Positions 1 to 64,000 of a DNA stretch of 64,000 nt are shown piece by piece (the first letter of the stretch is position 1; each line of letters begins with the position of its first letter). Made by a program: the position numbers and the translations under genes. The notes under the pieces are model-generated. The model made no database searches. It saw nothing but the letters and a program-made list of their open reading frames with translations, and had not been told where the DNA came from. Origin of the DNA: Oceanomicrobium sp. (GTDB lineage: Bacteria > Pseudomonadota > Alphaproteobacteria > Rhodobacterales > Rhodobacteraceae); assembly GCA_031415055.1 (NCBI GenBank), contig JANOQZ010000043.1:2612-66611 (forward strand). The letters run 5' to 3'.

Positions 1-237
1 CTGCGGGCGTTTTGTCAGGCCGGTCTGATGATCGAAGTCACGGTCGATGGCACGCGGTCGTATTTCGACACCCGTACGGATGATCATCCGCATTATTATT
101 GGGAAGAAGACGGTCGTATCACCGATGCGCCGGTGGATGCGGTTCGGATTGAATCCCTGCCGGTGCCGCCGGAGGGGACGGAGATTAGCAAGGTGGATGT
201 GGTGATTAGGTTGCGACGGATGAATGTCCAAACGTAG
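1..237 (+). CDS. Fur-family transcriptional regulator, C-terminal part (Irr-like); 5' end outside window
   Basis: Frame 1 is open from nt 1 (LRAFCQAGLMIEV...). The tail FDTRTDDHPHYYWEEDGRITD...ISKVDVVIRLR looks like the His-rich site and C-terminal end of alphaproteobacterial Fur/Irr regulators. Stop TAG 235-237. Confidence 0.6.
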   Translation: MRAFCQAGLMIEVTVDGTRSYFDTRTDDHPHYYWEEDGRITDAPVDAVRIESLPVPPEGTEISKVDVVIRLRRMNVQT

Positions 238-370
238 CGGCTTGGTCGTTTTAATTGCGCTGGCGGTTATTGCATTGGGTTTCTGGTTGAACAGGCAACT
301 TGCAATAGACTCATGCTTGGATGCAGGCGGGCGTTGGAATTTTGATCATTCGGAATGCGAAAAATCGTAG
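224..370 (+). CDS. small hypothetical membrane protein (48 aa)
   Basis: ATG 224, MSKRSGLVVLIALAVIALGFWLNRQLAIDSCLDAGGRWNFDHSECEKS, one N-terminal TM helix, stop TAG 368-370. Below the ORF-track size cutoff, read by hand. Confidence 0.3.
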   Translation: MSKRSGLVVLIALAVIALGFWLNRQLAIDSCLDAGGRWNFDHSECEKS

Positions 371-374
371 ATAA

Positions 375-450
375 GTAGGGTGGGGTTCACCCCACCAGTT
401 AACGATTGCGCGTGATGAGAGGTTGAATGGTGGGATGAATCCCACCCTAC
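375..450. repeat. REP doublet (REPIN-like)
   Basis: GTAGGGTGGGGTTCACCCCACC (375-396) and the inverted copy GGTGGGATGAATCCCACCCTAC (429-450). Each is a GTAG/CTAC tetranucleotide plus a short hairpin. The spacer resembles that of 773-852. Confidence 0.75.
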
Positions 451-815
451 GCTTGCTTGCGTTCCAGAGGGACTTGCACCAGTGCCCGTCACCTTTTGAT
501 TGGAACAACGACTTGGACGACCTAAAAAACCTAAGTATTCGGTCGATAATACTCGAATTGTATGCAGAAGGCAGACTTGGCTCGTTCCCCGAGATAGAAC
601 CATTGTCCGAATTGGAATTGCTAGCGGAACTGGAGCACCGAACTAAGAAAGAGTTTGGGAACAATTTGGAAGAATGGATGGAGTGGTACATTGCCGATCA
701 AACCTATCAGACGCTGGAAGGTAAGGTCGGCATGAGCCACGTTCTTACGTCTTACCGCAGACAAAAAAGCAAGCGTGGTGCGGGGTTCACCGCACCAGAC
801 AACGGTTTCCCGTGA
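435..815 (+). CDS. hypothetical acidic protein (start uncertain)
   Basis: Open frame between two REP doublets, ...DLDDLKNLSIRSIILELYAEGRLGSFPEIEPLSELELLAELEHRTKKEFGNNLEEWMEWYIADQ.... No recognised domain. The first ATG (435) and the stop (813-815) both lie inside REP sequence. Three hand-counted 60-nt lines (541-720) are 45-48% G+C, against about 58% in a flanking line. Confidence 0.3.
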   Translation: MNPTLRLLAFQRDLHQCPSPFDWNNDLDDLKNLSIRSIILELYAEGRLGSFPEIEPLSELELLAELEHRTKKEFGNNLEEWMEWYIADQTYQTLEGKVGMSHVLTSYRRQKSKRGAGFTAPDNGFP

Positions 816-852
816 CGCACGGTCGAATGATGGGTGCGAGCACCCATCCTAC
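773..852. repeat. REP doublet (REPIN-like), left copy degenerate
   Basis: GCGTGGTGCGGGGTTCACCGCACC (773-796) and GATGGGTGCGAGCACCCATCCTAC (828-852). The spacer AGACAACGGTTTCCCGTGACGCACGGTCGAATG parallels AGTTAACGATTGCGCGTGATGAGAGGTTGAATG of the 375-450 copy. Confidence 0.7.
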
Positions 853-869
853 GGGTGATGACGGCGGAA

Positions 870-1364
870 TCAGTCCTGCGGGACCAGTTCCGTGGAATAA
901 ACCCCCCACAGGTTCACCGCTTCGGTCCAGCCGGAATAGCTGTCGATCTCGATTTCGCACCAGCCGCTTTGGCATTGGTCAAGGCTGCCGATGACGCCTT
1001 CCTTGGCGACGGCGACTTTGGTGGAGGTGGATTCGGGGGATTGGTAAAGGGTGGCGGTTTCGGCGGTGATAAGAACCGTGCGCGAACCTGACAGCAGCGT
1101 GTAATGCACCCAGCCACCGGCGCCCTCGTTATCTTCCACGCGGCGCCAGTTTTCATATTCGGCGGTCACCCGCACCGGCAGGCCTTTGCGCAGGAACTCC
1201 CAATCGACCCTATGGCTCAGGCTTGGGCCGCGGCGGGCGTTGGTGGAATTGGATTTGAGCGAGACAAACCGCGGAATTGGCAGGCCGGTGACTTTGCCCA
1301 GTTCCTGTGCCCAAACCGGTGCGGCCAGCGCCAATGCCAGCGCCAAAATCAAAAATCGTTTCAT
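870..1364 (-). CDS. secreted SH3-domain protein (bacterial SH3, COG3807-like)
   Basis: Internal ATG at 1364 gives MKRFLILALALALAAPVWAQE (signal peptide), followed by two SH3-like segments (RFVSLKSNSTNARRGPS...WRRVEDNEGAGGWVH; ...GWCEIEIDSYSGW). The longer track ORF upstream looks non-coding. Confidence 0.8.
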   Translation of the reverse strand: MKRFLILALALALAAPVWAQELGKVTGLPIPRFVSLKSNSTNARRGPSLSHRVDWEFLRKGLPVRVTAEYENWRRVEDNEGAGGWVHYTLLSGSRTVLITAETATLYQSPESTSTKVAVAKEGVIGSLDQCQSGWCEIEIDSYSGWTEAVNLWGVYSTELVPQD

Positions 1365-1437
1365 TTGGACCTGCTCGTCCCATTTGTTATGAAGGAAGTA
1401 TAATGCCAAGCCGCAACAGACGGAACAGGAAACGCAC

Positions 1438-2412
1438 ATGACCACCCGCCCAAAAGTTATCGTGACCCGCCGACTACCGGAAACGGTCGAAACGCGGATG
1501 CGCGAGTTGTTTGATGTCGAGTTGAACGACAGCGATGCGCCGATGGAATTGAGTGATGCGGTGAAGCGGGCCGATGTGCTGGTGCCGACTTTGGGCGACA
1601 AGATTGATGCGGCTTTGTTGGCGGGTGCCGGGCCGCAATTGAAGCTGATCGCCAATTACGGGGCCGGGTTTGACCATATCGATGTGGCATTGGCTTTGTC
1701 CAAGGGGATCATGGTCACCAATACGCCGGGGGTGCTGACCGAAGATACCGCCGATATGGCGATGGCCTTGATTTTGGCGGTGCCGCGCCGAGTGAAAGAG
1801 GGCATGGCGCTGATGCAGTCGGGTGACTGGCAAGGTTGGTCACCGACGGCCTTGATGGGCAAGCGGATTGCTGGCAAGCGCTTGGGCATTGTCGGCATGG
1901 GGCGGATTGGTCAAGCGGTAGCGCGGCGGGCGCGGGCGTTTGGGTTACAAATTCACTACCACTCGCGCACGCGGTTGCGGGGTGAAGCCGAAGCGGCGCT
2001 GGAGGCGACTTGGTGGGAAAGCCTCGATCAGATGCTGGCGCGGGTGGATATTGTGTCGGTCAACGCGCCGCATACGCCTTCGACTTTTCATTTGCTGAAT
2101 GCACGGCGGCTGAAACTGATGAAACCGACAGCCTTTCTGGTGAATACCTCGCGCGGCGAGGTTGTTGACGAGAATGCTTTGACGCGGATGCTGCGGACGG
2201 GTGAGTTGGCGGGGGCGGGGCTGGATGTCTATGAACACGGCAAGGATGTGAACCCGCGATTGCGTGCGCTGCCCAACGTGGTGCTGCTGCCGCATATGGG
2301 ATCGGCCACCGAGGAAGGGCGCATCGAGATGGGCGAGAAAGTGATCCTGAACATCCAGACTTTCGTCAACGGGCACCGGCCACCGGATCAGGTGTTGCCG
2401 ACGATGCTTTAA
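1438..2412 (+). CDS. D-isomer-specific 2-hydroxyacid dehydrogenase (glyoxylate/hydroxypyruvate reductase type)
   Basis: GIVGMGRIGQAVARRA NAD fold, NTSRGEVVDE and LPHMGSAT catalytic motifs. Confidence 0.92.
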   Translation: MTTRPKVIVTRRLPETVETRMRELFDVELNDSDAPMELSDAVKRADVLVPTLGDKIDAALLAGAGPQLKLIANYGAGFDHIDVALALSKGIMVTNTPGVLTEDTADMAMALILAVPRRVKEGMALMQSGDWQGWSPTALMGKRIAGKRLGIVGMGRIGQAVARRARAFGLQIHYHSRTRLRGEAEAALEATWWESLDQMLARVDIVSVNAPHTPSTFHLLNARRLKLMKPTAFLVNTSRGEVVDENALTRMLRTGELAGAGLDVYEHGKDVNPRLRALPNVVLLPHMGSATEEGRIEMGEKVILNIQTFVNGHRPPDQVLPTML

Positions 2413-3313
2413 ACCGCCATTCCACGGCGGCGATGGCGGCAAGCACCAAGGCAATACCCGCCCCCTGCACCAGCGAAATGCGTTCGCCGAGAATTAGCAC
2501 CGCGAAGATTATCCCCAGCAACGGTTCGACATTGCTGATCATCGTCGCCCGCACGGCACCAAGAATTGGCAAGGCGACGAAGAAGGCAAGTGTGCCGATT
2601 GTATAGCCAACCGCAACGCCAGCGAACCCCAGCCATCCGGAAAAGCCGTGGGGCAGAGCGATTGCACCCAGAGCGGGGAACAACACGACCAGCGTGACGG
2701 ATGCTGACACCATCATCCAGAAAACGACGGCAAGACTGCTTGCCTGTTTCATGGCGCGGGCATTGCCGATGATGACAAAGACGCAGGTTACAGCGGACAG
2801 AAATGCCAAGCCAAGGCCAGTCGGGTTAAGACGGTCGAACGAGAACCCGATTGCAAGGCCGAGTCCGACGCATGCAACGACCAGCGCGCCGATCACGCGG
2901 TACGACATCGGCTCGTCGCCGAGCCAAACCGCTGCCAGTCCGACCAGAACGGGGTGGAAGAAAAAGATCAGAATCACGGTATTGACTGGGATGTAGGCGA
3001 CCGCGCCCAAGAACCCGTACAGCATTACCGCGTAAACAACGCCGGTCGCCAAAGCGGTCAGCAACGGTTTTCGGCCTATTCTAACCGACTGTCTGAGCAG
3101 AATCATCAACAGCCAAGCCAAGGCGACCGTCAGGAGGCTGCGGGCGGTGATGACAGTCAGCGTGTTGCTGCCGCCGTCATAAGCGAATTTGGCGAAGGTG
3201 GGGACGATGGCGATGCTAATTGTCGAGGCCAGAACCAGCGCCGCGCCAACCGCCTGAAGTTGGCGGCTGGAGCGATTGACGGACGGCACCGGGATGGACG
3301 GGTTGGCTGGCAT
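2366..3313 (-). CDS. DMT-superfamily (EamA) transporter
   Basis: About 10 TM helices in two EamA-like halves. ATG at 3313. Confidence 0.88.
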   Translation of the reverse strand: MPANPSIPVPSVNRSSRQLQAVGAALVLASTISIAIVPTFAKFAYDGGSNTLTVITARSLLTVALAWLLMILLRQSVRIGRKPLLTALATGVVYAVMLYGFLGAVAYIPVNTVILIFFFHPVLVGLAAVWLGDEPMSYRVIGALVVACVGLGLAIGFSFDRLNPTGLGLAFLSAVTCVFVIIGNARAMKQASSLAVVFWMMVSASVTLVVLFPALGAIALPHGFSGWLGFAGVAVGYTIGTLAFFVALPILGAVRATMISNVEPLLGIIFAVLILGERISLVQGAGIALVLAAIAAVEWRFKASSATPDPVAGAR

Positions 3314-3518
3314 GAATACCCCCGAAATTTTGCGTCAAATATCCGCCGACCAGTGATGAACTGGGGCCGAGAATGCCGGTTCAGGGTTGCAAAAGCAATA
3401 AAGTTTGCTGATTGCGGAAATAACAATCAGGTGCCAGCCAATGATTTATGCGTGTGCGGGTCAGAATTCTATCGCAGCGAAAAAAGGGCGTTCTTTTTGC
3501 CGGATCTCCGCGAGGGTT

Positions 3519-3692
3519 TCAGTCGCCGCATTCCTTGCAGAAAATCTCATAGTCGGCGAGCGAATCGCGGGCGATGAAGCGGCAACCGCAGATCGGGCAG
3601 TTTTTGGTGCATATGGCCGAGCGGGGGGCGCTTTCGGGCATGGTGACGCGACGGGGGCGGGCGGGTTGTTGGCTGGTTGCAACTTGGGTCAT
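3519..3692 (-). CDS. small zinc-ribbon protein (hypothetical)
   Basis: MTQVATSQQ...CPICGCRFIARDSLADYEIFCKECGD has two CxxC pairs. ATG 3692 is preceded by GGAG. The longer track ORF start is less likely. Confidence 0.45.
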   Translation of the reverse strand: MTQVATSQQPARPRRVTMPESAPRSAICTKNCPICGCRFIARDSLADYEIFCKECGD

Positions 3693-3789
3693 CGTTACGA
3701 AACTCCGGCTGCCTTTGGGGGGCGAAGACCCGCTAATACTGGGCAATTTTAGCTAATTTTGGCTCAAATCTTGGTGACTTTGCGGCGGG

Positions 3790-3818
3790 TTGACAATCAC
3801 TGGCGATTCTCCTAATAC
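3790..3818 (+). promoter_or_regulatory. sigma70-like promoter giving a near-leaderless arsR-family mRNA
   Basis: TTGACA (3790-3795), a 17-nt spacer, then TAATAC (3813-3818). ATG at 3827 has no Shine-Dalgarno in between. Confidence 0.45.
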
Positions 3819-3826
3819 TTAACCTT

Positions 3827-4156
3827 ATGGTAAAGTTTCAACAGAGTGATCGCGATTTGGTGTTTGGCGCTTTGGCCAATTCCACCCGTCGCGCCATGAC
3901 AGAAAGCCTGCTGCGCGATGGGCCGCAGGCGATGATGATTTTGGCCAAACCTTTTGGCATCAGCCTGCCCGGAATCAAGAAGCATATCGGTGTGCTGGAA
4001 GATGCGGGCATTGTGACCACCAACAAAAGGGGTCGCGAGAATATCGTTGCGGTCAATCCGGCTGCGTTAAAGACAGCGGCGGAATGGTTTGAGTTTCAGG
4101 CAAGGTTCTGGAACGCCAGTATGGACCGGCTGGACAAGATTTTGGACAGGAGTTGA
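3827..4156 (+). CDS. ArsR/SmtB-family transcriptional regulator
   Basis: Winged HTH ...ILAKPFGISLPGIKKHIGVLEDAGIVTTNKRGRENI.... Typical partner of the downstream SRPBCC gene. Confidence 0.88.
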   Translation: MVKFQQSDRDLVFGALANSTRRAMTESLLRDGPQAMMILAKPFGISLPGIKKHIGVLEDAGIVTTNKRGRENIVAVNPAALKTAAEWFEFQARFWNASMDRLDKILDRS

Positions 4157-4159
4157 AAG

Positions 4160-4609
4160 ATGCCGCAGGGGGAATTGACCATCAAACGGGTGTTTGCAAA
4201 CGTAAGTGCTGACAAGGTTTTCGCGGCTTGGACCGATCCGGAAATTATGGCGTCATGGTACGGGCCTGAAGGGATGGAAACCACAATTCACGCGTTCGAC
4301 TTACGCGAAGGCGGTGCCTACAGGCTGACCATGAAAGCCCCAGACGGAACCTTGTTTCCGTTGCGCGGTGTTTTCACCGAAATCCGTCGACCGAACCGGT
4401 TGGCCTTTAGCTGGCAATGGGAAAGCAATGCCGAACTGGCCATGCCAGGGGCGCAGGAAACCTCGGTCACAGTCGATATTCGCGCGATTGGCGGCGATGT
4501 TGCCCTTACCTTGACGCATAGTGGTTTTGCGACGCCCGAGGCCATCGCGCAGCACAATGACGGCTGGACCAGCATGATGACGAAACTGACAAGCCTGCTG
4601 GCGGCGTGA
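4160..4609 (+). CDS. SRPBCC (AHSA1/START-like) domain protein
   Basis: FAAWTDPEIMASWYGPEG...LTMKAPDG...LAFSWQW...TLTHSGF pattern of the Aha1-like family. Confidence 0.85.
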   Translation: MPQGELTIKRVFANVSADKVFAAWTDPEIMASWYGPEGMETTIHAFDLREGGAYRLTMKAPDGTLFPLRGVFTEIRRPNRLAFSWQWESNAELAMPGAQETSVTVDIRAIGGDVALTLTHSGFATPEAIAQHNDGWTSMMTKLTSLLAA

Positions 4610-4635
4610 CCAGCGATTTGGCGGAGGAATGCGTT

Positions 4636-4824
4636 ATGGCAAAAGAGTATTCGATAAGTTGCAATTGCGGACATACGGTTACGGACACGGATCGACGGAT
4701 GGTCGAGGCCAAACAATGGGCGCATGCAATCAAGGATCACGGCGACATGGTGAAAACCATGGATGCACCGATGATCCACGGCATCTTGACCGGCTGGGAC
4801 AAGGAATTCGCGACTCAGAAATGA
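4636..4824 (+). CDS. small DUF1059-like protein
   Basis: ATG 4636 is preceded by GGAGGA (4624-4629). MAKEYSISCNCGHTVTDTD...HAIKDHG resembles DUF1059 small metal-binding proteins. Confidence 0.55.
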   Translation: MAKEYSISCNCGHTVTDTDRRMVEAKQWAHAIKDHGDMVKTMDAPMIHGILTGWDKEFATQK

Positions 4825-4845
4825 CTTGTTTCGAACGGGCGGGAA

Positions 4846-5604
4846 TCAGCGTTCCCGCCCGCAAACCTTGCAGGCGGGGTTGCGTTCAACCCGCAATTTT
4901 CGGCTTTCCCCCCATAATGCGTCGTAGATTAGCAGGCTGCCTTGCAGGGTTTGGCCGGCACCTGTGACATATTTGATCGCCTCGCCAGCCATCATCGAGC
5001 CGATGACCCCCGGCAAAGCCCCCATGACACCCGCTTCGGCGCAACTTGGCACCATGCCGGGTTCGGGGCGGGTGGCGAAGATACAGGCATAACACGGGCC
5101 ACTGGTGGCCGGGTGATACAGGCTAATCTGGCCTTCCCATTGGCTGATTGCGGCGGCGATGAGGGGCTTGTTAAGGGCGAAGCAGGTGGCGTTAATCAGG
5201 TAGCGGGTGCCGAAATTGTCGGAGCCGTCGAGGATAAGATCGTAAGCGCCGATGATTTCGGCGGCGTTGTTGGCATCAAGTCGCGTGTTGTGCAAGATCA
5301 CAGTCACATGCGGGTTGACGTGGGCAAGGGTGGTTTTAGCGGAATCGGTCTTCGCTTGCCCGACGGATTCGGTGGCGTGGATGATCTGGCGTTGCAGGTT
5401 CGACAGCGACACGATGTCATCATCGACAATGCCCAATGTGCCAATACCAGCAGCGGCCAGATACATCAGCGCTGGGGAGCCAAGTCCCCCGGCACCAATC
5501 ACCAGAACCTTGGCCGCTTGCAGTTTCAACTGCCCCGGACCGCCGATTTCGCGCAGCGCGATGTGGCGGGCGTAGCGGGGGATTTCTTGCGGTGACAGGG
5601 TCAT
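4846..5604 (-). CDS. moeB: molybdopterin-synthase adenylyltransferase / ThiF-MoeB-HesA family
   Basis: VLVIGAGGLGSPALMYLAAAGIG nucleotide fold, LQRQ, DGSDNFGTRYL, and CxxC pairs near the C-terminus. Confidence 0.88.
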   Translation of the reverse strand: MTLSPQEIPRYARHIALREIGGPGQLKLQAAKVLVIGAGGLGSPALMYLAAAGIGTLGIVDDDIVSLSNLQRQIIHATESVGQAKTDSAKTTLAHVNPHVTVILHNTRLDANNAAEIIGAYDLILDGSDNFGTRYLINATCFALNKPLIAAAISQWEGQISLYHPATSGPCYACIFATRPEPGMVPSCAEAGVMGALPGVIGSMMAGEAIKYVTGAGQTLQGSLLIYDALWGESRKLRVERNPACKVCGRER

Positions 5605-5897
5605 TGGTTGCCGGCTTTCAAGTTACGACGGCACCAGCCGACGAACAAGGCGACGGCGCAGCCAAATCCCACGACCCAGCCCCAGAAAGCGCCGATGTAA
5701 GCCGTACGAACCGCCAAGCTAGCACTATCGGCGCCCCAACTTTCGCCAAAGAGGGAGGCCACGAACACGAACAGAGAAAGTGTGAGTGCCATTGCAATAC
5801 CAAGCCCGATCCAACCAAACCAGCGGCTTGCAATCAAGGTTGCCGCCAGCGGTGCCCAGAGCAGGAAAAGTCGGGAAAAGGTGGGGAGGTCGTCCAA
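5601..5897 (-). CDS. hypothetical small membrane protein
   Basis: Three predicted TM helices. TTG start abuts the dut stop, and its own stop overlaps the moeB start (ATGA). Confidence 0.45.
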   Translation of the reverse strand: MDDLPTFSRLFLLWAPLAATLIASRWFGWIGLGIAMALTLSLFVFVASLFGESWGADSASLAVRTAYIGAFWGWVVGFGCAVALFVGWCRRNLKAGNQ

Positions 5898-6359
5898 TCA
5901 CGACGCCCCGGTTGAACCAAATCCACCAGCGCCGCGCGTGGTTTGGTCGAGGTCACTTTCAACCCAGTCGCAGCGGGTGACGGGGGCAAGCACAAGTTGG
6001 GCGATGCGGTCACCGTGTTGGATGGTGAAAGAATCGCTGCCTAAATTGACCAATAACACCCCGATTTCGCCGCGATAATCGCTGTCGATGGTCCCCGGTG
6101 CATTGGCAATGGTCAGGCCGTGTTTGAAGGCTAAGCCAGAGCGCGGGCGGACTTGAATTTCATGGCCTTGCGGGATGGCGACGGTCAGGCCGGTGGGGAT
6201 AAGTTTACGTTCGCCTGGCGCGATTATGACGCCAGCGCGCCAGTGGTCGGGGAAGTTGGCGCGGACGTCCATTCCAGCGGCACCTGCGGTTTCGTAGGCG
6301 GGTAAAGGAATGCTGGCATCCGCTTCGGGGCGGCGCTGGATGGCAACTTTGAGGGTCAT
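5898..6359 (-). CDS. dut: dUTP diphosphatase
   Basis: [23 protein letters not shown] and [10 protein letters not shown] motifs. ATG 6359 overlaps the coaBC stop. Confidence 0.95.
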
Positions 6360-7549
6360 TTCAACGCCTGCGCAATACGGTCGGCAAGTTTGGCGGCGAC
6401 CATGTCTTTGCTCATCTGTGGCCAAGATTCGGGGCCATTTGACGTTATGAGGGTGACGGTGTTGTCGCTGCCGCCCATGATGCCGTTGCCAGCGCTGACA
6501 TCATTGGCGACGATCCAATCGCAGCCCTTGCGGATGCGTTTGGCGGTGGCATTGGCCAGCACATCGTCGGTTTCCGCGGCAAAGCCGATCACCAGTTGCG
6601 GGCGGTCTTTTTTCATTTGCGCGACGGATTTCAGAATATCGAGGTTTTCGGCGAATGTCAGTTCGGGGGCACCTTTCACCGACTTTTTCAACTTGGATGC
6701 ACTGGCGTTGGCTACGTGCCAATCGGCGACGGCAGCAGCAAAAACGGCGGCGTCGGCAGGTAATGCCGCGTGAACAGCCTCCGCCATTTGTTGGCCGGTT
6801 TCGACCTCGACAATCGCCACGCCCTTGGGACGGGCGGCTGTAGCAGGTCCGGTGATGAATGTGACGGTTGCGCCTAGCGCCGACAAGGCCTGCGCAATCG
6901 CCGTTCCTTGCGTGCCGGAGGACCGGTTGGCGATGAACCGCACCGGGTCGATCGATTCGTGCGTGGGACCAGAGGTGACAAGGATGTGGCGGCCCTTGAG
7001 CGGGCCGTTCAATAAAACGTTTTCAATGGCCGCAACAATTTCCAAAGGTTCGGCCATGCGGCCCGGACCGTACTCACCGCAGGCCATATCGCCATCGTTG
7101 GGACCGACAAACAGAATGCCGTCAGATTTCAGGGTGGCAAGGTTGCGCTGGGTGGCGGCGTGGGTCCACATGCGCACGTTCATGGCAGGGGCCAGCAACA
7201 CGCGTTTGTCGGTCGCCAACAGCAGGGTCGAGGCAAGGTCGTTCGCTTCGCCATGCGCCATTTTCGCCATCAGATCGGCGGTGGCGGGGGCAACGACGAT
7301 CAGGTCGGCGGAACGGGATAGTTCGATATGGCCCATTTCCGCCTCGTCTGTCAGGTTGAACAGGTCGGTGAAGACCTTGCGCCCCGCCAGCGCTGACACG
7401 GATAGCGGCGTCACAAATTCCGCCCCGGCCTTTGTCAACACCGGTGTCACCGACGCCCCGCGTTCGCGCAGACGCCGGATCAGGTCGAGTGATTTATAAG
7501 CGGCTATGCCGCCACCGATAACCAAAAGGACTTTGCGACCGGAGAGCAT
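6356..7549 (-). CDS. coaBC: bifunctional phosphopantothenoylcysteine decarboxylase / phosphopantothenate-cysteine ligase
   Basis: Start [19 protein letters not shown] (flavoprotein domain), PAMN, and the C-terminal CoaB part ...FISNRSSG-like [10 protein letters not shown]. Confidence 0.95.
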
Positions 7550-7681
7550 GGAGTTCCTTTGTGCCGAACGAACTTGGCTTGTTGTAGGTGGAATACATGG
7601 GTCGGGCAAGATTGCGGTGGCTTGAAAGCCACGCTAGAGGAGAATTAAAGTCAGACCAAACCAGCCCATAAGGATCGCAAC

Positions 7682-8458
7682 ATGACTCATGCCTTTTTCG
7701 CCACGTTCCACGATCTGAAGGGCAAGTCGGTTTTTATTACTGGTGGAGGGTCTGGCATTGGCATGGACCTGACCGAAGGGTTTTTGGAGCAGGGCTGCAA
7801 GGTCGCCTTTGTGCAACGATCCGACGCCACCGAATTTGTGCGCGAGATGGAGGATAAACACGGCAACAAGCCTTTGTTCATCAAATGCGACATCACCGAT
7901 ACCGCGGCCCTGAAACGCAGCATGGACCAAGCGGCCGAGGCGCATGGGGATGTAACCGTGCTGGTTAACAATGCCGCCAATGATATGCGTCATGGGATTG
8001 ACGGGTTCAGCCGTGAAGATTGGGACAAGATGCTTGCCATCAACCTGACCCCGCATTTCTTTTCGGCGCAGCATGTGGCACCGGGAATGCGCAAGGCGGG
8101 GGGTGGGTCGATTATCAATTATTCCTCGATTTCCTATATGATGGGGAATGGTGGGTACGTGTCTTATACCGCCGCAAAGGCGGGGATCACTGGGCTGACG
8201 CGCGGATTGGCACGGGATTTGGGTAAGGACCGTATCCGCGTCAATGCCGTGATGCCGGGGTGGGTTTTGACGCAGAAACAACGCGATTTATGGGCCAAAC
8301 CCGAGGCTTTGGAGGCGCATATGAAACGGCAGGCTTTACCCGATTACATGGTTGGCCGCGACATGGTTGGCGGGACGTTGTTTTTGGCCTCGGACGCTTC
8401 GCGGATGATGACGGGGCAAGCGCTGGTAATCGACGGCGGCGTCGTCGTTTCGGGATGA
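7682..8458 (+). CDS. SDR-family oxidoreductase
   Basis: TGGGSGIG cofactor motif, NNAA, and YxxxK (YTAAK). Confidence 0.9.
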   Translation: MTHAFFATFHDLKGKSVFITGGGSGIGMDLTEGFLEQGCKVAFVQRSDATEFVREMEDKHGNKPLFIKCDITDTAALKRSMDQAAEAHGDVTVLVNNAANDMRHGIDGFSREDWDKMLAINLTPHFFSAQHVAPGMRKAGGGSIINYSSISYMMGNGGYVSYTAAKAGITGLTRGLARDLGKDRIRVNAVMPGWVLTQKQRDLWAKPEALEAHMKRQALPDYMVGRDMVGGTLFLASDASRMMTGQALVIDGGVVVSG

Positions 8459-9360
8459 TTGCGCCCGATTGGATTGCGGTTGATTGGGGCACTTCGAACC
8501 TGCGGGTTTGGGCGATGGGGCCTGCGGGCGTGCTGGCGGAAGATTCCAGCAACCGCGGGATGGGGACCTTGCAGCGCGACCAGTTCGAGGCGGCGCTGCT
8601 GGAACTAATCGAGCCTTGGCTTGTTGCCGGGCGGGTGATGACGGTTATCGCGGCGGGTATGGTCGGGGCGCGGCAGGGGTGGATGGAAGCGCCCTATGCG
8701 AAAGTGCCAAGCGTGCCGTTGGTTGCAAACAAGATGGTCAAACCGGTTTGCGACCCTCGCATGCGGGTGCATATCTGCCACGGGCTGTCGCAGGCCAAAC
8801 CCGCCGATGTGATGCGCGGCGAAGAAACGCAGATAGCCGGGTTATTGGCGTTGGACCCAAAGTTTGAGGGCGTGGTGTGTTTGCCGGGAACGCATACGAA
8901 ATGGGCAGAAATTTCGGCCAATGAAGTGTGCAGTTTTGTGTCGGTGATGACGGGTGAGTTGTTTGCTTTGTTGTCCAAGCAATCGGTTTTGCGCCATTCG
9001 GTAGGAACCGAAGGTTTCGACGAGGCCGCATTCATCGAAGCGCTGGACGCCGCTTTGACCCAACCCCAATCGATAGCGACGCGGTTATTCCCGCTAAGGG
9101 CGGAAGGGTTGGTTGGGCAGTTGTCGCCGATTGTCGCGCGGTCGCGTCTGTCGGGGCTGCTGATCGGCATCGAATTGGCGGCGACGAAACATTGGTGGCT
9201 TGGGCGGCAAATCGCCATTGTCGGCACGCATTCACTGGCGAAGACATACGCCAAGGCTTTGGCTCATGTCGGGGCCAAGCCAACAATTCTGGACGGCACA
9301 GTTGTAACGCTGGCGGGGCTGAAAGCGGCCTACGATGCGGTGCGTTCGGGCCAGAATTGA
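8455..9360 (+). CDS. dgoK: 2-dehydro-3-deoxygalactonokinase
   Basis: MIAPDWIAVDWGTSNLRVW..., GEETQIAG, LPGTHTKW. ATG 8455 overlaps the SDR stop (ATGA). Confidence 0.85.
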   Translation: MIAPDWIAVDWGTSNLRVWAMGPAGVLAEDSSNRGMGTLQRDQFEAALLELIEPWLVAGRVMTVIAAGMVGARQGWMEAPYAKVPSVPLVANKMVKPVCDPRMRVHICHGLSQAKPADVMRGEETQIAGLLALDPKFEGVVCLPGTHTKWAEISANEVCSFVSVMTGELFALLSKQSVLRHSVGTEGFDEAAFIEALDAALTQPQSIATRLFPLRAEGLVGQLSPIVARSRLSGLLIGIELAATKHWWLGRQIAIVGTHSLAKTYAKALAHVGAKPTILDGTVVTLAGLKAAYDAVRSGQN

Positions 9361-10028
9361 ATGAAAATTCCTATTGTGATCAGATAAATGCTGGTCACAA
9401 CAAGGCCCCATCCGGCCAGATTGGGTGTTTGAAAGTCGGCCACTATTGTCCACATGGCAAAGCCACACCAAGCCAACGTGACCGGCAAAGACAGCCAGCG
9501 CAGGCGTTCGGTGCGGATTGGATGGATGAATTTGAGCGAGAAGAACTGTGCAAGTCCTAGGATACAGACAACCGCGATCATCACTGGGGGCGGCGGTAAA
9601 AGAGCAAAGAACACAAGCACGACCATGTTCCAGCAACTGGGAAAGCCCGAAAACGAATTATCCGGCATTTTCATGCGGGTATCGGCGAAATACATCGCGC
9701 TGGTTGAAACGATGATGATGGCCAGAAACCAGCCTTGCCAAGCGGGCATCAGATGCGCCTGCGCCAAGGCATAGGCGGGGATGAAGGCGTAGGTCAAAAA
9801 ATCAACGATCAAATCCAGCAGAATGCCGTCCCAATTGGGGGCATACTTTTTGGTTTTTGTTGCGCGTGCCAATGGCCCGTCGATACCGTCAACAAACAAG
9901 GCCAGTCCCAACCAGATAAACATCCATTTCCAATCCTGGGCAGCGGCGGCCAGCATGGCAAATAGCGCGATTGCTGCGCCCGAGGCGGTTAGGAGGTGGA
10001 CACAAAAGGCAAGGGTCTGTTTTGTCAT
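9330..10028 (-). CDS. pcs: phosphatidylcholine synthase (CDP-alcohol phosphatidyltransferase family)
   Basis: VHLLTASGA..., WLGLALFVDGIDGPLARATKTKKYAPNWDGILLDLIVD (DGx2ARx..Gx3Dx3D), FSGFPSCWNMVV, FIHPIRTERLR. Closely recalls rhizobial Pcs. Confidence 0.88.
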   Translation of the reverse strand: MTKQTLAFCVHLLTASGAAIALFAMLAAAAQDWKWMFIWLGLALFVDGIDGPLARATKTKKYAPNWDGILLDLIVDFLTYAFIPAYALAQAHLMPAWQGWFLAIIIVSTSAMYFADTRMKMPDNSFSGFPSCWNMVVLVFFALLPPPPVMIAVVCILGLAQFFSLKFIHPIRTERLRWLSLPVTLAWCGFAMWTIVADFQTPNLAGWGLVVTSIYLITIGIFIQFWPERTAS

Positions 10029-10160
10029 CGCGCCCTCATACGATGGAATTGCAACAAGGCAAATGTCTTTCTGCCTGTCATGCCGGGCGTCCGCTTTGGG
10101 TTGCGCAGGGCCGGATGCCCTGACAAAGTGCCAGAATCGAAACGTCGCAGTGCATGGAAA

Positions 10161-10493
10161 ATGGTCGGGTTTTTTCGTCGTCATCCCATTCTGGTTTCCT
10201 CGCTTGGGCTGGCAGCCTTGGTGACGGCTTTCTTTGCCATCCGGTTTGTCACCGAGCTGGTCTATTGGTCTGCGCATCGAGACGAACCGGTTCGGGCATG
10301 GATGACCGTGGGTTACATCGGAAGAAGCTGGGATCTGGACCCGCGCGTGATCGATGCTGAAGCCGGCTTGCCCCTGCCGGTGGATCACCCGCTGACATTG
10401 AGCGAGATTGCGCGGCAACGCGGGGTGCCGGTAGGAGAAATAATTGCAGCCGTCGAGGAAACGCTAGCTCGCTTGAAAGTTGATCAACCGTGA
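10161..10493 (+). CDS. hypothetical membrane-anchored protein (start 10161 or 10080)
   Basis: MVGFFRRHPILVSSLGLAALVTAFFAIRF (TM) followed by a soluble tail. Its stop overlaps the GTG start of the DedA gene. Confidence 0.45.
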   Translation: MVGFFRRHPILVSSLGLAALVTAFFAIRFVTELVYWSAHRDEPVRAWMTVGYIGRSWDLDPRVIDAEAGLPLPVDHPLTLSEIARQRGVPVGEIIAAVEETLARLKVDQP

Positions 10494-11083
10494 GCGATTG
10501 GCTTCTCGCCCTCGTTCCGCAATATGGCATGTGGCTGCTAGCAAGTTGCACTTTCTTATCGTGTCTGGCTTTACCCATTCCCGCTTCCATGCTGATGCTG
10601 GCCGCCGGTGGTTTTGTTGCTGCGGGCGATCTGTCGATGTTTAGCTGTGCCGGAGCGGCCCTGCTGGGGGCGGTGGTGGGCGATCAGGTGGGATATTTCG
10701 GTGGGCGTTGGGGCGGTGAAGGCGCTATCGCCAAACTCGGCTCGCGCGCGGCCTTGCTGGCCAAAGCGACAGAATTGCTGGCCAAGAAGGGTGGCGTTGC
10801 CGTATTTTTCTCGCGTTGGTTGGTTTCCGCCTTGGGGCCTTACGTCAACCTTGCTGCAGGGGCCGCAAGCCAGTCGTGGGTGCAATTCACCCTTTGGGGC
10901 GTTGCGGGCGAGGCTGTTTGGGTGGGCCTTTATGTCGGCCTTGGTTATGCGTTCACTGGCAATATTGAAGCTGCATCCTCCATGGCGGTGAACATGTTGG
11001 GCTTTTTGGCAGCGGGCACGGTAGCCCTAGGTTTAGCCGCATGGCTGATCGCGACGCTAAGAGCGGAAAGGGCTAAAGCGTAA
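10490..11083 (+). CDS. DedA-family membrane protein
   Basis: SNARE-associated/DedA pattern ...GDQVGYFGGRWGGE...FFSRWL.... Confidence 0.85.
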   Translation: MSDWLLALVPQYGMWLLASCTFLSCLALPIPASMLMLAAGGFVAAGDLSMFSCAGAALLGAVVGDQVGYFGGRWGGEGAIAKLGSRAALLAKATELLAKKGGVAVFFSRWLVSALGPYVNLAAGAASQSWVQFTLWGVAGEAVWVGLYVGLGYAFTGNIEAASSMAVNMLGFLAAGTVALGLAAWLIATLRAERAKA

Positions 11084-11123
11084 ACTTGGTCAGTCCAACT
11101 TGAGCATTCTTGGTTGTAAGTTT

Positions 11124-11921
11124 CTAACGATTTGCGCCCGATTGCCGCAATTTCCGCTCCAATGCCCGCAGGGCCAACGACAGGCCAATCGTCATCACCA
11201 GATAGACATAGGCGACGATGTTGTAGGTCTCGAAAAAACGAAAATTGCCGGCGGCATAGACTTTGCCCAGTTGGGTGATGTCGGCCACGCCAAGCACAGA
11301 AACCAAAGATGAGTCTTTGATGAGGGCGATGAAATCGTTGCCAAGGGGCGGCAGGATTGTGCGGATTGCTTGGGGAAAGACGATCAGGCGAAAGCGGTGC
11401 CAGCCGGTCAGGCCAAGCGCTTGCGCGGCCTCGATTTGGCCTTTGTCCACTGACAGGATACCGGCGCGGAACACTTCGGCGATGAAGGCGGAATATCCGA
11501 TGGCCAGCGCCAGGATCGCCCGCCACAGAAGTGACAGGTCGCGGGTGCGGATCGGAGCGATGCCCAGCCAATCGGCCAAAGCGTTATAACCGGCGACCAG
11601 AGCCGGAGCACCGACAAAGGCGATGTAGAACAGCAGCACCAGAGTGGGGATGCCGCGGATGATTTCGATATAGAAACGGGCGATTTGGCGCAGGATCAAA
11701 AAGCGTGACAGCGCGGCGATGGCCAGAAGCAGCCCGCTGATCGATGCAATTGCGAATGCCACGATAGTCACAAACGCGGTGATACCGATGCCTCTGGCGA
11801 TGGTGTGGAGGATTTGGGCGTAAAGATCATCAATCAGCACACGCCAAAGCAAATAAGCACCGATGCCAATGGTCAACAGCAGCCAGTATGGGAAGTCGTT
11901 TTGATTTTGGGGATGGTTCAT
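11124..11921 (-). CDS. amino-acid ABC transporter permease (His/Glu/Gln/Arg/opine family)
   Basis: EAAQALGLTGWHRFRLIVFPQA EAA loop. ATG 11921 (MNHPQNQ...). Confidence 0.9.
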   Translation of the reverse strand: MNHPQNQNDFPYWLLLTIGIGAYLLWRVLIDDLYAQILHTIARGIGITAFVTIVAFAIASISGLLLAIAALSRFLILRQIARFYIEIIRGIPTLVLLFYIAFVGAPALVAGYNALADWLGIAPIRTRDLSLLWRAILALAIGYSAFIAEVFRAGILSVDKGQIEAAQALGLTGWHRFRLIVFPQAIRTILPPLGNDFIALIKDSSLVSVLGVADITQLGKVYAAGNFRFFETYNIVAYVYLVMTIGLSLALRALERKLRQSGANR

Positions 11922-11969
11922 GGGGCGAATGCGGCCCCGGATCAAGTCCGGGGCCGCGGATTTACCGGC

Positions 11970-12752
11970 TTAACTGCCGAATTTGTAGTCGAGGAACCAT
12001 TTCTTGTTCAGTGCATCGATGGTGCCGTCTTCTTTCATCGAGGCTATTGCCGCATTGATCGGGGCAACCAGATCGGAGCCTTTGGGGAAGATAAAGCCAA
12101 AATCTTCGCTGCCCATCGCTTCACCGACCAATTTGAGCGCCTCAGGTTCAGCAGCGACATAGCCCGCCCCTGCAGTGCCATCGGTCAGCACGACGTCAAC
12201 GTCACCGGATTTCAGCGCCTGAACGGTAGCGCCAAATGTCTCGAACAGTTTGATGCGCGGATTGGCCTCGTCACCGTCGAGCATGTTGTAGACGGCGACA
12301 TAGAACGGCGTGGTGCCCGCCTGAGCGCCGACCAGACCGTCGGCAAAGGCGCTGAAGCTTGGTCCGTCGGTGAAGCGAGCTTCATCGGCGCGCACCAGCA
12401 TGAACATTTCGGATCGCATGTAGGGATCGGAAAAATCGACCTGGCCTTTGCGTTCGTCGGTGATGGTGATGCCGGTCATGCCCATGTCGTATTGGCCTTC
12501 AGAGACCGACGGGATCATCGCGTCCCAACTGGAATTCTGGATGGCGATGGTGAAGTTCAGTCGTTTGGCAATTTCCACCGTGGCATCATATTCCCAGCCG
12601 ATTGCCGCGCCGCTCGCATCGACAAACTGCAAAGGCGGATAGGCGTTTTCGGTGACGATAACCACTTCACGTCCGCCCAGATCGGGCAGGTCAGCGGCAA
12701 AGGTCGCAGTGGCCATCAGCATGGCTGAGGCGAATGAGGCAAGAATTTTCAT
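11970..12752 (-). CDS. amino-acid ABC transporter substrate-binding protein (family 3)
   Basis: [19 protein letters not shown] signal peptide, ...YPPLQFVD...[12 protein letters not shown].... Confidence 0.9.
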
Positions 12753-12817
12753 GGATGAGTCTCCCCTGTTCTCTGGCGGTGACTGTGCCGCAGGCCGGGG
12801 GTGGGCGGCAAGATATT

Positions 12818-13504
12818 TCAGTCGAGTTCGGAAAGGATTGCCCGAACGACGGATTTTGGATCGGCAGCGCCCCAAATCGGGCGGCCAATGACCACATGAT
12901 TGGCCCCGGCTTGAATCGCGTCGCGCGGTGTGGCGACGCGTTTTTGGTCGTTGGCGGCGGTTCCAATGGGGCGCACGCCGGGGGTGACGATCAGTTTGCC
13001 TTTGGCCTCGGCCAAGGCGCGGATCAGCGCCGCCTCCTGCGGTGAGGCAATCACCCCATCTGCGCCGGCGATGAACGCCCGGCGGGCGCGTTCGACAGTG
13101 ATGTCCTGCAGCGAGCCTTCGCGGAACATGGCGTCGTCCAAATCGGAACGGTCCAGCGAGGTGAGGATGGTGACGCCGAGGATCTTGGTCGCTGTCGTGC
13201 CCCGCCCTTTGATAGCTGCGCGTACCACTTGAGGGTCGCCATGCACAGTCAGGAAATCGAGGTTGTATTGCACCAGCCCGCGCACTGCCGCCTCTACCGT
13301 CGCGCCGATGTCGAAAAGTTTCATGTCGAGGAATACGCGCTTGCCTGCGGATTTCAGTTCGTCCGCTAGGGCAAGGCCACCGCCGGTCAGCATGCCGAGG
13401 CCGATTTTGTAGAAGGTCACGTCACCGCCAAAGGTCTCGACCAATCGCAGCGCGTCCAAAGCATTGGGCAAGTCGAGGGCGACGATAAGGCGGTCGTTGG
13501 GCAT
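12818..13504 (-). CDS. pyrF: orotidine-5'-phosphate decarboxylase
   Basis: [13 protein letters not shown]..., [20 protein letters not shown] motifs. Confidence 0.95.
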
Positions 13505-13683
13505 GGCGGGTCTCCTGCATTTGCTTTGCCGCGACCGGGGGTGAATTGCAAGGATGCGTGGCGAAGAAGTGAGGTTGCGCCCTTGCCGCAATGTCTTACT
13601 GCCCCCAAATATGGCCAAAGGCTTGCGGATGGAATGTGCCATTTGGACATTCCAAAGGCGAGCGCTGTTGGAGGGATTTGACC

Positions 13684-16263
13684 ATGAACTTTGAAAAGTT
13701 CACCGAACGGGCGCGTGGATTTGTGCAATCTGCACAAATGCTGGCGCAAAGCGAAAACCACCAAAGATTTTTGCCCGAGCATGTGCTGAAAGTACTGTTG
13801 GATGACGACCAAGGTTTGGCGGGAAATTTGATCCGCTCTGCTGGCGGCGATCCGGCCTTGGTTAAGCAGTCGGTTGAATTGGCTTTGGCAAAGCAGCCGA
13901 AAGTCACCGGGCAAGACCAGCTTTACATGGACGGGGCGACGGCGAAAGTATTCGACGAAGCCGAGAAAATGGCCAAAAAAGCGGGCGATTCCTTCGTTCC
14001 GGTGGAGCGTTTGCTGACCGCTTTGGCGGTAACAAAATCAGCAGCGGAAAAGGCGTTGAAGGATGGTGGCGTGACGGCGCAGGCCTTGAACACCGCGATC
14101 AACGACATCCGCAAAGGCCGCACGGCGGATTCGGCCAGTGCCGAGCAGAGTTATGACGCGTTGAAGAAATATGCCCGCGATTTGACCGAGGCCGCGCGCG
14201 AAGGCAAGATCGACCCGATCATCGGGCGCGACGAAGAAATTCGCCGCACCATGCAGGTGCTGACGCGGCGGACCAAGAACAACCCGGTGCTGATTGGTGA
14301 GCCCGGCGTGGGGAAAACAGCAATTGCCGAAGGTCTGGCCCTGCGGATTGTCAACGGCGACGTGCCCGATTCGATTGCCGGTAAACGGCTGATGGCGTTG
14401 GATATGGGCGCGATCATTGCGGGCGCGAAATATCGCGGCGAGTTTGAGGAACGACTGAAGGCTGTATTGGCCGAAGTCACGGCGGCGGCAGGCGAAATCA
14501 TCCTGTTCATCGACGAAATGCATACATTGGTTGGTGCAGGTAAGGCCGACGGGGCGATGGATGCGTCCAACTTGTTGAAACCGGCTTTGGCGCGGGGTGA
14601 ATTGCACTGTATTGGCGCAACCACGCTGGACGAGTATCGCAAGCATGTGGAAAAAGACGCCGCCTTGGCGCGGCGGTTTCAGCCGGTGATGGTCAGCGAG
14701 CCGACAGTTGTCGATACCATCTCGATTCTGCGCGGCATCAAGGAAAAATACGAGCTGCACCACGGTATTCGAATCATGGATTCGGCTTTGGTGGCGGCTG
14801 CAACCCTAAGCCATCGTTACATTACCGACCGGTTTTTGCCCGATAAGGCGATTGATTTGATGGACGAGGCTGCCAGTCGTTTGCGGATGGAAGTGGATTC
14901 CAAGCCGGAAGAACTGGACGCAATCGACCGTGAATTGATGCAAAAGCAGATCGAAGAAGCGGCGTTGGAAAAAGAGAAGGACGCGGCCTCCAAAGACCGT
15001 TTGGTGACTTTGACGCGCGAATTGGCTGAATTAAAACAACGCTCTGCCGAGATGACGGCGCGTTGGCAAGCCGAACGTGACAAACTGGCTGGGGCGCGTG
15101 ACATCAAGGAAGCTTTGGATCACGCTCGCGCAACTTTAGCGCAAGCGCAACGCAACGGCGATTTCGCCAAGGCAGGGGAACTGACCTATGGCGTGATCCC
15201 GGGGCTGGAAAAACGACTTGTCGAAGCCGAGGCTGCGGGATCGGACGTGATGGTTGAAGAAGCGGTAACGCCCGAGCAAATCGCCGGCGTGGTGGAGCGT
15301 TGGACCGGCATTCCGGTCAACCGGATGCTGGAAGGCGAACGGGCGAAATTGCTCCGGATGGAAGCGGAAATTGGCAAACGGGTGATTGGGCAGACCGCTG
15401 CGGTTACCGCTGTGGCCAATGCGGTGCGACGGTCGCGCGCAGGGCTAAGCGACCCCAATCGACCGATGGGATCGTTTCTGTTTCTGGGGCCAACGGGCGT
15501 TGGAAAAACCGAACTGACCAAGGCTTTGGCGGCGTTTTTGTTTGACGATGATCAGGCGATGGTGCGGGTCGACATGTCGGAGTTCATGGAAAAGCATTCG
15601 GTTGCCCGATTGATTGGAGCGCCGCCGGGGTATGTTGGCTATGACGAAGGCGGAATGCTGACCGAAGCGGTGCGGCGCAGGCCGTATCAGGTTGTGTTGT
15701 TTGACGAGGTGGAAAAGGCGCATCCCGATGTATTTAATGTGCTGTTACAGGTACTTGACGATGGTCGCCTGACCGATGGCCAAGGCCGGGTGGTCGATTT
15801 CAAGAACACGCTGATCGTTTTGACGTCGAATCTTGGGTCACAGATTGGCGAAAGTGAAACCGACAAATCGGTGGTTTTAGAAGCCGTTCGGTCACATTTC
15901 CGACCCGAATTTCTCAATCGGTTGGACGAGCAGATCATCTTTGAACGGCTGTCGCGCAGCGATATGGACGCGATTGTCGGCATTCAATTGGGCTTATTGG
16001 AAGGCCGTTTGGAAGGGCGCAAAATCACTTTGGACATTGATGCCTCGGCGCGAAAATGGCTGGCCGATCAAGGCTATGACCCGGTTTATGGGGCGCGGCC
16101 TTTGAAACGGGTGATCCAACGCGAGTTGCAGAACCCTTTGGCGGAATTGCTGCTGTCTGGCGAAGTGCTGGATGGATCGCATGTGCCGGTTTCTGCGAGT
16201 GCCAGTGGTTTGATTGTGGGCGGACATGTGAAAGAAATGCTGCGGCCAAAACTGGTTCATTGA
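13684..16263 (+). CDS. clpB: ATP-dependent chaperone ClpB
   Basis: [18 protein letters not shown]... Two AAA+ modules ([20 protein letters not shown]) with a long coiled-coil middle domain. Confidence 0.97.
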
Positions 16264-16366
16264 GGGGAATTGGACCGCTTTTTGGGGCATTTGAACGCGG
16301 TTTTGCGGGGGATTATGGGGGTAAGGCAGGGTTTATGTCGCCTTTGCAATAGCTTGCGTGAGGGGT

Positions 16367-16391
16367 GATGGGTGCAAAGCACCCATCCTAC
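16367..16391. repeat. single REP copy
   Basis: GATGGGTGCAAAGCACCCATCCTAC. The CTA of the CCTAC tail (16388-16390) is the apbC stop codon. Confidence 0.7.
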
Positions 16392-17455
16392 ACCAGTCCT
16401 TTGGCAATCAACCCCCGCGCAACGCCGATGAACGCCTGTGCCTGCGGGCTGTCCGGCTTGGCCGCGACAATCGGCGTGCCGTCGTCACCGGCCAGTCGGA
16501 TTGCCAAATCCAAGGGGATTTCGCCGAGGAAGGGCATGCCTTGTTTGGCGGCCTCCAATGCCGCGCCGCCGTGGCCGAAGATGTGGGCCTCAACGCCGCA
16601 ATTGGGGCAGATGTAGCTGCTCATATTCTCGATCATGCCGATAATCGGCGTGTTCAGTTTGGCGAACATGCTGAGCGCTTTGCGGGCGTCAAGCAGTGCC
16701 ACGTCCTGCGGGGTGGAGACGATGATGGCCCCGGCCAGTTCGGTTTTCTGGCACAATGTCAGTTGCACGTCGCCGGTGCCGGGGGGCAGGTCGACCAGCA
16801 GCACGTCGAGTTCGCCCCACAGCACTTGCCCCATCATCTGCTGCAGCGCCCCCATCAGCATCGGGCCGCGCCAGACGACGGCCTCGTCGTCTTTGGTCAA
16901 CAGGCCCAGTGACATCATGGTGACGCCGTGGGCGATGGGGGCGATCATGTTGGTACCGTCGGGCGATTGCGGGCGACCGGTGACGCCCATCATGCGCGGC
17001 TGGCTGGGGCCGTAGAAATCGGCGTCGAGCAGGCCGGTGCGTTTGCCAAGCGCGGCAAGGGCGACGGCGAGGTTGGAGGCGACGGTGGATTTGCCAACCC
17101 CGCCTTTGCCCGAGGCGATCGCGATGACGGTTTTCACACCTGCGGGTTTGGTTGGCCCGGCTTGCGGGGTGGCGTGGCGACCGATGGTCAGGTTGGGCGG
17201 GGCTTTGGTGGTGTGGGCGGTGAGCAGGGCGGAGACTTTGCTGACGCCGGGCAGCGATTCAACGGCGCGAACGGCGACGGCGCGGACGGGTTCCATCGCC
17301 AAACCATGTTCGCTGGCGACTTCCATGATGAAACGCACCTCGCCGCCCTCGATGGTCAGGGCGCGGACGATTTCGGCGGCGACGATGTCAGTTCCAGAGA
17401 TTGGGTCGGTGATTTTGCCGAGAACGGCAAGGATTTCGTCGCGGGTTACGGGCAT
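16388..17455 (-). CDS. apbC: Fe-S cluster carrier ATPase (Mrp/ApbC/NBP35 family)
   Basis: MPVTRDEILAVLGKI (DUF59-like N-terminus), SGKGGVGKST Walker A, CPNCG. Confidence 0.93.
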   Translation of the reverse strand: MPVTRDEILAVLGKITDPISGTDIVAAEIVRALTIEGGEVRFIMEVASEHGLAMEPVRAVAVRAVESLPGVSKVSALLTAHTTKAPPNLTIGRHATPQAGPTKPAGVKTVIAIASGKGGVGKSTVASNLAVALAALGKRTGLLDADFYGPSQPRMMGVTGRPQSPDGTNMIAPIAHGVTMMSLGLLTKDDEAVVWRGPMLMGALQQMMGQVLWGELDVLLVDLPPGTGDVQLTLCQKTELAGAIIVSTPQDVALLDARKALSMFAKLNTPIIGMIENMSSYICPNCGVEAHIFGHGGAALEAAKQGMPFLGEIPLDLAIRLAGDDGTPIVAAKPDSPQAQAFIGVARGLIAKGLV

Positions 17456-17521
17456 GAGGGTGGGCCTTGGGTGGTGGGATTGGGGCCAGTTTGGGGTAGT
17501 CCTGTCGGATTGAAAAGGCCT

Positions 17522-17573
17522 GTCATTCCCGCGAAGGCGGGAATCCAGTGGCTGACCCCCGCCTTCGCGGGGG
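17522..17573. repeat. twin inverted hairpin element
   Basis: TCCCGCGAAGGCGGGA (17527-17542) and CCCCGCCTTCGCGGGG (17557-17572). The cores CCCGCGAAGGCGGG and CCCGCCTTCGCGGG are reverse complements. Translating the element gives the ...PREGGGQ...RLRGND... type peptides seen in many spurious ORFs. Confidence 0.55.
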
Positions 17574-17592
17574 TGACACGACGTGTGGGTGT

Positions 17593-19095
<1,503 letters not shown>

Positions 19096-19169
19096 TGATC
19101 CCTCCAATTTTGCTGCGATGGTTTTCGCATGTTAAAATCTGTAACTCAATGCTATGATTTGGAGAACTG

Positions 19170-19189
19170 TTATGCAAATTTGTGCATAA
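19170..19189. promoter_or_regulatory. candidate LysR-type operator in the mmsA / LysR divergent region
   Basis: TTATGCA-AATTTG-TGCATAA, a 7-bp inverted repeat. It ends 10 nt before the LysR-gene ATG and lies about 75-95 nt from the mmsA start. Confidence 0.35.
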
Positions 19190-19198
19190 GGAGCGTTA

Positions 19199-20083
19199 AT
19201 GGACTGGAATGATGGCAAGTTGTTTCTAGCGGTGGCGCGGGCCGGGCAGATGTTGGGCGCGGCGCGGACATTGGCGATCAATCAGGCGACGCTGAGCAGG
19301 CGGGTGTCGGCATTGGAAGCGGCTTTGGGCACCAAGTTGTTGATAAGGCGGACAAATGGCTGCGAGCTGACCGATGAAGGGGCGGCGTTCATGGAGACTT
19401 TGGAGCGGGTGGAAACCGAGTTCATCCACGCGCGTTCGACCTTGCAGAGAGCGGATTCCACCGTTTCGGGCACAGTGCGGATCGGAGCGCCCGATGGGTT
19501 TGGCGTGGCGTTTCTGGCATCGCGATTGGGCTTGCTGGCGGAAAGGCACCCGGATTTGGCGATACAACTGGTGCCGGTGCCACGGTCGTTTTCTTTGTCT
19601 CGGCGGGAAGCTGATATTGCCGTGATGGTGGGCCGACCGGAACAGGGGCGGCTGGTGGCGAAAAAGCTGACGGATTATTCGTTGGGGTTGTATGGGGCGA
19701 AGGATTATCTGGCGAAAATGCCGGTGATTTCAGAGGCTTCCGAGCTGGTTAGCCATCGGCTGGTTGGTTATGTTGAGGATTTGATCTACGCCCCGACGCT
19801 GAATTACGCTGGCGAATTCCTGCGCAACTGGCATTCGCAACTGGAGATTTCCTCGGCCATTGGTCAGTTGGAAGCGGTGAAATCAGGGGCGGGAATCGGG
19901 GTTTTGCACGACTATCTGGCGCGGGATTCCGGGCTGGTGGCGGTGCTACCGGAACTGTCGGTGACGCGGTCGTATTGGACCGTCTACCACGAAAGCCTGC
20001 GCGATGTGGCGCGGGTGCAGGTGGTGGTGCGGTTTTTGAGCGAGGTGGTGAAGGAGGGGTCGGCGGGGTTTGTGCGGGGGTAG
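19199..20083 (+). CDS. LysR-family transcriptional regulator (divergent from mmsA)
   Basis: N-terminal HTH ...FLAVARAGQMLGAARTLAINQATLSRRVSALE... plus a LysR substrate domain. Stop TAG 20081-20083 lies inside a REP. Confidence 0.92.
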   Translation: MDWNDGKLFLAVARAGQMLGAARTLAINQATLSRRVSALEAALGTKLLIRRTNGCELTDEGAAFMETLERVETEFIHARSTLQRADSTVSGTVRIGAPDGFGVAFLASRLGLLAERHPDLAIQLVPVPRSFSLSRREADIAVMVGRPEQGRLVAKKLTDYSLGLYGAKDYLAKMPVISEASELVSHRLVGYVEDLIYAPTLNYAGEFLRNWHSQLEISSAIGQLEAVKSGAGIGVLHDYLARDSGLVAVLPELSVTRSYWTVYHESLRDVARVQVVVRFLSEVVKEGSAGFVRG

Positions 20084-20740
20084 GGTGTGTGCTTGCACGC
20101 ACCGGTTGAGGGTGTAAAAAAGTGGTGCGTGCGAGCACGCACCCTACGGATAATTAACGGTTCGGTGCGCATTCTTCGCGTATGTCACACTATATTCGAC
20201 CTAAAATTCCCGGCGCGACGATATTTTTTACACTGACCTTGGCCGAGCGCGGGTCGGACCTTTTGGTGCGCAATATCGATTTGTTGCGTGAAGCCTTTCA
20301 CCGGACTTTGTTGGAGCGGCCTTTCTTTGTGGATGCAATCGTCATTCTGCCCGACCATTTGCATGCGTTGATAACATTGCCCGCGACGGATTCCGACTAT
20401 GCGACGCGATGGCGGACCATCAAAACGCGGTTCTCTCGGGCACTGCCATGCGGACCATTGCGCGAAAGCCACCTTGCGCGAAACGAACGCGGAATTTGGC
20501 AACGCCGTTTTTGGGAACATCACATTCGCGGCGAAGATGATTTTTGCGCTCATGTCGCGTATTGCTGGAACAATCCGGTGAAACATGGGTTCGTTGCGAA
20601 AGCCGCCGATTGGCCGTTTTCGTCGATCCATCGGGATTTGGCGCAAGGATTGGTAACATCGGGATGGGCGTAGGGTGCGTGCTTGCACGCACCTTTTTTT
20701 TACAACCGTTTAAAATGGTGCGTGCGAGCACGCACCCTAC
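20080..20740 (+). mobile_element. RAYT unit: REP doublet - tyrosine transposase gene - REP doublet
   Basis: Left doublet GTAGGGTGTGTGCTTGCACGCACC (20080-20103) / GGTGCGTGCGAGCACGCACCCTAC (20124-20147). Right doublet GTAGGGTGCGTGCTTGCACGCACC (20670-20693) / GGTGCGTGCGAGCACGCACCCTAC (20717-20740). Confidence 0.85.
20182..20673 (+). CDS. REP-associated tyrosine transposase (RAYT, IS200/IS605 TnpA-like HUH enzyme)
   Basis: ILPDHLHALI (HUH motif) and HVAYCWNNPVKHGFV (catalytic Tyr helix). 163 aa, flanked on both sides by inverted REP pairs. Confidence 0.88.
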   Translation: MSHYIRPKIPGATIFFTLTLAERGSDLLVRNIDLLREAFHRTLLERPFFVDAIVILPDHLHALITLPATDSDYATRWRTIKTRFSRALPCGPLRESHLARNERGIWQRRFWEHHIRGEDDFCAHVAYCWNNPVKHGFVAKAADWPFSSIHRDLAQGLVTSGWA

Positions 20741-21549
20741 GCATCCCTTTTCGCAATCCAATCGAAATCGGGGTGGTTCTTGAAGCGCCAATTGCGCAAG
20801 GGTCCGGCCATGACGTTCAAATAATACATCTCGAACCCATAGGGCGTGCCTACCGGATGATGGCCGCGCGGGACCAGAACGACCTCGCCGTTTTTTACGG
20901 CGATGGTTTCGTCGAGCGAGCCATCCTCGGTGAACACCCGCTGGATGCCGTAGCCGGTTTTGGGGTTCAGGCGGTGGTAGTAGGTTTCTTCCAAGTAAGT
21001 CATGTTGGGAAAGTCGTCCTCGTCGTGCCGGTGCGGCGGGTAGGAGGACCAGTTGCCTTGCGGGGTGTAGACTTCGGTCACCAGCAGCGAGTCGGCGACG
21101 TCGAAGTCTTCCATGGCAATCGGGTGGATGTGGCGGGTGTTGGCGCCCTTGCCGCGCGTGACTTTGGTGATGTCATCGGGGGCGATGACGCGGGCGGCAT
21201 GGCCGCTTTTGCCGGGGGCAGAGCAGACGGCGAGGGTGCAATTGGTGGTGGCTTTGACGTGCCAGTCGGAACCGTTGGGCACATAGACGGACCACGGTTT
21301 TTTCGCCTCGAACACGTCCATGCGGTCGCCGAGCACGCCGAGCGAATTGCCATGCACGCTGATTTCGGCCTTGCCTTCGACCAGCACCAGAATGACCTCA
21401 CGGTCGTCGGTCGGCTTGGCGCAATGCTGGTTGACGCCGAGGTGGTACAGATCGAAGCCGACATAGGTCCAATGCGCATTTGCCGGGGTCACATGCAGCA
21501 CCCGGTGGTCGAACTCGGGGGCATGCGGGCGGACCAGAAGTTTGCTCAT
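20737..21549 (-). CDS. iolB: 5-deoxy-glucuronate isomerase
   Basis: Cupin-type IolB pattern, 270 aa, directly downstream of iolD. Stop CTA 20737-20739 lies inside a REP. Confidence 0.88.
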   Translation of the reverse strand: MSKLLVRPHAPEFDHRVLHVTPANAHWTYVGFDLYHLGVNQHCAKPTDDREVILVLVEGKAEISVHGNSLGVLGDRMDVFEAKKPWSVYVPNGSDWHVKATTNCTLAVCSAPGKSGHAARVIAPDDITKVTRGKGANTRHIHPIAMEDFDVADSLLVTEVYTPQGNWSSYPPHRHDEDDFPNMTYLEETYYHRLNPKTGYGIQRVFTEDGSLDETIAVKNGEVVLVPRGHHPVGTPYGFEMYYLNVMAGPLRNWRFKNHPDFDWIAKRDA

Positions 21550-21553
21550 GATG

Positions 21554-23383
21554 TCAATCCGCGGCGCGTTGCAGGGCGAGTCTGGCTTCGTAGGTTTTTC
21601 GCGCCTCGTTCACCGCTGGCCGGACCGAGACTTCCGGCACCGCCACATCCCACCAATGGCCGCCCGCCTGGGTGGTCGGGATCGGGTCGGTGTCGATGAC
21701 GATGGCATAACTTTGAGTGGCGGCGCGGGCGCGGGTCATGGCAGTTTCGAGGTCAGCAATCGAGCCGACTTTTTCGGCAATCGCCCCCATCGAGGCGGCA
21801 TGGGCGGTGAAGTCGATTGCCGAGGGCACGACGTGGCGGGCGGTGTCGAGCAGATTGTTGAAGCTTTCGCCGCCGGTGGCCATTTGCAGCCGGTTGATGC
21901 AGGCATAGCCGCGATTGTCGAGGATGACGGCGATGATTTTATGGCCGAGCATCACCGAGGTGGCGAGTTCGGAGTTCAGCATCATGTAAGAACCGTCGCC
22001 AACCATGACCACGACTTCGCGGTCGGGCAGGGCCATTTTCACCCCCAGCGCCCCGGCGATCTCGTAACCCATGGTCGAGAAGCCGTATTCAACGTGATAG
22101 GAATTCGGGCGTCCGGCTTTCCAGAGTTTGTGCAATTCGCCCGGCAAGCCGCCAGCGGCGCAGACGACGACGGAATTGTTGTCCAAGCTGCGCTGGACGG
22201 CGCCGATCACCTGCATGTCGGTGGGCAGCGCGTTGCCTTGCGGTGCGGCGGTGACGGCATCGACGGCTTTGATCCAGTTCGCTTTCAGCGCCGGATCGGG
22301 GGCCTTGGCCTGATAGTCGCCGAGACCCGCCGACATATCCTCCAGCGCCATGCGGGCGTCGGCGACCAAAGGCAGCGAGTTGTGCTTGTGGGTGTCGTAG
22401 GGGGCGACGTTGACGGCGAGGAAGCGGCGGTCGGGGTTTTTGAACAGCGACCAAGAGCCGGTGGTGAAATCTTGCATTCTTGTGCCAAGGGCGATGATAA
22501 CATCGGCAGCTTCGGCGACGGCGTTGGAGGCGGCGGAACCGGTGACGCCGATGGAACCGAGGTTGAGCGGGTGGTCCCAGGGCAGGGCGGATTTGCCGGC
22601 CTGGGTTTCGGCGACCGGGATTTGGTGGGTTTCGGCGAAGGCTTTGAGCGCTTCGCAGGCACCGGAGTAGTGCACGCCGCCACCGGCGATGATCAGCGGA
22701 GTTTTCGCCGATTTGATGGCGTCGATAGCGACTTTCAGTTCGCGCACGCCGGGACGCGGGCGGCGGCGGTGCCATTCGCGTGGGGCGAAGAAGGCTTCGG
22801 GGTAGTCAAAGGCTTCGGCTTGCACGTCTTGGCAAAATGCCAGTGTCACCGGTCCGCATTCGACCGGGTCGGTCAGCACGGCCATGGCGCGGGGCAGGGC
22901 GGTGAGCAGGTGTTCGGGGCGCGAGATGCGGTCGAAATAGCGGCTGACCGGTTTGAAGCAGTCGTTAACAGATATGGTGCCGTCCTGGAAGTCTTCGACC
23001 TGTTGCAGCACCGGGTCGGGGGCGCGGTTGGCGAAAACGTCGCCGGGGATGAGCAACACCGGCAGGCGGTTGACATGGGCGAGGCCTGCGGAAGTGACCA
23101 TGTTCAGCGCCCCGGGGCCGATCGAGGTGGTGACGGCCATAGCGCGTTTGCGGTTATGCGCCTTGGCATAAGCGATGGCGGCATGGGCCATGCCCTGTTC
23201 GTTATGGCCGCGCCAAGTGGGGAACTTGTCGCCGATGCCGTGCAAAGCCTCGCCGATGCCCGCGACATTGCCGTGGCCGAAAATGGCCCAGCAACCGGCC
23301 AGCAGGGTTTCGCCTTCTTCGTTCAACTGCGTGGAAAGGTAACGCATCATGGCTTGGGCGGCGGTCAGGCGGACGGTTTTCAT
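21554..23383 (-). CDS. iolD: 3D-(3,5/4)-trihydroxycyclohexane-1,2-dione acylhydrolase (ThDP enzyme)
   Basis: MKTVRLTAAQAMMRYL..., ThDP motif GDGSYMMLNSE. ATG 23383 overlaps the iolC stop. Confidence 0.93.
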   Translation of the reverse strand: MKTVRLTAAQAMMRYLSTQLNEEGETLLAGCWAIFGHGNVAGIGEALHGIGDKFPTWRGHNEQGMAHAAIAYAKAHNRKRAMAVTTSIGPGALNMVTSAGLAHVNRLPVLLIPGDVFANRAPDPVLQQVEDFQDGTISVNDCFKPVSRYFDRISRPEHLLTALPRAMAVLTDPVECGPVTLAFCQDVQAEAFDYPEAFFAPREWHRRRPRPGVRELKVAIDAIKSAKTPLIIAGGGVHYSGACEALKAFAETHQIPVAETQAGKSALPWDHPLNLGSIGVTGSAASNAVAEAADVIIALGTRMQDFTTGSWSLFKNPDRRFLAVNVAPYDTHKHNSLPLVADARMALEDMSAGLGDYQAKAPDPALKANWIKAVDAVTAAPQGNALPTDMQVIGAVQRSLDNNSVVVCAAGGLPGELHKLWKAGRPNSYHVEYGFSTMGYEIAGALGVKMALPDREVVVMVGDGSYMMLNSELATSVMLGHKIIAVILDNRGYACINRLQMATGGESFNNLLDTARHVVPSAIDFTAHAASMGAIAEKVGSIADLETAMTRARAATQSYAIVIDTDPIPTTQAGGHWWDVAVPEVSVRPAVNEARKTYEARLALQRAAD

Positions 23384-25278
23384 GATTTCGCTCCTTGGCG
23401 GGCGCTGTCCCATTGGGTGCACAGGGATTGGTATTTTTCGGACATGTCGGCGATGGCTTGTTGGTCGGTGACTTTACCGGCGAACCAGTCGCGGGCGGTG
23501 GCGGCGAAGATGGTGCGGCCGACGGCGAAACCTTTGACCAGCGGATGTTTGGCGGCTTTGGCGAAGCTTGCATAGAGTTCGTCGGCGGGGGAATCGAGGC
23601 CCAAAACGACGATTCCGCGGGTGTTGGGGTCGTTGCGGGTGATGGTGGCGCAGGCGTTCGCCCAGCCGACATCGGTTTTCATCGGTTCAAGCTTCCACCA
23701 GTCGGGGTAAACGCCGAGGTCGTAGAATCGCTGGATGATCTTGGCGCTGGTTTCGTCGTCGACAGGGGCGACTTTGGAGGGGATGACTTCGAGCAGGAAT
23801 TCGAGGTTATTCTTGCGGGCGGCCTCGGCCAGTCTTGTGACCGTGGCTTCCTGTTGGGCTTTCATTTCGGCGGTATCGTCTGGGTGATAGAAGCACAGCA
23901 CCTTCACCACATGATCGCGCGGCCATTCGTTGAGCGCCGAGCCGTAGTCGAGGCCGAGTTCGGGTTCGAGGGTCAGCGGCCGTGATCCCGGCCATTCGAC
24001 CGGGCGACCGATCCACAGGCCAGTTCCGGCGGCGGCATAGAGGGCATCTCGGCCAACGCGGTTGTCGCAGAGGATGCCGTATCCGGGGCGGTTGTTGGCG
24101 ACTTGCAGGGCGGCGGTTAGGCAGAGTTGCTTGAATGCGCCGATTTTTGCTGGGGTGGCACCGTCGATGTCCTCCAGTTGTTTGCGGTGATCAAAGGCGA
24201 ACACGCGCATGGTTGACCAATCGCCCTTGCGGTTGGTGGCCCAATGGATTTGCTCGAGTTCGGCGTCTTTGCGCAAAGCTTTGGTTTTTATGCCGCGTTT
24301 GAAGAAGAATTGCAGCTCGTCCCAGCTTGGATAGGCCGGGGTGCAGCCGTGGCGGCTGACGGCGAAAGCCCCGCAGGCGTTGGCGTATTTTAGCGAGGTT
24401 GGCCAATCTTGGTCGGTCAGCCAGCCTTTTAGCAAGCCGGACATGAAACCGTCACCAGCGCCCAGCACGTTGAACACTTCGATGGGGAAGCCGGGGCCTT
24501 TGATGCCTTTGTCGAGGCTGTCGGGGATTGCGCCCTCGAATGCCGAAGCGCCCATGGGGCCGCGCTTGCAGACGAGGGTGGCTTTGGAGACTTTGCGCAC
24601 ATTGCGCAGGGCGGTGATGGTGTCGGTCGAGCCGCCGGCGATGTGGAATTCTTCCTCGGTGCCGACGATCAGGTCGAAAAGCGGCAAGTGGGTTTGCAGG
24701 CGGGAGGTGACGGCGGCGCTTTCGATGAAACGGTTTTCGCCATCGCCGTGGCCGGAAAGCCCCCAGAGATTGGGGCGGTAGTCGATGTCGAGCGCGGTTT
24801 TGGCGTGGTTTTCACGGGCCAGTTGCAGCGCCTTCAGGACGGCGGCTTCGGTGTGAGCATGGCTGAGATGGGTGCCGGTGACGGTGATCGAGCGGGTATC
24901 GGCGATAAAGGCCGGGTCGATATCGGCCTCGCTCAAAGCCATGTCGGCGCAGTTTTCGCGGTAGAAGATTAGCGGGAATTGCTCCTGATTGCGGATGCCG
25001 AGGATGACGAGGGCGGTCAATCGGTCGGGGTCGGTGGCGACACCGCGCACATCGACGCCCTCTTTCACCAGTTGTTCGCGGATGAAGCGGCCCATATGTT
25101 CGTCACCAACGCGGGTGATCAGGCCGGATTTGAGGCCGAGCCGGGCAGTGCCGGCGGCGATATTGGTGGGAGAGCCGCCGATGTATTTGTTGAAGGAACC
25201 CATATCCTCCAGCCGCCCGCCGACTTGCGCGCCGTAAAGGTCAACCGAGGAGCGGCCAATAGTGATGACATCAAGCAT
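23380..25278 (-). CDS. iolC: 5-dehydro-2-deoxygluconokinase fused to a DUF2090/aldolase-like C-terminal domain
   Basis: PfkB ribokinase-type N-terminal half (GAGDGF motif) plus a roughly 300-aa C-terminal domain, as in alphaproteobacterial long IolC. Confidence 0.9.
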   Translation of the reverse strand: MLDVITIGRSSVDLYGAQVGGRLEDMGSFNKYIGGSPTNIAAGTARLGLKSGLITRVGDEHMGRFIREQLVKEGVDVRGVATDPDRLTALVILGIRNQEQFPLIFYRENCADMALSEADIDPAFIADTRSITVTGTHLSHAHTEAAVLKALQLARENHAKTALDIDYRPNLWGLSGHGDGENRFIESAAVTSRLQTHLPLFDLIVGTEEEFHIAGGSTDTITALRNVRKVSKATLVCKRGPMGASAFEGAIPDSLDKGIKGPGFPIEVFNVLGAGDGFMSGLLKGWLTDQDWPTSLKYANACGAFAVSRHGCTPAYPSWDELQFFFKRGIKTKALRKDAELEQIHWATNRKGDWSTMRVFAFDHRKQLEDIDGATPAKIGAFKQLCLTAALQVANNRPGYGILCDNRVGRDALYAAAGTGLWIGRPVEWPGSRPLTLEPELGLDYGSALNEWPRDHVVKVLCFYHPDDTAEMKAQQEATVTRLAEAARKNNLEFLLEVIPSKVAPVDDETSAKIIQRFYDLGVYPDWWKLEPMKTDVGWANACATITRNDPNTRGIVVLGLDSPADELYASFAKAAKHPLVKGFAVGRTIFAATARDWFAGKVTDQQAIADMSEKYQSLCTQWDSARQGAKS

Positions 25279-25498
25279 TTTGGTCTTTGTCCCTGCGGGC
25301 GATGGCGATGGCTTCGTTGAAATTGTAGAGGAATGTGTAGCCGGTATAGGCGGTCAGACCGCTGGCCAGCGTGGCCCAAAATGGTGAGCCAAGTGCCCAT
25401 TCAAACGTCGCCCAAAATGCGCAAGCGCCGATGGTGGCGTAGCGTCGCCAGACGGGCAGGAAAAACGGGTGGTTGAGGTCGAGGAATTTGTCGAACAT
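25271..25498 (-). CDS. small hypothetical membrane protein (75 aa, 2 TM)
   Basis: MFDKFLDLNHPFFLPVWRRYATIGACAFWATFEWALGSPFWATLASGLTAYTGYTFLYNF.... Starts 1 nt after the reductase stop and overlaps the iolC start by 8 nt. Confidence 0.5.
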   Translation of the reverse strand: MFDKFLDLNHPFFLPVWRRYATIGACAFWATFEWALGSPFWATLASGLTAYTGYTFLYNFNEAIAIARRDKDQNA

Positions 25499-26707
25499 TC
25501 AGCCTCGCAATAGTTTCTTGAGGTTGGTTTCCGGGTCGGCAAGTTGGGCTGGATCGGGTTTGATCCTGCCTTGGATCATCATTTCAGCCAAACGGATGTC
25601 TTTGGCAACCGCGTTGCCGATGCCGATGCCGCTGGCGGCGATGAGAGTGCCGTCGGCGGCGAATTGGAACAGGATGTAGGCATCGGATGAAAGCTGGCGT
25701 TTGGTGGCGGGTAGGGTTGGGTCGGGCAGGCCTGCCACGGACAGTGTCATGTCGTATTGATCCGACCAGAACCAAGGTGTGGTGGTGTAGGGTTCATTGG
25801 CACCCATCACATTTGCGGCGACGAGGTTGCCTTGGTCTTGGGCGTTACGCCACGCTTCCAGCCGGATCCGGCGGTTGTAGACGGGCGAGAGGAAGGAACT
25901 GCAATCACCGGCGGCGAAGACGTTGGGGTCGGAGGTTTGGAGGTGTGCGTCTACCGCGATGCCGTTGTCGATGGTCAGGCCTGCAGCGGCGGCGAGGTCG
26001 GTGTTGGGCATGGCGCCGATGCCGATGACAATGCGGGTGGGATAGCGGACGGTGCCGTTGGCCAGTGTGATGGATCGGTCGTCACCGATGGCGAGGATGC
26101 CGGTGTCGCACAAGATTTCGACGCCCTCGGCCTTGTGCCGGGCTGCCATGATATCGGCGATTTCGGGCAGAACGGCACGGCCCATTGGGCGGGGCAGAGC
26201 CTCGATGACTGTGACTTGTGCGCCCAGTTTGCGGGCGGTGGCGGCGAGTTCGAGGCCGATGAAACCGGCACCGACGATGGCCAGATGTTGGGTTGCATCG
26301 AGGCCGCCGAGAATGGCTTGGCTATCTTCGATCGAGCGCAGGTAGAGGACGGGTTTCCCTTCGGCAAGCGGCAAGGGTCGCGGGCGGGCACCGGTGGCGA
26401 GGATGAGTTTGTCGTATTGCAGGGTGGTTGAGTCTGAGAGGAATACCGTTTGCGAGGTGCGGTTTATCGCGGTCGCGGTGATGTTGGTTTTCAGGGTGAT
26501 TTTGGCGTCGGCGTATTGTTCCGGCGTGGCGATAATCTTGTGGCGAACCACGCCGTTTTCAATTTCCTTCGACAGCGGCGGACGTTCGTAGGGGGGGTGG
26601 ATTTCGGAGCCGATCAGAGTGATGTCACCTTCGAAGCCGTGTTCGCGCAAGGCAAAGGCGGCCCTTGCACCGCATTCGCCTGCCCCGATGATGACGATTC
26701 CCGGCAT
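25499..26707 (-). CDS. FAD-dependent ferredoxin-NAD(P)+ reductase (MocF-like)
   Basis: IIGAGECGARAA FAD fold, IVGAGFIGLELAATA NAD fold, AAGDC. Class of rubredoxin/putidaredoxin-type reductases. Confidence 0.9.
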   Translation of the reverse strand: MPGIVIIGAGECGARAAFALREHGFEGDITLIGSEIHPPYERPPLSKEIENGVVRHKIIATPEQYADAKITLKTNITATAINRTSQTVFLSDSTTLQYDKLILATGARPRPLPLAEGKPVLYLRSIEDSQAILGGLDATQHLAIVGAGFIGLELAATARKLGAQVTVIEALPRPMGRAVLPEIADIMAARHKAEGVEILCDTGILAIGDDRSITLANGTVRYPTRIVIGIGAMPNTDLAAAAGLTIDNGIAVDAHLQTSDPNVFAAGDCSSFLSPVYNRRIRLEAWRNAQDQGNLVAANVMGANEPYTTTPWFWSDQYDMTLSVAGLPDPTLPATKRQLSSDAYILFQFAADGTLIAASGIGIGNAVAKDIRLAEMMIQGRIKPDPAQLADPETNLKKLLRG

Positions 26708-26710
26708 GGT

Positions 26711-27025
26711 TCAGGCCAGCTCGATCAGCACTTTGCCGCCCTCGACCTTGACCTTGTAAGTTTGCAAGTTGATGCAAACCGGTGCGCCTTTGGCGGCACC
26801 GGAACGATAGTCAAACCGGCCGTTATGTTTCGGGCATTCGATGATGTAATCCATCACCAAACCATCGGCCAAATGTACTTTTTCATGGGTGCAAAGCCCG
26901 TCGGTGGCGAAATATTCGTCGTCGGGTGAGCGGTAGATGGCATAGGTTTTGCCGCCGTGATCAAAGCGCATCACGTCTTCTTCGTCCACATCGCCTTGGG
27001 CGCAGGCTTCGATCCATTGGGTCAT
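26711..27025 (-). CDS. Rieske [2Fe-2S] ferredoxin (MocE-like)
   Basis: CTHEKVHL ... CPKHNGRF (CxH ... CxxH), 104 aa. Confidence 0.9.
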   Translation of the reverse strand: MTQWIEACAQGDVDEEDVMRFDHGGKTYAIYRSPDDEYFATDGLCTHEKVHLADGLVMDYIIECPKHNGRFDYRSGAAKGAPVCINLQTYKVKVEGGKVLIELA

Positions 27026-28110
27026 TCGGCGGGCACTCCTGGCATGATGTCGCCGTGGAATTCGGGGCGATAGGGTTTGGCACTTGGCGGCAATTCGCGT
27101 TTAATAAACCAGCGCTCATTTTTCAACTGGCGCAAGACTGCCGGGATGATTTGGGAATAGGCATTCCAGATCGAGGTATTGGGCGCGGGCAGGTCGTGTT
27201 TGATCAGCTCGTGCAGACGCGGCAGGGCATGGTAAGGCACCATAGGGAACATGTGGTGTTCGACGTGGTAGTTCATGTTCCAGTAAATAAAACGGCTGAT
27301 TGGGTTGATATAAACCGTGCGGCTGTTCAGGCGATGGTCAAGCACGTCTTCGGCCAAGCCGATGTGCTGCATTACCCCGCAAAGAACCATGTGCCAAGCA
27401 CCGTAAATGCGCGGCAGGCCGATGAGCAGCAGGGGCAGCCATGTCTGGAAATAGATCGCCGCAAAGATGGTGGCGGCGTAAATGGCGAGCCAGACACGGG
27501 CAACAAGAAAGACTTTGGGCTTTTCCATTTCGGGGATGAAAGTGGCTTGCTGCGGTTCGAGGATGCCGAATGTGTTGCGGATCAGGTCTTTGCCAGCGTT
27601 CCAAACGTCGGGAAGACCAAAGAAATTGAGACCGAGGCGGAATAAAACCGGCGGGCGCATCAGCACGATTTCGGGGTCGGCACCGACGATGATGGTGTCG
27701 GTGTGGTGGCGGGTATGGCTCCAGCGCCAAGCGGGCGGGTTGCGCATGACCATGAAGCAGGCGATTTGGTAGACCGCATTGTTCATCCATTGGGTTTTGA
27801 AGGCGGTGCCGTGACCGCATTCGTGCCAGCGCGAATCGGACGCCGAGCCGTAGAGCACGCCGTAAGCCAGAAAGAACGGGACAGACCACCAGCTTGGGTA
27901 GAGCCAGGCGGCGATACCGCCCAGCACGATCATTGCACCAATCCAGATGATGGTGTCGCGGATCGCCGGTTGGTCAGAGCGTTTCATCAGCTCTTTCATA
28001 TCCTTGCGGGCAACCTCGGTGTGATACCATTCGGCCGAGGTCAGGCCCTTTTGCAAGGCCGCCTCGGCTTGGTCGCCCAAGAGGCTGTAATCGCGTTTGA
28101 CAACTGGCAT
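27022..28110 (-). CDS. membrane di-iron oxygenase of the fatty-acid-desaturase family (MocD-like)
   Basis: Three His boxes HECGH, HTRHH and HVEHH, with TM segments. ATG 28110 is preceded by GGGAGGG. Confidence 0.88.
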   Translation of the reverse strand: MPVVKRDYSLLGDQAEAALQKGLTSAEWYHTEVARKDMKELMKRSDQPAIRDTIIWIGAMIVLGGIAAWLYPSWWSVPFFLAYGVLYGSASDSRWHECGHGTAFKTQWMNNAVYQIACFMVMRNPPAWRWSHTRHHTDTIIVGADPEIVLMRPPVLFRLGLNFFGLPDVWNAGKDLIRNTFGILEPQQATFIPEMEKPKVFLVARVWLAIYAATIFAAIYFQTWLPLLLIGLPRIYGAWHMVLCGVMQHIGLAEDVLDHRLNSRTVYINPISRFIYWNMNYHVEHHMFPMVPYHALPRLHELIKHDLPAPNTSIWNAYSQIIPAVLRQLKNERWFIKRELPPSAKPYRPEFHGDIMPGVPAE

Positions 28111-28250
28111 GCTGAACCCTCCCACGAGGTTTAGGCGGTCATATGCCGCGTTCCACAGATTCTCTCAAGAGAGTCTTGCGGTAATCTATCAAAAACTTGC
28201 ACAAACTATCATTTTCGCTGATAAGGCCTTTGCAAGACGGAGCGAATCGG

Positions 28251-29282
28251 ATGGCCTCGAGACCCACTATAGCTGATTTGGCGGAAAAAGCGGGGGTCAG
28301 CGTCGCCACGGTTGATCGCGTGCTGAACGGGCGACACAAGGTGCGCGAGGAAACCGCACGGCGGGTGTTTGAGGCGGCGGGGGCGATTGGGTATCACGCG
28401 GTCAGTTTGATTCAGCAACGGTTGTATCAGGATTTGCCGGAATTCACCTTTGGCGTGATCCTGCAAAAGGAAAAGCAGGAATTTTATCAGAATTTTGCCA
28501 GCGAGGTTGAAAGTGCTGTCCGTTCGATGCCGAATATTCGTGGGCGGTTGATCTTGAATTATCTGACGACGCCAACGCCCGCTGAAATATCCGAAAAAAT
28601 CTTGGCGATGATCCCGCGGGCGCAAGCGATTGCTTTGCCTGCAATCGACCACCATCTGGTCAGTGAGGCGGTGGCGACAGCGCGAGCCAAGGGTGTGCCG
28701 GTGTTTTCCTTGTTGTCGGATTTTGCCGCCGGGGTGCGGGAAAGTTATGTTGGGTTGAACAATTTGAAGGTTGGTCGAACCGCAGCTTGGATGATTGCCA
28801 AAGGGGCGAAGCGACCGGGCAAAGTGGCGATATTTGTCGGCGGGCATCGCTGGCACGGGCACGAATTGCGCGAGACAGGATTTCGCAACTATTTCCGCCA
28901 GCACGCGCCGCAGTTTGAGATTTTGGATACGCTGGTCAATCTGGAGACCCGGCAACTGACCTATGAGGCAACGCTGGATTTGTTGGCGCGGCATCCGGAT
29001 TTGGTTGGGTTCTATTGCGCGGGCGGCGGGATGGAAGGGGCGATCACGGCGTTGCGCGAGGAAAACCGAGCCCACAAACTGGAAGTGGTGGTCAATGAAT
29101 TGACCAGTATGACCCGCGCGGCGCTGGCTGATGGGATTATCACCTTGGTCATAGGCACGCCTTTGGCCAGTCTGTGCCGCGAGTTGACCGGTATGATGGT
29201 CAACGCGGTCAAGAATGGTCCGGCAGATACGCCGGGGCAATTATTTCTGCCGCTAAGTTTATATACTGCCGAGAGTATTTGA
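28251..29282 (+). CDS. LacI-family transcriptional regulator
   Basis: MASRPTIADLAEKAGVSVATVDRVLNG HTH plus a periplasmic-binding-like effector domain. Confidence 0.92.
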   Translation: MASRPTIADLAEKAGVSVATVDRVLNGRHKVREETARRVFEAAGAIGYHAVSLIQQRLYQDLPEFTFGVILQKEKQEFYQNFASEVESAVRSMPNIRGRLILNYLTTPTPAEISEKILAMIPRAQAIALPAIDHHLVSEAVATARAKGVPVFSLLSDFAAGVRESYVGLNNLKVGRTAAWMIAKGAKRPGKVAIFVGGHRWHGHELRETGFRNYFRQHAPQFEILDTLVNLETRQLTYEATLDLLARHPDLVGFYCAGGGMEGAITALREENRAHKLEVVVNELTSMTRAALADGIITLVIGTPLASLCRELTGMMVNAVKNGPADTPGQLFLPLSLYTAESI

Positions 29283-29445
29283 AAGAATGATGCAATGACA
29301 TCATCGGGTTTGAGTGTTTTCTATCACGAAAGCCATATGTTGGATTTGAATCTGGATTGACCGACGCGACGTTCGGTCGCAATGCAATGCACAACAACCG
29401 AACTGGGCATTAAACAGATTCGGGGTCCTAGGGAGTTTCTTGTTC

Positions 29446-30279
29446 ATGCATGCTGGTCAACCAGTCTTTGCGTTCAATCATATGACCGCACCAAAGATGA
29501 ATTTGGAAGCGTTCTTTGGCATGGCGAAATCGCTGGGCGTGGATGCGGTCGAAATTCGCAATGACATTGCGGGCAATGCGATTCTGGATGGTACCAAGCC
29601 GGGCGACGTTAAGGCTTTGGCGCAGCAGCACGGCATTCGCATTCTGTCGATCAACGGCTTGCAACGATTCAACGAATGGACCGATGAGCGGGAAGCCGAG
29701 GCGATTGAACTGGCCGATTACGCGCGGGCCTGCGGGGCCGAGGCGCTGGTATTTGTGCCGAAAAACGATGGCACGGGTTTGGCAAATGGCGAGCGGCAGG
29801 CGAATTTGCGGGTTTCGTTGAAGGAACTGGCCCCGATACTGGCCGCACGGGGATTGTTGGGTTTGGTCGAACCCTTGGGCTTTGAAATTTGTTCGCTTCG
29901 GCACAAGTCGGAAGCGGTCGATGCGATTGAGGCCTTGGGCCTGAGCGGCAAGTTCAAACTGGTGCACGACACGTTCCACCATTATCTGGCCGGGAACGGC
30001 AAGATGTTCCCCGAGCATACCGGTTTGGTTCATATTTCGGGCGTATCTGACGGCGCTGTGACGGTCAACGAAATGCTCGACAAACACCGGGTTTTGATCG
30101 ATGGCGCGGATCGGATCAACAATGTTGGCCAAATCGCCGCCTTGCTGGATGCGGGTGTGAACGTGCCGATGTCCTACGAACCCTTTGCCGCCGAGGTGCA
30201 TAATCTGCCCGACCTTGCTGGAGCAGTGAAGAAATCAATGGAATTCATCAAATCGCAACTGACCAAGGCTGCCGCCTGA
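29446..30279 (+). CDS. xylose-isomerase-like TIM-barrel protein, IolI-type (2-keto-myo-inositol isomerase-like)
   Basis: ATG 29446 after GGGAG. Landmarks FNHMT, VEIRND, INGLQRF, LVEPLG, DTFHH, HISG and YEPF match the order of IolI-family landmarks. It does not resemble IolE. Confidence 0.75.
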   Translation: MHAGQPVFAFNHMTAPKMNLEAFFGMAKSLGVDAVEIRNDIAGNAILDGTKPGDVKALAQQHGIRILSINGLQRFNEWTDEREAEAIELADYARACGAEALVFVPKNDGTGLANGERQANLRVSLKELAPILAARGLLGLVEPLGFEICSLRHKSEAVDAIEALGLSGKFKLVHDTFHHYLAGNGKMFPEHTGLVHISGVSDGAVTVNEMLDKHRVLIDGADRINNVGQIAALLDAGVNVPMSYEPFAAEVHNLPDLAGAVKKSMEFIKSQLTKAAA

Positions 30280-30361
30280 CAGGAAGATTTGGAGAATAGC
30301 CCGGAAAACGGGCTTCCGGTAAAATATTAGGTGTGCCGGACACTGCTAGTGGAGGAATAAA

Positions 30362-31303
30362 ATGAAAAAGATCGTGATGGCCGCCGGCCTGATGACCCTG
30401 ATGTCGACCTCGGCAATGGCCCAAGACATTGGCCTGACAATGGCTAACTCGGACAACTTTCTGACAGTATTGCGTAACGGCCTGGTTGACAAAGCCGCCG
30501 CAACCGCAGGCGTCAACCTGCAGGTCGAAGTTGCCGATGACGATGTCAGCAAGCAGCTGAGCCAAATTCAGAATTTCATCGCCGCCGGCGTGGCAGCGAT
30601 CATTGTGAACCCGGTCGATACTTCGGCGACACAGGCGATGACGGATGCCGCAGCCGCTGCGAACATTCCGCTGGTCTATGTCAACCGCCAGCCGATCAAC
30701 GTCGACACGCTGCCGGACAACCAAGCTTTCGTCGCCTCGAATGAAGTCGACTCGGGCACGCTCGAAACCATCGAAATCTGCCGCATGCTGGCCGAAGCTG
30801 GCAAGACCGAAGCCAATGTCTATGTGATGATGGGCGAACTGTCGAACCAGGCCGCCGTACAGCGCACTGCCGACATTCACGACGTGATGGCTGCAGGCCA
30901 ATGCGCCGTGACGCTGAACATCATCGACGAGCAGACTGCCAACTGGTCGCGCGACCAGGCTCAATCAATGATGACCAACTGGATATCGTCGGGCGCGGCC
31001 TATGACGCTGTCATCGCCAACAACGACGAAATGGCGATTGGTGCCATTCAGGCGATGAAAGCAGCTGGCGTTGATATGTCGACCGTGATCGTCGGCGGCA
31101 TTGACGCCACACAAGACGCGCTTGCAGCCATGCAGGCGGGTGATCTGGACGTGACTGTATTCCAGAACGCTGCCGGGCAGGGTGCCGGCGCGCTGGACGC
31201 CGCGCTGAAACTGGTTGCCGGCGAAGCTGTTGAGCAGAAAGTGTACGTGCCGTTCGAACTGGTGACCCCGGCCAATGTCGCCGATTACGTAGCGAAAAAC
31301 TGA
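30362..31303 (+). CDS. sugar/inositol ABC transporter substrate-binding protein (RbsB-like)
   Basis: MKKIVMAAGLMTLMSTSAMA signal peptide, with periplasmic-binding-protein type I pattern. Confidence 0.9.
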   Translation: MKKIVMAAGLMTLMSTSAMAQDIGLTMANSDNFLTVLRNGLVDKAAATAGVNLQVEVADDDVSKQLSQIQNFIAAGVAAIIVNPVDTSATQAMTDAAAAANIPLVYVNRQPINVDTLPDNQAFVASNEVDSGTLETIEICRMLAEAGKTEANVYVMMGELSNQAAVQRTADIHDVMAAGQCAVTLNIIDEQTANWSRDQAQSMMTNWISSGAAYDAVIANNDEMAIGAIQAMKAAGVDMSTVIVGGIDATQDALAAMQAGDLDVTVFQNAAGQGAGALDAALKLVAGEAVEQKVYVPFELVTPANVADYVAKN

Positions 31304-31433
31304 GCCAGAGGGTGTAGACTGAAAGGAGCGGCGCAGGATTGTGCCGCTCCGCTTAATTGCCAGGGATGCATCGAGGCCGAAAACAAGTGGTTCCTCGGCA
31401 AAATATCCCGGTCAGCCAGCAGGAGAAACCAGG

Positions 31434-32528
31434 GTGGCACAAACTTCACATGGCGTTGGCGACCTGACCTTCGATTCTTCGAAGCGCGCGCGACCGCCGG
31501 AACTGAACGTCTTTTTCGGCCTGATCCTCATCGTGCTCGTTTTCGAGGTGCTGGGCTGGCTTTTGCTGGGCGACTCGTTCCTGTTCAACACCCGCGACAG
31601 TGTGGACACACTGTTCAATGAACAACGGTTGCAGATCATCGTCCTTCAGGTCGCGATTGTCGGCATCCTGGCAGTTGGCGTCACCCAGGTCATCATCACC
31701 GGCGGTATCGACCTGTCGTCGGGCTCGGTGGTGGGCGCGACGGCGATGATAACCATGGCCTTTGCCCAAGCCGGCACGTTGAACGGGGTCGACAACACCC
31801 GCGCGGTATTCTGGGACCAAGGCTGGGTCGACCTGCCGGTCATTGTGCCGATAGTTGTGGCGCTGCTGTGTGGCGTCACCGCTGGTTTCATCAACGGCAT
31901 GGTCATCGCCTATACGAAAATTCCGCCGTTTATCGCCACCTTGGGGATGATGGTTTCCGCTCGCGGTATGGCGAAATGGCTAACGAAAGGCCAACCTATA
32001 TCGTTTCCAACCGAGTCTTACGCCTCGATCGCCAATGGCGAGATCATCGCCACCGGCTGGAACCCGGTGATATATTTTGTCATCATCGCCACGCTATTTC
32101 ACCTAGCGCTGAAATACACGCTGTATGGCAAGCATACATATGCCATTGGCTCGAATTCCGAAGCGGCGCGGATTGCTGGGATCAAGGTCGAGCGCCATCT
32201 GGTGCTGGTTTATTCAATTGCCGGACTGATGGCGGGTATTGCGGCGCTTATCCTCACATCGCGGAATCTAACGGCCCAGACTGGCATGGGGGTGATGTAC
32301 GAGCTGGACGCCATCGCGATGGCGGTGATCGGCGGCGTGTCGTTGTCGGGCGGGCGCGGGTCGATCATCGGCACCGCTTTGGGAATGCTGATCTTTGGTG
32401 TCATCATCTCGGGGTTCACATTCCTCAAAATCGACGCCTATTATCAGGAAATGATCAAGGGCGTGATCATCGTGTCAGCGGTTGTGGCCGATGTCTGGCG
32501 GCAAAAACGCCGCGCCATGCAAGGCTGA
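31434..32528 (+). CDS. sugar ABC transporter permease (RbsC/AraH-like)
   Basis: GTG 31434 lies 7 nt after AGGAGA (31421-31426). Multiple TM helices, GGIDLSSGS motif. Confidence 0.88.
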   Translation: MAQTSHGVGDLTFDSSKRARPPELNVFFGLILIVLVFEVLGWLLLGDSFLFNTRDSVDTLFNEQRLQIIVLQVAIVGILAVGVTQVIITGGIDLSSGSVVGATAMITMAFAQAGTLNGVDNTRAVFWDQGWVDLPVIVPIVVALLCGVTAGFINGMVIAYTKIPPFIATLGMMVSARGMAKWLTKGQPISFPTESYASIANGEIIATGWNPVIYFVIIATLFHLALKYTLYGKHTYAIGSNSEAARIAGIKVERHLVLVYSIAGLMAGIAALILTSRNLTAQTGMGVMYELDAIAMAVIGGVSLSGGRGSIIGTALGMLIFGVIISGFTFLKIDAYYQEMIKGVIIVSAVVADVWRQKRRAMQG

Positions 32529-32539
32529 GGGGGACGACG

Positions 32540-33307
32540 ATGAACGACAAGATCATCCTGAAAACCGAAAAGCTGACCAAGCATTACGGTGGCGTCCACG
32601 CCTTGCAGGACGCCGATTTTGAACTGCACGAAGGCGAGCATGTCGCCATTGTCGGCGACAACGGCGCGGGCAAATCGACCATTGTGCGTCAGATCACCGG
32701 GGTCGAGCAGCGCACTTCGGGCAAGGTCTGGTTTGACGGCCAAGAGGTGAATTTCGCCGGTCCGTTGGATTCGCGCCATGCCGGGATGGAGACAGTGTAC
32801 CAAAACTTGGCGCTCTGCGACGATCTAGATGTGCCGTCGAACTTGTATCTCGGCCGCGAGATTATCAAGTTCTACCTTGGGCCGTTTTCGATCCTCGACC
32901 GCAAGGCGATGCGAGTGGCGACCGAGGCGGCGCTGAAGCGGACGGCGGTGAAAATTCCCAACCTGTCAAACACGATACGCCACATGTCGGGCGGTCAGCG
33001 GCAATGCGTGGCGATTGCTCGGTCGGCGTCGTTCGCTTCGAAGCTGATCATCATGGACGAGCCGACGGCGGCATTGGGGGTGCAGGAGACCGGCCAGGTC
33101 GAGAACATCATCCGGAACCTGAAAGCTGAAGGCGTGCCGCTGATACTGATAAGCCACAATTTGCGCCAAGTGTTTGATTTGGTGGACAGAATCGTGGTCT
33201 TCCGACGCGGGCGGATCGTCGCCTCACTGAACAAGAATGAAACCGACGGGCAAGATATTGTGCAGTATATCACCGGCGTAAAAGGTGGGCTGGAAACGGC
33301 CGCCTGA
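32540..33307 (+). CDS. sugar ABC transporter ATP-binding protein (single NBD)
   Basis: MNDKIILKTEKLTKHYGG..., GDNGAGKST Walker A, MSGGQRQ signature, IIMDEPT Walker B. Confidence 0.93.
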   Translation: MNDKIILKTEKLTKHYGGVHALQDADFELHEGEHVAIVGDNGAGKSTIVRQITGVEQRTSGKVWFDGQEVNFAGPLDSRHAGMETVYQNLALCDDLDVPSNLYLGREIIKFYLGPFSILDRKAMRVATEAALKRTAVKIPNLSNTIRHMSGGQRQCVAIARSASFASKLIIMDEPTAALGVQETGQVENIIRNLKAEGVPLILISHNLRQVFDLVDRIVVFRRGRIVASLNKNETDGQDIVQYITGVKGGLETAA

Positions 33308-33332
33308 ATTTCCTATATCGGAGAATAGAGAC

Positions 33333-34346
33333 ATGACGGTAAGATTTGGCCTGCTGGGCGCAGGACGCATTGGCAAGGTGCATGCAAAGGCGGTGTCGGC
33401 GGATTCTGGCGCAACCTTGGTTGCCGTGGCCGATGCGTTCGCCGATGCGGCGAAGGCGATTTCCAAGCAATATGGCTGTGAAATCAGGACCATAGAGGCG
33501 ATTGAGGCGGCCAAGGATATTGACGCTGTCGTCATCTGCACCCCGACAAACACGCATGCCGATTTGATCGAACGCTTTGTCAAAGCCGGGAAAGCGGTGT
33601 TCTGCGAGAAGCCGATTGACCTTAATCTTCAACGGGTTAAGGACTGCCTTGAGGTGGTAAAAAAGCACAAGGGCAAGCTGATGGTTGGCTTCAACCGCCG
33701 TTTTGACCCGCATTTCGGCGCTGTTCGCGCGGCGATTGATGCGGGCAAAATTGGCGAGGTCGAGATGGTGCAGATCGTCAGTCGTGATCCGGGTGCGCCG
33801 CCGGCGGAGTATATCAAGGTATCTGGCGGGATTTTGCGCGACATGACCATCCACGACTTTGACATGGCGCGGTTTCTGTTGGGCGAAGAGGTGGCGACGG
33901 TCTATGCTTCGGCTTCGGTTCTAACCGACCAAGCCATTGGAAAGCTTGGTGATTTTGACAGTGTTTCGGTGGTTTTGACGACCAAAAAGGGCAAGCATTG
34001 CACGATTTCCAACACCCGTCGGGCGACTTATGGCTATGACCAACGGGTTGAGGTGCATGGGTCCAAAGGGTCAATTTCGGCGGAAAATCAGCGTCCGGTG
34101 TCGATTGAACTGGCCAATGCCGACGGCTATACGCGGCCGCCTTTGCACAACTTTTTCATGACCCGCTATACCGAGGCCTATGCAGCGGAAATTGCGGCGT
34201 TTGTTGATGTTGTGACTAAAAACAAGAAGCCATCACCCAATGGCGAGGACGGGATGATCGCTTTGGCCTTGGCCGAAGCAGCGCTGAAATCGGTGGCTGA
34301 AGGGCGGGCGGTGCAGGTTTCAGAGGTCATGTTGCAGCGCACATAG
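33333..34346 (+). CDS. iolG: inositol 2-dehydrogenase (Gfo/Idh/MocA family)
   Basis: MTVRFGLLGAGRIGKVHA..., EKP motif (FCEKPI), GFNRRFDP. Confidence 0.9.
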   Translation: MTVRFGLLGAGRIGKVHAKAVSADSGATLVAVADAFADAAKAISKQYGCEIRTIEAIEAAKDIDAVVICTPTNTHADLIERFVKAGKAVFCEKPIDLNLQRVKDCLEVVKKHKGKLMVGFNRRFDPHFGAVRAAIDAGKIGEVEMVQIVSRDPGAPPAEYIKVSGGILRDMTIHDFDMARFLLGEEVATVYASASVLTDQAIGKLGDFDSVSVVLTTKKGKHCTISNTRRATYGYDQRVEVHGSKGSISAENQRPVSIELANADGYTRPPLHNFFMTRYTEAYAAEIAAFVDVVTKNKKPSPNGEDGMIALALAEAALKSVAEGRAVQVSEVMLQRT

Positions 34347-34370
34347 CCGGGGTAAATGAACCTAAAATAA

Positions 34371-34414
34371 GTGTGCACCGGGCGTGCACCAAGCGTGCAC
34401 AGCGCGTGCATACG
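34371..34414. repeat. four tandem 11-bp repeats
   Basis: GTGTGCACCGG / GCGTGCACCAA / GCGTGCACAGC / GCGTGCATACG, each containing the GTGCA(C/T) core. They begin 25 nt after the iolG stop. Confidence 0.8.
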
Positions 34415-34485
34415 CTTGCAGTGTGCGAATGAGCGGCAAAATTGCCAATTTATGTTGCGATGCGGCAAGGGTTGGTGTCGGCGGA

Positions 34486-34510
34486 GATGGGTGCAGAGCA
34501 CCCATCCCAC
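34486..34510. repeat. single REP copy (tail CCCAC)
   Basis: GATGGGTGCAGAGCACCCATCCCAC. Near-identical to the copy at 16367-16391. Confidence 0.65.
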
Positions 34511-34525
34511 GGAAGATGGTCCGTC

Positions 34526-34684
34526 TCACTCATCCGGCACCACATCCTGCCTTTGCTGCCCCAGCCCGCCAATCCCCAGTTCGACCACATCGCCCGGCTT
34601 CAGGAACTGCGGCGGTTTCATTCCCATGCAAACGCCCGGCGGGGTGCCGGCAAGGTCCGCCTGCTGTGATCGGCTTTGCGGCAT
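34526..34684 (-). pseudogene. 3'-terminal fragment of an FAH-family hydrolase gene (paralogous to 35357-36196)
   Basis: The minus strand reads ...AGTPPGVCMGMKPPQFLKPGDVVELGIGGLGQQRQDVVPDE*, against ...TGTPPGVGMGMKPPQFLKLGDVVELGIGGLGSQRQDVVADV* in the intact gene. Nucleotide similarity runs over about 120 nt (34531-34650 vs 35362-35481). There is no N-terminal catalytic part. Confidence 0.75.
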
Positions 34685-34855
34685 GGCACCTGAACCGCAA
34701 GGGTGGGCAAATCTCCGGTCTTGCCAATAACGCCATCTTGCGACATGCTGTGAGTGTGGTTGAGTGGCATGAACGGGGGCGTAACCTGCTGGTTCTTGCG
34801 AGTATCCGGGTTACCCGAGGGCCGACCCGCCTCATTGACTTTAGGAGAACGATCC

Positions 34856-35281
34856 ATGTCAGCACAAGACGAAGTCCGCGACGCATCAGGAAAATTCTAT
34901 GGAGCATTGAACCGCATGGCCAATGGCGATGCGGGAGACATGGCCGGTATCTGGTCGCATGATGCGGCTGTCACGGCCATGCACCCGATCGGCGGCCGGG
35001 AGGTCGGCTGGGACGCGGTGGCGAATTCATTCGCGCAAGTTGCGCAGCTGGCGACAGCGGGTGAGGTCAAGCTTGATGACCAGACTGTTCAGGTCACCGG
35101 CGACCTGGCCTATGAACTGGGTACCGAGCGCGGGAAGGTGACAATGGCCGGGCATGAAGTTGCCATCGAACATCGGGTCACCAACGTCTATCGCCGGGAT
35201 TCCGGCGGGTGGAAGATCGTGCATCACCACACCGATCTTTCCCAGGCGATGCTGGACCTTGTCGCCAGTTTGAAGAAGTAG
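34856..35281 (+). CDS. SnoaL-like / NTF2-fold protein (DUF4440-type)
   Basis: ATG 34856 after AGGAGA. ...FYGALNRMANGD...WSHD...TNVYRRDSGGWKIVHHH pattern. Confidence 0.75.
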   Translation: MSAQDEVRDASGKFYGALNRMANGDAGDMAGIWSHDAAVTAMHPIGGREVGWDAVANSFAQVAQLATAGEVKLDDQTVQVTGDLAYELGTERGKVTMAGHEVAIEHRVTNVYRRDSGGWKIVHHHTDLSQAMLDLVASLKK

Positions 35282-35300
35282 AATCGCGGCGGTGCTGAAG

Positions 35301-35338
35301 CCAAGCTTGGCCGGCAGGTTCCGGCCAGCTTGGAGTTT
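35301..35338 (+). terminator. hairpin terminator after the SnoaL-like gene
   Basis: CCAAGCTTGGCCGG-CAGGTT-CCGGCCAGCTTGG (13 bp with one bulge) followed by AGTTTGG. The U-tract is weak. Confidence 0.4.
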
Positions 35339-35360
35339 GGCGGGACGAATTCCGCCCTAC
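35339..35360. repeat. single REP copy
   Basis: GGCGGGACGAATTCCGCCCTAC (compare GGTGGGATGAATCCCACCCTAC at 429-450). CTA 35357-35359 is the stop codon of the FAH-family gene. Confidence 0.65.
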
Positions 35361-36196
35361 ACATCCGCGACCACGTCCTGCCTCTGGCTTCCTAACCCGC
35401 CAATCCCCAGTTCGACCACATCGCCCAGCTTCAGGAACTGCGGCGGTTTCATGCCCATGCCGACGCCGGGCGGGGTGCCGGTGGAGATGATGTCGCCGGG
35501 ATGCAGGGTGAAAAACTGGCTAAGGTAGGAAACGAGAAAGGCCACACCGTAAACCATCGTTGCCGTCGAGCCACTCTGCCGCGTCTCGCCGTTCACTTTC
35601 AACCACATCAACAAGTTCTGCGGGTCGGCGACTTCGTCTTTTGTCACCAGCCAAGGGCCGGTCTGGCCGAAATTGTCGCAAGATTTGCCCTTGGTCCATT
35701 GACCGGAGCGTTCGGTTTGAAACGCTCGTTCCGAGACATCGTTGATGACGCAATAGCCTGCAACATGTTCCAACGCCTGCGCCTCGCTGACGTATTTCGT
35801 CGCTTTGCCGATGACAACGCCAAGTTCGACCTCCCAGTCCGTCTTCAGCGATCCGCGAGGCACAATGATTGGATCATTCGGCCCACAAATTGCCGAAGTT
35901 GCTTTCATGAACAACACCGGCTCTGGTGGCACTGACAGGCCGCTTTCGGCGGCGTGGTCGGAATAATTCAGCCCGATGCACATGAATTTGCCGGTGCCGC
36001 CAACGCAAGCACCAAGGCGGGGCGTGCCGGGTACCAGAGGTAGACCGGCAGGGTCAAGTGTCGCCAAGGCTGGCAGATCGGCCAAACCCGCACCCGCTAT
36101 GTCTGGAACTTGCGCGGACAGGTCGCGCAACGCACCATTGCCGTCGATCATCCCAGGCTTTTCCGCGCCGCGTGCGCCGTATCGTACCAGTTTCAT
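35357..36196 (-). CDS. fumarylacetoacetate hydrolase (FAH) family protein
   Basis: MKLVRYGARGAEKPGMIDGNG..., EVELGVVIGK, GKSCDNF, PGDIISTGTPPGVG. Confidence 0.9.
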   Translation of the reverse strand: MKLVRYGARGAEKPGMIDGNGALRDLSAQVPDIAGAGLADLPALATLDPAGLPLVPGTPRLGACVGGTGKFMCIGLNYSDHAAESGLSVPPEPVLFMKATSAICGPNDPIIVPRGSLKTDWEVELGVVIGKATKYVSEAQALEHVAGYCVINDVSERAFQTERSGQWTKGKSCDNFGQTGPWLVTKDEVADPQNLLMWLKVNGETRQSGSTATMVYGVAFLVSYLSQFFTLHPGDIISTGTPPGVGMGMKPPQFLKLGDVVELGIGGLGSQRQDVVADV

Positions 36197-36351
36197 TTGA
36201 CGCCTCTTCAAAAGATTGCTTGCTGGTAGCAGGTGTAGATAACTCCTGCCTAGGCTACTGAAAAGCATCAGCAAGTCGAAAGCAAGGCGATCACAACGAT
36301 AAAGAGCTATCCACAGTAGGCAAAGTCAGTGGCAAAGCCGCAGCGTGCCTC

Positions 36352-36948
36352 TTAGGACCATTGCAGCGGTGCATCGTCGATTCGCAGCGAGCTGACATAT
36401 TCGGTTCCCGGATGATCGTGGCCGGGAATTCCGCAAGATACGATTCCGTCGAAAGACGCTGGCTTAAGGGCGAAAGAGCTGGCCGTTCCAGCAATCTTGA
36501 TGCTTTCCATACCAGCCCGGTGATCGAGTGCGATGGCGGCGCGTCTGACGTCGAGGATCGTCGCGATGTTGGCTGTAAACAGAATGTCTCCGCCTGCCCG
36601 GCGCAGAAAGATACGTTGCTGGGCTTGCATTTGAGCGTCACTGGCGGTCTCAGCGACAAATAACTTGATTGACCAAACATCATCACCTTCGTCATCGTCA
36701 TAGAAACCGGCCATGACGACGTCAGTACCCGAAAGATCGACCTCGCCGAAATTGCCGTTGGCGATGTGCCAGCTCAAAATGAATTGGCAGACGCCAAAGG
36801 TTGAACGGACCCCCAGCACGCCGTTTTGGCGCCGACACGGACAAACTGCCTCGCAATTGCAGGCCTCGAAGTAGCTGCCGCCGATCGACCACGCGTCATT
36901 CGTCGCCAAAAGAACCTCCAACGTGATAGTTGTATCGCCGTGAAGCAT
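36352..36948 (-). CDS. DUF1326 domain protein
   Basis: Signature ...GSYFEACNCEAVCPCRR.... The start is ATG 36948, or upstream at 36978. Confidence 0.75.
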   Translation of the reverse strand: MLHGDTTITLEVLLATNDAWSIGGSYFEACNCEAVCPCRRQNGVLGVRSTFGVCQFILSWHIANGNFGEVDLSGTDVVMAGFYDDDEGDDVWSIKLFVAETASDAQMQAQQRIFLRRAGGDILFTANIATILDVRRAAIALDHRAGMESIKIAGTASSFALKPASFDGIVSCGIPGHDHPGTEYVSSLRIDDAPLQWS

Positions 36949-36990
36949 GAAGGCTGGGCGGCACATTGGCCAGATCAAACTCGGATCAGG

Positions 36991-38547
36991 TTACGGACCC
37001 TGCGCCGCACCGGGCAGTGAAATGCGGAATTTTGCGCCGCCAGTCGATTGCTCGAGGCCGATTTCTCCGCCATGGGCACGAAGCAACGCCCGAACAATTC
37101 CCAGCCCCATGCCGGTGCCGCCAATTTCGCGGTGGGTGGTGAAAAAGGCGTCAAACAAGCGCTCGCGGTTATTGGCGCTAACACCTTTGCCGTTGTCAGC
37201 AACTATAATTTCGGTGGTCTTGTCTTGGCTGACAGCTATGTCAATTATTGACGCGTCGTTGCGCACCGAATTTTCAATCAAATTGCCCATTACGATTACC
37301 AGATTTTCAAGACTGATCTGCAAGGCCATATCCGGATTATCGACCGAAATCGTTGCCTTTGGAAACCGTTGCCGCAGGTCCGGCAGGCACTTGCCAACCG
37401 AAGATGTGCCCCCCAGTTCCGGCGCTTCCGCTTCGGCCAGTTGACGCAAGCGGCCGACCAGCTGGGTCATGCGTTGGGTGTCAGCAATGATGTTGTCGAT
37501 GAATTGCTGGTGCTGTTTTGGCTTCATGCTGTTCGAATTGTCGCGCATCAATTCCGCTGCGCCCAAAATGGCGGTCAGGGGTGATTTCAGCTCGTGCGTG
37601 ACGTGGGCGGCGAAGGTGCGCATGTAATCGGTGCGTTTGAACAAGGCTTCGGCCATGCCGCGAATGGAACCCGAAAGCTGGGCGATTTCGCGGGTGCCAT
37701 AATGCGGCAAGGGGGCCAAAGCGGTGCGGTCGCCGGTACCCAAAGCTTTGGCCCGATCCATCAGCGCCGTGATTGGACGGGTCACACCACGCCAAAAGAC
37801 ATAGCCGATCAGACCGGTTGCCGAGAGAATGGCGAGGGAGGCCAAAAAGACTTTGTTGCGTTCTTCATAGAGGTTTTTCAGCACGTTGTTGGGGGTGCGC
37901 GAGGCATAAATAACGCCGGCAACGCGACCTTTGTGGATGACGGGCAGGGCGATGAAAACGCGTACTTTGGTGCTGCGGGAAATCGAATACAGCGGCGGCG
38001 GCACTCGGTTGAGGCTGCGCAGACGCAGCACCGGGGCGTACGCGCCTGTCAGAGCGATGGCAACTTCGGGAATATGCGCCAACGACAGGCCGATGTCTTT
38101 GCCGCTGCCGCCGATGATGATGCCGTTCGGGTCGGTGATGCGAAAACCGGCAAGGGTGACTTTTTGGGTTTCCGCCGCCAACACCGACAAGGCCGCTCCG
38201 ATTTTCAAATAAGCGGCATCGGCGGATGAATCAGTTGGCAGTGCGTTGTCTGGTCTTGGCAGAATTGGGCCAGCGGCAAGGTCAAGCGAGGGCACCAACG
38301 GGTTGATCGGTTCCGGGCTTGGGTCGTTGGGCGCAATTGCCCCCAACGAGGCGCTATCGGGCAAAGCTTGCGAAAACGCCGCCGCCAAGACGGTAGATTG
38401 GCCAATCAGGCTTTCCTCGGTTTGGCGGACCAATTGGTTGCCGTAGAGTTGGAAGAACAACAGGCCGAGCAACGGCAGCGTTAGGACAATGAGCAAAACC
38501 GCCGTCACCAGCAAGGCCAGCGATGGACGCCATTTCTGACCCGTCAC
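36991..38547 (-). CDS. sensor histidine kinase (periplasmic loop, HAMP, HisKA, HATPase_c)
   Basis: Two TM helices, H-box FAAHVTHELKSPLT, N box LIENSVRN, G boxes DNGKGV and GTGMGLG. Confidence 0.93.
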   Translation of the reverse strand: MTGQKWRPSLALLVTAVLLIVLTLPLLGLLFFQLYGNQLVRQTEESLIGQSTVLAAAFSQALPDSASLGAIAPNDPSPEPINPLVPSLDLAAGPILPRPDNALPTDSSADAAYLKIGAALSVLAAETQKVTLAGFRITDPNGIIIGGSGKDIGLSLAHIPEVAIALTGAYAPVLRLRSLNRVPPPLYSISRSTKVRVFIALPVIHKGRVAGVIYASRTPNNVLKNLYEERNKVFLASLAILSATGLIGYVFWRGVTRPITALMDRAKALGTGDRTALAPLPHYGTREIAQLSGSIRGMAEALFKRTDYMRTFAAHVTHELKSPLTAILGAAELMRDNSNSMKPKQHQQFIDNIIADTQRMTQLVGRLRQLAEAEAPELGGTSSVGKCLPDLRQRFPKATISVDNPDMALQISLENLVIVMGNLIENSVRNDASIIDIAVSQDKTTEIIVADNGKGVSANNRERLFDAFFTTHREIGGTGMGLGIVRALLRAHGGEIGLEQSTGGAKFRISLPGAAQGP

Positions 38548-39230
38548 GTCACCGCCCTAAGGCGGAAGCCGACGCCGTGCACGGTTTCGATCATCTCGCC
38601 ATTGCCCGCACGGGTCATCTTGGCGCGAAGGTTGCGCACATGGCTGTCTATCGTTCGGTCCGAGACATGGATATTGCCGCCATAGGCCGCGCGCATGATG
38701 CGTTCGCGCGAATGCACGTGGCGGGGGCGGGCGATCAGGGTGGCGATGATTTCAAATTCCAGCGCGGTTAGCTCGAGTTGGGTTTCGCCAAGGCGGGCGA
38801 CATGGGTGTCGCGGTCTATCGCCAGTGTGCCCCAGCGGGTGGGTTCGGGTTCGGCATCGGATTTGTTTGCACTTCGTTTCAGGATGGCTTTGACGCGACC
38901 GGCCAATTCACGGGGCGAGAATGGTTTGGTGACGTAATCGTCGCCGCCAATTTCAAAGCCGATGATGCGGTCGATTTCTTCGTCGCGGGCGGTCAGGAAC
39001 AGGATTGGCACGTCGCTTTCGCGGCGCAGGGTGCGGCACACATCTAGCCCATCCAGTTCGGGCATGCCGATGTCGAGAATAATCAAATCGGCGGGACTTT
39101 CGGCGAAATTGGCCAAAGCCTCGGCCCCGTCCTTGGCGGTGCGGGTTTGGTAACCGGCGGCCTCCATCGCAAAGGCAATCACCTGGCGGATATGCGGGTC
39201 ATCATCGGCGATCAGGATGGTTTGCTGCAT
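38544..39230 (-). CDS. OmpR/PhoB-family response regulator (alternative upstream start ATG 39299 with GGAG)
   Basis: MQQTILIADDDPHIRQV receiver domain (D at ILDIGMPELDG, KPF) plus a winged-helix output (...LTALEFEIIATL...VHGVGFRL). Its stop overlaps the kinase start. Confidence 0.9.
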   Translation of the reverse strand: MQQTILIADDDPHIRQVIAFAMEAAGYQTRTAKDGAEALANFAESPADLIILDIGMPELDGLDVCRTLRRESDVPILFLTARDEEIDRIIGFEIGGDDYVTKPFSPRELAGRVKAILKRSANKSDAEPEPTRWGTLAIDRDTHVARLGETQLELTALEFEIIATLIARPRHVHSRERIMRAAYGGNIHVSDRTIDSHVRNLRAKMTRAGNGEMIETVHGVGFRLRAVT

Positions 39231-39309
39231 GGCTTTCCACGGAAACATTCGTGCAGCATTTGAAAGGAACGGGGCGGATTGCGCAACGGGGTTAATCATG
39301 GGGTGCTCC

Positions 39310-39350
39310 AAATAAAAATCCCGCGCCTGCTGGGGTAAGCGGCGCGGGAT
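39310..39350 (-). terminator. intrinsic-terminator-like hairpin in the leader of the response-regulator operon
   Basis: Minus strand: ATCCCGCGCC-GCTTACCCCAGCA-GGCGCGGGAT (10-bp stem), then TTTTATTTGG, immediately followed by GGAG and ATG 39299. Confidence 0.4.
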
Positions 39351-39438
39351 GGGTCGAGGGGTAGTCGGTACAGTGCATGGTGACTGTATACCCAAGCACT
39401 TTGCAGAGGCTATGGCGCGGTTTGGCAGATTGTCAGGC

Positions 39439-39460
39439 GAATTGTGCAGGAATTGTGCAG
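39439..39460. promoter_or_regulatory. tandem 11-bp direct repeats (candidate OmpR-type regulator site)
   Basis: GAATTGTGCAG GAATTGTGCAG, a perfect repeat with one helical turn periodicity, in the divergent region between the regulator operon and the RT locus. Confidence 0.4.
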
Positions 39461-39544
39461 CAGTGAATCGGCAACGAGAGGTTGGTAAGGTACACCTCTG
39501 CGTGCTTGGCAAATTAACCGCCAACAGGTTAGATTATATCAGCA

Positions 39545-39696
39545 GCCGCGCCTTCGGGAACGCCGAGGTCCTAAAGACCAAAGCACGGGCGGGGTATCCC
39601 CGCCTGCGAATGATGACCTGAACATACGTGGCATAACCTTCGCTTGGCTGCGCCAAGAACGGGTTATGCAGAACGAAGAATGGCCGAAGGCGCGGC
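39545..39696 (+). ncRNA. candidate retron msr-msd non-coding RNA
   Basis: Perfect 13-nt inverted repeat GCCGCGCCTTCGG (39545-39557) / CCGAAGGCGCGGC (39684-39696). It encloses hairpins at 39567-39579, 39586-39606 (GGCGGGG-TAT-CCCCGCC) and 39631-39669 (GCATAACC...CTTGGC-TGC-GCCAAG...GGTTATGC), and ends 17 nt before the RT ATG. Upstream are TTGGCA (39506) and TATATC (39534). Confidence 0.4.
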
Positions 39697-39713
39697 CGCG
39701 GTTTGGAAGGACC

Positions 39714-41135
39714 ATGCGAAAGAAAACATTCGCACGCAATCTGGCTGCCAGTATCGTCAATTCCGTCTGGAATTTCGACGCCGTGGCGGCGGATTTGGCG
39801 GCCATCTTGCCGCGAAAACTGCGCTGGGCGGGTGGCGAATTGGCTGGCGACATATTATTCCGCTGCAAAACGCCCTATGCACCGCCGCTGCCGTTTTTGG
39901 TCATTTACATCGAGAAATCGAATGCGTTCCACAAAGTGTTCAACCAACTTTTGCAGCGTGGGTATTGGCCGCAAGAACAGGAGTCCTCGCCGGAGATGCG
40001 CCCGGTGCCAAGTTTTGCCGAATTGCCCATTCCCAGATTGGTGACCAGCGCGGCGCTGGCGGATTGGCTGCACCTTACGACCGAAGAATTGGATTATTTC
40101 GCCGACCGGCAAGGCCGCGTTGAAGAGGCAGAGGAAGTTCGCATCAACCACTATTTCTATCACATCCTTGCCAAAAAGTCTGGTGGGCAACGGCTGATCG
40201 AGGCACCAAAAGCCAGATTGAAAGCCATACAACGACAAATTTTGCACGATATTCTCGACAGAATTCCACCGCATGGCGACAGTTTTGGCTTTGTGGCGGG
40301 GCGCAATTGTATCGACGCGGCGCGACGGCATTGCGGCGAAAATGTGGTGGTCAGTTTTGATCTGAAATCGTTTTTCAACGCGGTGCCAAGCGCCCGTATT
40401 CATGCGATTTTTCGCTGCCTTGGCTATCCCTATCCGGTAGCACAGGCGATGACGGGATTGGTCAGTGTGCAGACGCCACAGCGGGTGTTGTTGCGGATGG
40501 CGGCGGATCTGCGCCCGTATTTGACCGCGCCGCATTTGCCACAAGGCGCACCGACATCGCCCGCTTTGGCCAGTGCAGCGGCTTTTGGGCTGGATCGGCG
40601 ATTGCGCGGCTTGGCGCGGCACTTGACGGCCAATTACAGTCGCTATGCCGATGATCTGACCTTTTCGGGCGACAGGTCGATTGTCGCGCCTTTGTTGGGG
40701 CTGGTGCCAGAAATTGTGCGCGACGAAGGGTTTGCGTTGAATGCGGCCAAGACTAGGGTGACAGCGAAACACGCCGCGCAGGTTGTGACCGGGATTGTGG
40801 TCAACGAGCATGTGAACGTGTCGCGCAGCGCCTTTGATCACTTGAAAGCGGTGATCCATGCTTGCGCGAAAAAGGGTGATCCGCGCCTTATGCAGCCCGA
40901 ATTCGTGGCGCGGATGCATGGCCAGATTGGCTGGGTTGAAGCGGTCAATCCGGCGCGGGGGATGAAGTTGAGGGCGAGGTGGGAGGGGTGTTGGTCCAAA
41001 GCGAAACGATTAGAAAATAATGTGCCATTCTGCGCCCGAAAAGGCGCGACGGTGCGCAGCACCGGGAAGGGGGTCCGGGGGACCCACCTCAGCGCCGTGG
41101 GCGAGACGCCCGCCAAGCCGGTGGTCTTGATGTGA
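39714..41135 (+). CDS. retron-type reverse transcriptase with long N-terminal extension
   Basis: Motifs in order: ...GGQRLIEAPKARLKAIQRQIL, AARRH, SFDLKSFFNAV, LPQGAPTSPALA, RYADDLTFSG (YADD at 40644-40655), VTGIVVN (40785-40805). Start taken at ATG 39714 (GGAAGG upstream). The track start 39666 lies inside a hairpin of the putative ncRNA. Confidence 0.85.
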   Translation: MRKKTFARNLAASIVNSVWNFDAVAADLAAILPRKLRWAGGELAGDILFRCKTPYAPPLPFLVIYIEKSNAFHKVFNQLLQRGYWPQEQESSPEMRPVPSFAELPIPRLVTSAALADWLHLTTEELDYFADRQGRVEEAEEVRINHYFYHILAKKSGGQRLIEAPKARLKAIQRQILHDILDRIPPHGDSFGFVAGRNCIDAARRHCGENVVVSFDLKSFFNAVPSARIHAIFRCLGYPYPVAQAMTGLVSVQTPQRVLLRMAADLRPYLTAPHLPQGAPTSPALASAAAFGLDRRLRGLARHLTANYSRYADDLTFSGDRSIVAPLLGLVPEIVRDEGFALNAAKTRVTAKHAAQVVTGIVVNEHVNVSRSAFDHLKAVIHACAKKGDPRLMQPEFVARMHGQIGWVEAVNPARGMKLRARWEGCWSKAKRLENNVPFCARKGATVRSTGKGVRGTHLSAVGETPAKPVVLM

Positions 41136-41148
41136 CCTATCGAGAGGG

Positions 41149-41310
41149 CAGTGCCTGACTGGGCAGGTGCGAAGCGCCTGCCGAATGGCAGTCAGGCGCT
41201 GGCCGACCGGCGGGGCCGCTCGTCCGGTATTCAGGGACAGGTCGTGGCCTCGAATTGCCACGGGTCAATTCGAGGGGTGAAAGGTGGGGGATTCGAACGG
41301 AACCGCACCC
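41149..41310 (+). other. hairpin-rich segment immediately 3' of the RT gene
   Basis: Nested 12-bp + 9-bp stem (41149-41201), a perfect 10-bp stem CCTCGAATTG/CAATTCGAGG (41248-41275), and a 7-bp stem around GATTCGAACGGAA (41283-41309). Confidence 0.5.
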
Positions 41311-41391
41311 GATCTCGTAAAGTATTTTGGTTTTTCGCAATACAACGATATACGCCCCTATACGCCGATAAACTTTATATACTTTCCGGAC

Positions 41392-41420
41392 AAAAAGCCC
41401 GGCGTTTCCCCCGGGCTTTT
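41392..41420. terminator. bidirectional rho-independent terminator
   Basis: AAAAAGCCCGG-CGTTTCCC-CCGGGCTTTT. It serves the convergent BMP lipoprotein gene (stop 41441) and the RT locus. Confidence 0.7.
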
Positions 41421-41440
41421 CAATTTCAAATCAGGCCCAA

Positions 41441-42526
41441 TCAGGCGGGAATATCACCCTCGATGCCTTCGACATAGAATCCCATCCCGGCCAATGTGCC
41501 GTCGTCGATGACGGCTCCTGCCGCAAGAAACTCGCTGCCGTCCTGCTTATTCAGAGGGCCAGTGAACGGGTGGTAGCTTTTGTCGGTGATCGCGGCCATC
41601 AGCGCTTCGGCTTCGGCTTTCACGTCGGCGGGCACCACGGCGTTGATCGGGGCGATGACGACGCCGCCTTCACCCATTCCGTCCCAAGTATCGGATTGCG
41701 CCCAAGTGCCGTCCATCACTGCCTTGACCCGGCGTGAATAATACGGACCCCAATTGTCGACAATCGAGGTCAGGCAGGTGTTCGGGCCGAACTGGCCCAT
41801 GTCGGACGCCTGGCCGAACGAGAAGATGCCCTTTTCCTCGGCAATCGTCACTGGCGCGGTGGAATCGGTGTGCTGCATGATCACATCACACCCCTGTTCG
41901 ATCAGGGCATTGGCGGCGTCGGCTTCTTTCTCGGGGTCAAACCAGGTGAAAGCCCAGACGATCTTGAACTGCACCGCCGGGTTGACCTTTTTGGCGTGGA
42001 TATAGGCCGCGTTGATGCCCATCACCACTTCGGGGATCGGGAACGAGGCGATGTAGCCAACGGTGTTGGACTTGGTCATCCGACCCGCCATGGTGCCGAT
42101 AACAGCGCGGCCTTCGTAGAAGCGCGCGTTGTAGGTGGCGACATTGGCATGATCGCGTTTGTAGCCGGTGGCGTGTTCGAATTTCACGTCGGGGAATTTG
42201 GCGGCGACGGCGTTGGTGGCGTCCATATAGCCAAACGAGGTGGTGAAGATGATGTTGGCGCCGTCCAGCGCCATTTGTGTCAGCACCCGTTCGGCATCAG
42301 CCCCTTCGGGCACGCTTTCAACGAACACGGTTTCTACCGCGTCGCCGAGATCGGCCTCGACCTGCTGACGGCCCTGATCGTGCTGGAACGACCAGCCAAG
42401 GTCGCCGACGGGGCCGACATAGATGAAACCGGCCTTGACCATGCCGTGGCTTTCGGCCAAAGCGGGCATTGCAGCAACGGCCAGCGCAGCACCCGCACTG
42501 GTTGCTAAGAAATCGCGTCTATTCAT
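41441..42526 (-). CDS. BMP-family (basic membrane protein) ABC substrate-binding protein, nucleoside type
   Basis: TAT-type signal MNRRDFLATSAGAALAVAAMPALA. BMP/PnrA-like pattern. Confidence 0.9.
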   Translation of the reverse strand: MNRRDFLATSAGAALAVAAMPALAESHGMVKAGFIYVGPVGDLGWSFQHDQGRQQVEADLGDAVETVFVESVPEGADAERVLTQMALDGANIIFTTSFGYMDATNAVAAKFPDVKFEHATGYKRDHANVATYNARFYEGRAVIGTMAGRMTKSNTVGYIASFPIPEVVMGINAAYIHAKKVNPAVQFKIVWAFTWFDPEKEADAANALIEQGCDVIMQHTDSTAPVTIAEEKGIFSFGQASDMGQFGPNTCLTSIVDNWGPYYSRRVKAVMDGTWAQSDTWDGMGEGGVVIAPINAVVPADVKAEAEALMAAITDKSYHPFTGPLNKQDGSEFLAAGAVIDDGTLAGMGFYVEGIEGDIPA

Positions 42527-42577
42527 TGGTATTCCTCCAGATTTAGCGGGCCTTTGTGGCCCTGTTGATATGTAGCC

Positions 42578-43510
42578 TCAATGCGAGGCATGGAAACTTT
42601 GCCCTAGTGCGGCGGGGGCGTCGTTGCGCGACTTGCCGCGTCGGGCGGATATGATGACCAGCACCAGTGTGGTTATCAGATACGGCGACATCGACAAGTA
42701 TTCCACTGGAATCGAAACGCCCGCTGCTTGCAGGTTGAGTTGCAGTACTTTGACCCCGCCGAAAAGGTAGGCACCTAGCAAAACGCGGCCGGATTTCCAT
42801 GAGGCGAAAACCACGATGGCAAGGGCGATCCAGCCGGAACCGGCGGTCATGCCCTCGGTCCATTGCGGGACACGGACGAGAGATAAGTATGCGCCACCAA
42901 GGCCCGCCATGGCACCGCCAAAGGCGATGGCGGCAAGGCGGATGGCAACAACCGGATAGCCAAGCGCGTGGGCGGCGTCGTGGTTTTCGCCGACCGCACG
43001 CAGCACCATGCCGCTGCGGGTGCGGGTGAGGAAATACCAGATGGCCCAGACCATGAAAATGGAAAAGTATACCAGCGCGTCGTGGCGGAACAGGATGGGG
43101 CCAAGGAACGGAATGTCGGAGAGCAACGGTATTTCGATTTTCGGCGCGGTGGTGGATTTGATGCCGGTGTAAGATTGGCCAAGCAGGGCAGAAAGGCCAA
43201 GGCCGAACAGGGTCAGGGCAAGGCCGGTGGCGACTTGGTTGGAGAGCAAATATTGCGTCAACACGCCAAACAACATGGAAATGGCCGCCCCGGCCAAAGC
43301 GGCGGCGAGGAAACCGATGTAGGGCGAACCGGTCTGGATGGCCGCGATGAAACCGGCGACCGCTCCGGTGATCATCATGCCTTCGACACCCAGATTGAGG
43401 ACGCCCGCGCGTTCAACGACCAGTTCGCCAAGGGCGGCGAGCAGGATGGGCGTCGATGCCACCATTAAGGCGGCGAGCAGCAGGGTGGGCGAGATCGTTG
43501 ACAGGTCCAT
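42578..43510 (-). CDS. ABC transporter permease (BMP-system)
   Basis: Polytopic membrane protein. Its start overlaps the upstream permease stop by 1 nt. Confidence 0.9.
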   Translation of the reverse strand: MDLSTISPTLLLAALMVASTPILLAALGELVVERAGVLNLGVEGMMITGAVAGFIAAIQTGSPYIGFLAAALAGAAISMLFGVLTQYLLSNQVATGLALTLFGLGLSALLGQSYTGIKSTTAPKIEIPLLSDIPFLGPILFRHDALVYFSIFMVWAIWYFLTRTRSGMVLRAVGENHDAAHALGYPVVAIRLAAIAFGGAMAGLGGAYLSLVRVPQWTEGMTAGSGWIALAIVVFASWKSGRVLLGAYLFGGVKVLQLNLQAAGVSIPVEYLSMSPYLITTLVLVIISARRGKSRNDAPAALGQSFHASH

Positions 43511-44586
43511 CAGGCGACCTTTCTGCCGACGATGCGGTAGGTCGAGAATACATCCAGCGCCAACAGAAAGAATAGCAGCATGCCTTGAAACACCAAAATG
43601 GCGGCGGCGGGCAGACCCAACGATGACTTGGCGATGTCGCCGCCGATATAGGTCAGCGCCATCAGCAGGCCCGCCAAAAGGATGCCAATGGGGTTCAAGC
43701 GGCCAAGGAAGGCGACGATGATTGCGGTGAAGCCGTAGCCTTGGTTGAAATCAATAGAGATTTGCCCGGCGGGGCCGGTGACTTCGAACAGGCCAGCAAG
43801 GCCCGCCAGTGCGCCGGAAAAACCCATGCAGATCAACACCATGCGGTTTGGATTGACACCGGCAAAGCGTGCGGCGCGTGGGGCTTGACCGGACAGGCGG
43901 ATGGCGAAGCCAAGCTGGTGGCGGGTTAGAATGACATAAGTGAAAATGACTGCGATTACGGCGGCAATCACGCCCCAGTGGAGGCCGGTTCCGGGCCATA
44001 TTTCCAGATTGGCGACCGATGGATACTGCGACAGGTTGCGGCTACCGGGGAAACCGAAACCTTCGGGGTTTTTCAGCAATCCCAGCGACATCGAGGCAAG
44101 TATGTTTTCGGCGACATAAACCAGCATCAGCGAGACGAGGATTTCCGAGGTGCCAAAGCGGGTGCGCAAATAGCCGGGTATCAAGGCCCAGACCATGCCG
44201 CCGAAAGCGCCGCCGATGATTGCCAACGGGAACAGCAGGCGCGTGTCGAGCGGGTAGAAGGCAAGGGCGATGCCAGCACCGGTAATCGCCCCGATGATGT
44301 ATTGACCCTCGGCCCCGATGTTCCAGATACCGGCACGAAAACCCAAAGCTAGGCCGGTGGCAATGAGAATGAGCGGCGCGGCTTTGACCGGCAATTGCGA
44401 GCGGTAATAGAAGGCGTTTTGACCGAATAACGGTTCCCAGAAGATGGTGCGAATGACCTCGAACGGGTCTTTGCCCATCGCGGCGAAAAGCACGCCACCG
44501 GCAAACATTGTCAGAACGACGGCGATGATCGGCGTCGTTGCCAGCAACAAGTTTGACGGGGCGCGGCGTCGTTCAAGCCGCAGCAT
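43510..44586 (-). CDS. ABC transporter permease (BMP-system)
   Basis: Polytopic membrane protein in the same operon. Confidence 0.9.
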   Translation of the reverse strand: MLRLERRRAPSNLLLATTPIIAVVLTMFAGGVLFAAMGKDPFEVIRTIFWEPLFGQNAFYYRSQLPVKAAPLILIATGLALGFRAGIWNIGAEGQYIIGAITGAGIALAFYPLDTRLLFPLAIIGGAFGGMVWALIPGYLRTRFGTSEILVSLMLVYVAENILASMSLGLLKNPEGFGFPGSRNLSQYPSVANLEIWPGTGLHWGVIAAVIAVIFTYVILTRHQLGFAIRLSGQAPRAARFAGVNPNRMVLICMGFSGALAGLAGLFEVTGPAGQISIDFNQGYGFTAIIVAFLGRLNPIGILLAGLLMALTYIGGDIAKSSLGLPAAAILVFQGMLLFFLLALDVFSTYRIVGRKVA

Positions 44587-46072
44587 GCTCGCCCCCCATC
44601 ATGCGACCGATGGATTCAACGCTTGCCTCGGCAACGGGTTGAATTTGGGACAGGCGACCGTTGGCGAGGACGGCGAATGTATCGGACAATTCCATCAGTT
44701 CGTCGAGGTCTTGGGATATGACCAGAACGGCAGCGCCGTGTTCGGCAAGACTGCGCAACGCTTGACGGATTGACGCGGCAGCGGCGGCGTCAACACCCCA
44801 AGTTGGTTGGTTGACGACCAACACGCTGGGTCGTTGCAGAATTTCGCGGCCAATTACAAATTTTTGCAGGTTGCCACCGGAAAGCGCGCGGGCAAGGCTG
44901 CCTATTCCGGGGGTGCGCACGTCAAAAATTTTGATGATTTTTTCGGTGAAATTATCGCGGTTTTTGCCCTGAATCAGACCATTTTTGGTCAGTTTTTCGC
45001 GGGTTTTCGCGGTGAGAAAGGCGTTTTCAGTCAGGCTCATATCAGGGGCGGCGGCGTGGCCTAGCCGTTCCTCGGGTGCGCAAAGCAACCCGAAGGCCCG
45101 GCGTTGGTTGGGGCCAAGAGGCGAGACATCGTGGGCCTGGATTCTGACCGAACCCGTTGCGGTTTCGCGTTCGCCCGAAAGCGCCAACATCAATTCGTCT
45201 TGGCCGTTGCCAGCAACGCCAGCGATGCCAAGGACTTCACCGGAATGCAGCATCAGGTCAATGGATTTCAGGCTGGTGCCGAAATGACTTTCTGAGGCGA
45301 GTGACAGGTTCTGCAACGAAAGCGCCACAGGTCCGGCTTGGAAATGGCGAGGCGCATAACGGGCGAGTTCGCCGCCGATCATCATTTCGGCGAGGGATTT
45401 GGCATTTTGATCGCGCGGGGTGCACGTGGCGACGACTTTACCACCGCGCAGGATCGTCGCGCGGTCGCAAAGGGTGCGGATTTCGTCGAGTTTGTGCGAA
45501 ATATACAGGATGGCCACGCCTTCCGAAGCAAGTTTCCGTAGGGTCTTGAACAGGGTTTCCACCTCTTGTGGCGTCAGGACCGAGGTCGGTTCGTCCATAA
45601 TCAACAGACGCGGGTTTTGCAGCAGGCAACGGATGATTTCCACGCGTTGGCGTTCACCGGCGGAAAGTTCGCCGATCAATCTGGAAGGTTCGAGCGGAAG
45701 GCCATAAGCCGCGCTGACGTCGCGGATTTTCGGTGCAAGCTCGCGCAGTTTTGGCGGGTTTTCCATCCCCAAGGCGATGTTTTCGGCCACCGACATCGCC
45801 TCAAACAACGAGAAATGTTGGAAAACCATGGCGACGCCGGATTTGCGGGCGGCACTGGGGTTTGCAGGATGATAGGGTTGATCGTGCAGTTCCATCGTAC
45901 CGCTGTCGGGTTGGACAAGGCCATAGATCACCTTGACCATTGTCGATTTGCCCGCGCCGTTTTCGCCAAGCAGCGCATGGATTTCGCCGGGATCGATGGA
46001 AAAGCTGACGTCGGAATTGGCGATCACGCCCGGATAGGCCTTGGTGACGTTGCTGATCGTCAGCAAACTCAT
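44573..46072 (-). CDS. ABC transporter ATP-binding protein (tandem NBDs)
   Basis: GENGAGKST Walker A, LSAGERQR signature, and a second NBD with LSGGNLQK. Confidence 0.93.
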   Translation of the reverse strand: MSLLTISNVTKAYPGVIANSDVSFSIDPGEIHALLGENGAGKSTMVKVIYGLVQPDSGTMELHDQPYHPANPSAARKSGVAMVFQHFSLFEAMSVAENIALGMENPPKLRELAPKIRDVSAAYGLPLEPSRLIGELSAGERQRVEIIRCLLQNPRLLIMDEPTSVLTPQEVETLFKTLRKLASEGVAILYISHKLDEIRTLCDRATILRGGKVVATCTPRDQNAKSLAEMMIGGELARYAPRHFQAGPVALSLQNLSLASESHFGTSLKSIDLMLHSGEVLGIAGVAGNGQDELMLALSGERETATGSVRIQAHDVSPLGPNQRRAFGLLCAPEERLGHAAAPDMSLTENAFLTAKTREKLTKNGLIQGKNRDNFTEKIIKIFDVRTPGIGSLARALSGGNLQKFVIGREILQRPSVLVVNQPTWGVDAAAAASIRQALRSLAEHGAAVLVISQDLDELMELSDTFAVLANGRLSQIQPVAEASVESIGRMMGGEHAAA

Positions 46073-47025
46073 GCGTATCGTTCCCCCGATTGGCCGTGCT
46101 CTGCGGCGCGGGCCTGATCTTGCAATAGCGCGACGGCAAGGCCGACGGCAATGGCGGCAGGGTGTTTGCCGAGGGATTTGTTGCCGAGCGGGCAGATGAT
46201 GCGGGCGATTTGTTGGTCGCTGTGACCAAGGGTCTTGAGGCGACTGGTGAAGCGGGCGCGCTTGCTGGCGGAACCGATGAGGTGGAGCTGGGCGAAGGGG
46301 CGGTTGAGAATGCGGTGGCAGAGTTCAAGGTCGAGCGCATGGGAATAGGTCAGGATGATGTGGATGGCGTCGTTGGGGGCATGGCGGACGGCATCGGCGG
46401 GGTTGGCGGCGACCAGCATTGTGGCTTGGGGGGTATCGGGGAAACGGTCGCGGGTTGTGTCGATCCAGGTGATTTGGAAGGGCAGGTCCTGGAACGTATG
46501 CACGATAGCGCGACCGACATGGCCAGCGCCGTAAAGCCAGAGGGGGGTAAGGGGGGTGGTGAGAGGTTCAAGGAACCAGTTCGCGGTTGTCTGTGGGGTC
46601 ATGGGGGTGCCGGATCGGGTGCGGCGAAGTGCGGCTTTTACTGTGAGCGGAGGTTCATGGCTGCCAGAGGCGAGGGACCGCGCGTAGAGGCCGGTTGCGG
46701 GGATGGTGGCGAGTTCGCTGGCGGTCAGGCGTTCCAGCAATAAGCGGACCATGCCGCCACAACATTGGCCGAGTGCGGGGCCGAGGGGCAGGGTCCGGGT
46801 TTGGCGGGTGAAGGGTTCGGTGCTGGCCAACATTGCACGGGCGTGGGTTGTGGCTTCGTGTTCAAGTGCGCCACCGCCGATGGTGCCGGATTGGCCGGTT
46901 TGCCAGACAAGCATGGCGGTGCCGGTTTCGCGTGGGGTCGAGCCGTCGTAGCTGGTGATGACGATACGAGTGACGGTGCCATGGGCGGCGATTGCGGCGG
47001 CGAGTTCGGGGCGGTTGAGGCTCAT
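46069..47025 (-). CDS. xdhC: xanthine dehydrogenase accessory protein XdhC
   Basis: XdhC/CoxI pattern, positioned directly after xdhB. Confidence 0.85.
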   Translation of the reverse strand: MSLNRPELAAAIAAHGTVTRIVITSYDGSTPRETGTAMLVWQTGQSGTIGGGALEHEATTHARAMLASTEPFTRQTRTLPLGPALGQCCGGMVRLLLERLTASELATIPATGLYARSLASGSHEPPLTVKAALRRTRSGTPMTPQTTANWFLEPLTTPLTPLWLYGAGHVGRAIVHTFQDLPFQITWIDTTRDRFPDTPQATMLVAANPADAVRHAPNDAIHIILTYSHALDLELCHRILNRPFAQLHLIGSASKRARFTSRLKTLGHSDQQIARIICPLGNKSLGKHPAAIAVGLAVALLQDQARAAEHGQSGERYA

Positions 47026-49289
47026 TTTCCCCTCGCGGTCAGGGCCTTGAGCAGGCGTTCGGGCGTGGCGGGCGCGTCGAGTGCGGTGTAGGGGCCGGGG
47101 GTGGAATTGACGGCATCCGACAGCGCCATGAGGGCGGAAATGGCCAGCATCAACGGCGGCTCGCCGACCGCTTTTGATCTATGGATGGTTTTCTCGCGGT
47201 TGGCACCGTCCCAGAGGGCGACGTTGAATTCTTTTGGGCGGTCGGAACAGGCCGGGATTTTGTAGGTGCTGGGGGCGTGGGTTTTGAGGGCACCTTTGGC
47301 ATCCCAGACCAGTTCCTCGGTGGTCAGCCAGCCCGCGCCTTGCACGTAGCCGCCCTCGATCTGGCCGATGTCGATGGCGGGGTTGAGCGAGTTACCAACG
47401 TCATGCAGGATGTCGGTGCGCAGGATGCGGTTCTCGCCGGTCAGCGTGTCGAGGATCACCTCGGTGACGGCAGCGCCATAGGCAAAATAATAGAACGGGC
47501 GGCCTTTGCCGGTTTTGTGTTCCCACCGGATTTTCGGGGTGGAATAAAAGCCGGTGGCGGAAAGCTGAATGCGAGCGAGATAGGCCTTGTGGATGAGCTC
47601 GTTAAAGGAGATTTCGGTTGCGCCAATCGCGACTTGGCCGTTGGCAAAGGCGATGGCGGTTTTTGGAACTTTCCAAACTCGAGCAGCGAAATCGACCAAC
47701 CGGTCACGGATGGTTTCGCAGGCGGCTTTGCAGGCCATGCCGTTGAGATCGGCGCCCGATGACGCCGCTGTGGCGGAGGTATTAGGTACTTTGCTGGTGT
47801 CGGTGGCGGTGATCTTGATATTGGCAGTGGTCAACCCGAATACATCGGCGGCGACTTGGGCCACCTTGATGTGCAGCCCTTGCCCCATTTCGGTGCCGCC
47901 GTGGTTCAATTGGACGGAACCATCGGCATAGACATGGACCAAGGCTCCGGCCTGGTTGAGAATCGTGTTCGTAAAGGAAATGCCGAATTTAACCGGTGTA
48001 AGCGCGATGCCGCGTTTGAGGATGGCACTGGTGGCGTTGAAGGCCGCGATTTCTTTTCGTCGAGTGGCATAGTCGGCAGTTTTTGCCAGTTTATCAATCA
48101 GTTGCGGGGCAATGTTGTCTTCAACTTGCATGTGATACGGCGTCGTGTCGCGGGCTGGGCCATAAAGATTCGCGCGGCGCACTTCGAGCGGATCGAGGTT
48201 CAAGGTCGCCGCGATATGATCCATCACCCGCTCTATCCCCAGCATGCCTTGCGGGCCTCCGAAGCCACGAAAGGCAGTGTTGGAGCAGGTGTTGGTTTTC
48301 AGGCGATGTGAGGTAATACGGACATTCGGAAGGTAATAGGCATTGTCGGCATGCAGCATGGCGCGGTCGGCGATGGCGAGGGACAGGTCTTGCGCCCAGC
48401 CGCAGCGGGCGAAGTGTTCAAATTCAATGGCTTGCAGGCGACCCTTCGCGTCAAATCCGGCATGGTATTTGATGCGGAAATTGTGGCGCTTGCCGGTGAT
48501 GACCATATCGTCGTCGCGGTCGTAACGCATTTTCGTCGGTCGATTGGTCAGGCTAGCGGCGATGGCGCAAGCGACGGCAGGCGCGTTACCTTGGCTTTCC
48601 TTGCCGCCGAATCCGCCACCCATCCGTCGGGTTTCAACCCGGACCGCGTGGAAGGGTTTGCCAAGCGCTTCGGCGACCTTGTGCTGGATTTCGGTCGGGT
48701 GCTGGGTCGAGCAATGAACAAACATGTCGCCGCTGTCTTGCGGCAATGCAAAGGCGGCTTGGCCTTCGAGATAGAAGTGTTCTTGGCCGCCGATTTCGAT
48801 GGAGCCTTGGATTTGGTGGGGGGCGTTTTCGATTCCTGAGGGGTCGCCGTTTTGGAACACCATCGGTTGTTCGAATTGGGATTGGGCGGCGAGAGCGTCG
48901 TCGACGGTCAGGAGTGCGGGCAGGTCTTGGTAGGTGATTTTGGCCAGACGCGCGGCCTTGCGGGCGTTCAGGTGGCCGTCGGCAATCACGAGGAAAATCG
49001 GTTGGCCGTGGTAGAAAACTTCACCCTTGGCCAGCAGCGGTTCGTCGTGAACGGACGGACTTACGTCATTGGCGAACGGCAGGTCGGCGGCGGTCAGGAC
49101 GGCGTGCACGCCTTGGGATTGACGCACGGGATCAAGGTCAAGCTCGGTGATCGTGGCCCGCGCCCGCTCGGACAGGCCGAAGGCGAGGTGCAGCGTGTTG
49201 GCGGGAAGGCGGTGGTCGTCGGTGTAACGGGCGGCACCGCTGACATGCAGTGGGGCGGAATCATGCGGGATGGGCTGGCCGACGGTCAT
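47022..49289 (-). CDS. xdhB: xanthine dehydrogenase molybdopterin-binding subunit
   Basis: MTVGQPIPHDSAPLHVSGAARYTDD..., GGGFGGKE motif. ATG 49289 overlaps the xdhA stop. The upstream part of the track ORF is a shadow extension. Confidence 0.93.
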   Translation of the reverse strand: MTVGQPIPHDSAPLHVSGAARYTDDHRLPANTLHLAFGLSERARATITELDLDPVRQSQGVHAVLTAADLPFANDVSPSVHDEPLLAKGEVFYHGQPIFLVIADGHLNARKAARLAKITYQDLPALLTVDDALAAQSQFEQPMVFQNGDPSGIENAPHQIQGSIEIGGQEHFYLEGQAAFALPQDSGDMFVHCSTQHPTEIQHKVAEALGKPFHAVRVETRRMGGGFGGKESQGNAPAVACAIAASLTNRPTKMRYDRDDDMVITGKRHNFRIKYHAGFDAKGRLQAIEFEHFARCGWAQDLSLAIADRAMLHADNAYYLPNVRITSHRLKTNTCSNTAFRGFGGPQGMLGIERVMDHIAATLNLDPLEVRRANLYGPARDTTPYHMQVEDNIAPQLIDKLAKTADYATRRKEIAAFNATSAILKRGIALTPVKFGISFTNTILNQAGALVHVYADGSVQLNHGGTEMGQGLHIKVAQVAADVFGLTTANIKITATDTSKVPNTSATAASSGADLNGMACKAACETIRDRLVDFAARVWKVPKTAIAFANGQVAIGATEISFNELIHKAYLARIQLSATGFYSTPKIRWEHKTGKGRPFYYFAYGAAVTEVILDTLTGENRILRTDILHDVGNSLNPAIDIGQIEGGYVQGAGWLTTEELVWDAKGALKTHAPSTYKIPACSDRPKEFNVALWDGANREKTIHRSKAVGEPPLMLAISALMALSDAVNSTPGPYTALDAPATPERLLKALTARGK

Positions 49290-50671
49290 GCTATGCCCAC
49301 GATTCGAATGGGTTTGTCGGTGGTTTCGAGGAGGTATTTGAGGAGGAGGTTTTGCGCGACTTGCAGTCGGTATTCGGCACTGGCGCGCATGTCGGAGATG
49401 GGTTGGAAGTCGGTGGCGAAGGCAGGCAAGGCTGCGCCGATGCTGGCGCGGGTGAAAGGTTTGTTGATTAGCACTGCTTCGACGGCCGCGGCGCGTTTGG
49501 GAATTGTCGCCATGCCGCCAAAGGCGATGCGGGCGTTGGTAATCGTGCCGTTTGTGATGGTCAGGTTGAAGCAGCCGCAGAGGGCGGAAATATCTTGATC
49601 GAAGCGCTTGGTGATTTTGTAGCAACGCAAAGTGTCGGGCTGGGCGGGGATGAAAATTGACTCGACGAACTCACCAGGGCGACGGTCTTGCTTGCCGTAA
49701 GCGATGAAGAAATTTTCCAGCGGGATTTCGCGGTGGGTTTGGCCGCAGCGGAGCGTGAGAGTCGCGCCTAGCGCAATCAGCGCCGGTGGGCCGTCACCGA
49801 TGGGCGAGCCGTTGGCGATGTTGCCGCCGATGGTGGCGGCGTTGCGCACTTGCACCGAGCCAAAACGGCGGATCATTTCGGCGAAATCGTCATAGTGGCC
49901 GACCATGGCGGCACCGAGTTGTTCTAAAGTGACACCAGCGCCAATACGCATGCCTTGGGCCGAAAGGGTGATATTTTGCAGGGCACGCAGGCGATGCAGG
50001 AAGGCGATTTTGGGCAAAGGGCGAAGCTGTTTTGTGACCCAAAGCCCCACGTCTGTGGCCCCGGCGATCAAGGTTGCATCGGGATTTTGCACATACCAAT
50101 CGGCGAAAGCGCCTAGATTTGCAGGCAAGTATGCGCCGTCAATGTGGAGGTCTGCGTAGTCGTGCAGGGCGGCGATTTGACGGGATTCGTCGAGCGGCGT
50201 CGCCGATCCGGCACTGGCCTCTGCCGCCCGGATAATTGGCGCATAGCCGGTGCAGCGGCACAAGTTGCCCGCGAGGATGTTGTCAAAATCGGTGCGGCCT
50301 TGGCTGTTGGCGGCGTAAAGCGACATGACGAAACCCGGCGTGCAGAAACCGCATTGCGAACCGTGGTGATCTACCATCGCTTGTTGGATTGGGTGCGGGT
50401 CGACTTTGGCGATGCCTTCGACTGTGGTCACCGATTTGCCTTGCAATTGCGGCAAGAACAAAATGCAGGCATTGGTGGCGCGGTGGACCACGCTCTGACC
50501 TTCCAGAGCGGCGACCGACACGGTGCAGGCACCACAATCGCCTTCGTTGCAGCCCTCTTTGGTGCCAGTCAAGCCGCGAGTTTCACGCAGATAATCCAGC
50601 AGAGTTGTGGTCGGGTTTGGATCTTCCAGAACCGATGCCGCGCCGTTCAAAAGGAACCGGATCTCGCCCAT
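49286..50671 (-). CDS. xdhA: xanthine dehydrogenase small subunit (2Fe-2S + FAD domains)
   Basis: GCNEGDCGACTV and CRCTGY cluster motifs plus an FAD-binding domain. ATG 50671 overlaps the preceding stop. Confidence 0.93.
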   Translation of the reverse strand: MGEIRFLLNGAASVLEDPNPTTTLLDYLRETRGLTGTKEGCNEGDCGACTVSVAALEGQSVVHRATNACILFLPQLQGKSVTTVEGIAKVDPHPIQQAMVDHHGSQCGFCTPGFVMSLYAANSQGRTDFDNILAGNLCRCTGYAPIIRAAEASAGSATPLDESRQIAALHDYADLHIDGAYLPANLGAFADWYVQNPDATLIAGATDVGLWVTKQLRPLPKIAFLHRLRALQNITLSAQGMRIGAGVTLEQLGAAMVGHYDDFAEMIRRFGSVQVRNAATIGGNIANGSPIGDGPPALIALGATLTLRCGQTHREIPLENFFIAYGKQDRRPGEFVESIFIPAQPDTLRCYKITKRFDQDISALCGCFNLTITNGTITNARIAFGGMATIPKRAAAVEAVLINKPFTRASIGAALPAFATDFQPISDMRASAEYRLQVAQNLLLKYLLETTDKPIRIVGIA

Positions 50672-50997
50672 CAACTGCCTCGGTAGGTGGTGTAGCCAAA
50701 GGGCGATAGCAGCAATGGCACGTGATAGTGGCGGTCTTCGGTTATGGTGAAGCGAATGGGAATGAGGTCGAGGAATTCGCTTGTTTTCAGATAGGCACCG
50801 GCGTGGAAGTGCAGCTCATAGGTGCCCTGTTGAAAGCTGCTTTCGTCGAGCAAAGGGGCGTCGCAGCGGCCGTCGGCATTGGTGGTGGCTTCGGTGATCT
50901 TGTTTGGATGGGGGTTGAGGTGGAACAGTTCGACGCGCAAACCGGCGGCGGGTTTGCCCTGCGACGTGTCGAGGACGTGAGTGGTCAGGCGGCCCAT
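50671..50997 (-). CDS. uraH: 5-hydroxyisourate hydrolase (transthyretin-like)
   Basis: [19 protein letters not shown]...[18 protein letters not shown]. The C-terminal YRGS tetrapeptide is the HIUase hallmark. ATG 50997 follows AGGGA. Confidence 0.9.
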
Positions 50998-51114
50998 GGG
51001 AATCCCTGTTGGCATCAAAGCAATTCGACTTGATTTGCGGATGCTTTGCAAGGGTTGCGGGTTGACCATTCCCCGCTTGGCCCGGCATAGTTTGGGAAAA
51101 CGAGGATAACCGAT

Positions 51115-51471
51115 ATTCTGCTGGCGATTCACCACGTGCAACTGGCGATGCCCGCCGGGCAAGAGGAACTGGCGCGGGCGTTTTATGGCGCAGTGCTGGG
51201 ACTGGGCGAAGTTGCCAAGCCAGAAACCTTGCGCAAGCGCGGCGGCTGTTGGTTTGAAGCGGGCGATGTGCGGGTGCATTTGGGGGTCGAGGCCAGCTTT
51301 ATGCCTGCCGCCAAAGCGCATCCGGCGTTTTTGGTTGATCTGGATATTATGCTCGAAAGGTTGGCTGCGGCGGGTATCGAGGCAAGGCCGGATTAGGAGT
51401 ATCCGAGGTTTCGCAGGGTTTATGTCAGCGATCCGTTTGGGAATAGGATTGAGTTGCTGGAGGAGGTTTAG
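51115..51471 (+). pseudogene. VOC / glyoxalase-family gene interrupted by an in-frame TAG
   Basis: ...[30 protein letters not shown]...HPAFLVD...[11 protein letters not shown](51394-51396)[27 protein letters not shown](51469). There is no ATG/GTG/TTG upstream of the conserved IHHVQL strand after the stop at 51088. Confidence 0.65.
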
Positions 51472-51606
51472 GCCTGCTTTCGCCAAGGGCCAAAGAATCC
51501 TCCACCCAACCCAACGCCGCGATGCGGTAGTGGGAATTGGCCAAGTGAACAACAACAGCGAAGTCGCACTGGCGCTGGTTTGCGAACTTGAGCTACCCTT
51601 CGTTCC

Positions 51607-54600
51607 ATGACCCATCCCCGATTCATTCATTTGCGCAATCATTCGGCTTATTCGCTGTTGGAGGGGGCTATACAGGTCAAGGATTTGGTCAAACTGGCGG
51701 TCAAGGCCGGGATGCCAGCGGTTGCATTGAGCGACACCAACAACTTGTTTGCGGCATTGGAGTTTTCCGAAGCCGCCAAAGCGGCCGGGGTGCAACCGAT
51801 ATTGGGGTGCCAGTTGGCACTGGCTTCAGAGGAAATACTGCGACCAGGGGATAGGGCCTTGCCATCGCATCCAGTGGTTCTGTTGGCGCAAAACGAGGCG
51901 GGCTATGGCAATTTGATGAAACTGACCTCGGCGGCTTTCCTGCTGTCGGCAGAGGCCCTGCCGCATGTGACTTTGGACCAATTGGACCAGTATTCTGTTG
52001 GAATCATCTGCCTGACGGGTGGCGCTTTGGGGCCGCTCGGCATGCATCTGGTCAACGGGCAGGTGGCCAAGGCGCGGGCGTTGGCAGTGAGGCTGAAGGC
52101 GATGTTTGGTGACAGGCTGTATGTGGAATTACAGCGGCATGCGGATGATTCGGGTGCATTGACTCGCGAAGAAACGGCCAGCGAGGCTGGGCTGATTTCC
52201 TTGGCTTATGAATTGGAATTGCCATTGGTGGCGACCAACGACGTTTATTTTGCTGATCCGGGGTTTTATGCGGCGCATGATGCGCTGATCTGCATTGCTG
52301 AGGGCGCCTATGTTGACCAGCAGGAACCGCGTCGACGGCTGACGCCGGAGCATCATTTCAAGCAGGAATACGAAATGGTGGCCCTGTTTCGCGACTTGCC
52401 CGAGGCGCTGGGAAACACCGTTGAGATTGCCAAACGATGCGCGGTAGCGGCGCAAAAACGCAAGCCGATATTGCCGAGATTTGCCGAGAATGAAGTCGAA
52501 GAATTGCGCGTTGCGGCGCGGGCTGGGTTGCAGGCGCGGCTGGCGGTGATTCCCTTAAGTGTCTCGCGCGAGGATTATGCGGCACGGTTGGAATTTGAGC
52601 TGGATGTCATCATCGAGATGGGGTTCCCGGGCTATTTTCTGATCGTGGCGGATTTCATCAAATGGGCCAAGGGGCAGAACATTCCGGTTGGACCAGGGCG
52701 TGGGTCGGGGGCGGGGTCATTGGTCGCCTATGCGCTGACAATTACCGACATCGACCCGTTGCGATTTGGCCTGTTGTTTGAGCGGATGTTGAACCCGGAA
52801 CGGGTGTCGATGCCGGACTTTGACATCGATTTTTGTATGGATCGGCGCGAAGAAGTGATCGCCTATGTCCAGCAGAAATATGGGCGCGACCGGGTGGCGC
52901 AGATCATTACTTTTGGCGCGTTGCTGTCGAAAATGGCCGTGCGCGACGTGGGCCGTGTGTTGCAGATGCCCTATGGGCAGGTGGACCGGATTGCCAAACT
53001 GATACCGGTTGAAGGTGTCAAGCCGGTGTCGATTGAGAAAGCTTTGGCGGATGAGCCGAGGCTGCGCGACGAGGCGAAATCGGAAGAAGTTGTGGCGCGG
53101 ATGTTGGGCTACGCCCAGCAGGTGGAAGGGTTGCTGCGCAATGCCTCGACCCATGCGGCGGGCGTGGTGATTGGCGACAGGCCGCTGGAGGAGTTGGTGC
53201 CGCTTTATCGTGACCCGCGCTCCGACATGCCGGCAACGCAGTTCAACATGAAATGGGTCGAGGCGGCGGGGTTGGTCAAATTCGATTTTCTGGGTTTGAA
53301 AACATTAACCGTGATCCAGAACGCTTTGGATTTGTTACGTTTGCGCGGTGTCGATATTGATATTGCCAGCATTCCTCTGGACGATGCAAGGGCCTATCAA
53401 CTGTATTCCGACGCCGCTACGGTGGCGGTGTTTCAGGTGGAAAGTGCTGGCATGCGCGAGGCGTTGCGCCAGTTGGCACCCACTTGCATCGAAGACATTA
53501 TCGCGCTGGTGGCGCTCTATCGCCCCGGCCCGATGGAGAATATTCCCAAGTTCTGCAATGTGAAGAATGGACGCGAAAAGATCGAAAGCCTGCATCCTTC
53601 CATCGACCATATCCTGAAAGAAACCCAAGGCATCATCGTTTATCAAGAACAGGTGATGCAGATTGCGCAAGTGATGGCGGGGTATACTTTGGGCGGTGCC
53701 GATTCATTGCGTCGCGCTATGGGTAAGAAAATCCGCGAGGAAATGGAGGCCGAACGGCCCAAGTTTATTACCGGGGCCAGAGCGAACGGGGTTGAGGCGA
53801 AGAAAGCAGGCGAAATATTTGATTTGCTTGAAAAATTTGCCGACTATGGATTCAATAAGTCGCACGCAGCGGCCTATGGCGTGGTTTCCTACCAGACCGC
53901 TTGGTTGAAAGCGAACTATTCCGTAGAGTTCATGGCGGCGGTGATGAACTGCGATATTCATCTGACCGACAAACTTGGTTCTTATCAGGCCGAGGTCGAG
54001 CGGTTGGGGATCACGATGGTGCCGCCCTGTGTGAACCGCTCGCAAGCGACATTCAGCGTCGGCGATGGCGCGATTTACTATGCTTTGGGCGCGCTGAAGA
54101 ATGTCGGCGTCGAGGCGATGAAGGCGATCGTCGCGGGTCGAGGCGGCCGGGTTTTCAGTGACTTGTTTGACTTAGCGCGGCGGGTTGACTTGAAGCGGAT
54201 CGGCAAGCGGCCATTGGAGATGCTGGCTCGCGCCGGTGCGATGGATCAGTTGGACAGCAACCGGCGCAAGGTGCTGGAGTCTTTGGATGCCTTGACGGCG
54301 TTTTCGTCGGCGCATTTTGAGGCGCTGAATTCGGCGCAGGTTTCGCTGTTTGGCGAGAAGGGAACCGATTTGCCCAACCCGCGTCTGCCAATGCCCGAGG
54401 CGTGGCAACCGACGCAGATGTTGCAACAGGAGCATCTGGCGGTGGGGTTTTATATCTCGGGGCATCCGCTGGATGATTATATGGGGCCGCTGAAGCGGCA
54501 GCGGGTTTTGTCTTTGGCCGAGTTGAAACAAAAAGTGCAAGGCGGGGCGGTGGCGGCGAAGATTGCCGGCTCGGTATCTTCGGTACAGATCCGCAAATCG

Positions 54601-55047
54601 GCGCGCGGCAATCGCTTTGCTTTTGTCGAGTTGAGCGACCCAACGGGCCTATATGAGGCGACGCTGTTTGCCGATGTGTTGGAAACGGCGCGGGATTTGC
54701 TGGTGGTGGGCGCCAATGTGGTGCTGACGGTCGAGGCGCATCTGGAGGGCGAGGGAGTGAAGCTGCTGGCACGTTCGGTGGTGCCGGTCGATTCGGTTGT
54801 GGCGGCTGCTGCGGGGGCCGGGTTGCGGGTGTTCATTCGCGAGGCAACTGCGATTGAGGTGGTGGCGCGGATTTTGACTGAACACGATCAAGGCCCCGGC
54901 GGTCGCGGGCCGGTGAATTTGGTGCTGATGAGTGCAGATTTGCCGGGGGAAGTGGAACTGGCCTTGCCGGGCATGTCGCGGATCACGCCGCAAATACGCG
55001 GGGCGATAAAGCATGTCGCGGGCGTGGCGCATGTGGAGGAGTTTTGA
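51607..55047 (+). CDS. dnaE: DNA polymerase III subunit alpha
   Basis: PHP domain [16 protein letters not shown], polymerase core [21 protein letters not shown], 1146 aa. Confidence 0.97.
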
Positions 55048-55118
55048 GGGGGTGTTGTGAGGCTTGGCGGGCGGCGGATTTGGACGTATAGTTCTGTGGT
55101 TCAGGAAAGGAGAGTGCG

Positions 55119-55541
55119 ATGCACGAATCCATGGAACTTTGCAATATCATCACCGGATGGTTCAAAGCGGTAGAAACCGGCGACCTTACTTGGTGCGACC
55201 GCCATATTTCGACCAGCCCGGACTTGCGGGTGGTGGGAACCGACCCGGAAGAATGGCTGAAAGGGGCGCTGGCGGTTGCCTTCATGCGCCGTGAGGCGGT
55301 GCATGTTGTGGGCAAGCTGACGGCGCGGGTGCTGGACATCGAGGCTTTTGCCGAAGGCGATGTCGGCTGGGGGATCGCCCGACCGGAAATTACTATGCTG
55401 GGCGGTGGCAAGGTGACCCCGCGTTGGAGCGCGGTTTTTCGACGCGAAGACGGCGAGTGGAAAATGGTCCAGCTGCACGCCTCGGTTGCCATGGGCAACG
55501 AAGCGGCGTTTGGCGATACTTTCGGTGCCGCACAAAGTTAA
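55119..55541 (+). CDS. SnoaL-like / NTF2-fold protein
   Basis: ATG after AGGAAAGGAGAG. ...WFKAVETGD...WSAVFRREDGEWKMVQLHAS pattern. Confidence 0.7.
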   Translation: MHESMELCNIITGWFKAVETGDLTWCDRHISTSPDLRVVGTDPEEWLKGALAVAFMRREAVHVVGKLTARVLDIEAFAEGDVGWGIARPEITMLGGGKVTPRWSAVFRREDGEWKMVQLHASVAMGNEAAFGDTFGAAQS

Positions 55542-55644
55542 GCATCGACTTTTGTTTTCTGGCCAATTTCGTGCCTAATCGCACTGTTTGGCGCGATCTA
55601 TGCGCGTATGCGGTTCCCATTCAAACGAAAATCAGGGGAATTTC

Positions 55645-55944
55645 ATGCAACAGTATTTTCTGGTCAACGGCGCGGAAATTGGCCATTCGGGCGAGGGCTC
55701 GGTCACGGGCGTTATCATCACCGAAGGTGAAGCGGTGTTCAGCGAACATGGCGGAATTTTCCATCTGGGTCGGCGCAGGGCCAAACTGAAAGTGCCGGAA
55801 TTGAAGTCGGATGCGACGTGGGTTTTGCCGCCGCGCGGGTCGGAATTCTACTCGCCCGTCGCCGAATTTGCTGCCGGATTGGGCTATGAGACGGTCGAGA
55901 ATGACGATTTCGACATCAAATTGCCCGCCGGTTGGGCCGCTTAA
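55645..55944 (+). CDS. hypothetical protein
   Basis: ATG 55645 after AGGGGA. 99 aa with no recognised motif. Confidence 0.5.
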   Translation: MQQYFLVNGAEIGHSGEGSVTGVIITEGEAVFSEHGGIFHLGRRRAKLKVPELKSDATWVLPPRGSEFYSPVAEFAAGLGYETVENDDFDIKLPAGWAA

Positions 55945-56555
55945 TTAAAGCTGCCGGTCTTCAAGAAATGGATGGTGGCATGAATCGCGTAATCGTCCAG
56001 CATCATGGTTGAATGTGCCACCGGCAGTTTCAGGCATTTCTCTGGCGGGGCGGAACCACAGGCGGAAAGGACGGAAACTTTGCCGTCGTTTTCGCCTTGG
56101 ATGCCGGTAATAACGCCGTATGCTTCCAAAGCGGCGGTTCCTGCAATTGCCCCGATGTCCAACCCACGGTCATCTTCGGGGGCATGGGGCACCAGTTCGC
56201 CCAAAGCCGGGCCCATCAATGGGCCGATGATCGGGCCAAAGATACTGGCGCGTTGGGCGATCTCCGAGCCCAGATTGGGGGCGCCAAGCTGCACGATGCG
56301 GCCGCGAAATTTGTTTGGCACCCGGCGCATCAGGTCTTTGGCCAAGATGCCGCCCAGTGAATGGCCGACGAAATGCACCCGCTCATCCAAGGGCACATGC
56401 GGCCATATGGCTGTCACCAAAGCGCTGATGGTGGCTTTGCGCGAGGGGTAATTGATCATTACGGCGTCGAACCCGGCTTCCTCCACCCGGCGGCCAAGTT
56501 TCTTCATCGAGGAAGAAGTGCGGCCAAGGCCGTGCAGGATGACGACCGGTTCCAT
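55941..56555 (-). CDS. alpha/beta-fold hydrolase (esterase/lipase-like)
   Basis: HGLGRTS and nucleophile elbow GHSLGG. Confidence 0.85.
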   Translation of the reverse strand: MEPVVILHGLGRTSSSMKKLGRRVEEAGFDAVMINYPSRKATISALVTAIWPHVPLDERVHFVGHSLGGILAKDLMRRVPNKFRGRIVQLGAPNLGSEIAQRASIFGPIIGPLMGPALGELVPHAPEDDRGLDIGAIAGTAALEAYGVITGIQGENDGKVSVLSACGSAPPEKCLKLPVAHSTMMLDDYAIHATIHFLKTGSFN

Positions 56556-56749
56556 CAGTAATGCGGCGGTTTTTGGTTGGCGGGGCTATCGGCGATTTGC
56601 TCGGCGGCGTGTTGAGTGAGCATGGCGACGCGGCGGGTTAGTTTGTCGATCTCGGCGGCTTGGCGGGTGACGACGGCGTTCAGCTCGTCCAGCAGGTGTT
56701 GCTGGTGGGTGAGTTGGGTTTCTAAGGTTGTAAGGCGGTCAGCGGTCAT
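56555..56749 (-). CDS. slyX: SlyX-family protein
   Basis: 64-aa coiled coil ...[26 protein letters not shown].... Confidence 0.8.
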
Positions 56750-56854
56750 GGGGGTGTTTTAGGGGTTGATTGGGGCGGATTCAAGAAATGGCTGCGGCTT
56801 GCCCCGTTGACGCGCTTGCTTTACCAGAACGCCGGAATGATGAGGGGTTTTGGC

Positions 56855-58435
56855 ATGGCATCGGACAAGAAAGAGCGCAGGCCGAAGGCCGAGACGCCGA
56901 AAGGGTTTCGTGATGTGTTTGGCGCTGAAATTGCCGAACGTGACGCGATGTTGAAGGCGATTGCCGAAGTCTATCATCGCTATGGCTTTGATCCGCTGGA
57001 AACGCCCGCGGTGGAGACCGTCGAGGCTTTGGGCAAGTTTTTGCCGGATGTGGACCGGCCCAATGAGGGGGTGTTTGCGTGGCAGGATGAGGATGAGGCT
57101 TGGCTGGCGCTCAGGTATGACCTGACGGCGCCGTTGGCGCGGGTCTATGCGCAGTATCGCAATGAGTTGCCCGCGCCCTATCGCCGCTATGCGATGGGGC
57201 CGGTTTGGCGCAACGAGAAGCCGGGACCGGGGCGGTTTCGGCAGTTTTATCAATGCGATGCCGATACGGTTGGCACCGGCTCGGTGGCGGCGGATGCCGA
57301 GATTTGCGCCATGCTGTGCGATGCGCTGGAGGCGGTTGGCATTCAGCGCGGCGATTACTTGGTGAAGGTCAATAATCGGAAGGTGTTGAATGGGGTGATG
57401 GAGGTGGCGGGGATCGCCGGGGACGCGTTCGCGCAGGAGCGTGGGATTGTGCTGCGGGCGATTGATAAGATGGATCGGTTGGGGGTTGGGGGCGTGCGCG
57501 AGTTGTTGGGTGAAGGGCGCAAGGATGAGAGTGGGGATTTCGCCAAGGGGGCGGGGTTGACAAGCGATCAAAGTGAAAGAATACTTTCATACGTTACGCC
57601 GTCCGAGCAAAACTTTGGACATAGCGGCACCGTCGAAGCCGTTGGATTTGCGGCAGGGCGATCAACCGTCAAAGGTGTCGGACAAGGCGTTTACGGCTCC
57701 GGTCGAACCACAGCAGTCACTGACAATCTAAAGGCACTGGTTGAAGGTTCAACGATAGGCCTTGAAGGCGTTGAAGAACTCGAAACCATCATTAGGCTCG
57801 TCGATGCCCAAGGCTACGGCCCTGACCGTGTCGTCATCGACCCCTCCGTAGTGCGCGGCCTTGGCTATTACACGGGCCCCGTGTTTGAGGCGGAACTGAC
57901 GTTCGAGATTCTCGATGAAAAGGGGCGCAAGCGGCAGTTTGGCTCGGTTGCGGGCGGGGGGCGGTATGACGATCTGGTCAAGCGCTTTACCGGGCAGGAA
58001 GTACCGGCGACCGGGGTTTCCATTGGGGTGGATCGGCTGCTGGCGGCGTTGAAGGCGAAGGGGCGAGCGGCGGCAGAAGCTGCGGGGCCGGTGGTGGTGA
58101 CGGTGATGGATCGGGATCGGATGGCGGATTATCAGGGCATGGTCGCGGAATTGCGCAACGCGGGCATTCGCGCCGAGGTGTTTTTGGGCAACCCCAAGGA
58201 TATGGGGCGGCAGTTGAAATATGCGGACCAGCGGAACGCGCCGGTGGCGGTGATTGAGGGCGGCAATGAGAAGGCGAACGGGACGGTGCAGTTGAAGGAT
58301 TTGGCTTTGGGCGCTCGACTGGCGGCGGGGATTACGACCAATGAGGAATGGAAAGCGCAACCGGCGCAAAGCGAAGTTCGCCGGGCCGATCTGGTGGCGG
58401 AAGTGCGGGCGATGATCGCGCGGGCGAAGGGTTGA
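56855..58435 (+). CDS. hisS: histidine--tRNA ligase
   Basis: [20 protein letters not shown]..., class II motifs ([26 protein letters not shown]), and an anticodon-binding end. Confidence 0.95.
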
Positions 58436-59490
58436 TGGGGCTGATTGGGGATTCACTGGCGGCGCTGGAGTCGGAAGTGGCGCGGTTGTCGCGGCTGTTT
58501 CGCGCTGCGGGTGCGGTGAGCGTTGATCCGGGGGTTCTGTTGCCCGCCAATGTGATGCTCGACCTCTACGGCGAGGACATCCGTGCGCGGGCCTATGTGA
58601 CCGACGATCCGGTGTTGGGCGAGCGGATGATCCGGCCCGATTTCACGGTTCCGGTGGTGCAGATGCATATGAAACACGGTGCGGAACCGGCGCGATACAC
58701 CTATGCCGGGCCGGTGTGGAGGAAGCAGGTGCCGGGCTCGGCGCGGCCATCGGAATATGTGCAGGTTGGCTATGAAGTGTTCGACGGGGCCGATCCGGCG
58801 GCGGCGGATGCGGAAGTGTTTGCTTTGGTTTCAGGAGCCCTGGATGGGTTGGGGGTGACCTGTGCGACCGGGGATTTGGGGATCGTGCTGGCGGCGATTT
58901 CGGGGTTAAGGACCACGGAACGACGGCGGGCGGCGCTGCGGCGGCATATGTGGCGACCGGTGCGGTTCAAACGGTTGCTGGAGCGGTATTCGGGGGCGTT
59001 GCCGGGGCGTGGTCCTGCGCCGAAGGGTGGGGTTTTGATCGGGTTACGGTCGGTGGATGAGATTGCGGAGCGACTGGCGGTTTTGCACGAGGATGCGGCG
59101 GCTGCGCCTTTGAGCGGTGAAGAAGTGGCGCTGCTGGAGCGGGTTTTGGGCGTAAACGGTGCGTCCTCTGCAGCATTGGCGGCGTTGCGTGGCTTGGGAT
59201 TGGCGTCTTTGGCTACGGCGCTGGACCGGATGGAGTCGCGACTGGAAGCTTTGGCCAAGCGCGGGATTGGGGATGTTCCGTTTGCGGTTTCTTATGGCCG
59301 GGCAGCGCTGGAATATTACGATGGGTTTGTGTTCGGGTTTTCCGCGCCGGACAGGCCCGACTTGCCACAAATTGCCCAAGGCGGGCGTTATGACGCGCTG
59401 ACGCGGGTTCTGGGGCAGGGCGAGGGCATTCCGGCGGTGGGGGCGATAGTTCGGCCCGAGGCCTTGCTGGCGCTGCGAGGGTTTATGTAA
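58435..59490 (+). CDS. hisZ: ATP phosphoribosyltransferase regulatory subunit
   Basis: HisS-paralogue lacking the anticodon domain, located between hisS and the short-form hisG. ATG 58435 overlaps the hisS stop. Confidence 0.88.
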   Translation: MGLIGDSLAALESEVARLSRLFRAAGAVSVDPGVLLPANVMLDLYGEDIRARAYVTDDPVLGERMIRPDFTVPVVQMHMKHGAEPARYTYAGPVWRKQVPGSARPSEYVQVGYEVFDGADPAAADAEVFALVSGALDGLGVTCATGDLGIVLAAISGLRTTERRRAALRRHMWRPVRFKRLLERYSGALPGRGPAPKGGVLIGLRSVDEIAERLAVLHEDAAAAPLSGEEVALLERVLGVNGASSAALAALRGLGLASLATALDRMESRLEALAKRGIGDVPFAVSYGRAALEYYDGFVFGFSAPDRPDLPQIAQGGRYDALTRVLGQGEGIPAVGAIVRPEALLALRGFM

Positions 59491-60173
59491 TGCTAAAACT
59501 TGGGTTGCCGTCGAAAGGTCGGTTGCAAGATCAGGCGGTGGACTGGCTGGCCGCGCATGGCATGACGGTGGAGCGGGGTGGCGATGGGCGGGAATATGCG
59601 GCGCGACTTTCGGGCGTTTCGGGGGTGGAACTTGTGCTGCTGGCGGCGGGCGAGATACCGCGCGAACTGGCGGCGGGGCGGATTCATCTGGGCGTGACCG
59701 GGCAGGATATGGTGCGCGAGAAGCTGCCGGGCTGGGACGGGTTGGTTAGTGAAAAGCTGGCATTGGGGTTTGGCTTTGCCGATCTGGTAATTGCGGTGCC
59801 ACGGGCGTGGGTTGATGTCGAGGGGTTAGACGATCTGGATGCAGTTGCGGCGGCGTTTCGGGCCAAACACGGGTTTCGGCTGCGGATTGCCACCAAATAT
59901 CACAATCTGGTGCGCGAGTTTTTGCGGGTGAACGGGGTGGCGGATTATCAGTTGGTGGATAGTCAGGGCGCGACCGAGGCGACAGTGAAGAACCTGCATG
60001 CCGAGGCGATTGCGGATATTACGTCCTCGGGGGCGACGTTGCGCGCGAACCATTTGAAGGTGCTGGCGGATGCGGTGATCTTGAGGTCGCAGGCTGTGCT
60101 ATATGCTTCGAAGACGGCGAATTGGGCGGGGGTTGATGTGAGCGGGTTTGCGGCCAAGGCAGGGTTCGCGTGA
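59490..60173 (+). CDS. hisG: ATP phosphoribosyltransferase (short form)
   Basis: MLKLGLPSKGRL..., 227 aa. DSQGATE... and the SSGATLRAN motif. Confidence 0.93.
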   Translation: MLKLGLPSKGRLQDQAVDWLAAHGMTVERGGDGREYAARLSGVSGVELVLLAAGEIPRELAAGRIHLGVTGQDMVREKLPGWDGLVSEKLALGFGFADLVIAVPRAWVDVEGLDDLDAVAAAFRAKHGFRLRIATKYHNLVREFLRVNGVADYQLVDSQGATEATVKNLHAEAIADITSSGATLRANHLKVLADAVILRSQAVLYASKTANWAGVDVSGFAAKAGFA

Positions 60174-61009
60174 TTATCGTGCACGCCGTGGCCGACGAAC
60201 GCGCCGTTGTGCGTGGCTGGCGTTTGGCGGGCGAGAGCGTCGCCTTGGTGCCAACGATGGGGGCGCTGCATGCGGGTCACATGGCGCTGGTGGCGGCGGC
60301 GAAGGCGCAGGCAGATCGGGTGATCGTGACGATTTTTGTCAATCCGACGCAGTTTGGTGCGGGCGAGGATTTGGCGTCTTATCCGAGGAAGGATTTGGAT
60401 GATTTGGCGATGCTGCAAGTTGCGGGGGTAGACTTAGTGGTCATGCCGACGGTTGCTGAAATGTACCCCGATGGGTTTGCCACCAAGGTACGGGTTGAGG
60501 GGCTGACATCGGTGATGGATGGCGCCGCGCGACCGGGGCATTTCGATGGCGTGACGCAGGTGGTGGCCAAACTGCTCAATCAAGCGCAGGCGGATTGGGC
60601 TTATTTTGGCGAGAAAGACTGGCAACAACTGGCGGTGGTGCGGCGGATGGTGGCAGATCTGGACTTGCCCGTCGAGATTGTTGGGGTGCCAATTGTGCGG
60701 GCCGAAGACGGTTTGGCGCTGTCGTCGCGCAATGCGTATTTGAGCGCGGCACAGCGGGTGGTTGCTGCGCGGTTCAATGTGATTTTGGCCAGTGCTACGG
60801 CGCAGGTTTTGGCCGGGATGGGCGGGTCGCAGGCCTGTGGCCTAGCGGTTGAAGCCTTGGGTGAGGCGGGGTTTGACAAGGTGGACTATGTCGAGTGCCG
60901 CGACGCGGCGAGTTTGCGGACGGTCGAACTGCCCCTTGCCGGGCAAGCTCGGATTTTTGGCGCGGTCCATTTAGGCCGGGCAAGGTTGATCGACAATATT
61001 GCGGTTTGA
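60170..61009 (+). CDS. panC: pantoate--beta-alanine ligase
   Basis: VPTMGALHAGH (HxGH), FVNPTQFG, GEKDWQQ. Confidence 0.95.
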   Translation: MIIVHAVADERAVVRGWRLAGESVALVPTMGALHAGHMALVAAAKAQADRVIVTIFVNPTQFGAGEDLASYPRKDLDDLAMLQVAGVDLVVMPTVAEMYPDGFATKVRVEGLTSVMDGAARPGHFDGVTQVVAKLLNQAQADWAYFGEKDWQQLAVVRRMVADLDLPVEIVGVPIVRAEDGLALSSRNAYLSAAQRVVAARFNVILASATAQVLAGMGGSQACGLAVEALGEAGFDKVDYVECRDAASLRTVELPLAGQARIFGAVHLGRARLIDNIAV

Positions 61010-61064
61010 ATTTCGTTTATGCATTTGTTACCATTGGTTGGTAACTATTGGTAACGGAGGCATC

Positions 61065-61352
61065 ATGTCCAAGAACACTTCCATCGCACTCAGCGACCAT
61101 TTCAGCAATTTTTTAACGCGGCAGGTCCAGTCTGGGCACTATGGCTCGGCCAGCGAAGTGGTGCGGGCTGGGTTGCGGCTGCTGGAGGAGTACGAGGCGA
61201 AGATGGAGCGGTTGCGGGCGGAGATACAAAAAGGCATCGACAGTGGCGATCCGCTGCCGTTTGAGCCGGAGAGATGGCGCGAGGAATGGAAACGCGAATG
61301 GGATGCAGAACAGGCGGCACATGCGGATAGACCTGTTTCCCGCCGCGCGTGA
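61065..61352 (+). CDS. parD: type II antitoxin, ParD family (ribbon-helix-helix)
   Basis: MSKNTSIALSDHFSNFLTRQVQSGHYGSASEVVRAGLRLLEE.... ATG follows GGAGG. Confidence 0.85.
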   Translation: MSKNTSIALSDHFSNFLTRQVQSGHYGSASEVVRAGLRLLEEYEAKMERLRAEIQKGIDSGDPLPFEPERWREEWKREWDAEQAAHADRPVSRRA

Positions 61353-61622
61353 GGATTTGCGCGAGATTTGGCGATTTGGAGCCTTGAACTGGTCAATTGG
61401 ACAGGCCGACCGGTATTCAGATGAGCTCGACGCGGCAATTTCTTCGCTGACAGAAAACCCGCGTAGGCATCGCGCGCAGTTGGACTGGGCCGCGGAATGC
61501 GCCGACTGGTTTTCCGGTCCCACGTCGCGTTTTATCGCGTGAAGGAAAGAAAAATTGAAGTGGTGCGCGTCCTGCACCAAAGTGTTGAGGCGCGAGCGCG
61601 GCTCGGTAAACCATTGGAATAA
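61321..61622 (+). pseudogene. parE: ParE-family toxin gene, frameshifted
   Basis: N-terminal frame MRIDLFPAAREDLREIWRFGALNWSIGQADRYSDELDAAISSLTENPR.... The conserved C-terminus ...GLGRGMRRLVFRSHVAFYRVKERKIEVVRVLHQS... is in the -1 frame from about 61467. Total length ATG to TAA is 302 nt, not a multiple of 3. Confidence 0.75.
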
Positions 61623-61701
61623 TAGGTGAAATAACCGACCCCTCGGGGCGGATTGTTGCTCCATCGCGGAAATGCCATTTGATTGTGTCCAAAGACAGTA
61701 T

Positions 61702-62328
61702 TCAGGCCGGTGGGATGAAGGGCTGGCTGATGGTTTGGAAAACCGGCATTGCCTCCAAGGCGGCGCTATGCGCCGCGAGGGCGGGGAAGCGGGCCATGTC
61801 GATCAGGCCGTAGTGGCTGTCATTCATGTGCCGCAAGGCGCAGGCGACGGCGATGTCGGCGTGCGAGAGTGTGTCACCGAACCAATAGGGCGACTTTCGT
61901 TCGGCGCGCTCCTGCTCGAGCACACTGAGCGTGGTTTCGATTTGGGTCATGCAGCGGTTTTCCCATGTTGGGGATGTCTGGTTGTGCAAGGCGCGTTCGT
62001 AAAACAGACTGACGGCTTTGTCCGACAGGCCGCTGGCCAAGGCGGCGATTTTCATGGCGCGACAGCGGGCGGGTTGTTGTGTTGGGAACAGCGCGTTTGA
62101 CGGTCCAACAAGATCGTCGAGATAGTCCAGAATCGCGTGGCTTTCGATCAAAACATCACCGTTATCCAGCACCAGCGTTGGCACTCGGGTAAGCGGATTG
62201 TAGGGCCGTATTTTGTCAGCATCGCCAAAGATTGACCAAGGGCGGTGTTCATAGGGCAAGTGGTATAGCGTCAGCGCGATGCCGACGCGACGAACGAAAG
62301 GAGAATCGTATTGACCAATCAGGATCAT
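61702..62328 (-). CDS. glutathione S-transferase
   Basis: MILIGQYDSPFVRRV..., VPTLVLDNGDVLIESHAILDYL thioredoxin-like N-domain. Confidence 0.88.
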   Translation of the reverse strand: MILIGQYDSPFVRRVGIALTLYHLPYEHRPWSIFGDADKIRPYNPLTRVPTLVLDNGDVLIESHAILDYLDDLVGPSNALFPTQQPARCRAMKIAALASGLSDKAVSLFYERALHNQTSPTWENRCMTQIETTLSVLEQERAERKSPYWFGDTLSHADIAVACALRHMNDSHYGLIDMARFPALAAHSAALEAMPVFQTISQPFIPPA

Positions 62329-62428
62329 GCTTTGCCTTTTTGTGCGTTTAACGGACGACCACATCAACCGCGACTTTTTGGCCAAACAGGTTTACTGTCC
62401 AATCATATTTTGTGAGAGGGGATCGATC

Positions 62429-62965
62429 ATGGCGACATATGATAGTGCAGGCGCGTTCCATCGCCTGACCATCGTGCCGATGATTGCAGGCTTGGCTAAT
62501 CTGGGGGCGATTTTGCGCAAGGCGGAGAAGCATGAGCACGATGGCGGGCGCGACCCGGCGGCGCTGCAGCAAAAGCGGCTTTATCCCGATATGTTCACGC
62601 TGAACCAGCAATTGCTTTATGCGCTGTATTTGCCTTGCGATTTCGCTCGGCATTTCACTGATGCCCCGCCGCCAAGGGCAGGATACGACGAAAAAAGTTT
62701 TGCCGAAGTTTATGCAAGTATCTCCGCAGTGACCCAGTATCTGAAATCAATCCAAGCCGCCAAGATGGACGAACTGAGCACCAAGATCGTGCCGTCGTTC
62801 TTTGACAGCAAGCGCGGGGTTGAGGCGGAAACTTATGCGGCTGCGGTCAGCATGCCAGATTTCTATTTCCACCTGTCCGTCGCCTATGCAATTTTGCGTC
62901 ACAACAGCGTGCCGTTGGTGAAGGATGATTTTCTGGGCACGATAAAGTCTGTCGCGCTGGACTAA
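62429..62965 (+). CDS. DUF1993 domain protein
   Basis: ...RLYPDMFTLNQQ...PDFYFHLSVAYAILRHNSVPLVKDDFLG pattern. Confidence 0.8.
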   Translation: MATYDSAGAFHRLTIVPMIAGLANLGAILRKAEKHEHDGGRDPAALQQKRLYPDMFTLNQQLLYALYLPCDFARHFTDAPPPRAGYDEKSFAEVYASISAVTQYLKSIQAAKMDELSTKIVPSFFDSKRGVEAETYAAAVSMPDFYFHLSVAYAILRHNSVPLVKDDFLGTIKSVALD

Positions 62966-62993
62966 GCAAGCCGGTGGCTGGGTCAGGTCCAAA

Positions 62994-63419
62994 TTATCGC
63001 AATACCTGTGCTGCAACCATTTTGCGGGCATACCAAGCCAGCGCAAGTCCGACCACGACTATAACCGCCGTGAAGATCATCGCAAATGCACCGCTGATTT
63101 CGGCCATCGAGGTTTCGGCCAGCCCATAGGTGTAGACCGAAGTTCCGATCATTCCAACAATGGAGACAAGGAAAGCGGCCAAGGCATGGCGGCTGCGAAG
63201 CAGCAACAATACGGAACCGATGACCGAGAACCAGACGCCTAACGCCCAGAACCCCACGGCCCATGCTGGAAAGGAATAGAAAAAGTCGAGCTGTTCGGGG
63301 GTGAAATTGGCCATGTAAGATTCGTTCTTGGTTTTTGTCATCACGTAGTCAAAGGCGCCGACAGCGTTCCATAACAGCGAAACCACGCCAATGACCCAAA
63401 GATGCCAGGGAGTTTTCAT
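62994..63419 (-). CDS. hypothetical integral membrane protein (4 TM)
   Basis: MKTPWHLWVIGVVSLLWNAVGAFDY.... Hydrophobic segments throughout. Confidence 0.6.
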   Translation of the reverse strand: MKTPWHLWVIGVVSLLWNAVGAFDYVMTKTKNESYMANFTPEQLDFFYSFPAWAVGFWALGVWFSVIGSVLLLLRSRHALAAFLVSIVGMIGTSVYTYGLAETSMAEISGAFAMIFTAVIVVVGLALAWYARKMVAAQVLR

Positions 63420-63466
63420 CTAATGCTCCATTTTGTTGTTTCGACAATGTTGTATGAAATTCGGCC

Positions 63467-63910
63467 TTAAAGCACACCTATTTCCGCCAAACCGGCGCGA
63501 AGCTGCGCTGGCAATTCATTTTGACCGGGAACGTAGGGGCCGACGTCGGGCGGGGCGTCGCTGGCCTTGAGGTAGCGCCAGCCTTGAAACGGGCGGCGTG
63601 GTGCGATTGACGTTTGGACTAGCTCTGGGTCCATTACAATTGCGCAGCGGGTGATGCCGTCGCCGATGGTGACGGGCTCAAAGCCGATAACGCGCTGGCG
63701 CACCTGGATCAACCCTTTGATCACCCAGTACAGTGAGCCGCCCGACAAAATTTCTTGCGCCCGTTTCGGCCCCCAATGGGTGACGTGGATCGAGCGCCAA
63801 GGCTGACCCTTGACCGCAGCCTCCATCCGGCGCTCGGAACGCCAAAGGTCAAGTTCGGCGACGCTTTCTACCCCGACGCAAAGCTTGATGAGATGTAAAC
63901 TTGCGGCCAC
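63467..63910 (-). CDS. DUF1489 domain protein
   Basis: GTG 63910 gives (M)AASLHLIKLCVGVESVAEL.... The LHLIKLCVG N-terminus and about 147 aa size fit DUF1489. The track ORF extension to the window edge is probably non-coding. Confidence 0.7.
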   Translation of the reverse strand: MAASLHLIKLCVGVESVAELDLWRSERRMEAAVKGQPWRSIHVTHWGPKRAQEILSGGSLYWVIKGLIQVRQRVIGFEPVTIGDGITRCAIVMDPELVQTSIAPRRPFQGWRYLKASDAPPDVGPYVPGQNELPAQLRAGLAEIGVL

Positions 63911-64000
63911 GCCCGATTCCCTTCGATGGGCAAGTTTGCTACCAGATGCAGCCGTTGCGCAAGTGCGGCACACTAAAGACTGGAACATTGCTTGGAGCAA

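Follow-up and report, generated by a model that had tools for sequence, protein, structure and literature searches.

A probable effector-less retron of the clade 11 type in Oceanomicrobium sp.

Introduction

Retron reverse transcriptases (RTs) were split by Mestre et al. in 2020 (PMC7736814) into 11 clades, and stand-alone (msr-msd)-RT cassettes lacking an associated protein were ascribed there to a branch of clade 2 and to clade 11, the latter essentially Actinobacterial. Two predicted ncRNA families, 11-A and 11-B, are attributed to the same authors in a 2026 SPIRE preprint, which reports clade11-A to be enriched in Pseudomonadota, Actinomycetota, and Acidobacteriota.

The ncRNA sequences of clade-11 retrons are available from Khan et al. 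2024 (PMC10849725, supplement 3; clade labels in table S1), e.g., for terminals 1928 (Rhodococcus koreensis), 1913 (Nocardia salmonicida), and 1875 (Myxococcus xanthus DZ2), and the RT-DNA of terminals 1840, 1894, 1913, 1914, 1925, and 1928 has been sequenced. The sole strong producer of the clade was terminal 1928, with 2.5x the RT-DNA amount of Eco1; the other clade-11 retrons, assessed by PAGE in E. coli, gave 0, 0, 0, 0, 0.02, 0.02, 0.06, and 0.16x Eco1 (PMC10849725).

The locus described below comes from Oceanomicrobium sp. and lies in a stretch of 64,000 nucleotides (GCA_031415055.1 JANOQZ010000043.1:2612-66611), hereafter the window, within which all coordinates are counted. Its segment 39506-41135 is, with high probability, a self-contained effector-less retron of the "stand-alone" clade-11 family, composed of a promoter, an msr-msd ncRNA at ~39542-39699, and an RT (Table 1). 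Judging by its relatives, the adjacent RT most likely copies the folded RNA into a small single-stranded DNA. The locus adds an Alphaproteobacterial member to a family of effector-less retrons already described; as a kind of retron, it is not new.

Table 1. Features of the retron locus in the window of Oceanomicrobium sp.
Feature	Position	Strand	Remarks
-35-like box TTGGCA	39506..39511	+	Promoter scan and conserved position; putative function
-10-like box TAGATT	39530..39535	+	18-nt spacer; promoter scan
5' arm of the closing helix (a2)	39545..39557	+	Pairing extends to 39542
Candidate branching (priming) G	39558	+	First unpaired base after the 5' arm
Hairpin 1 (msr)	39562..39584	+	Outer GC/GC pairs and inner GGTC-CTAAA-GACC; MFE fold
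Hairpin 2 (msr)	39586..39606	+	9 bp, loop TAT, conserved GGGG-NNN-CCCC core
Predicted msd template	39609..39683	+	Boundaries transferred from clade-11 retrons 1928, 1894, and 1913
Hairpin 3 (msd stem-loop)	39631..39669	+	9 + 6 bp; repeat finder and MFE fold
Single-stranded linker AGAACGAAGAATGG	39670..39683	+	Ends in G39683
3' arm of the closing helix (a1)	39684..39696	+	Pairing extends to 39699
Shine-Dalgarno-like GGAAGGA	39705..39711	+	2 nt before the ATG; read from the sequence, putative function
Retron-type reverse transcriptase, 473 aa	39714..41135	+	Profiles, homolog alignment, AF2 model

Fold of the RNA Upstream of the RT Gene

A repeat finder showed GCCGCGCCTTCGG (39545-39557) to be the exact complement of CCGAAGGCGCGGC (39684-39696), with 126 nt between the two; the pairing of the arms reaches 16 nt at 94% (39542-39557/39684-39699). 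The MFE fold of the + strand of 39540-39700 (-80.6 kcal/mol; z = -6.1 relative to dinucleotide shuffles, with 0/200 shuffles as good) is a closing helix around three hairpins and a 14-nt single-stranded stretch, 39670-39683. The inner stem of hairpin 1 (GGTC/GACC) occupies 39567-39579, an upstream in-frame ATG (39666) sits within hairpin 3, and the ATG of the RT at 39714 follows 17 nt past the 3' arm.

Repeat finder and MFE fold thus bear out the sequence-only reading, in which a perfect 13-bp inverted repeat enclosing three hairpins had been noticed just 5' of the RT. The two short 5' hairpins and the longer 3' hairpin it had listed are present and conserved across the RT family; hairpin 3 is at the position proposed (39631-39669), but its stem comprises 9 + 6 bp instead of 8 + 6.

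The strand is not fixed by thermodynamics alone, since the - strand of 39540-39700 (z = -6.06) folds as well as the + strand. In these G+C-rich loci, gapless helices of 13 bp or more were present at 3.4% of random anchor positions vs 44% of the real sites, the chance level having been counted over wide distance windows and with G-U pairs allowed. Hence, the repeat of a single locus is unusual, as had been claimed on the ground that a 13-mer match is not expected by chance, but it is not decisive in itself; it is judged real because related loci carry it in the same place but with other sequences, which is the decisive evidence.

Conservation and Covariation of the ncRNA

Scanning one genome per species with the window RT (tblastn) yielded 80 loci encoding relatives, from Alpha-, Beta-, and Gammaproteobacteria, Myxococcota, Acidobacteriota, Planctomycetota, and Actinomycetota. 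When exact inverted repeats were sought independently of alignment, most loci having a full-length match proved to possess arms in a common place but of differing sequence, the 5' arm ~150-200 nt and the 3' arm ~12-46 nt before the RT start, with a gap of 118-152 nt. Folding of the upstream regions of the relatives gave the same architecture throughout, and a motif-anchored script recovered it in 59 loci, among which the inner 8 nt of the 5' arm occur as 52 distinct sequences.

Alignment of the divergent relatives with MAFFT/RNAalifold was abandoned: hairpins 2 and 3 were aligned, whereas the 5' arm and hairpin 1 were scrambled. A covariance model (CM) was therefore seeded on five near-colinear Alphaproteobacterial sequences and iterated. 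The first model (R1) found 22 loci; the second (R2), rebuilt from these 22 hits (alignment A5), gave 79 full-length hits and one cut by a contig end, i.e., 80/82 sources, spanning at least six phyla. All RNA hits of R2 immediately precede the RT and share its strand. Elsewhere in the 837 kb scanned with R2 on both strands, only three weak partial matches to hairpin 3, all on the - strand, were encountered, and the scan detected no further copies of the RNA in the window or the flanks.

In the resulting alignment (A7), 91.7% of the cells are paired vs 65.4% after shuffling, percentages inflated by the fitting of CM-derived alignments to the structure. Compensatory changes affect 39/41 pairs, and the covariation score is 0.598 vs 0.157 in shuffled alignments (0/500 shuffles as high), dropping to at most 0.092 when the partners are slid by 1-3 columns. 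The alignment-free results agree in direction with these CM-based statistics.

The covariation extends over most of the structure. In the closing helix, all 11 modelled pairs (the model covers 39547-39557) are compensatory and 95% of the cells are paired, so that the covariation check proposed for orthologous RT loci came out in favor of the arms, whose sequences differ almost everywhere. Hairpin 1 is found in every relative, variable in sequence and length; its inner helix is 91% paired with 4/4 pairs compensatory, its outer 2-bp helix is weak (68% paired). Hairpin 2 is 96.5% paired, with covarying outer pairs and an invariant core. The helices of hairpin 3 (helices 5-7) are 83-99% paired and compensatory in 15/15 pairs, the limits of this hairpin being taken from the CM alignment, as per-sequence MFE folds are unreliable for them. 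G-U pairs are frequent, e.g., UG in 61 sequences at columns 83/101 of hairpin 2, and would be A-C mismatches on the - strand; hence the RNA is read on the + strand, which is that of the RT.

These data also bear on a trivial origin of the fold, in which it would have nothing to do with the RT and be a terminator, an REP-like element, or an inverted repeat arisen by chance. With G-U allowed, ~3% of random anchors do show helices of 13 bp or more, and a terminator scan returned a small - strand hairpin at 39682-39697. Against this stand the position of the RNA upstream of the RT in 80/82 sources from many phyla, the compensatory changes in 39/41 of its pairs, and the lack of other copies in the window or flanks. 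With the distribution of the R2 hits and the covariation taken together, such an origin is refuted for practical purposes, its probability being next to nil.

A permissive scan of 38500-42000 against Rfam 15 gave no match at the element and chance hits elsewhere (E > 2). Genome annotation relying on Rfam will, therefore, leave this RNA unlabelled.

The Reverse Transcriptase

The long ORF 39666-41135 carries Pfam RVT_1. Its best PADLOC matches are all retron RT profiles, namely RT_other (1.8e-129), RT_outgroup (6e-123), and RT_XIII (7.6e-92); the first two, which represent no typed clade, cover the N-terminal domain, whereas RT_XIII does not. The NCBIfam model retron_St85_RT matched at 2.3e-51 vs 6.5e-13 for group II intron RTs and 2e-5 for Drt2, all below the curated cut-offs. 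Retron RTs fill the 12 best places of the PDB sequence search (Ec86, Ec67, Kva2, Ec78, and Ec83 among them) and the top 18 of the Foldseek search with the AF2 model (pLDDT 86.7), the TM-score for Ec86 being 0.78, normalized to the target. By profile, sequence, and predicted fold, the enzyme is of the retron type; RTs of group II introns, DGRs, DRTs, and Abi systems were rejected on their far weaker profile and structure matches.

The window protein contains both SRYADDLTFSGD and RQxVTGxVVN, which vary little or not at all among the 32 homologs aligned; the catalytic YADD and the VTG are conserved in the RT family. Region X of the window protein, GRNCIDAARRHCGE, contains the invariant A203 and H206 (AxxH) and reads N-x4-AxxH, with the N five residues before the A, vs the canonical NAxxH, whose H is the most conserved residue of the motif (PMC7736814).

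The RT core is preceded family-wide by an N-terminal domain of aa ~1-85 (39714-39970), modelled as a five-helix bundle with pLDDT ~90. This domain had no Pfam hit, and Foldseek against the PDB returned nothing significant for it (best E 2.6); in many distant relatives, the N-terminal part is too divergent for tblastn. At the other end, the tail of aa ~442-473 (41030-41135; cf. L081 2900-3088) is not shared by the family, whose members typically have ~430 aa, and is disordered in the model. The Alphaproteobacterial branch comprises more than 100 database proteins at ~50% identity to the window RT.

The homolog N-termini align at MxxxxLAxNLA, that is, at the M of 39714 and not of 39666, and a 473-aa database protein is identical to 39714-41135; the start codon favored in the sequence-only reading is thereby upheld. 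If translation began at ATG 39666 instead, hairpin 3 and the 3' arm would be coding and their structure incidental. This ATG is the first of the ORF, and in the closest ortholog the publicly annotated gene starts from its equivalent, but the 32 homologs display no protein conservation upstream of 39714, the profile match begins at ORF residue 15, the database protein corresponds to the shorter version, and the upstream segment covaries as RNA across phyla. A start at 39666 is, consequently, hardly credible.

The public gene call just mentioned (L081 1593-2936, P0002) starts inside msd hairpin 3 of that locus. Since it adds ~16 residues common to no other member, its start has probably been mis-called.

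Priming Geometry and Predicted msDNA

The unpaired base next to the 5' arm is a G in 77/79 aligned sequences, and so is, in 77/79 as well, the unpaired base immediately preceding the 3' arm; both Gs are present in 76/79, the window among them (G39558 and G39683). The unpaired G after the 5' arm, singled out earlier as a candidate for branching, is therefore a conserved trait. "Two opposing G residues" at the inner end of the a1/a2 stem have been described by Mestre et al. (PMC7736814), and, as read from the sequence, G39558 opposite G39683 represents this retron priming geometry.

For the extent of the msDNA, the RT-DNAs reported by Khan et al. were mapped onto their own ncRNAs. They are templated by what lies past hairpin 2 up to the 3' arm: nt 75-153 of 172 in terminal 1928, and, in terminals 1894 and 1913, a stretch from the 3' arm to a stop 12-13 nt after hairpin 2. 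By analogy with these relatives, reverse transcription is expected at the window locus too, with G39683 as the base predicted to be copied first. This would give an RT-DNA of ~64-75 nt, the reverse complement of ~39609/39620-39683, and the msDNA should take in the linker, hairpin 3, and the single-stranded stretch on the 3' side. The msd of a few tens of nucleotides foreseen initially gives way to this larger estimate, which follows the sequenced clade-11 RT-DNAs.

The following sequence of events can be proposed. One transcript would start near 39542, and its ends would pair (39545-39557 with 39684-39696), bringing G39558 and G39683 face to face where the stem ends on its inner side. Recognition of the msr hairpins by the RT, above all of hairpin 2 with its conserved GGGG/CCCC, would be followed by priming from the 2'-OH of G39558 and by copying leftwards from G39683 through hairpin 3. 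The enzyme would presumably halt a few nucleotides 3' of hairpin 2, leaving an msDNA of ~64-75 nt joined to the msr RNA.

The same fold could also be conceived as a cis-regulatory 5' leader of the RT mRNA, an RT-binding autoregulatory or stabilizing element that masks the ribosome-binding region and is not a DNA template. The 3' arm ends just 8 nt before the Shine-Dalgarno-like site, most clade-11 constructs gave little or no RT-DNA in E. coli, and there is no linked effector that would need msDNA. At the same time, the opposing Gs kept in 76/79 sequences are required by priming and needless for a leader, the catalytic YADD is retained in the RT, and, in several clade-11 relatives of the same architecture, precisely the hairpin 3 to 3' arm region had served as template for the RT-DNA sequenced. 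A purely regulatory leader is, on balance, improbable, and the msr-msd assignment made from the sequence alone is supported by the conserved structure, the retron-type RT, and the clade-11 ncRNAs of the same architecture with sequenced RT-DNA.

Putative Promoter and Limits of the Cassette

TTGGCA with TAGATT was the only sigma-70-like site returned by the promoter scan of the region, and transcription is predicted from these boxes to start at ~39542, the first base of the extended arm. In more distant relatives, TTGGCA- or TTGACA-like boxes occur at the same distance upstream of the ncRNA. Thus, from the TTGGCA/TATATC promoter suggested before, the -35 box was retained on account of its conserved position, and TATATC, which would imply a 23-nt spacer, was replaced by the better TAGATT.

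The closest ortholog (L081) shares 88% protein identity and ~95% ncRNA identity with the window locus. Nucleotide similarity between the two begins abruptly at the -35 box (39506) and ends at ~41030; both flanks and the upstream gene are unrelated. Homology confined to this interval in unrelated contexts indicates that promoter, ncRNA, and RT form a discrete cassette of ~1.5 kb.

Several other sequence elements surround the cassette. A tandem 11-nt direct repeat, GAATTGTGCAG twice, lies at 39438-39465 between the divergent gene of an OmpR-type regulator and the retron promoter. A repeat spacing of one helical turn is typical of binding sites of the OmpR/PhoB family; judging from this arrangement, the GAATTGTGCAG repeats may serve the OmpR-type regulator as its own operator, or may link the retron to it. 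Farther upstream, at 39318-39350, a perfect 10-bp inverted repeat (ATCCCGCGCC/GGCGCGGGAT) followed by a T-run on the - strand resembles a terminator; it is located upstream of the likely start of the response regulator (~39245). Past the RT and before the convergent bmp gene, a G+C-rich hairpin, AAAAGCCCGG...CCGGGCTTTT (41393-41426), bordered by an A-run on one side and a T-run on the other, has the look of a bidirectional terminator; it came to notice because terminator stems in sRNA models matched it weakly.

Genomic Neighborhood

The neighbors of the retron in the window are housekeeping genes, i.e., a divergent OmpR-type response regulator with a histidine kinase and a convergent operon of a Bmp-type ABC transporter. 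ORF clustering around 81 loci revealed no neighbor conserved with, or specific to, the RT; the sole recurring clusters were generic two-component/sigma-54 regulators and ABC-F ATPases. Antisense shadow ORFs emerging from the same clustering were discarded as effector candidates. No effector gene is linked to the RT, either at the locus or across the family, and the linked or RT-fused effector of tripartite defense retrons (types I-XIII) is lacking here, so the standard retron defense model is not applicable. The absence of an associated protein module at the locus agrees with both PMC7736814 and the SPIRE preprint.

Close relatives were sought in mobile elements as well. The phage collection contained none, only distant retron RTs, and neither did the plasmid collection, where the best hits were Burkholderia megaplasmids of ~0.9-1.4 Mb at ~44% identity; on true plasmids, such relatives are considered rare.

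Relationship to Described Retrons

The layout and motifs of the window RNA match at least 20 published clade-11 ncRNA sequences: a closing helix, the unpaired G, a variable hairpin, a CUCYGGGG-NNN-CCCCRGGG hairpin, a long hairpin, and a GAC...G strand. The likeness extends to an RT with an N-terminal extension, to the ncRNA located directly upstream of it, and to the missing linked effector. Moreover, several loci of the tblastn family (Nakamurella, Nocardioides, Kineococcus, and Myxococcaceae) have ncRNAs 81-88% identical to those of the clade-11 retrons of Khan et al.; the Nakamurella ncRNA (L027), found via the window RT, is 88% identical to that of terminal 1840. The RT is accordingly assigned, tentatively, to clade 11 of Mestre et al. 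by an indirect route, i.e., via the likeness of the ncRNA, the profile ranking, and the shared tblastn family. Against this assignment speaks the essentially Actinobacterial make-up given for the clade by Mestre et al., many members in Pseudomonadota being reported in the SPIRE preprint only.

The window retron differs from the clade-11 examples in that its closest relatives are Alphaproteobacterial and its RT is ~40-46% identical to the Actinobacterial members. The Alphaproteobacterial relatives are also recognizable by a 5' arm ending in YUG or CGG and followed by GA, vs the commoner CAA followed by G, and by a short hairpin 1.

In the Myxococcaceae, Pyxidicoccus (L017 4798-4959) and the terminal 1875 of Khan et al. 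harbor a clade-11-type stand-alone retron with the same ncRNA. It is additional to the classical retrons Mx162 and Mx65 of this family.

The next-best RT profile is that of type XIII (clade 10: Mxa1/Mx162, Mxa2/Mx65, Sau1/Sa163, and Nex2/Ne144), which also shares the msr-msd outline. The predicted msDNA size falls in the range of Mx65. Retrons of this type differ in having linked SWIM/winged-helix and HEAT/ARM genes, none of which was found in the window or recurring in the 81 loci. One might, nevertheless, regard the locus as an Mx162/Mx65-like type XIII retron whose partners reside elsewhere or have been lost. Such an assignment would draw on the strong match to RT_XIII (7.6e-92), the N-terminal extension of the window RT, which the Mx162 RT possesses too, and the relatives in Myxococcaceae (L017). 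It is contradicted by the far better scores of RT_other (1.8e-129) and RT_outgroup (6e-123), which cover the N-terminal domain, by the lack of a SWIM or ARM-like neighbor recurring in the 81 loci, and by an ncRNA that matches clade 11 of Khan et al. and not clade 10. A type XIII affiliation is thus very improbable as compared with membership in the stand-alone clade-11 family.

The best solved structural relative is Retron-Eco1 (Ec86, type II-A3; 7V9U, 7V9X, and 8QBK), with E 3e-27 by sequence. It is alike in principle, with its a1/a2 stem, branching G, and msd stem-loop; at the same time, it has a nucleoside deoxyribosyltransferase-like effector, lacks the N-terminal helical domain, shows ~24% identity, and carries an unrelated ncRNA. 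The Ec107-like branch of clade 2 (Retron-Eco5) resembles the window retron as the other lineage that is mostly devoid of an effector, but it belongs to another RT clade (PADLOC RT_Ec107-like, 2.3e-46), has another ncRNA, and occurs mostly in Bacillota (SPIRE survey).

Implications

A bona fide retron ncRNA proved recognizable from raw sequence alone, and the locus has gained exact coordinates for its promoter, priming G, template, and true RT start, the promoter being putative and the template and the priming base being predictions by analogy with clade-11 relatives. The cassette belongs to the least understood group of retrons: its members lack a linked effector, occur widely among bacteria of soil and sea, and are poor producers of RT-DNA in E. 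coli. Pairs of a retron RT and its ncRNA are, besides, candidate parts for genome editing.

A more speculative proposal, to which we assign a low probability, is that promoter, ncRNA, and RT make up a complete, portable, toxin-free system, in which the N-terminal domain would act as the sensor or effector or the msDNA would have a non-defense, housekeeping, or regulatory role. Such a toxin-free unit might be under local control via the OmpR-type 11-nt tandem repeat, a suggestion derived from the position of the repeat. If the proposal of a toxin-free complete system is true, the Alphaproteobacterial branch would offer a tractable entry to the role of effector-less retrons.

Follow-up and report, generated by a model that had tools for sequence, protein, structure and literature searches.

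When a reverse transcriptase (RT) gene with retron-like motifs is found standing alone on a bacterial contig, it must be asked whether the gene belongs to a retron and, if so, what could serve as its effector. The gene considered here lies in a 64,000-nucleotide stretch of DNA from Oceanomicrobium sp. (contig JANOQZ010000043.1), which we refer to as the window. A first-pass annotation, made from the letters alone, described the gene as a solitary retron-type RT with an N-terminal extension of about 150 amino acids (aa) and no effector gene, and put it forward as the best candidate for a novel system in the window.

A stand-alone retron-type reverse transcriptase

The open reading frame (ORF) at 39714-41135 encodes a retron-type RT. 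It is intact on the forward strand and ends at 41135; between its two candidate starts, 39666 and 39714, the second is favored by the starts of homologues and by an AAGGA Shine-Dalgarno sequence 5-6 nt upstream. In retron RTs, region X (NAxxH) lies between motifs RT2 and RT3, and region Y (VTG) follows RT7. The corresponding elements of this protein, which the annotation had already picked out, are conserved in its family: region X reads AARRH, with H206 invariant, and region Y reads VTG, with G360 and N364 invariant. All family invariants are intact in aa 101-425, YADD is found at aa 311-314, and Pfam RVT_1 covers aa 153-352. Sequence matches in the PDB are to retron RTs only (E down to 3e-27), and the best Foldseek match of the RT model is Ec86 (7v9x_A; TM 0.85, normalized to the target). 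With the strong PADLOC profile matches also pointing to retrons, the retron-type identification stands. The NCBIfam retron RT matches are all sub-threshold, and the RT therefore has no named equivalog. There is virtually no probability that the enzyme is instead a non-retron RT of the group II intron, DGR, Abi/UG, or DRT type: weak matches exist to group II intron RT/maturase (48.7 bits, where the cut-off is 300) and Drt2 (24 bits), but every strong match, whether by profile, sequence, or fold, is to a retron RT, regions X and Y are present, and a retron-type RNA lies directly upstream.

The gene stands alone and outside any defense island, as first described. Its divergent neighbors encode an OmpR-type response regulator and its histidine kinase, its convergent neighbor encodes a Bmp/PnrA ABC transporter, and the neighbors also include DUF1326 and FAA hydrolase genes. 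In the 64-kb window no defense genes and no co-oriented accessory ORF lie beside the RT, so that the locus offers neither an identifiable effector nor a defense-island location by which it could be classed as anti-phage, and a scan of the window for tRNA and tmRNA returned none. A 354-aa antisense ORF at 39855-40919 was set aside, as it recurs in other loci merely as a shadow of the conserved RT.

The annotation had also allowed that orthologous loci might regularly carry an adjacent effector that has simply been lost here. Two clustering passes (E<1e-8 and E<1e-3) found no gene cluster recurring beside the RT in the approximately 80 related loci, and since these loci have no neighbor in common, no effector was lost here. 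Co-oriented downstream ORFs of 430-550 aa, present at several loci, were considered as a hidden effector and rejected; they have no mutual match at E<1e-3, the exception being matches between near-identical genomes.

A conserved structured RNA precedes the gene

The annotation left undescribed a conserved noncoding RNA (ncRNA) at 39542-39699, upstream of the RT gene. This segment folds with an MFE of -84.7 kcal/mol (z -5.56). Covariance model (CM) R1 scores 152.8 bits at exactly these positions, its sole match in the window, and has one match in each of 49 other loci, just upstream of the RT; the model of the window's own subgroup also picks up these leader sites at a further 40 loci. Neither this leader nor the structured region downstream of the gene had a match in Rfam (evalue mode, 36-45 kb). 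Among 51 aligned sequences from several phyla, compensatory changes occur in 32 of 35 pairs, and 96.5% of alignment cells are paired, compared with 37-47% in slid controls. Identity to the related locus L081 is 93% in the ncRNA, as against 77% at third codon positions.

The elements by which a retron ncRNA is recognized are all present, namely a1/a2 terminal repeats, msr hairpins, an msd stem-loop, and two opposing G residues (Table 1). The a1/a2 inverted repeat (16 nt, 94% complementary, arms 126 nt apart) shows compensatory changes at 13 of 13 pairs across loci, and helices 4 and 5 of the msd stem-loop show them at 12 of 13. The candidate branching position is G in 38 of 41 sequences, and the column just before a2 (G39683) is G in 40 of 41. 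Hairpin 1 varies in sequence and length from locus to locus; in hairpin 2 the outer pairs covary, and there is hardly any variation in the four inner G-C pairs. The linker is unpaired in every fold and contains a conserved 'GA'. Because this conserved structured RNA is present, the locus is a retron and not a lone RT.

Table 1. Features of the retron locus (positions in the window)
Feature	Position	Strand	Description or basis
Promoter-like site	39506-39535	+	TTGGCA, 18-nt spacer, TAGATT (consensus scan)
Retron ncRNA, msr-msd	39542-39699	+	158 nt; fold, CM, covariation
a1 arm of closing inverted repeat	39542-39557	+	GCAGCCGCGCCTTCGG; 16-nt inverted repeat
Candidate branching (priming) G	39558	+	First unpaired base after a1
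msr hairpin 1	39562-39584	+	MFE structures of window and related loci
msr hairpin 2, clade signature	39586-39606	+	GGGCGGGG-UAU-CCCCGCC; core GGGG-N3-CCCC
msd stem-loop	39631-39669	+	9-bp stem and 6-bp stem, internal loop; 18-nt inverted repeat
A/G-rich single-stranded linker	39670-39683	+	AGAACGAAGAAUGG; ends in opposing G 39683
a2 arm of closing inverted repeat	39684-39699	+	Inverted repeat and covariation
Family-specific N-terminal domain	39714-40013	+	RT aa 1-100; five-helix bundle
Retron RT proper	40014-40988	+	aa 101-425; N-terminal helices, region X, YADD, region Y, thumb
Window-specific read-through tail	40989-41135	+	RT aa 426-473 and stop codon

The DNA that the window has in common with its nearest relatives is confined to 39504-40958, and the flanking genes differ: the window and L081 are first alignable at GCTTGGCAAAT, at about 39503, and blastn similarity to a second relative, L082, spans 39504 to 40958. 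Transcription would be expected to start near 39542, where a1 begins. Measured against the nearest relative, dN/dS is 0.14 for the gene overall, 0.21 for the N-terminal domain, and 0.12 for aa 101-425, and the RT, the N-terminal domain, and the ncRNA are all under purifying selection.

Probable placement in RT clade 11

The best-scoring PADLOC profiles for the window RT are RT_other (429.6 bits, aa 3-425), RT_outgroup (409 bits, aa 5-423), and RT_XIII (306.9 bits, aa 102-435). The same ranking is given by the RT of a related locus, L030 (569, 535, and 299 bits), whose ncRNA has 86% identity, across all 156 nt, with the published clade-11 ncRNA Mestre-1840. Assignment of the window RT to RT clade 11 is by proxy, through a profile ranking shared with L030 in place of a position of the RT0-7 domain in the reference tree of 1,928 sequences. 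On RT_other it scores about 60-140 bits below the three other family RTs scored.

The ncRNA points the same way. Of 73 family leaders, 68 contain the GGGG-N3-CCCC core of hairpin 2, as do nine of ten published clade-11 ncRNAs. Clade-11 ncRNAs fall into structural families A and B, and from this shared hairpin the window ncRNA would appear to be 'A-like'. A second covariance model, CM R2, built from the ten published clade-11 ncRNAs only, has matches immediately before the RT gene in 64 of 81 related loci. Run over the full model with filters off, it matches the window at 39582-39676 with 29.9 bits (E ~2e-5 for 2.5 kb), a match that is weak but in register (next best, 9.7 bits); with default filters the window leader is missed, and its score is lower than that of most other loci. 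The lower CM R2 and RT_other scores indicate that the window's subgroup is divergent.

Clade 11 has been described as a stand-alone cassette without a specifically associated protein and, in 2020, as essentially restricted to Actinobacteria (PMC7736814). A more recent survey preprint (SPIRE, 2026) found clade11-A to be overrepresented in Pseudomonadota, Actinomycetota, and Acidobacteriota and placed it low in priority for novelty (10.64898/2026.05.14.725207); the taxonomic spread of the loci related to ours agrees with this. A retron census has built and tested clade-11 members, which yield RT-DNA and support editing, and its table lists no subtype for the clade (PMC10849725). The amounts of RT-DNA made in E. 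coli are small, 0 to 0.02 times that of Eco1 by PAGE; for Mestre-1875 and Mestre-1913 the figure is about 0.02 times Eco1, with editing supported, and for Mestre-1840 the RT-DNA was sequenced, with a terminus inside the 3' strand of hairpin 2 (PMC10849725).

We consider it probable that 39504-41135 is a compact, effector-less retron of RT clade 11, consisting of a promoter, a 158-nt ncRNA, and a 473-aa RT. Most members of the divergent branch on which the locus lies are Alphaproteobacteria. Contrary to what was first proposed, the system is not new, for its probable lineage, RT clade 11, has already been catalogued and members of that clade have been built and tested (PMC10849725).

The N-terminal domain

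The N-terminal extension is shorter than first estimated. In alignments, Ec86 residue 53 corresponds to query residue 152 and Ec67 residue 41 to query residue 145, and the RT_XIII profile alignment begins at query residue 102; residues ~100-150 thus correspond to the helices normally found at the N-terminus of retron RTs, which leaves an extension of about 100 aa. Residues 1 to about 95, for which the annotation recognized no match, do have one: residues 1-100 are covered by RT_other and RT_outgroup, are present in all family members, and form a conserved, family-specific domain.

In the AF2 model the domain has helices at aa 3-14, 21-31, 39-50, 59-67, and 70-82, with pLDDT of about 90-97 in the full model and 86 when modeled alone, and it docks confidently on the RT (pTM 0.86). 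A profile of the domain searched against 1.84 billion representatives finds it always at the protein N-terminus and in this RT family; the same search also returned shorter products resembling truncated gene calls, plus four repetitive spurious matches. Foldseek found no relative of it in PDB (best E 3.7) or BFVD (best E 0.94), and Pfam gave nothing below E 0.03. Family members have a median domain length of 99 aa, and in 84% of them the domain is basic. Across phyla the median identity is 18%, conservation in at least 80% of members is limited to A11, L32, and P97, and no polar or catalytic-type residue is conserved. Read by eye, the domain has no transmembrane segments. Most likely it is an extra, clade-specific module for nucleic-acid binding or assembly, the nucleic-acid-binding role being predicted solely from charge, helical fold, and the lack of conserved catalytic-type residues; a role as enzyme or toxin is unlikely.

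The annotation had listed the N-terminal domain among the places where an effector might reside, and nothing positive was found in favor of this. A built-in effector or sensor, which would make clade-11 retrons single-protein defense systems, would fit the exclusive occurrence of the domain at the N-terminus of this RT family, its constant length and purifying selection, its confident docking on the RT, and the lack of any other candidate effector nearby in the approximately 80 loci. We nevertheless think it quite unlikely, given the low identity among members, the want of a conserved polar or catalytic-type residue or a transmembrane segment, and the failure to match any toxin, nuclease, protease, or other protein in fold; further, a basic charge suits nucleic-acid binding better than effector activity. 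In the clade-11 literature that we surveyed, we found no discussion of the domain or of its co-occurrence with the GGGG-N3-CCCC hairpin.

An altered C-terminus

Homologues of the RT end at about aa 425-436. The last ~48 codons are unique to the window and are missing from L081, an 88%-identical relative, against which a 23-nt gap removes the native stop; aa 451-473 of this tail have pLDDT <50 and are predicted to be disordered. The 48-aa tail is an accident of local rearrangement, and the altered C-terminus could impair function. The annotation had observed that the last 40 or so codons run into a highly structured region. The observation holds insofar as some 48 codons are read through into it, but the structured region itself is unrelated to the retron. 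We rejected it as a retron part, as it is absent from the nearest relatives and is repeated neither in the window nor in related loci, and a metagenome pattern scan for it gave three chance matches without flanking similarity.

The loss of the native stop, the reading of 48 codons into unrelated, highly structured DNA, and flanks wholly unlike those of the nearest relatives, which imply a rearrangement at the cassette boundary, could also be taken to mean that the RT has been inactivated and the cassette is becoming a pseudogene. We give such decay a slim chance. The 425 conserved codons have all been kept without frameshift or stop, every family invariant is present, dN/dS against the nearest relative is low, and both the ncRNA and the promoter are undamaged and better conserved than synonymous sites; only the last ~10 native residues, which are poorly conserved in the closest relatives, have been replaced.

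Proposed mechanism and significance

For a clade-11 retron of this form, canonical msDNA synthesis is the most likely mechanism. The RT would bind its own leader RNA, with the nearly invariant GGGG-N3-CCCC hairpin as the likely recognition element, and would prime from the 2'-OH of G39558, as established retron biochemistry suggests. Copying of the template would begin at about 39683-39690 and run back into the 3' strand of hairpin 2 as far as about 39598, giving a branched msDNA of perhaps 85-95 nt, an extent estimated by analogy with the Mestre-1840 RT-DNA. As to what the product might do, we would favor a phage-sensing guard whose partner is encoded elsewhere or that has no separate toxin and, as a second choice, a domesticated, non-defense role. 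It is rather unlikely, in our estimation, that clade-11 retrons are self-sufficient and toxin-free, consisting of ncRNA and an RT whose N-terminal domain is sensor or effector, or acting as a domesticated msDNA-RT complex; if they were, they would represent undescribed modes of retron action.

The individual locus carries little weight: its contribution is a divergent branch, mostly marine and alphaproteobacterial, of a lineage catalogued in 2020. That lineage has been sampled experimentally for genome editing, and it poses the question of what effector-less retrons do. In every member a basic five-helix N-terminal domain of about 100 aa co-occurs with a nearly invariant GGGG-N3-CCCC hairpin, a pairing that may help to frame experiments, and the compact 1.45-kb cassette of promoter, ncRNA, and RT is a ready-made construct for tests of msDNA production.

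Comparison with known retron systems

Fused retrons of types I-C (RT-Toprim, Ec67), XI (RT-protease), and XII (RT-TIR) resemble the window locus in comprising one protein and one ncRNA. They differ in having a recognizable enzymatic effector, placed C-terminally, whereas the window RT has a small helical N-terminal domain without conserved catalytic residues; to our knowledge, all described fused retrons (I-C, VII-A1, XI, and XII) carry the effector at the C-terminus. The Retron-Eco5 (Ec107)-like branch of RT clade 2 is the other orphan msr-msd-RT cassette without an associated protein (PMC7736814). It belongs to a different RT clade, however: the RT_Ec107-like profile gives the window RT 156.7 bits, its 307 positions align with query aa 145-413 and hold no counterpart of the N-terminal domain, and the Ec107-like ncRNA is unrelated to that of the window.

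Type XIII (RT clade 10; Mx162, Mx65, and Sa163) has the next-closest RT profile, and one could suppose that the window carries an Mx162/Mx65-like retron whose SWIM/winged-helix and HEAT-repeat genes have been lost. RT_XIII is the third-best PADLOC profile and aligns from its position 106, so that in this profile, too, an N-terminal region of its own (about 105 positions) precedes the shared RT core. This derivation is nonetheless highly improbable. RT_XIII scores 123 bits below RT_other and leaves aa 1-101 uncovered, and no sequence similarity can be detected between the two N-terminal regions. The SWIM/winged-helix and HEAT/ARM accessory genes of type XIII are neither beside the window RT nor recurrent in its relatives, and the ACCTTGCAA...CGGTG...TCGCCG motif of published type XIII ncRNAs is missing from the window leader when read by eye.

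The closest likeness is to clade 11 itself, exemplified by Mestre-1840 (Nakamurella multipartita), Mestre-1875 (Myxococcus xanthus DZ2), and Mestre-1913 (Nocardia salmonicida). Compared with known members, the window has lower profile and CM scores and the 48-aa read-through tail, differs in the sequence of the outer stem of hairpin 2 and of the msd apex, and belongs to a branch of mostly marine Alphaproteobacteria (such as Yoonia, Maritalea, and Cognatishimia) that was little sampled in 2020. Common to both are the best-scoring RT profiles (via L030), an N-terminal domain of about 100 aa, the lack of an accessory gene, and one ncRNA plan, in which the a1/a2 repeat accompanies a variable hairpin, the GGGG-N3-CCCC hairpin, an msd stem-loop, and an A/G-rich linker.

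The retron reverse transcriptase and its leader RNA

The reverse transcriptase (RT) gene is an intact ORF that could start at 39666 or at 39714; the second start (MRKKTF) coincides with the initiator methionine of homologues in an alignment with 22 of them and has an AAGGA Shine-Dalgarno sequence 5-6 nt upstream. Pfam places RVT_1 at residues 153-352, and region X (AARRH, with H206 invariant) and region Y (VTG, with G360 and N364 invariant) are kept in the RT family, so that the intact frame and RT motifs described in the first-pass annotation are real. Among PADLOC profiles, RT_other scores highest (429.6 bits, query residues 3-425), followed by RT_outgroup, described as "retron" (409 bits, residues 5-423), and RT_XIII (306.9 bits, residues 102-435), with all other retron types below 220 bits; NCBIfam gave only sub-threshold retron matches, and group II intron and DRT models scored far lower. 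A sequence search of the PDB brings up only retron RTs (Ec86, Ec67, Ec78, Ec83, and others), aligned from query residue ~145-152 on, and the AlphaFold2 model (99 sequences; mean pLDDT 91.2, pTM 0.86) matches Ec86 best (7v9x_A, TM 0.85 normalised to target), with retron RTs in the top 18 places. The profiles, PDB matches, Ec86-like fold, and regions X and Y thus bear out the proposal that the protein is a retron RT. An ORF antisense to it was rejected as a G+C-rich shadow rather than a gene; its counterparts elsewhere cluster solely through the conserved RT opposite.

Features in and around the retron locus (window coordinates)
Feature	Position (strand)	Remark
FAA hydrolase gene		Further upstream
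DUF1326 gene	36352-36978 (-)	Further upstream, between histidine kinase and FAA hydrolase genes
OmpR-type response regulator and HAMP/HisKA histidine kinase		Divergent from RT
Perfect 10-bp inverted repeat, ATCCCGCGCC ... GGCGCGGGAT	39318-39350	Upstream of response-regulator start codon
Promoter-ncRNA-RT cassette	39504-40958	1.45 kb
Promoter-like TTGGCA-N18-TAGATT	~39504	Start of DNA similarity to L081
a1/a2 inverted repeat, 16 nt	39542-39557 and 39684-39699	Arms pair
Small variable hairpin		Leader
G-C-rich hairpin GGGCGGGG-UAU-CCCCGCC	39586-39606	Leader
Long stem-loop	39631-39669	Leader
A/G-rich single strand		Leader
RT gene	39714-41135 (+)	473 aa
Antisense ORF	39855-40919 (-)	354 aa; rejected
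Multi-hairpin region	41020-41290 (+)	Between conserved RT end and convergent Bmp gene
tRNA-like string GGTGGGGGATTCGAAC	41283-41298	Reverse complement of GTTCGAATCCCCCACC, resembling tRNA T-loop and acceptor stem 3' end
Bmp/PnrA-type ABC transporter		Convergent with RT

The part of the locus that the first-pass annotation did not describe is the ncRNA. DNA similarity to L081, an 88%-identical relative, begins only at the promoter-like site, and identity over the 170-nt leader is 93%, compared with 77% at RT third codon positions. The leader folds with a z of -5.56, and the same plan stands 5' of the RT in relatives from Alphaproteobacteria, Acidobacteriota, Planctomycetota, Actinomycetota, Myxococcota, and Burkholderiales. 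A covariance model trained on eight leaders of the closest subgroup (mostly Alphaproteobacteria) has exactly one match in the 64-kb window (152.8 bits) and one match directly 5' of the RT, on its strand, in 49 of 81 related loci. The alignment built from these matches has 96.5% of cells paired, versus 37%-47% in slid controls, with compensatory changes at 32 of 35 pairs. At the "two opposing G" positions of a retron ncRNA, here the first unpaired base past a1 and the last one ahead of a2, G occurs in 38 and 40 of 41 sequences, respectively; in the window they are G39558 and G39683. Given this plan, its covariation, and the opposing G positions, the locus carries every feature by which a retron is recognised at the sequence level.

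Probable placement in clade 11

Retron RTs were divided into 11 clades by Mestre et al. (2020; PMC7736814), and a retron census (PMC10849725) prints clade-11 ncRNAs and gives these retrons no subtype. A GGGG-N3-CCCC hairpin occurs in nine of ten clade-11 ncRNAs taken from that census and in 68 of 73 leaders of the window RT family. In one family member, L030 (Nakamurella sp.), the stretch just 5' of the RT matches the ncRNA of Mestre-1840, a published clade-11 retron of Nakamurella multipartita, across all 156 nt at 86% identity, and the L030 RT gives exactly the order of PADLOC profiles obtained with the window RT (RT_other 569, RT_outgroup 535, RT_XIII 299 bits); RT_other and RT_outgroup therefore represent the clade-11 lineage. 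A second covariance model, trained on the ten published clade-11 ncRNAs alone, matches just 5' of the RT in 64 of 81 related loci. The window leader was not found by this model under default filters; with filters off it was matched in register at 29.9 bits (next best, 9.7 bits). The window RT likewise scores below all three other family RTs scored. The taxonomic spread of the family agrees with that of clade11-A in a 2026 SPIRE genome survey preprint (10.64898/2026.05.14.725207), which reports enrichment in Pseudomonadota and occurrence in Actinomycetota and Acidobacteriota as well, and gives the clade low novelty priority. From profile ranking and the ncRNA models we conclude that the locus is probably a divergent clade-11 member on a branch that is mostly Alphaproteobacteria, and the suggestion of a novel system is not borne out.

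The N-terminal domain

Alignments to solved retron RTs begin at query residue ~100-150 and that to RT_XIII at 102, so the N-terminal extension exists but is ~100 aa long, not the ~150 aa first proposed. It is confidently predicted as a five-helix bundle (AlphaFold2 model), for which neither the PDB (best E 3.7) nor BFVD (best E 0.94) yielded a structural neighbour and Pfam yielded no family. A profile search of 1.84 billion representative proteins returned 69 matches, all at protein N-termini, which are full-length members of the window RT family or shorter products resembling truncated gene calls; four long repetitive proteins were spurious matches. Among 74 family members drawn from several phyla the domain is constant in length (median 99 aa), with a median identity to the window of 18% versus 45% for the RT core, and is basic in 84% (median net charge +6). 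Its dN/dS of 0.21, versus 0.12 for the RT core, indicates purifying selection. Only A11, L32, and P97 are kept in at least 80% of members, leaving the domain without catalytic-type residues. We infer a clade-specific nucleic-acid-binding or assembly module; an effector or sensor role is less likely, and nothing positive supports it. Discussion of the domain was not found in the literature covered.

Genomic context and lack of an adjacent effector

The flanking genes are as first annotated, a divergent two-component pair and a convergent ABC transporter, with no defence genes among them, and the solitary position outside a defence island is real. The DUF1326 protein appears unconnected with the retron. 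That orthologues usually have an adjacent effector, lost here, is not borne out: in a survey of ~80 loci by crude gene calls followed by clustering, we found no recurrent neighbour cluster (E<1e-8, 50% coverage) and no recurrent directly adjacent ORF (E<1e-3) beyond near-identical genomes. The nearest relatives (L081-L083) have only the cassette in common with the window, at 87% DNA identity; their downstream genes encode purine nucleoside phosphorylase (PNP_UDP_1), SHMT, and DUF1989, and their flanks are entirely unlike the window's, so the cassette occupies different genomic contexts in close relatives. Without a recurring neighbour in the ~80 loci and with such differing flanks, an effector was not lost here; the lineage has none adjoining the RT. 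The inverted repeat before the response-regulator gene, followed by a T run on the minus strand, resembles a terminator or attenuator, is not common to L081, and does not belong to the cassette.

At the other end, homologues of the RT stop at ~aa 425-436. A 23-nt gap relative to L081, where similarity stops, deletes the window's stop codon, and the extra ~48 residues are predicted to be disordered. Most family members outside the window's closest subgroup have I-x-W at the C-terminus (84% I, 82% W); it is absent from the closest relatives, and the window has C-W at the aligned position (~aa 426-427), possibly by chance. The last ~40 codons do enter a highly structured region, as first noticed (41020-41290; -149 kcal/mol, z -4.5). 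Rfam offers no match to it, and a metagenome pattern scan gave chance matches only. It is repeated neither in the window nor in related loci, and the nearest relatives lack a counterpart; it was therefore rejected as a retron part. The tRNA-like string is a weak candidate for an old att-site remnant at a rearrangement boundary (with two mismatches allowed, a match or more turned up in 15 of 100 shuffles); the 64-kb window has no tRNA gene.

Predicted activity and relation to known retrons

Here an RT of retron fold accompanies a canonical ncRNA, and RT, N-terminal domain, and ncRNA are under selective constraint. The sequenced Mestre-1840 RT-DNA starts at the a2-proximal end and reaches back into the conserved hairpin, ending within its 3' strand. 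By analogy with this product and established retron biochemistry, the RT would bind the leader RNA, the 2'-OH of G39558 would prime synthesis, and the template would be copied from ~39683-39690 back to ~39598, yielding msDNA of ~85-95 nt. What the complex does after synthesis is resolved in no paper that we found; Mestre et al. (PMC7736814) offer an effector in trans or a different, possibly domesticated, function. The first-pass annotation thus stands as to a solitary retron with an N-terminal domain and falls as to a new system, the lineage probably being the known clade 11; the value of the locus rests on the biology of effector-less retrons and on that domain.
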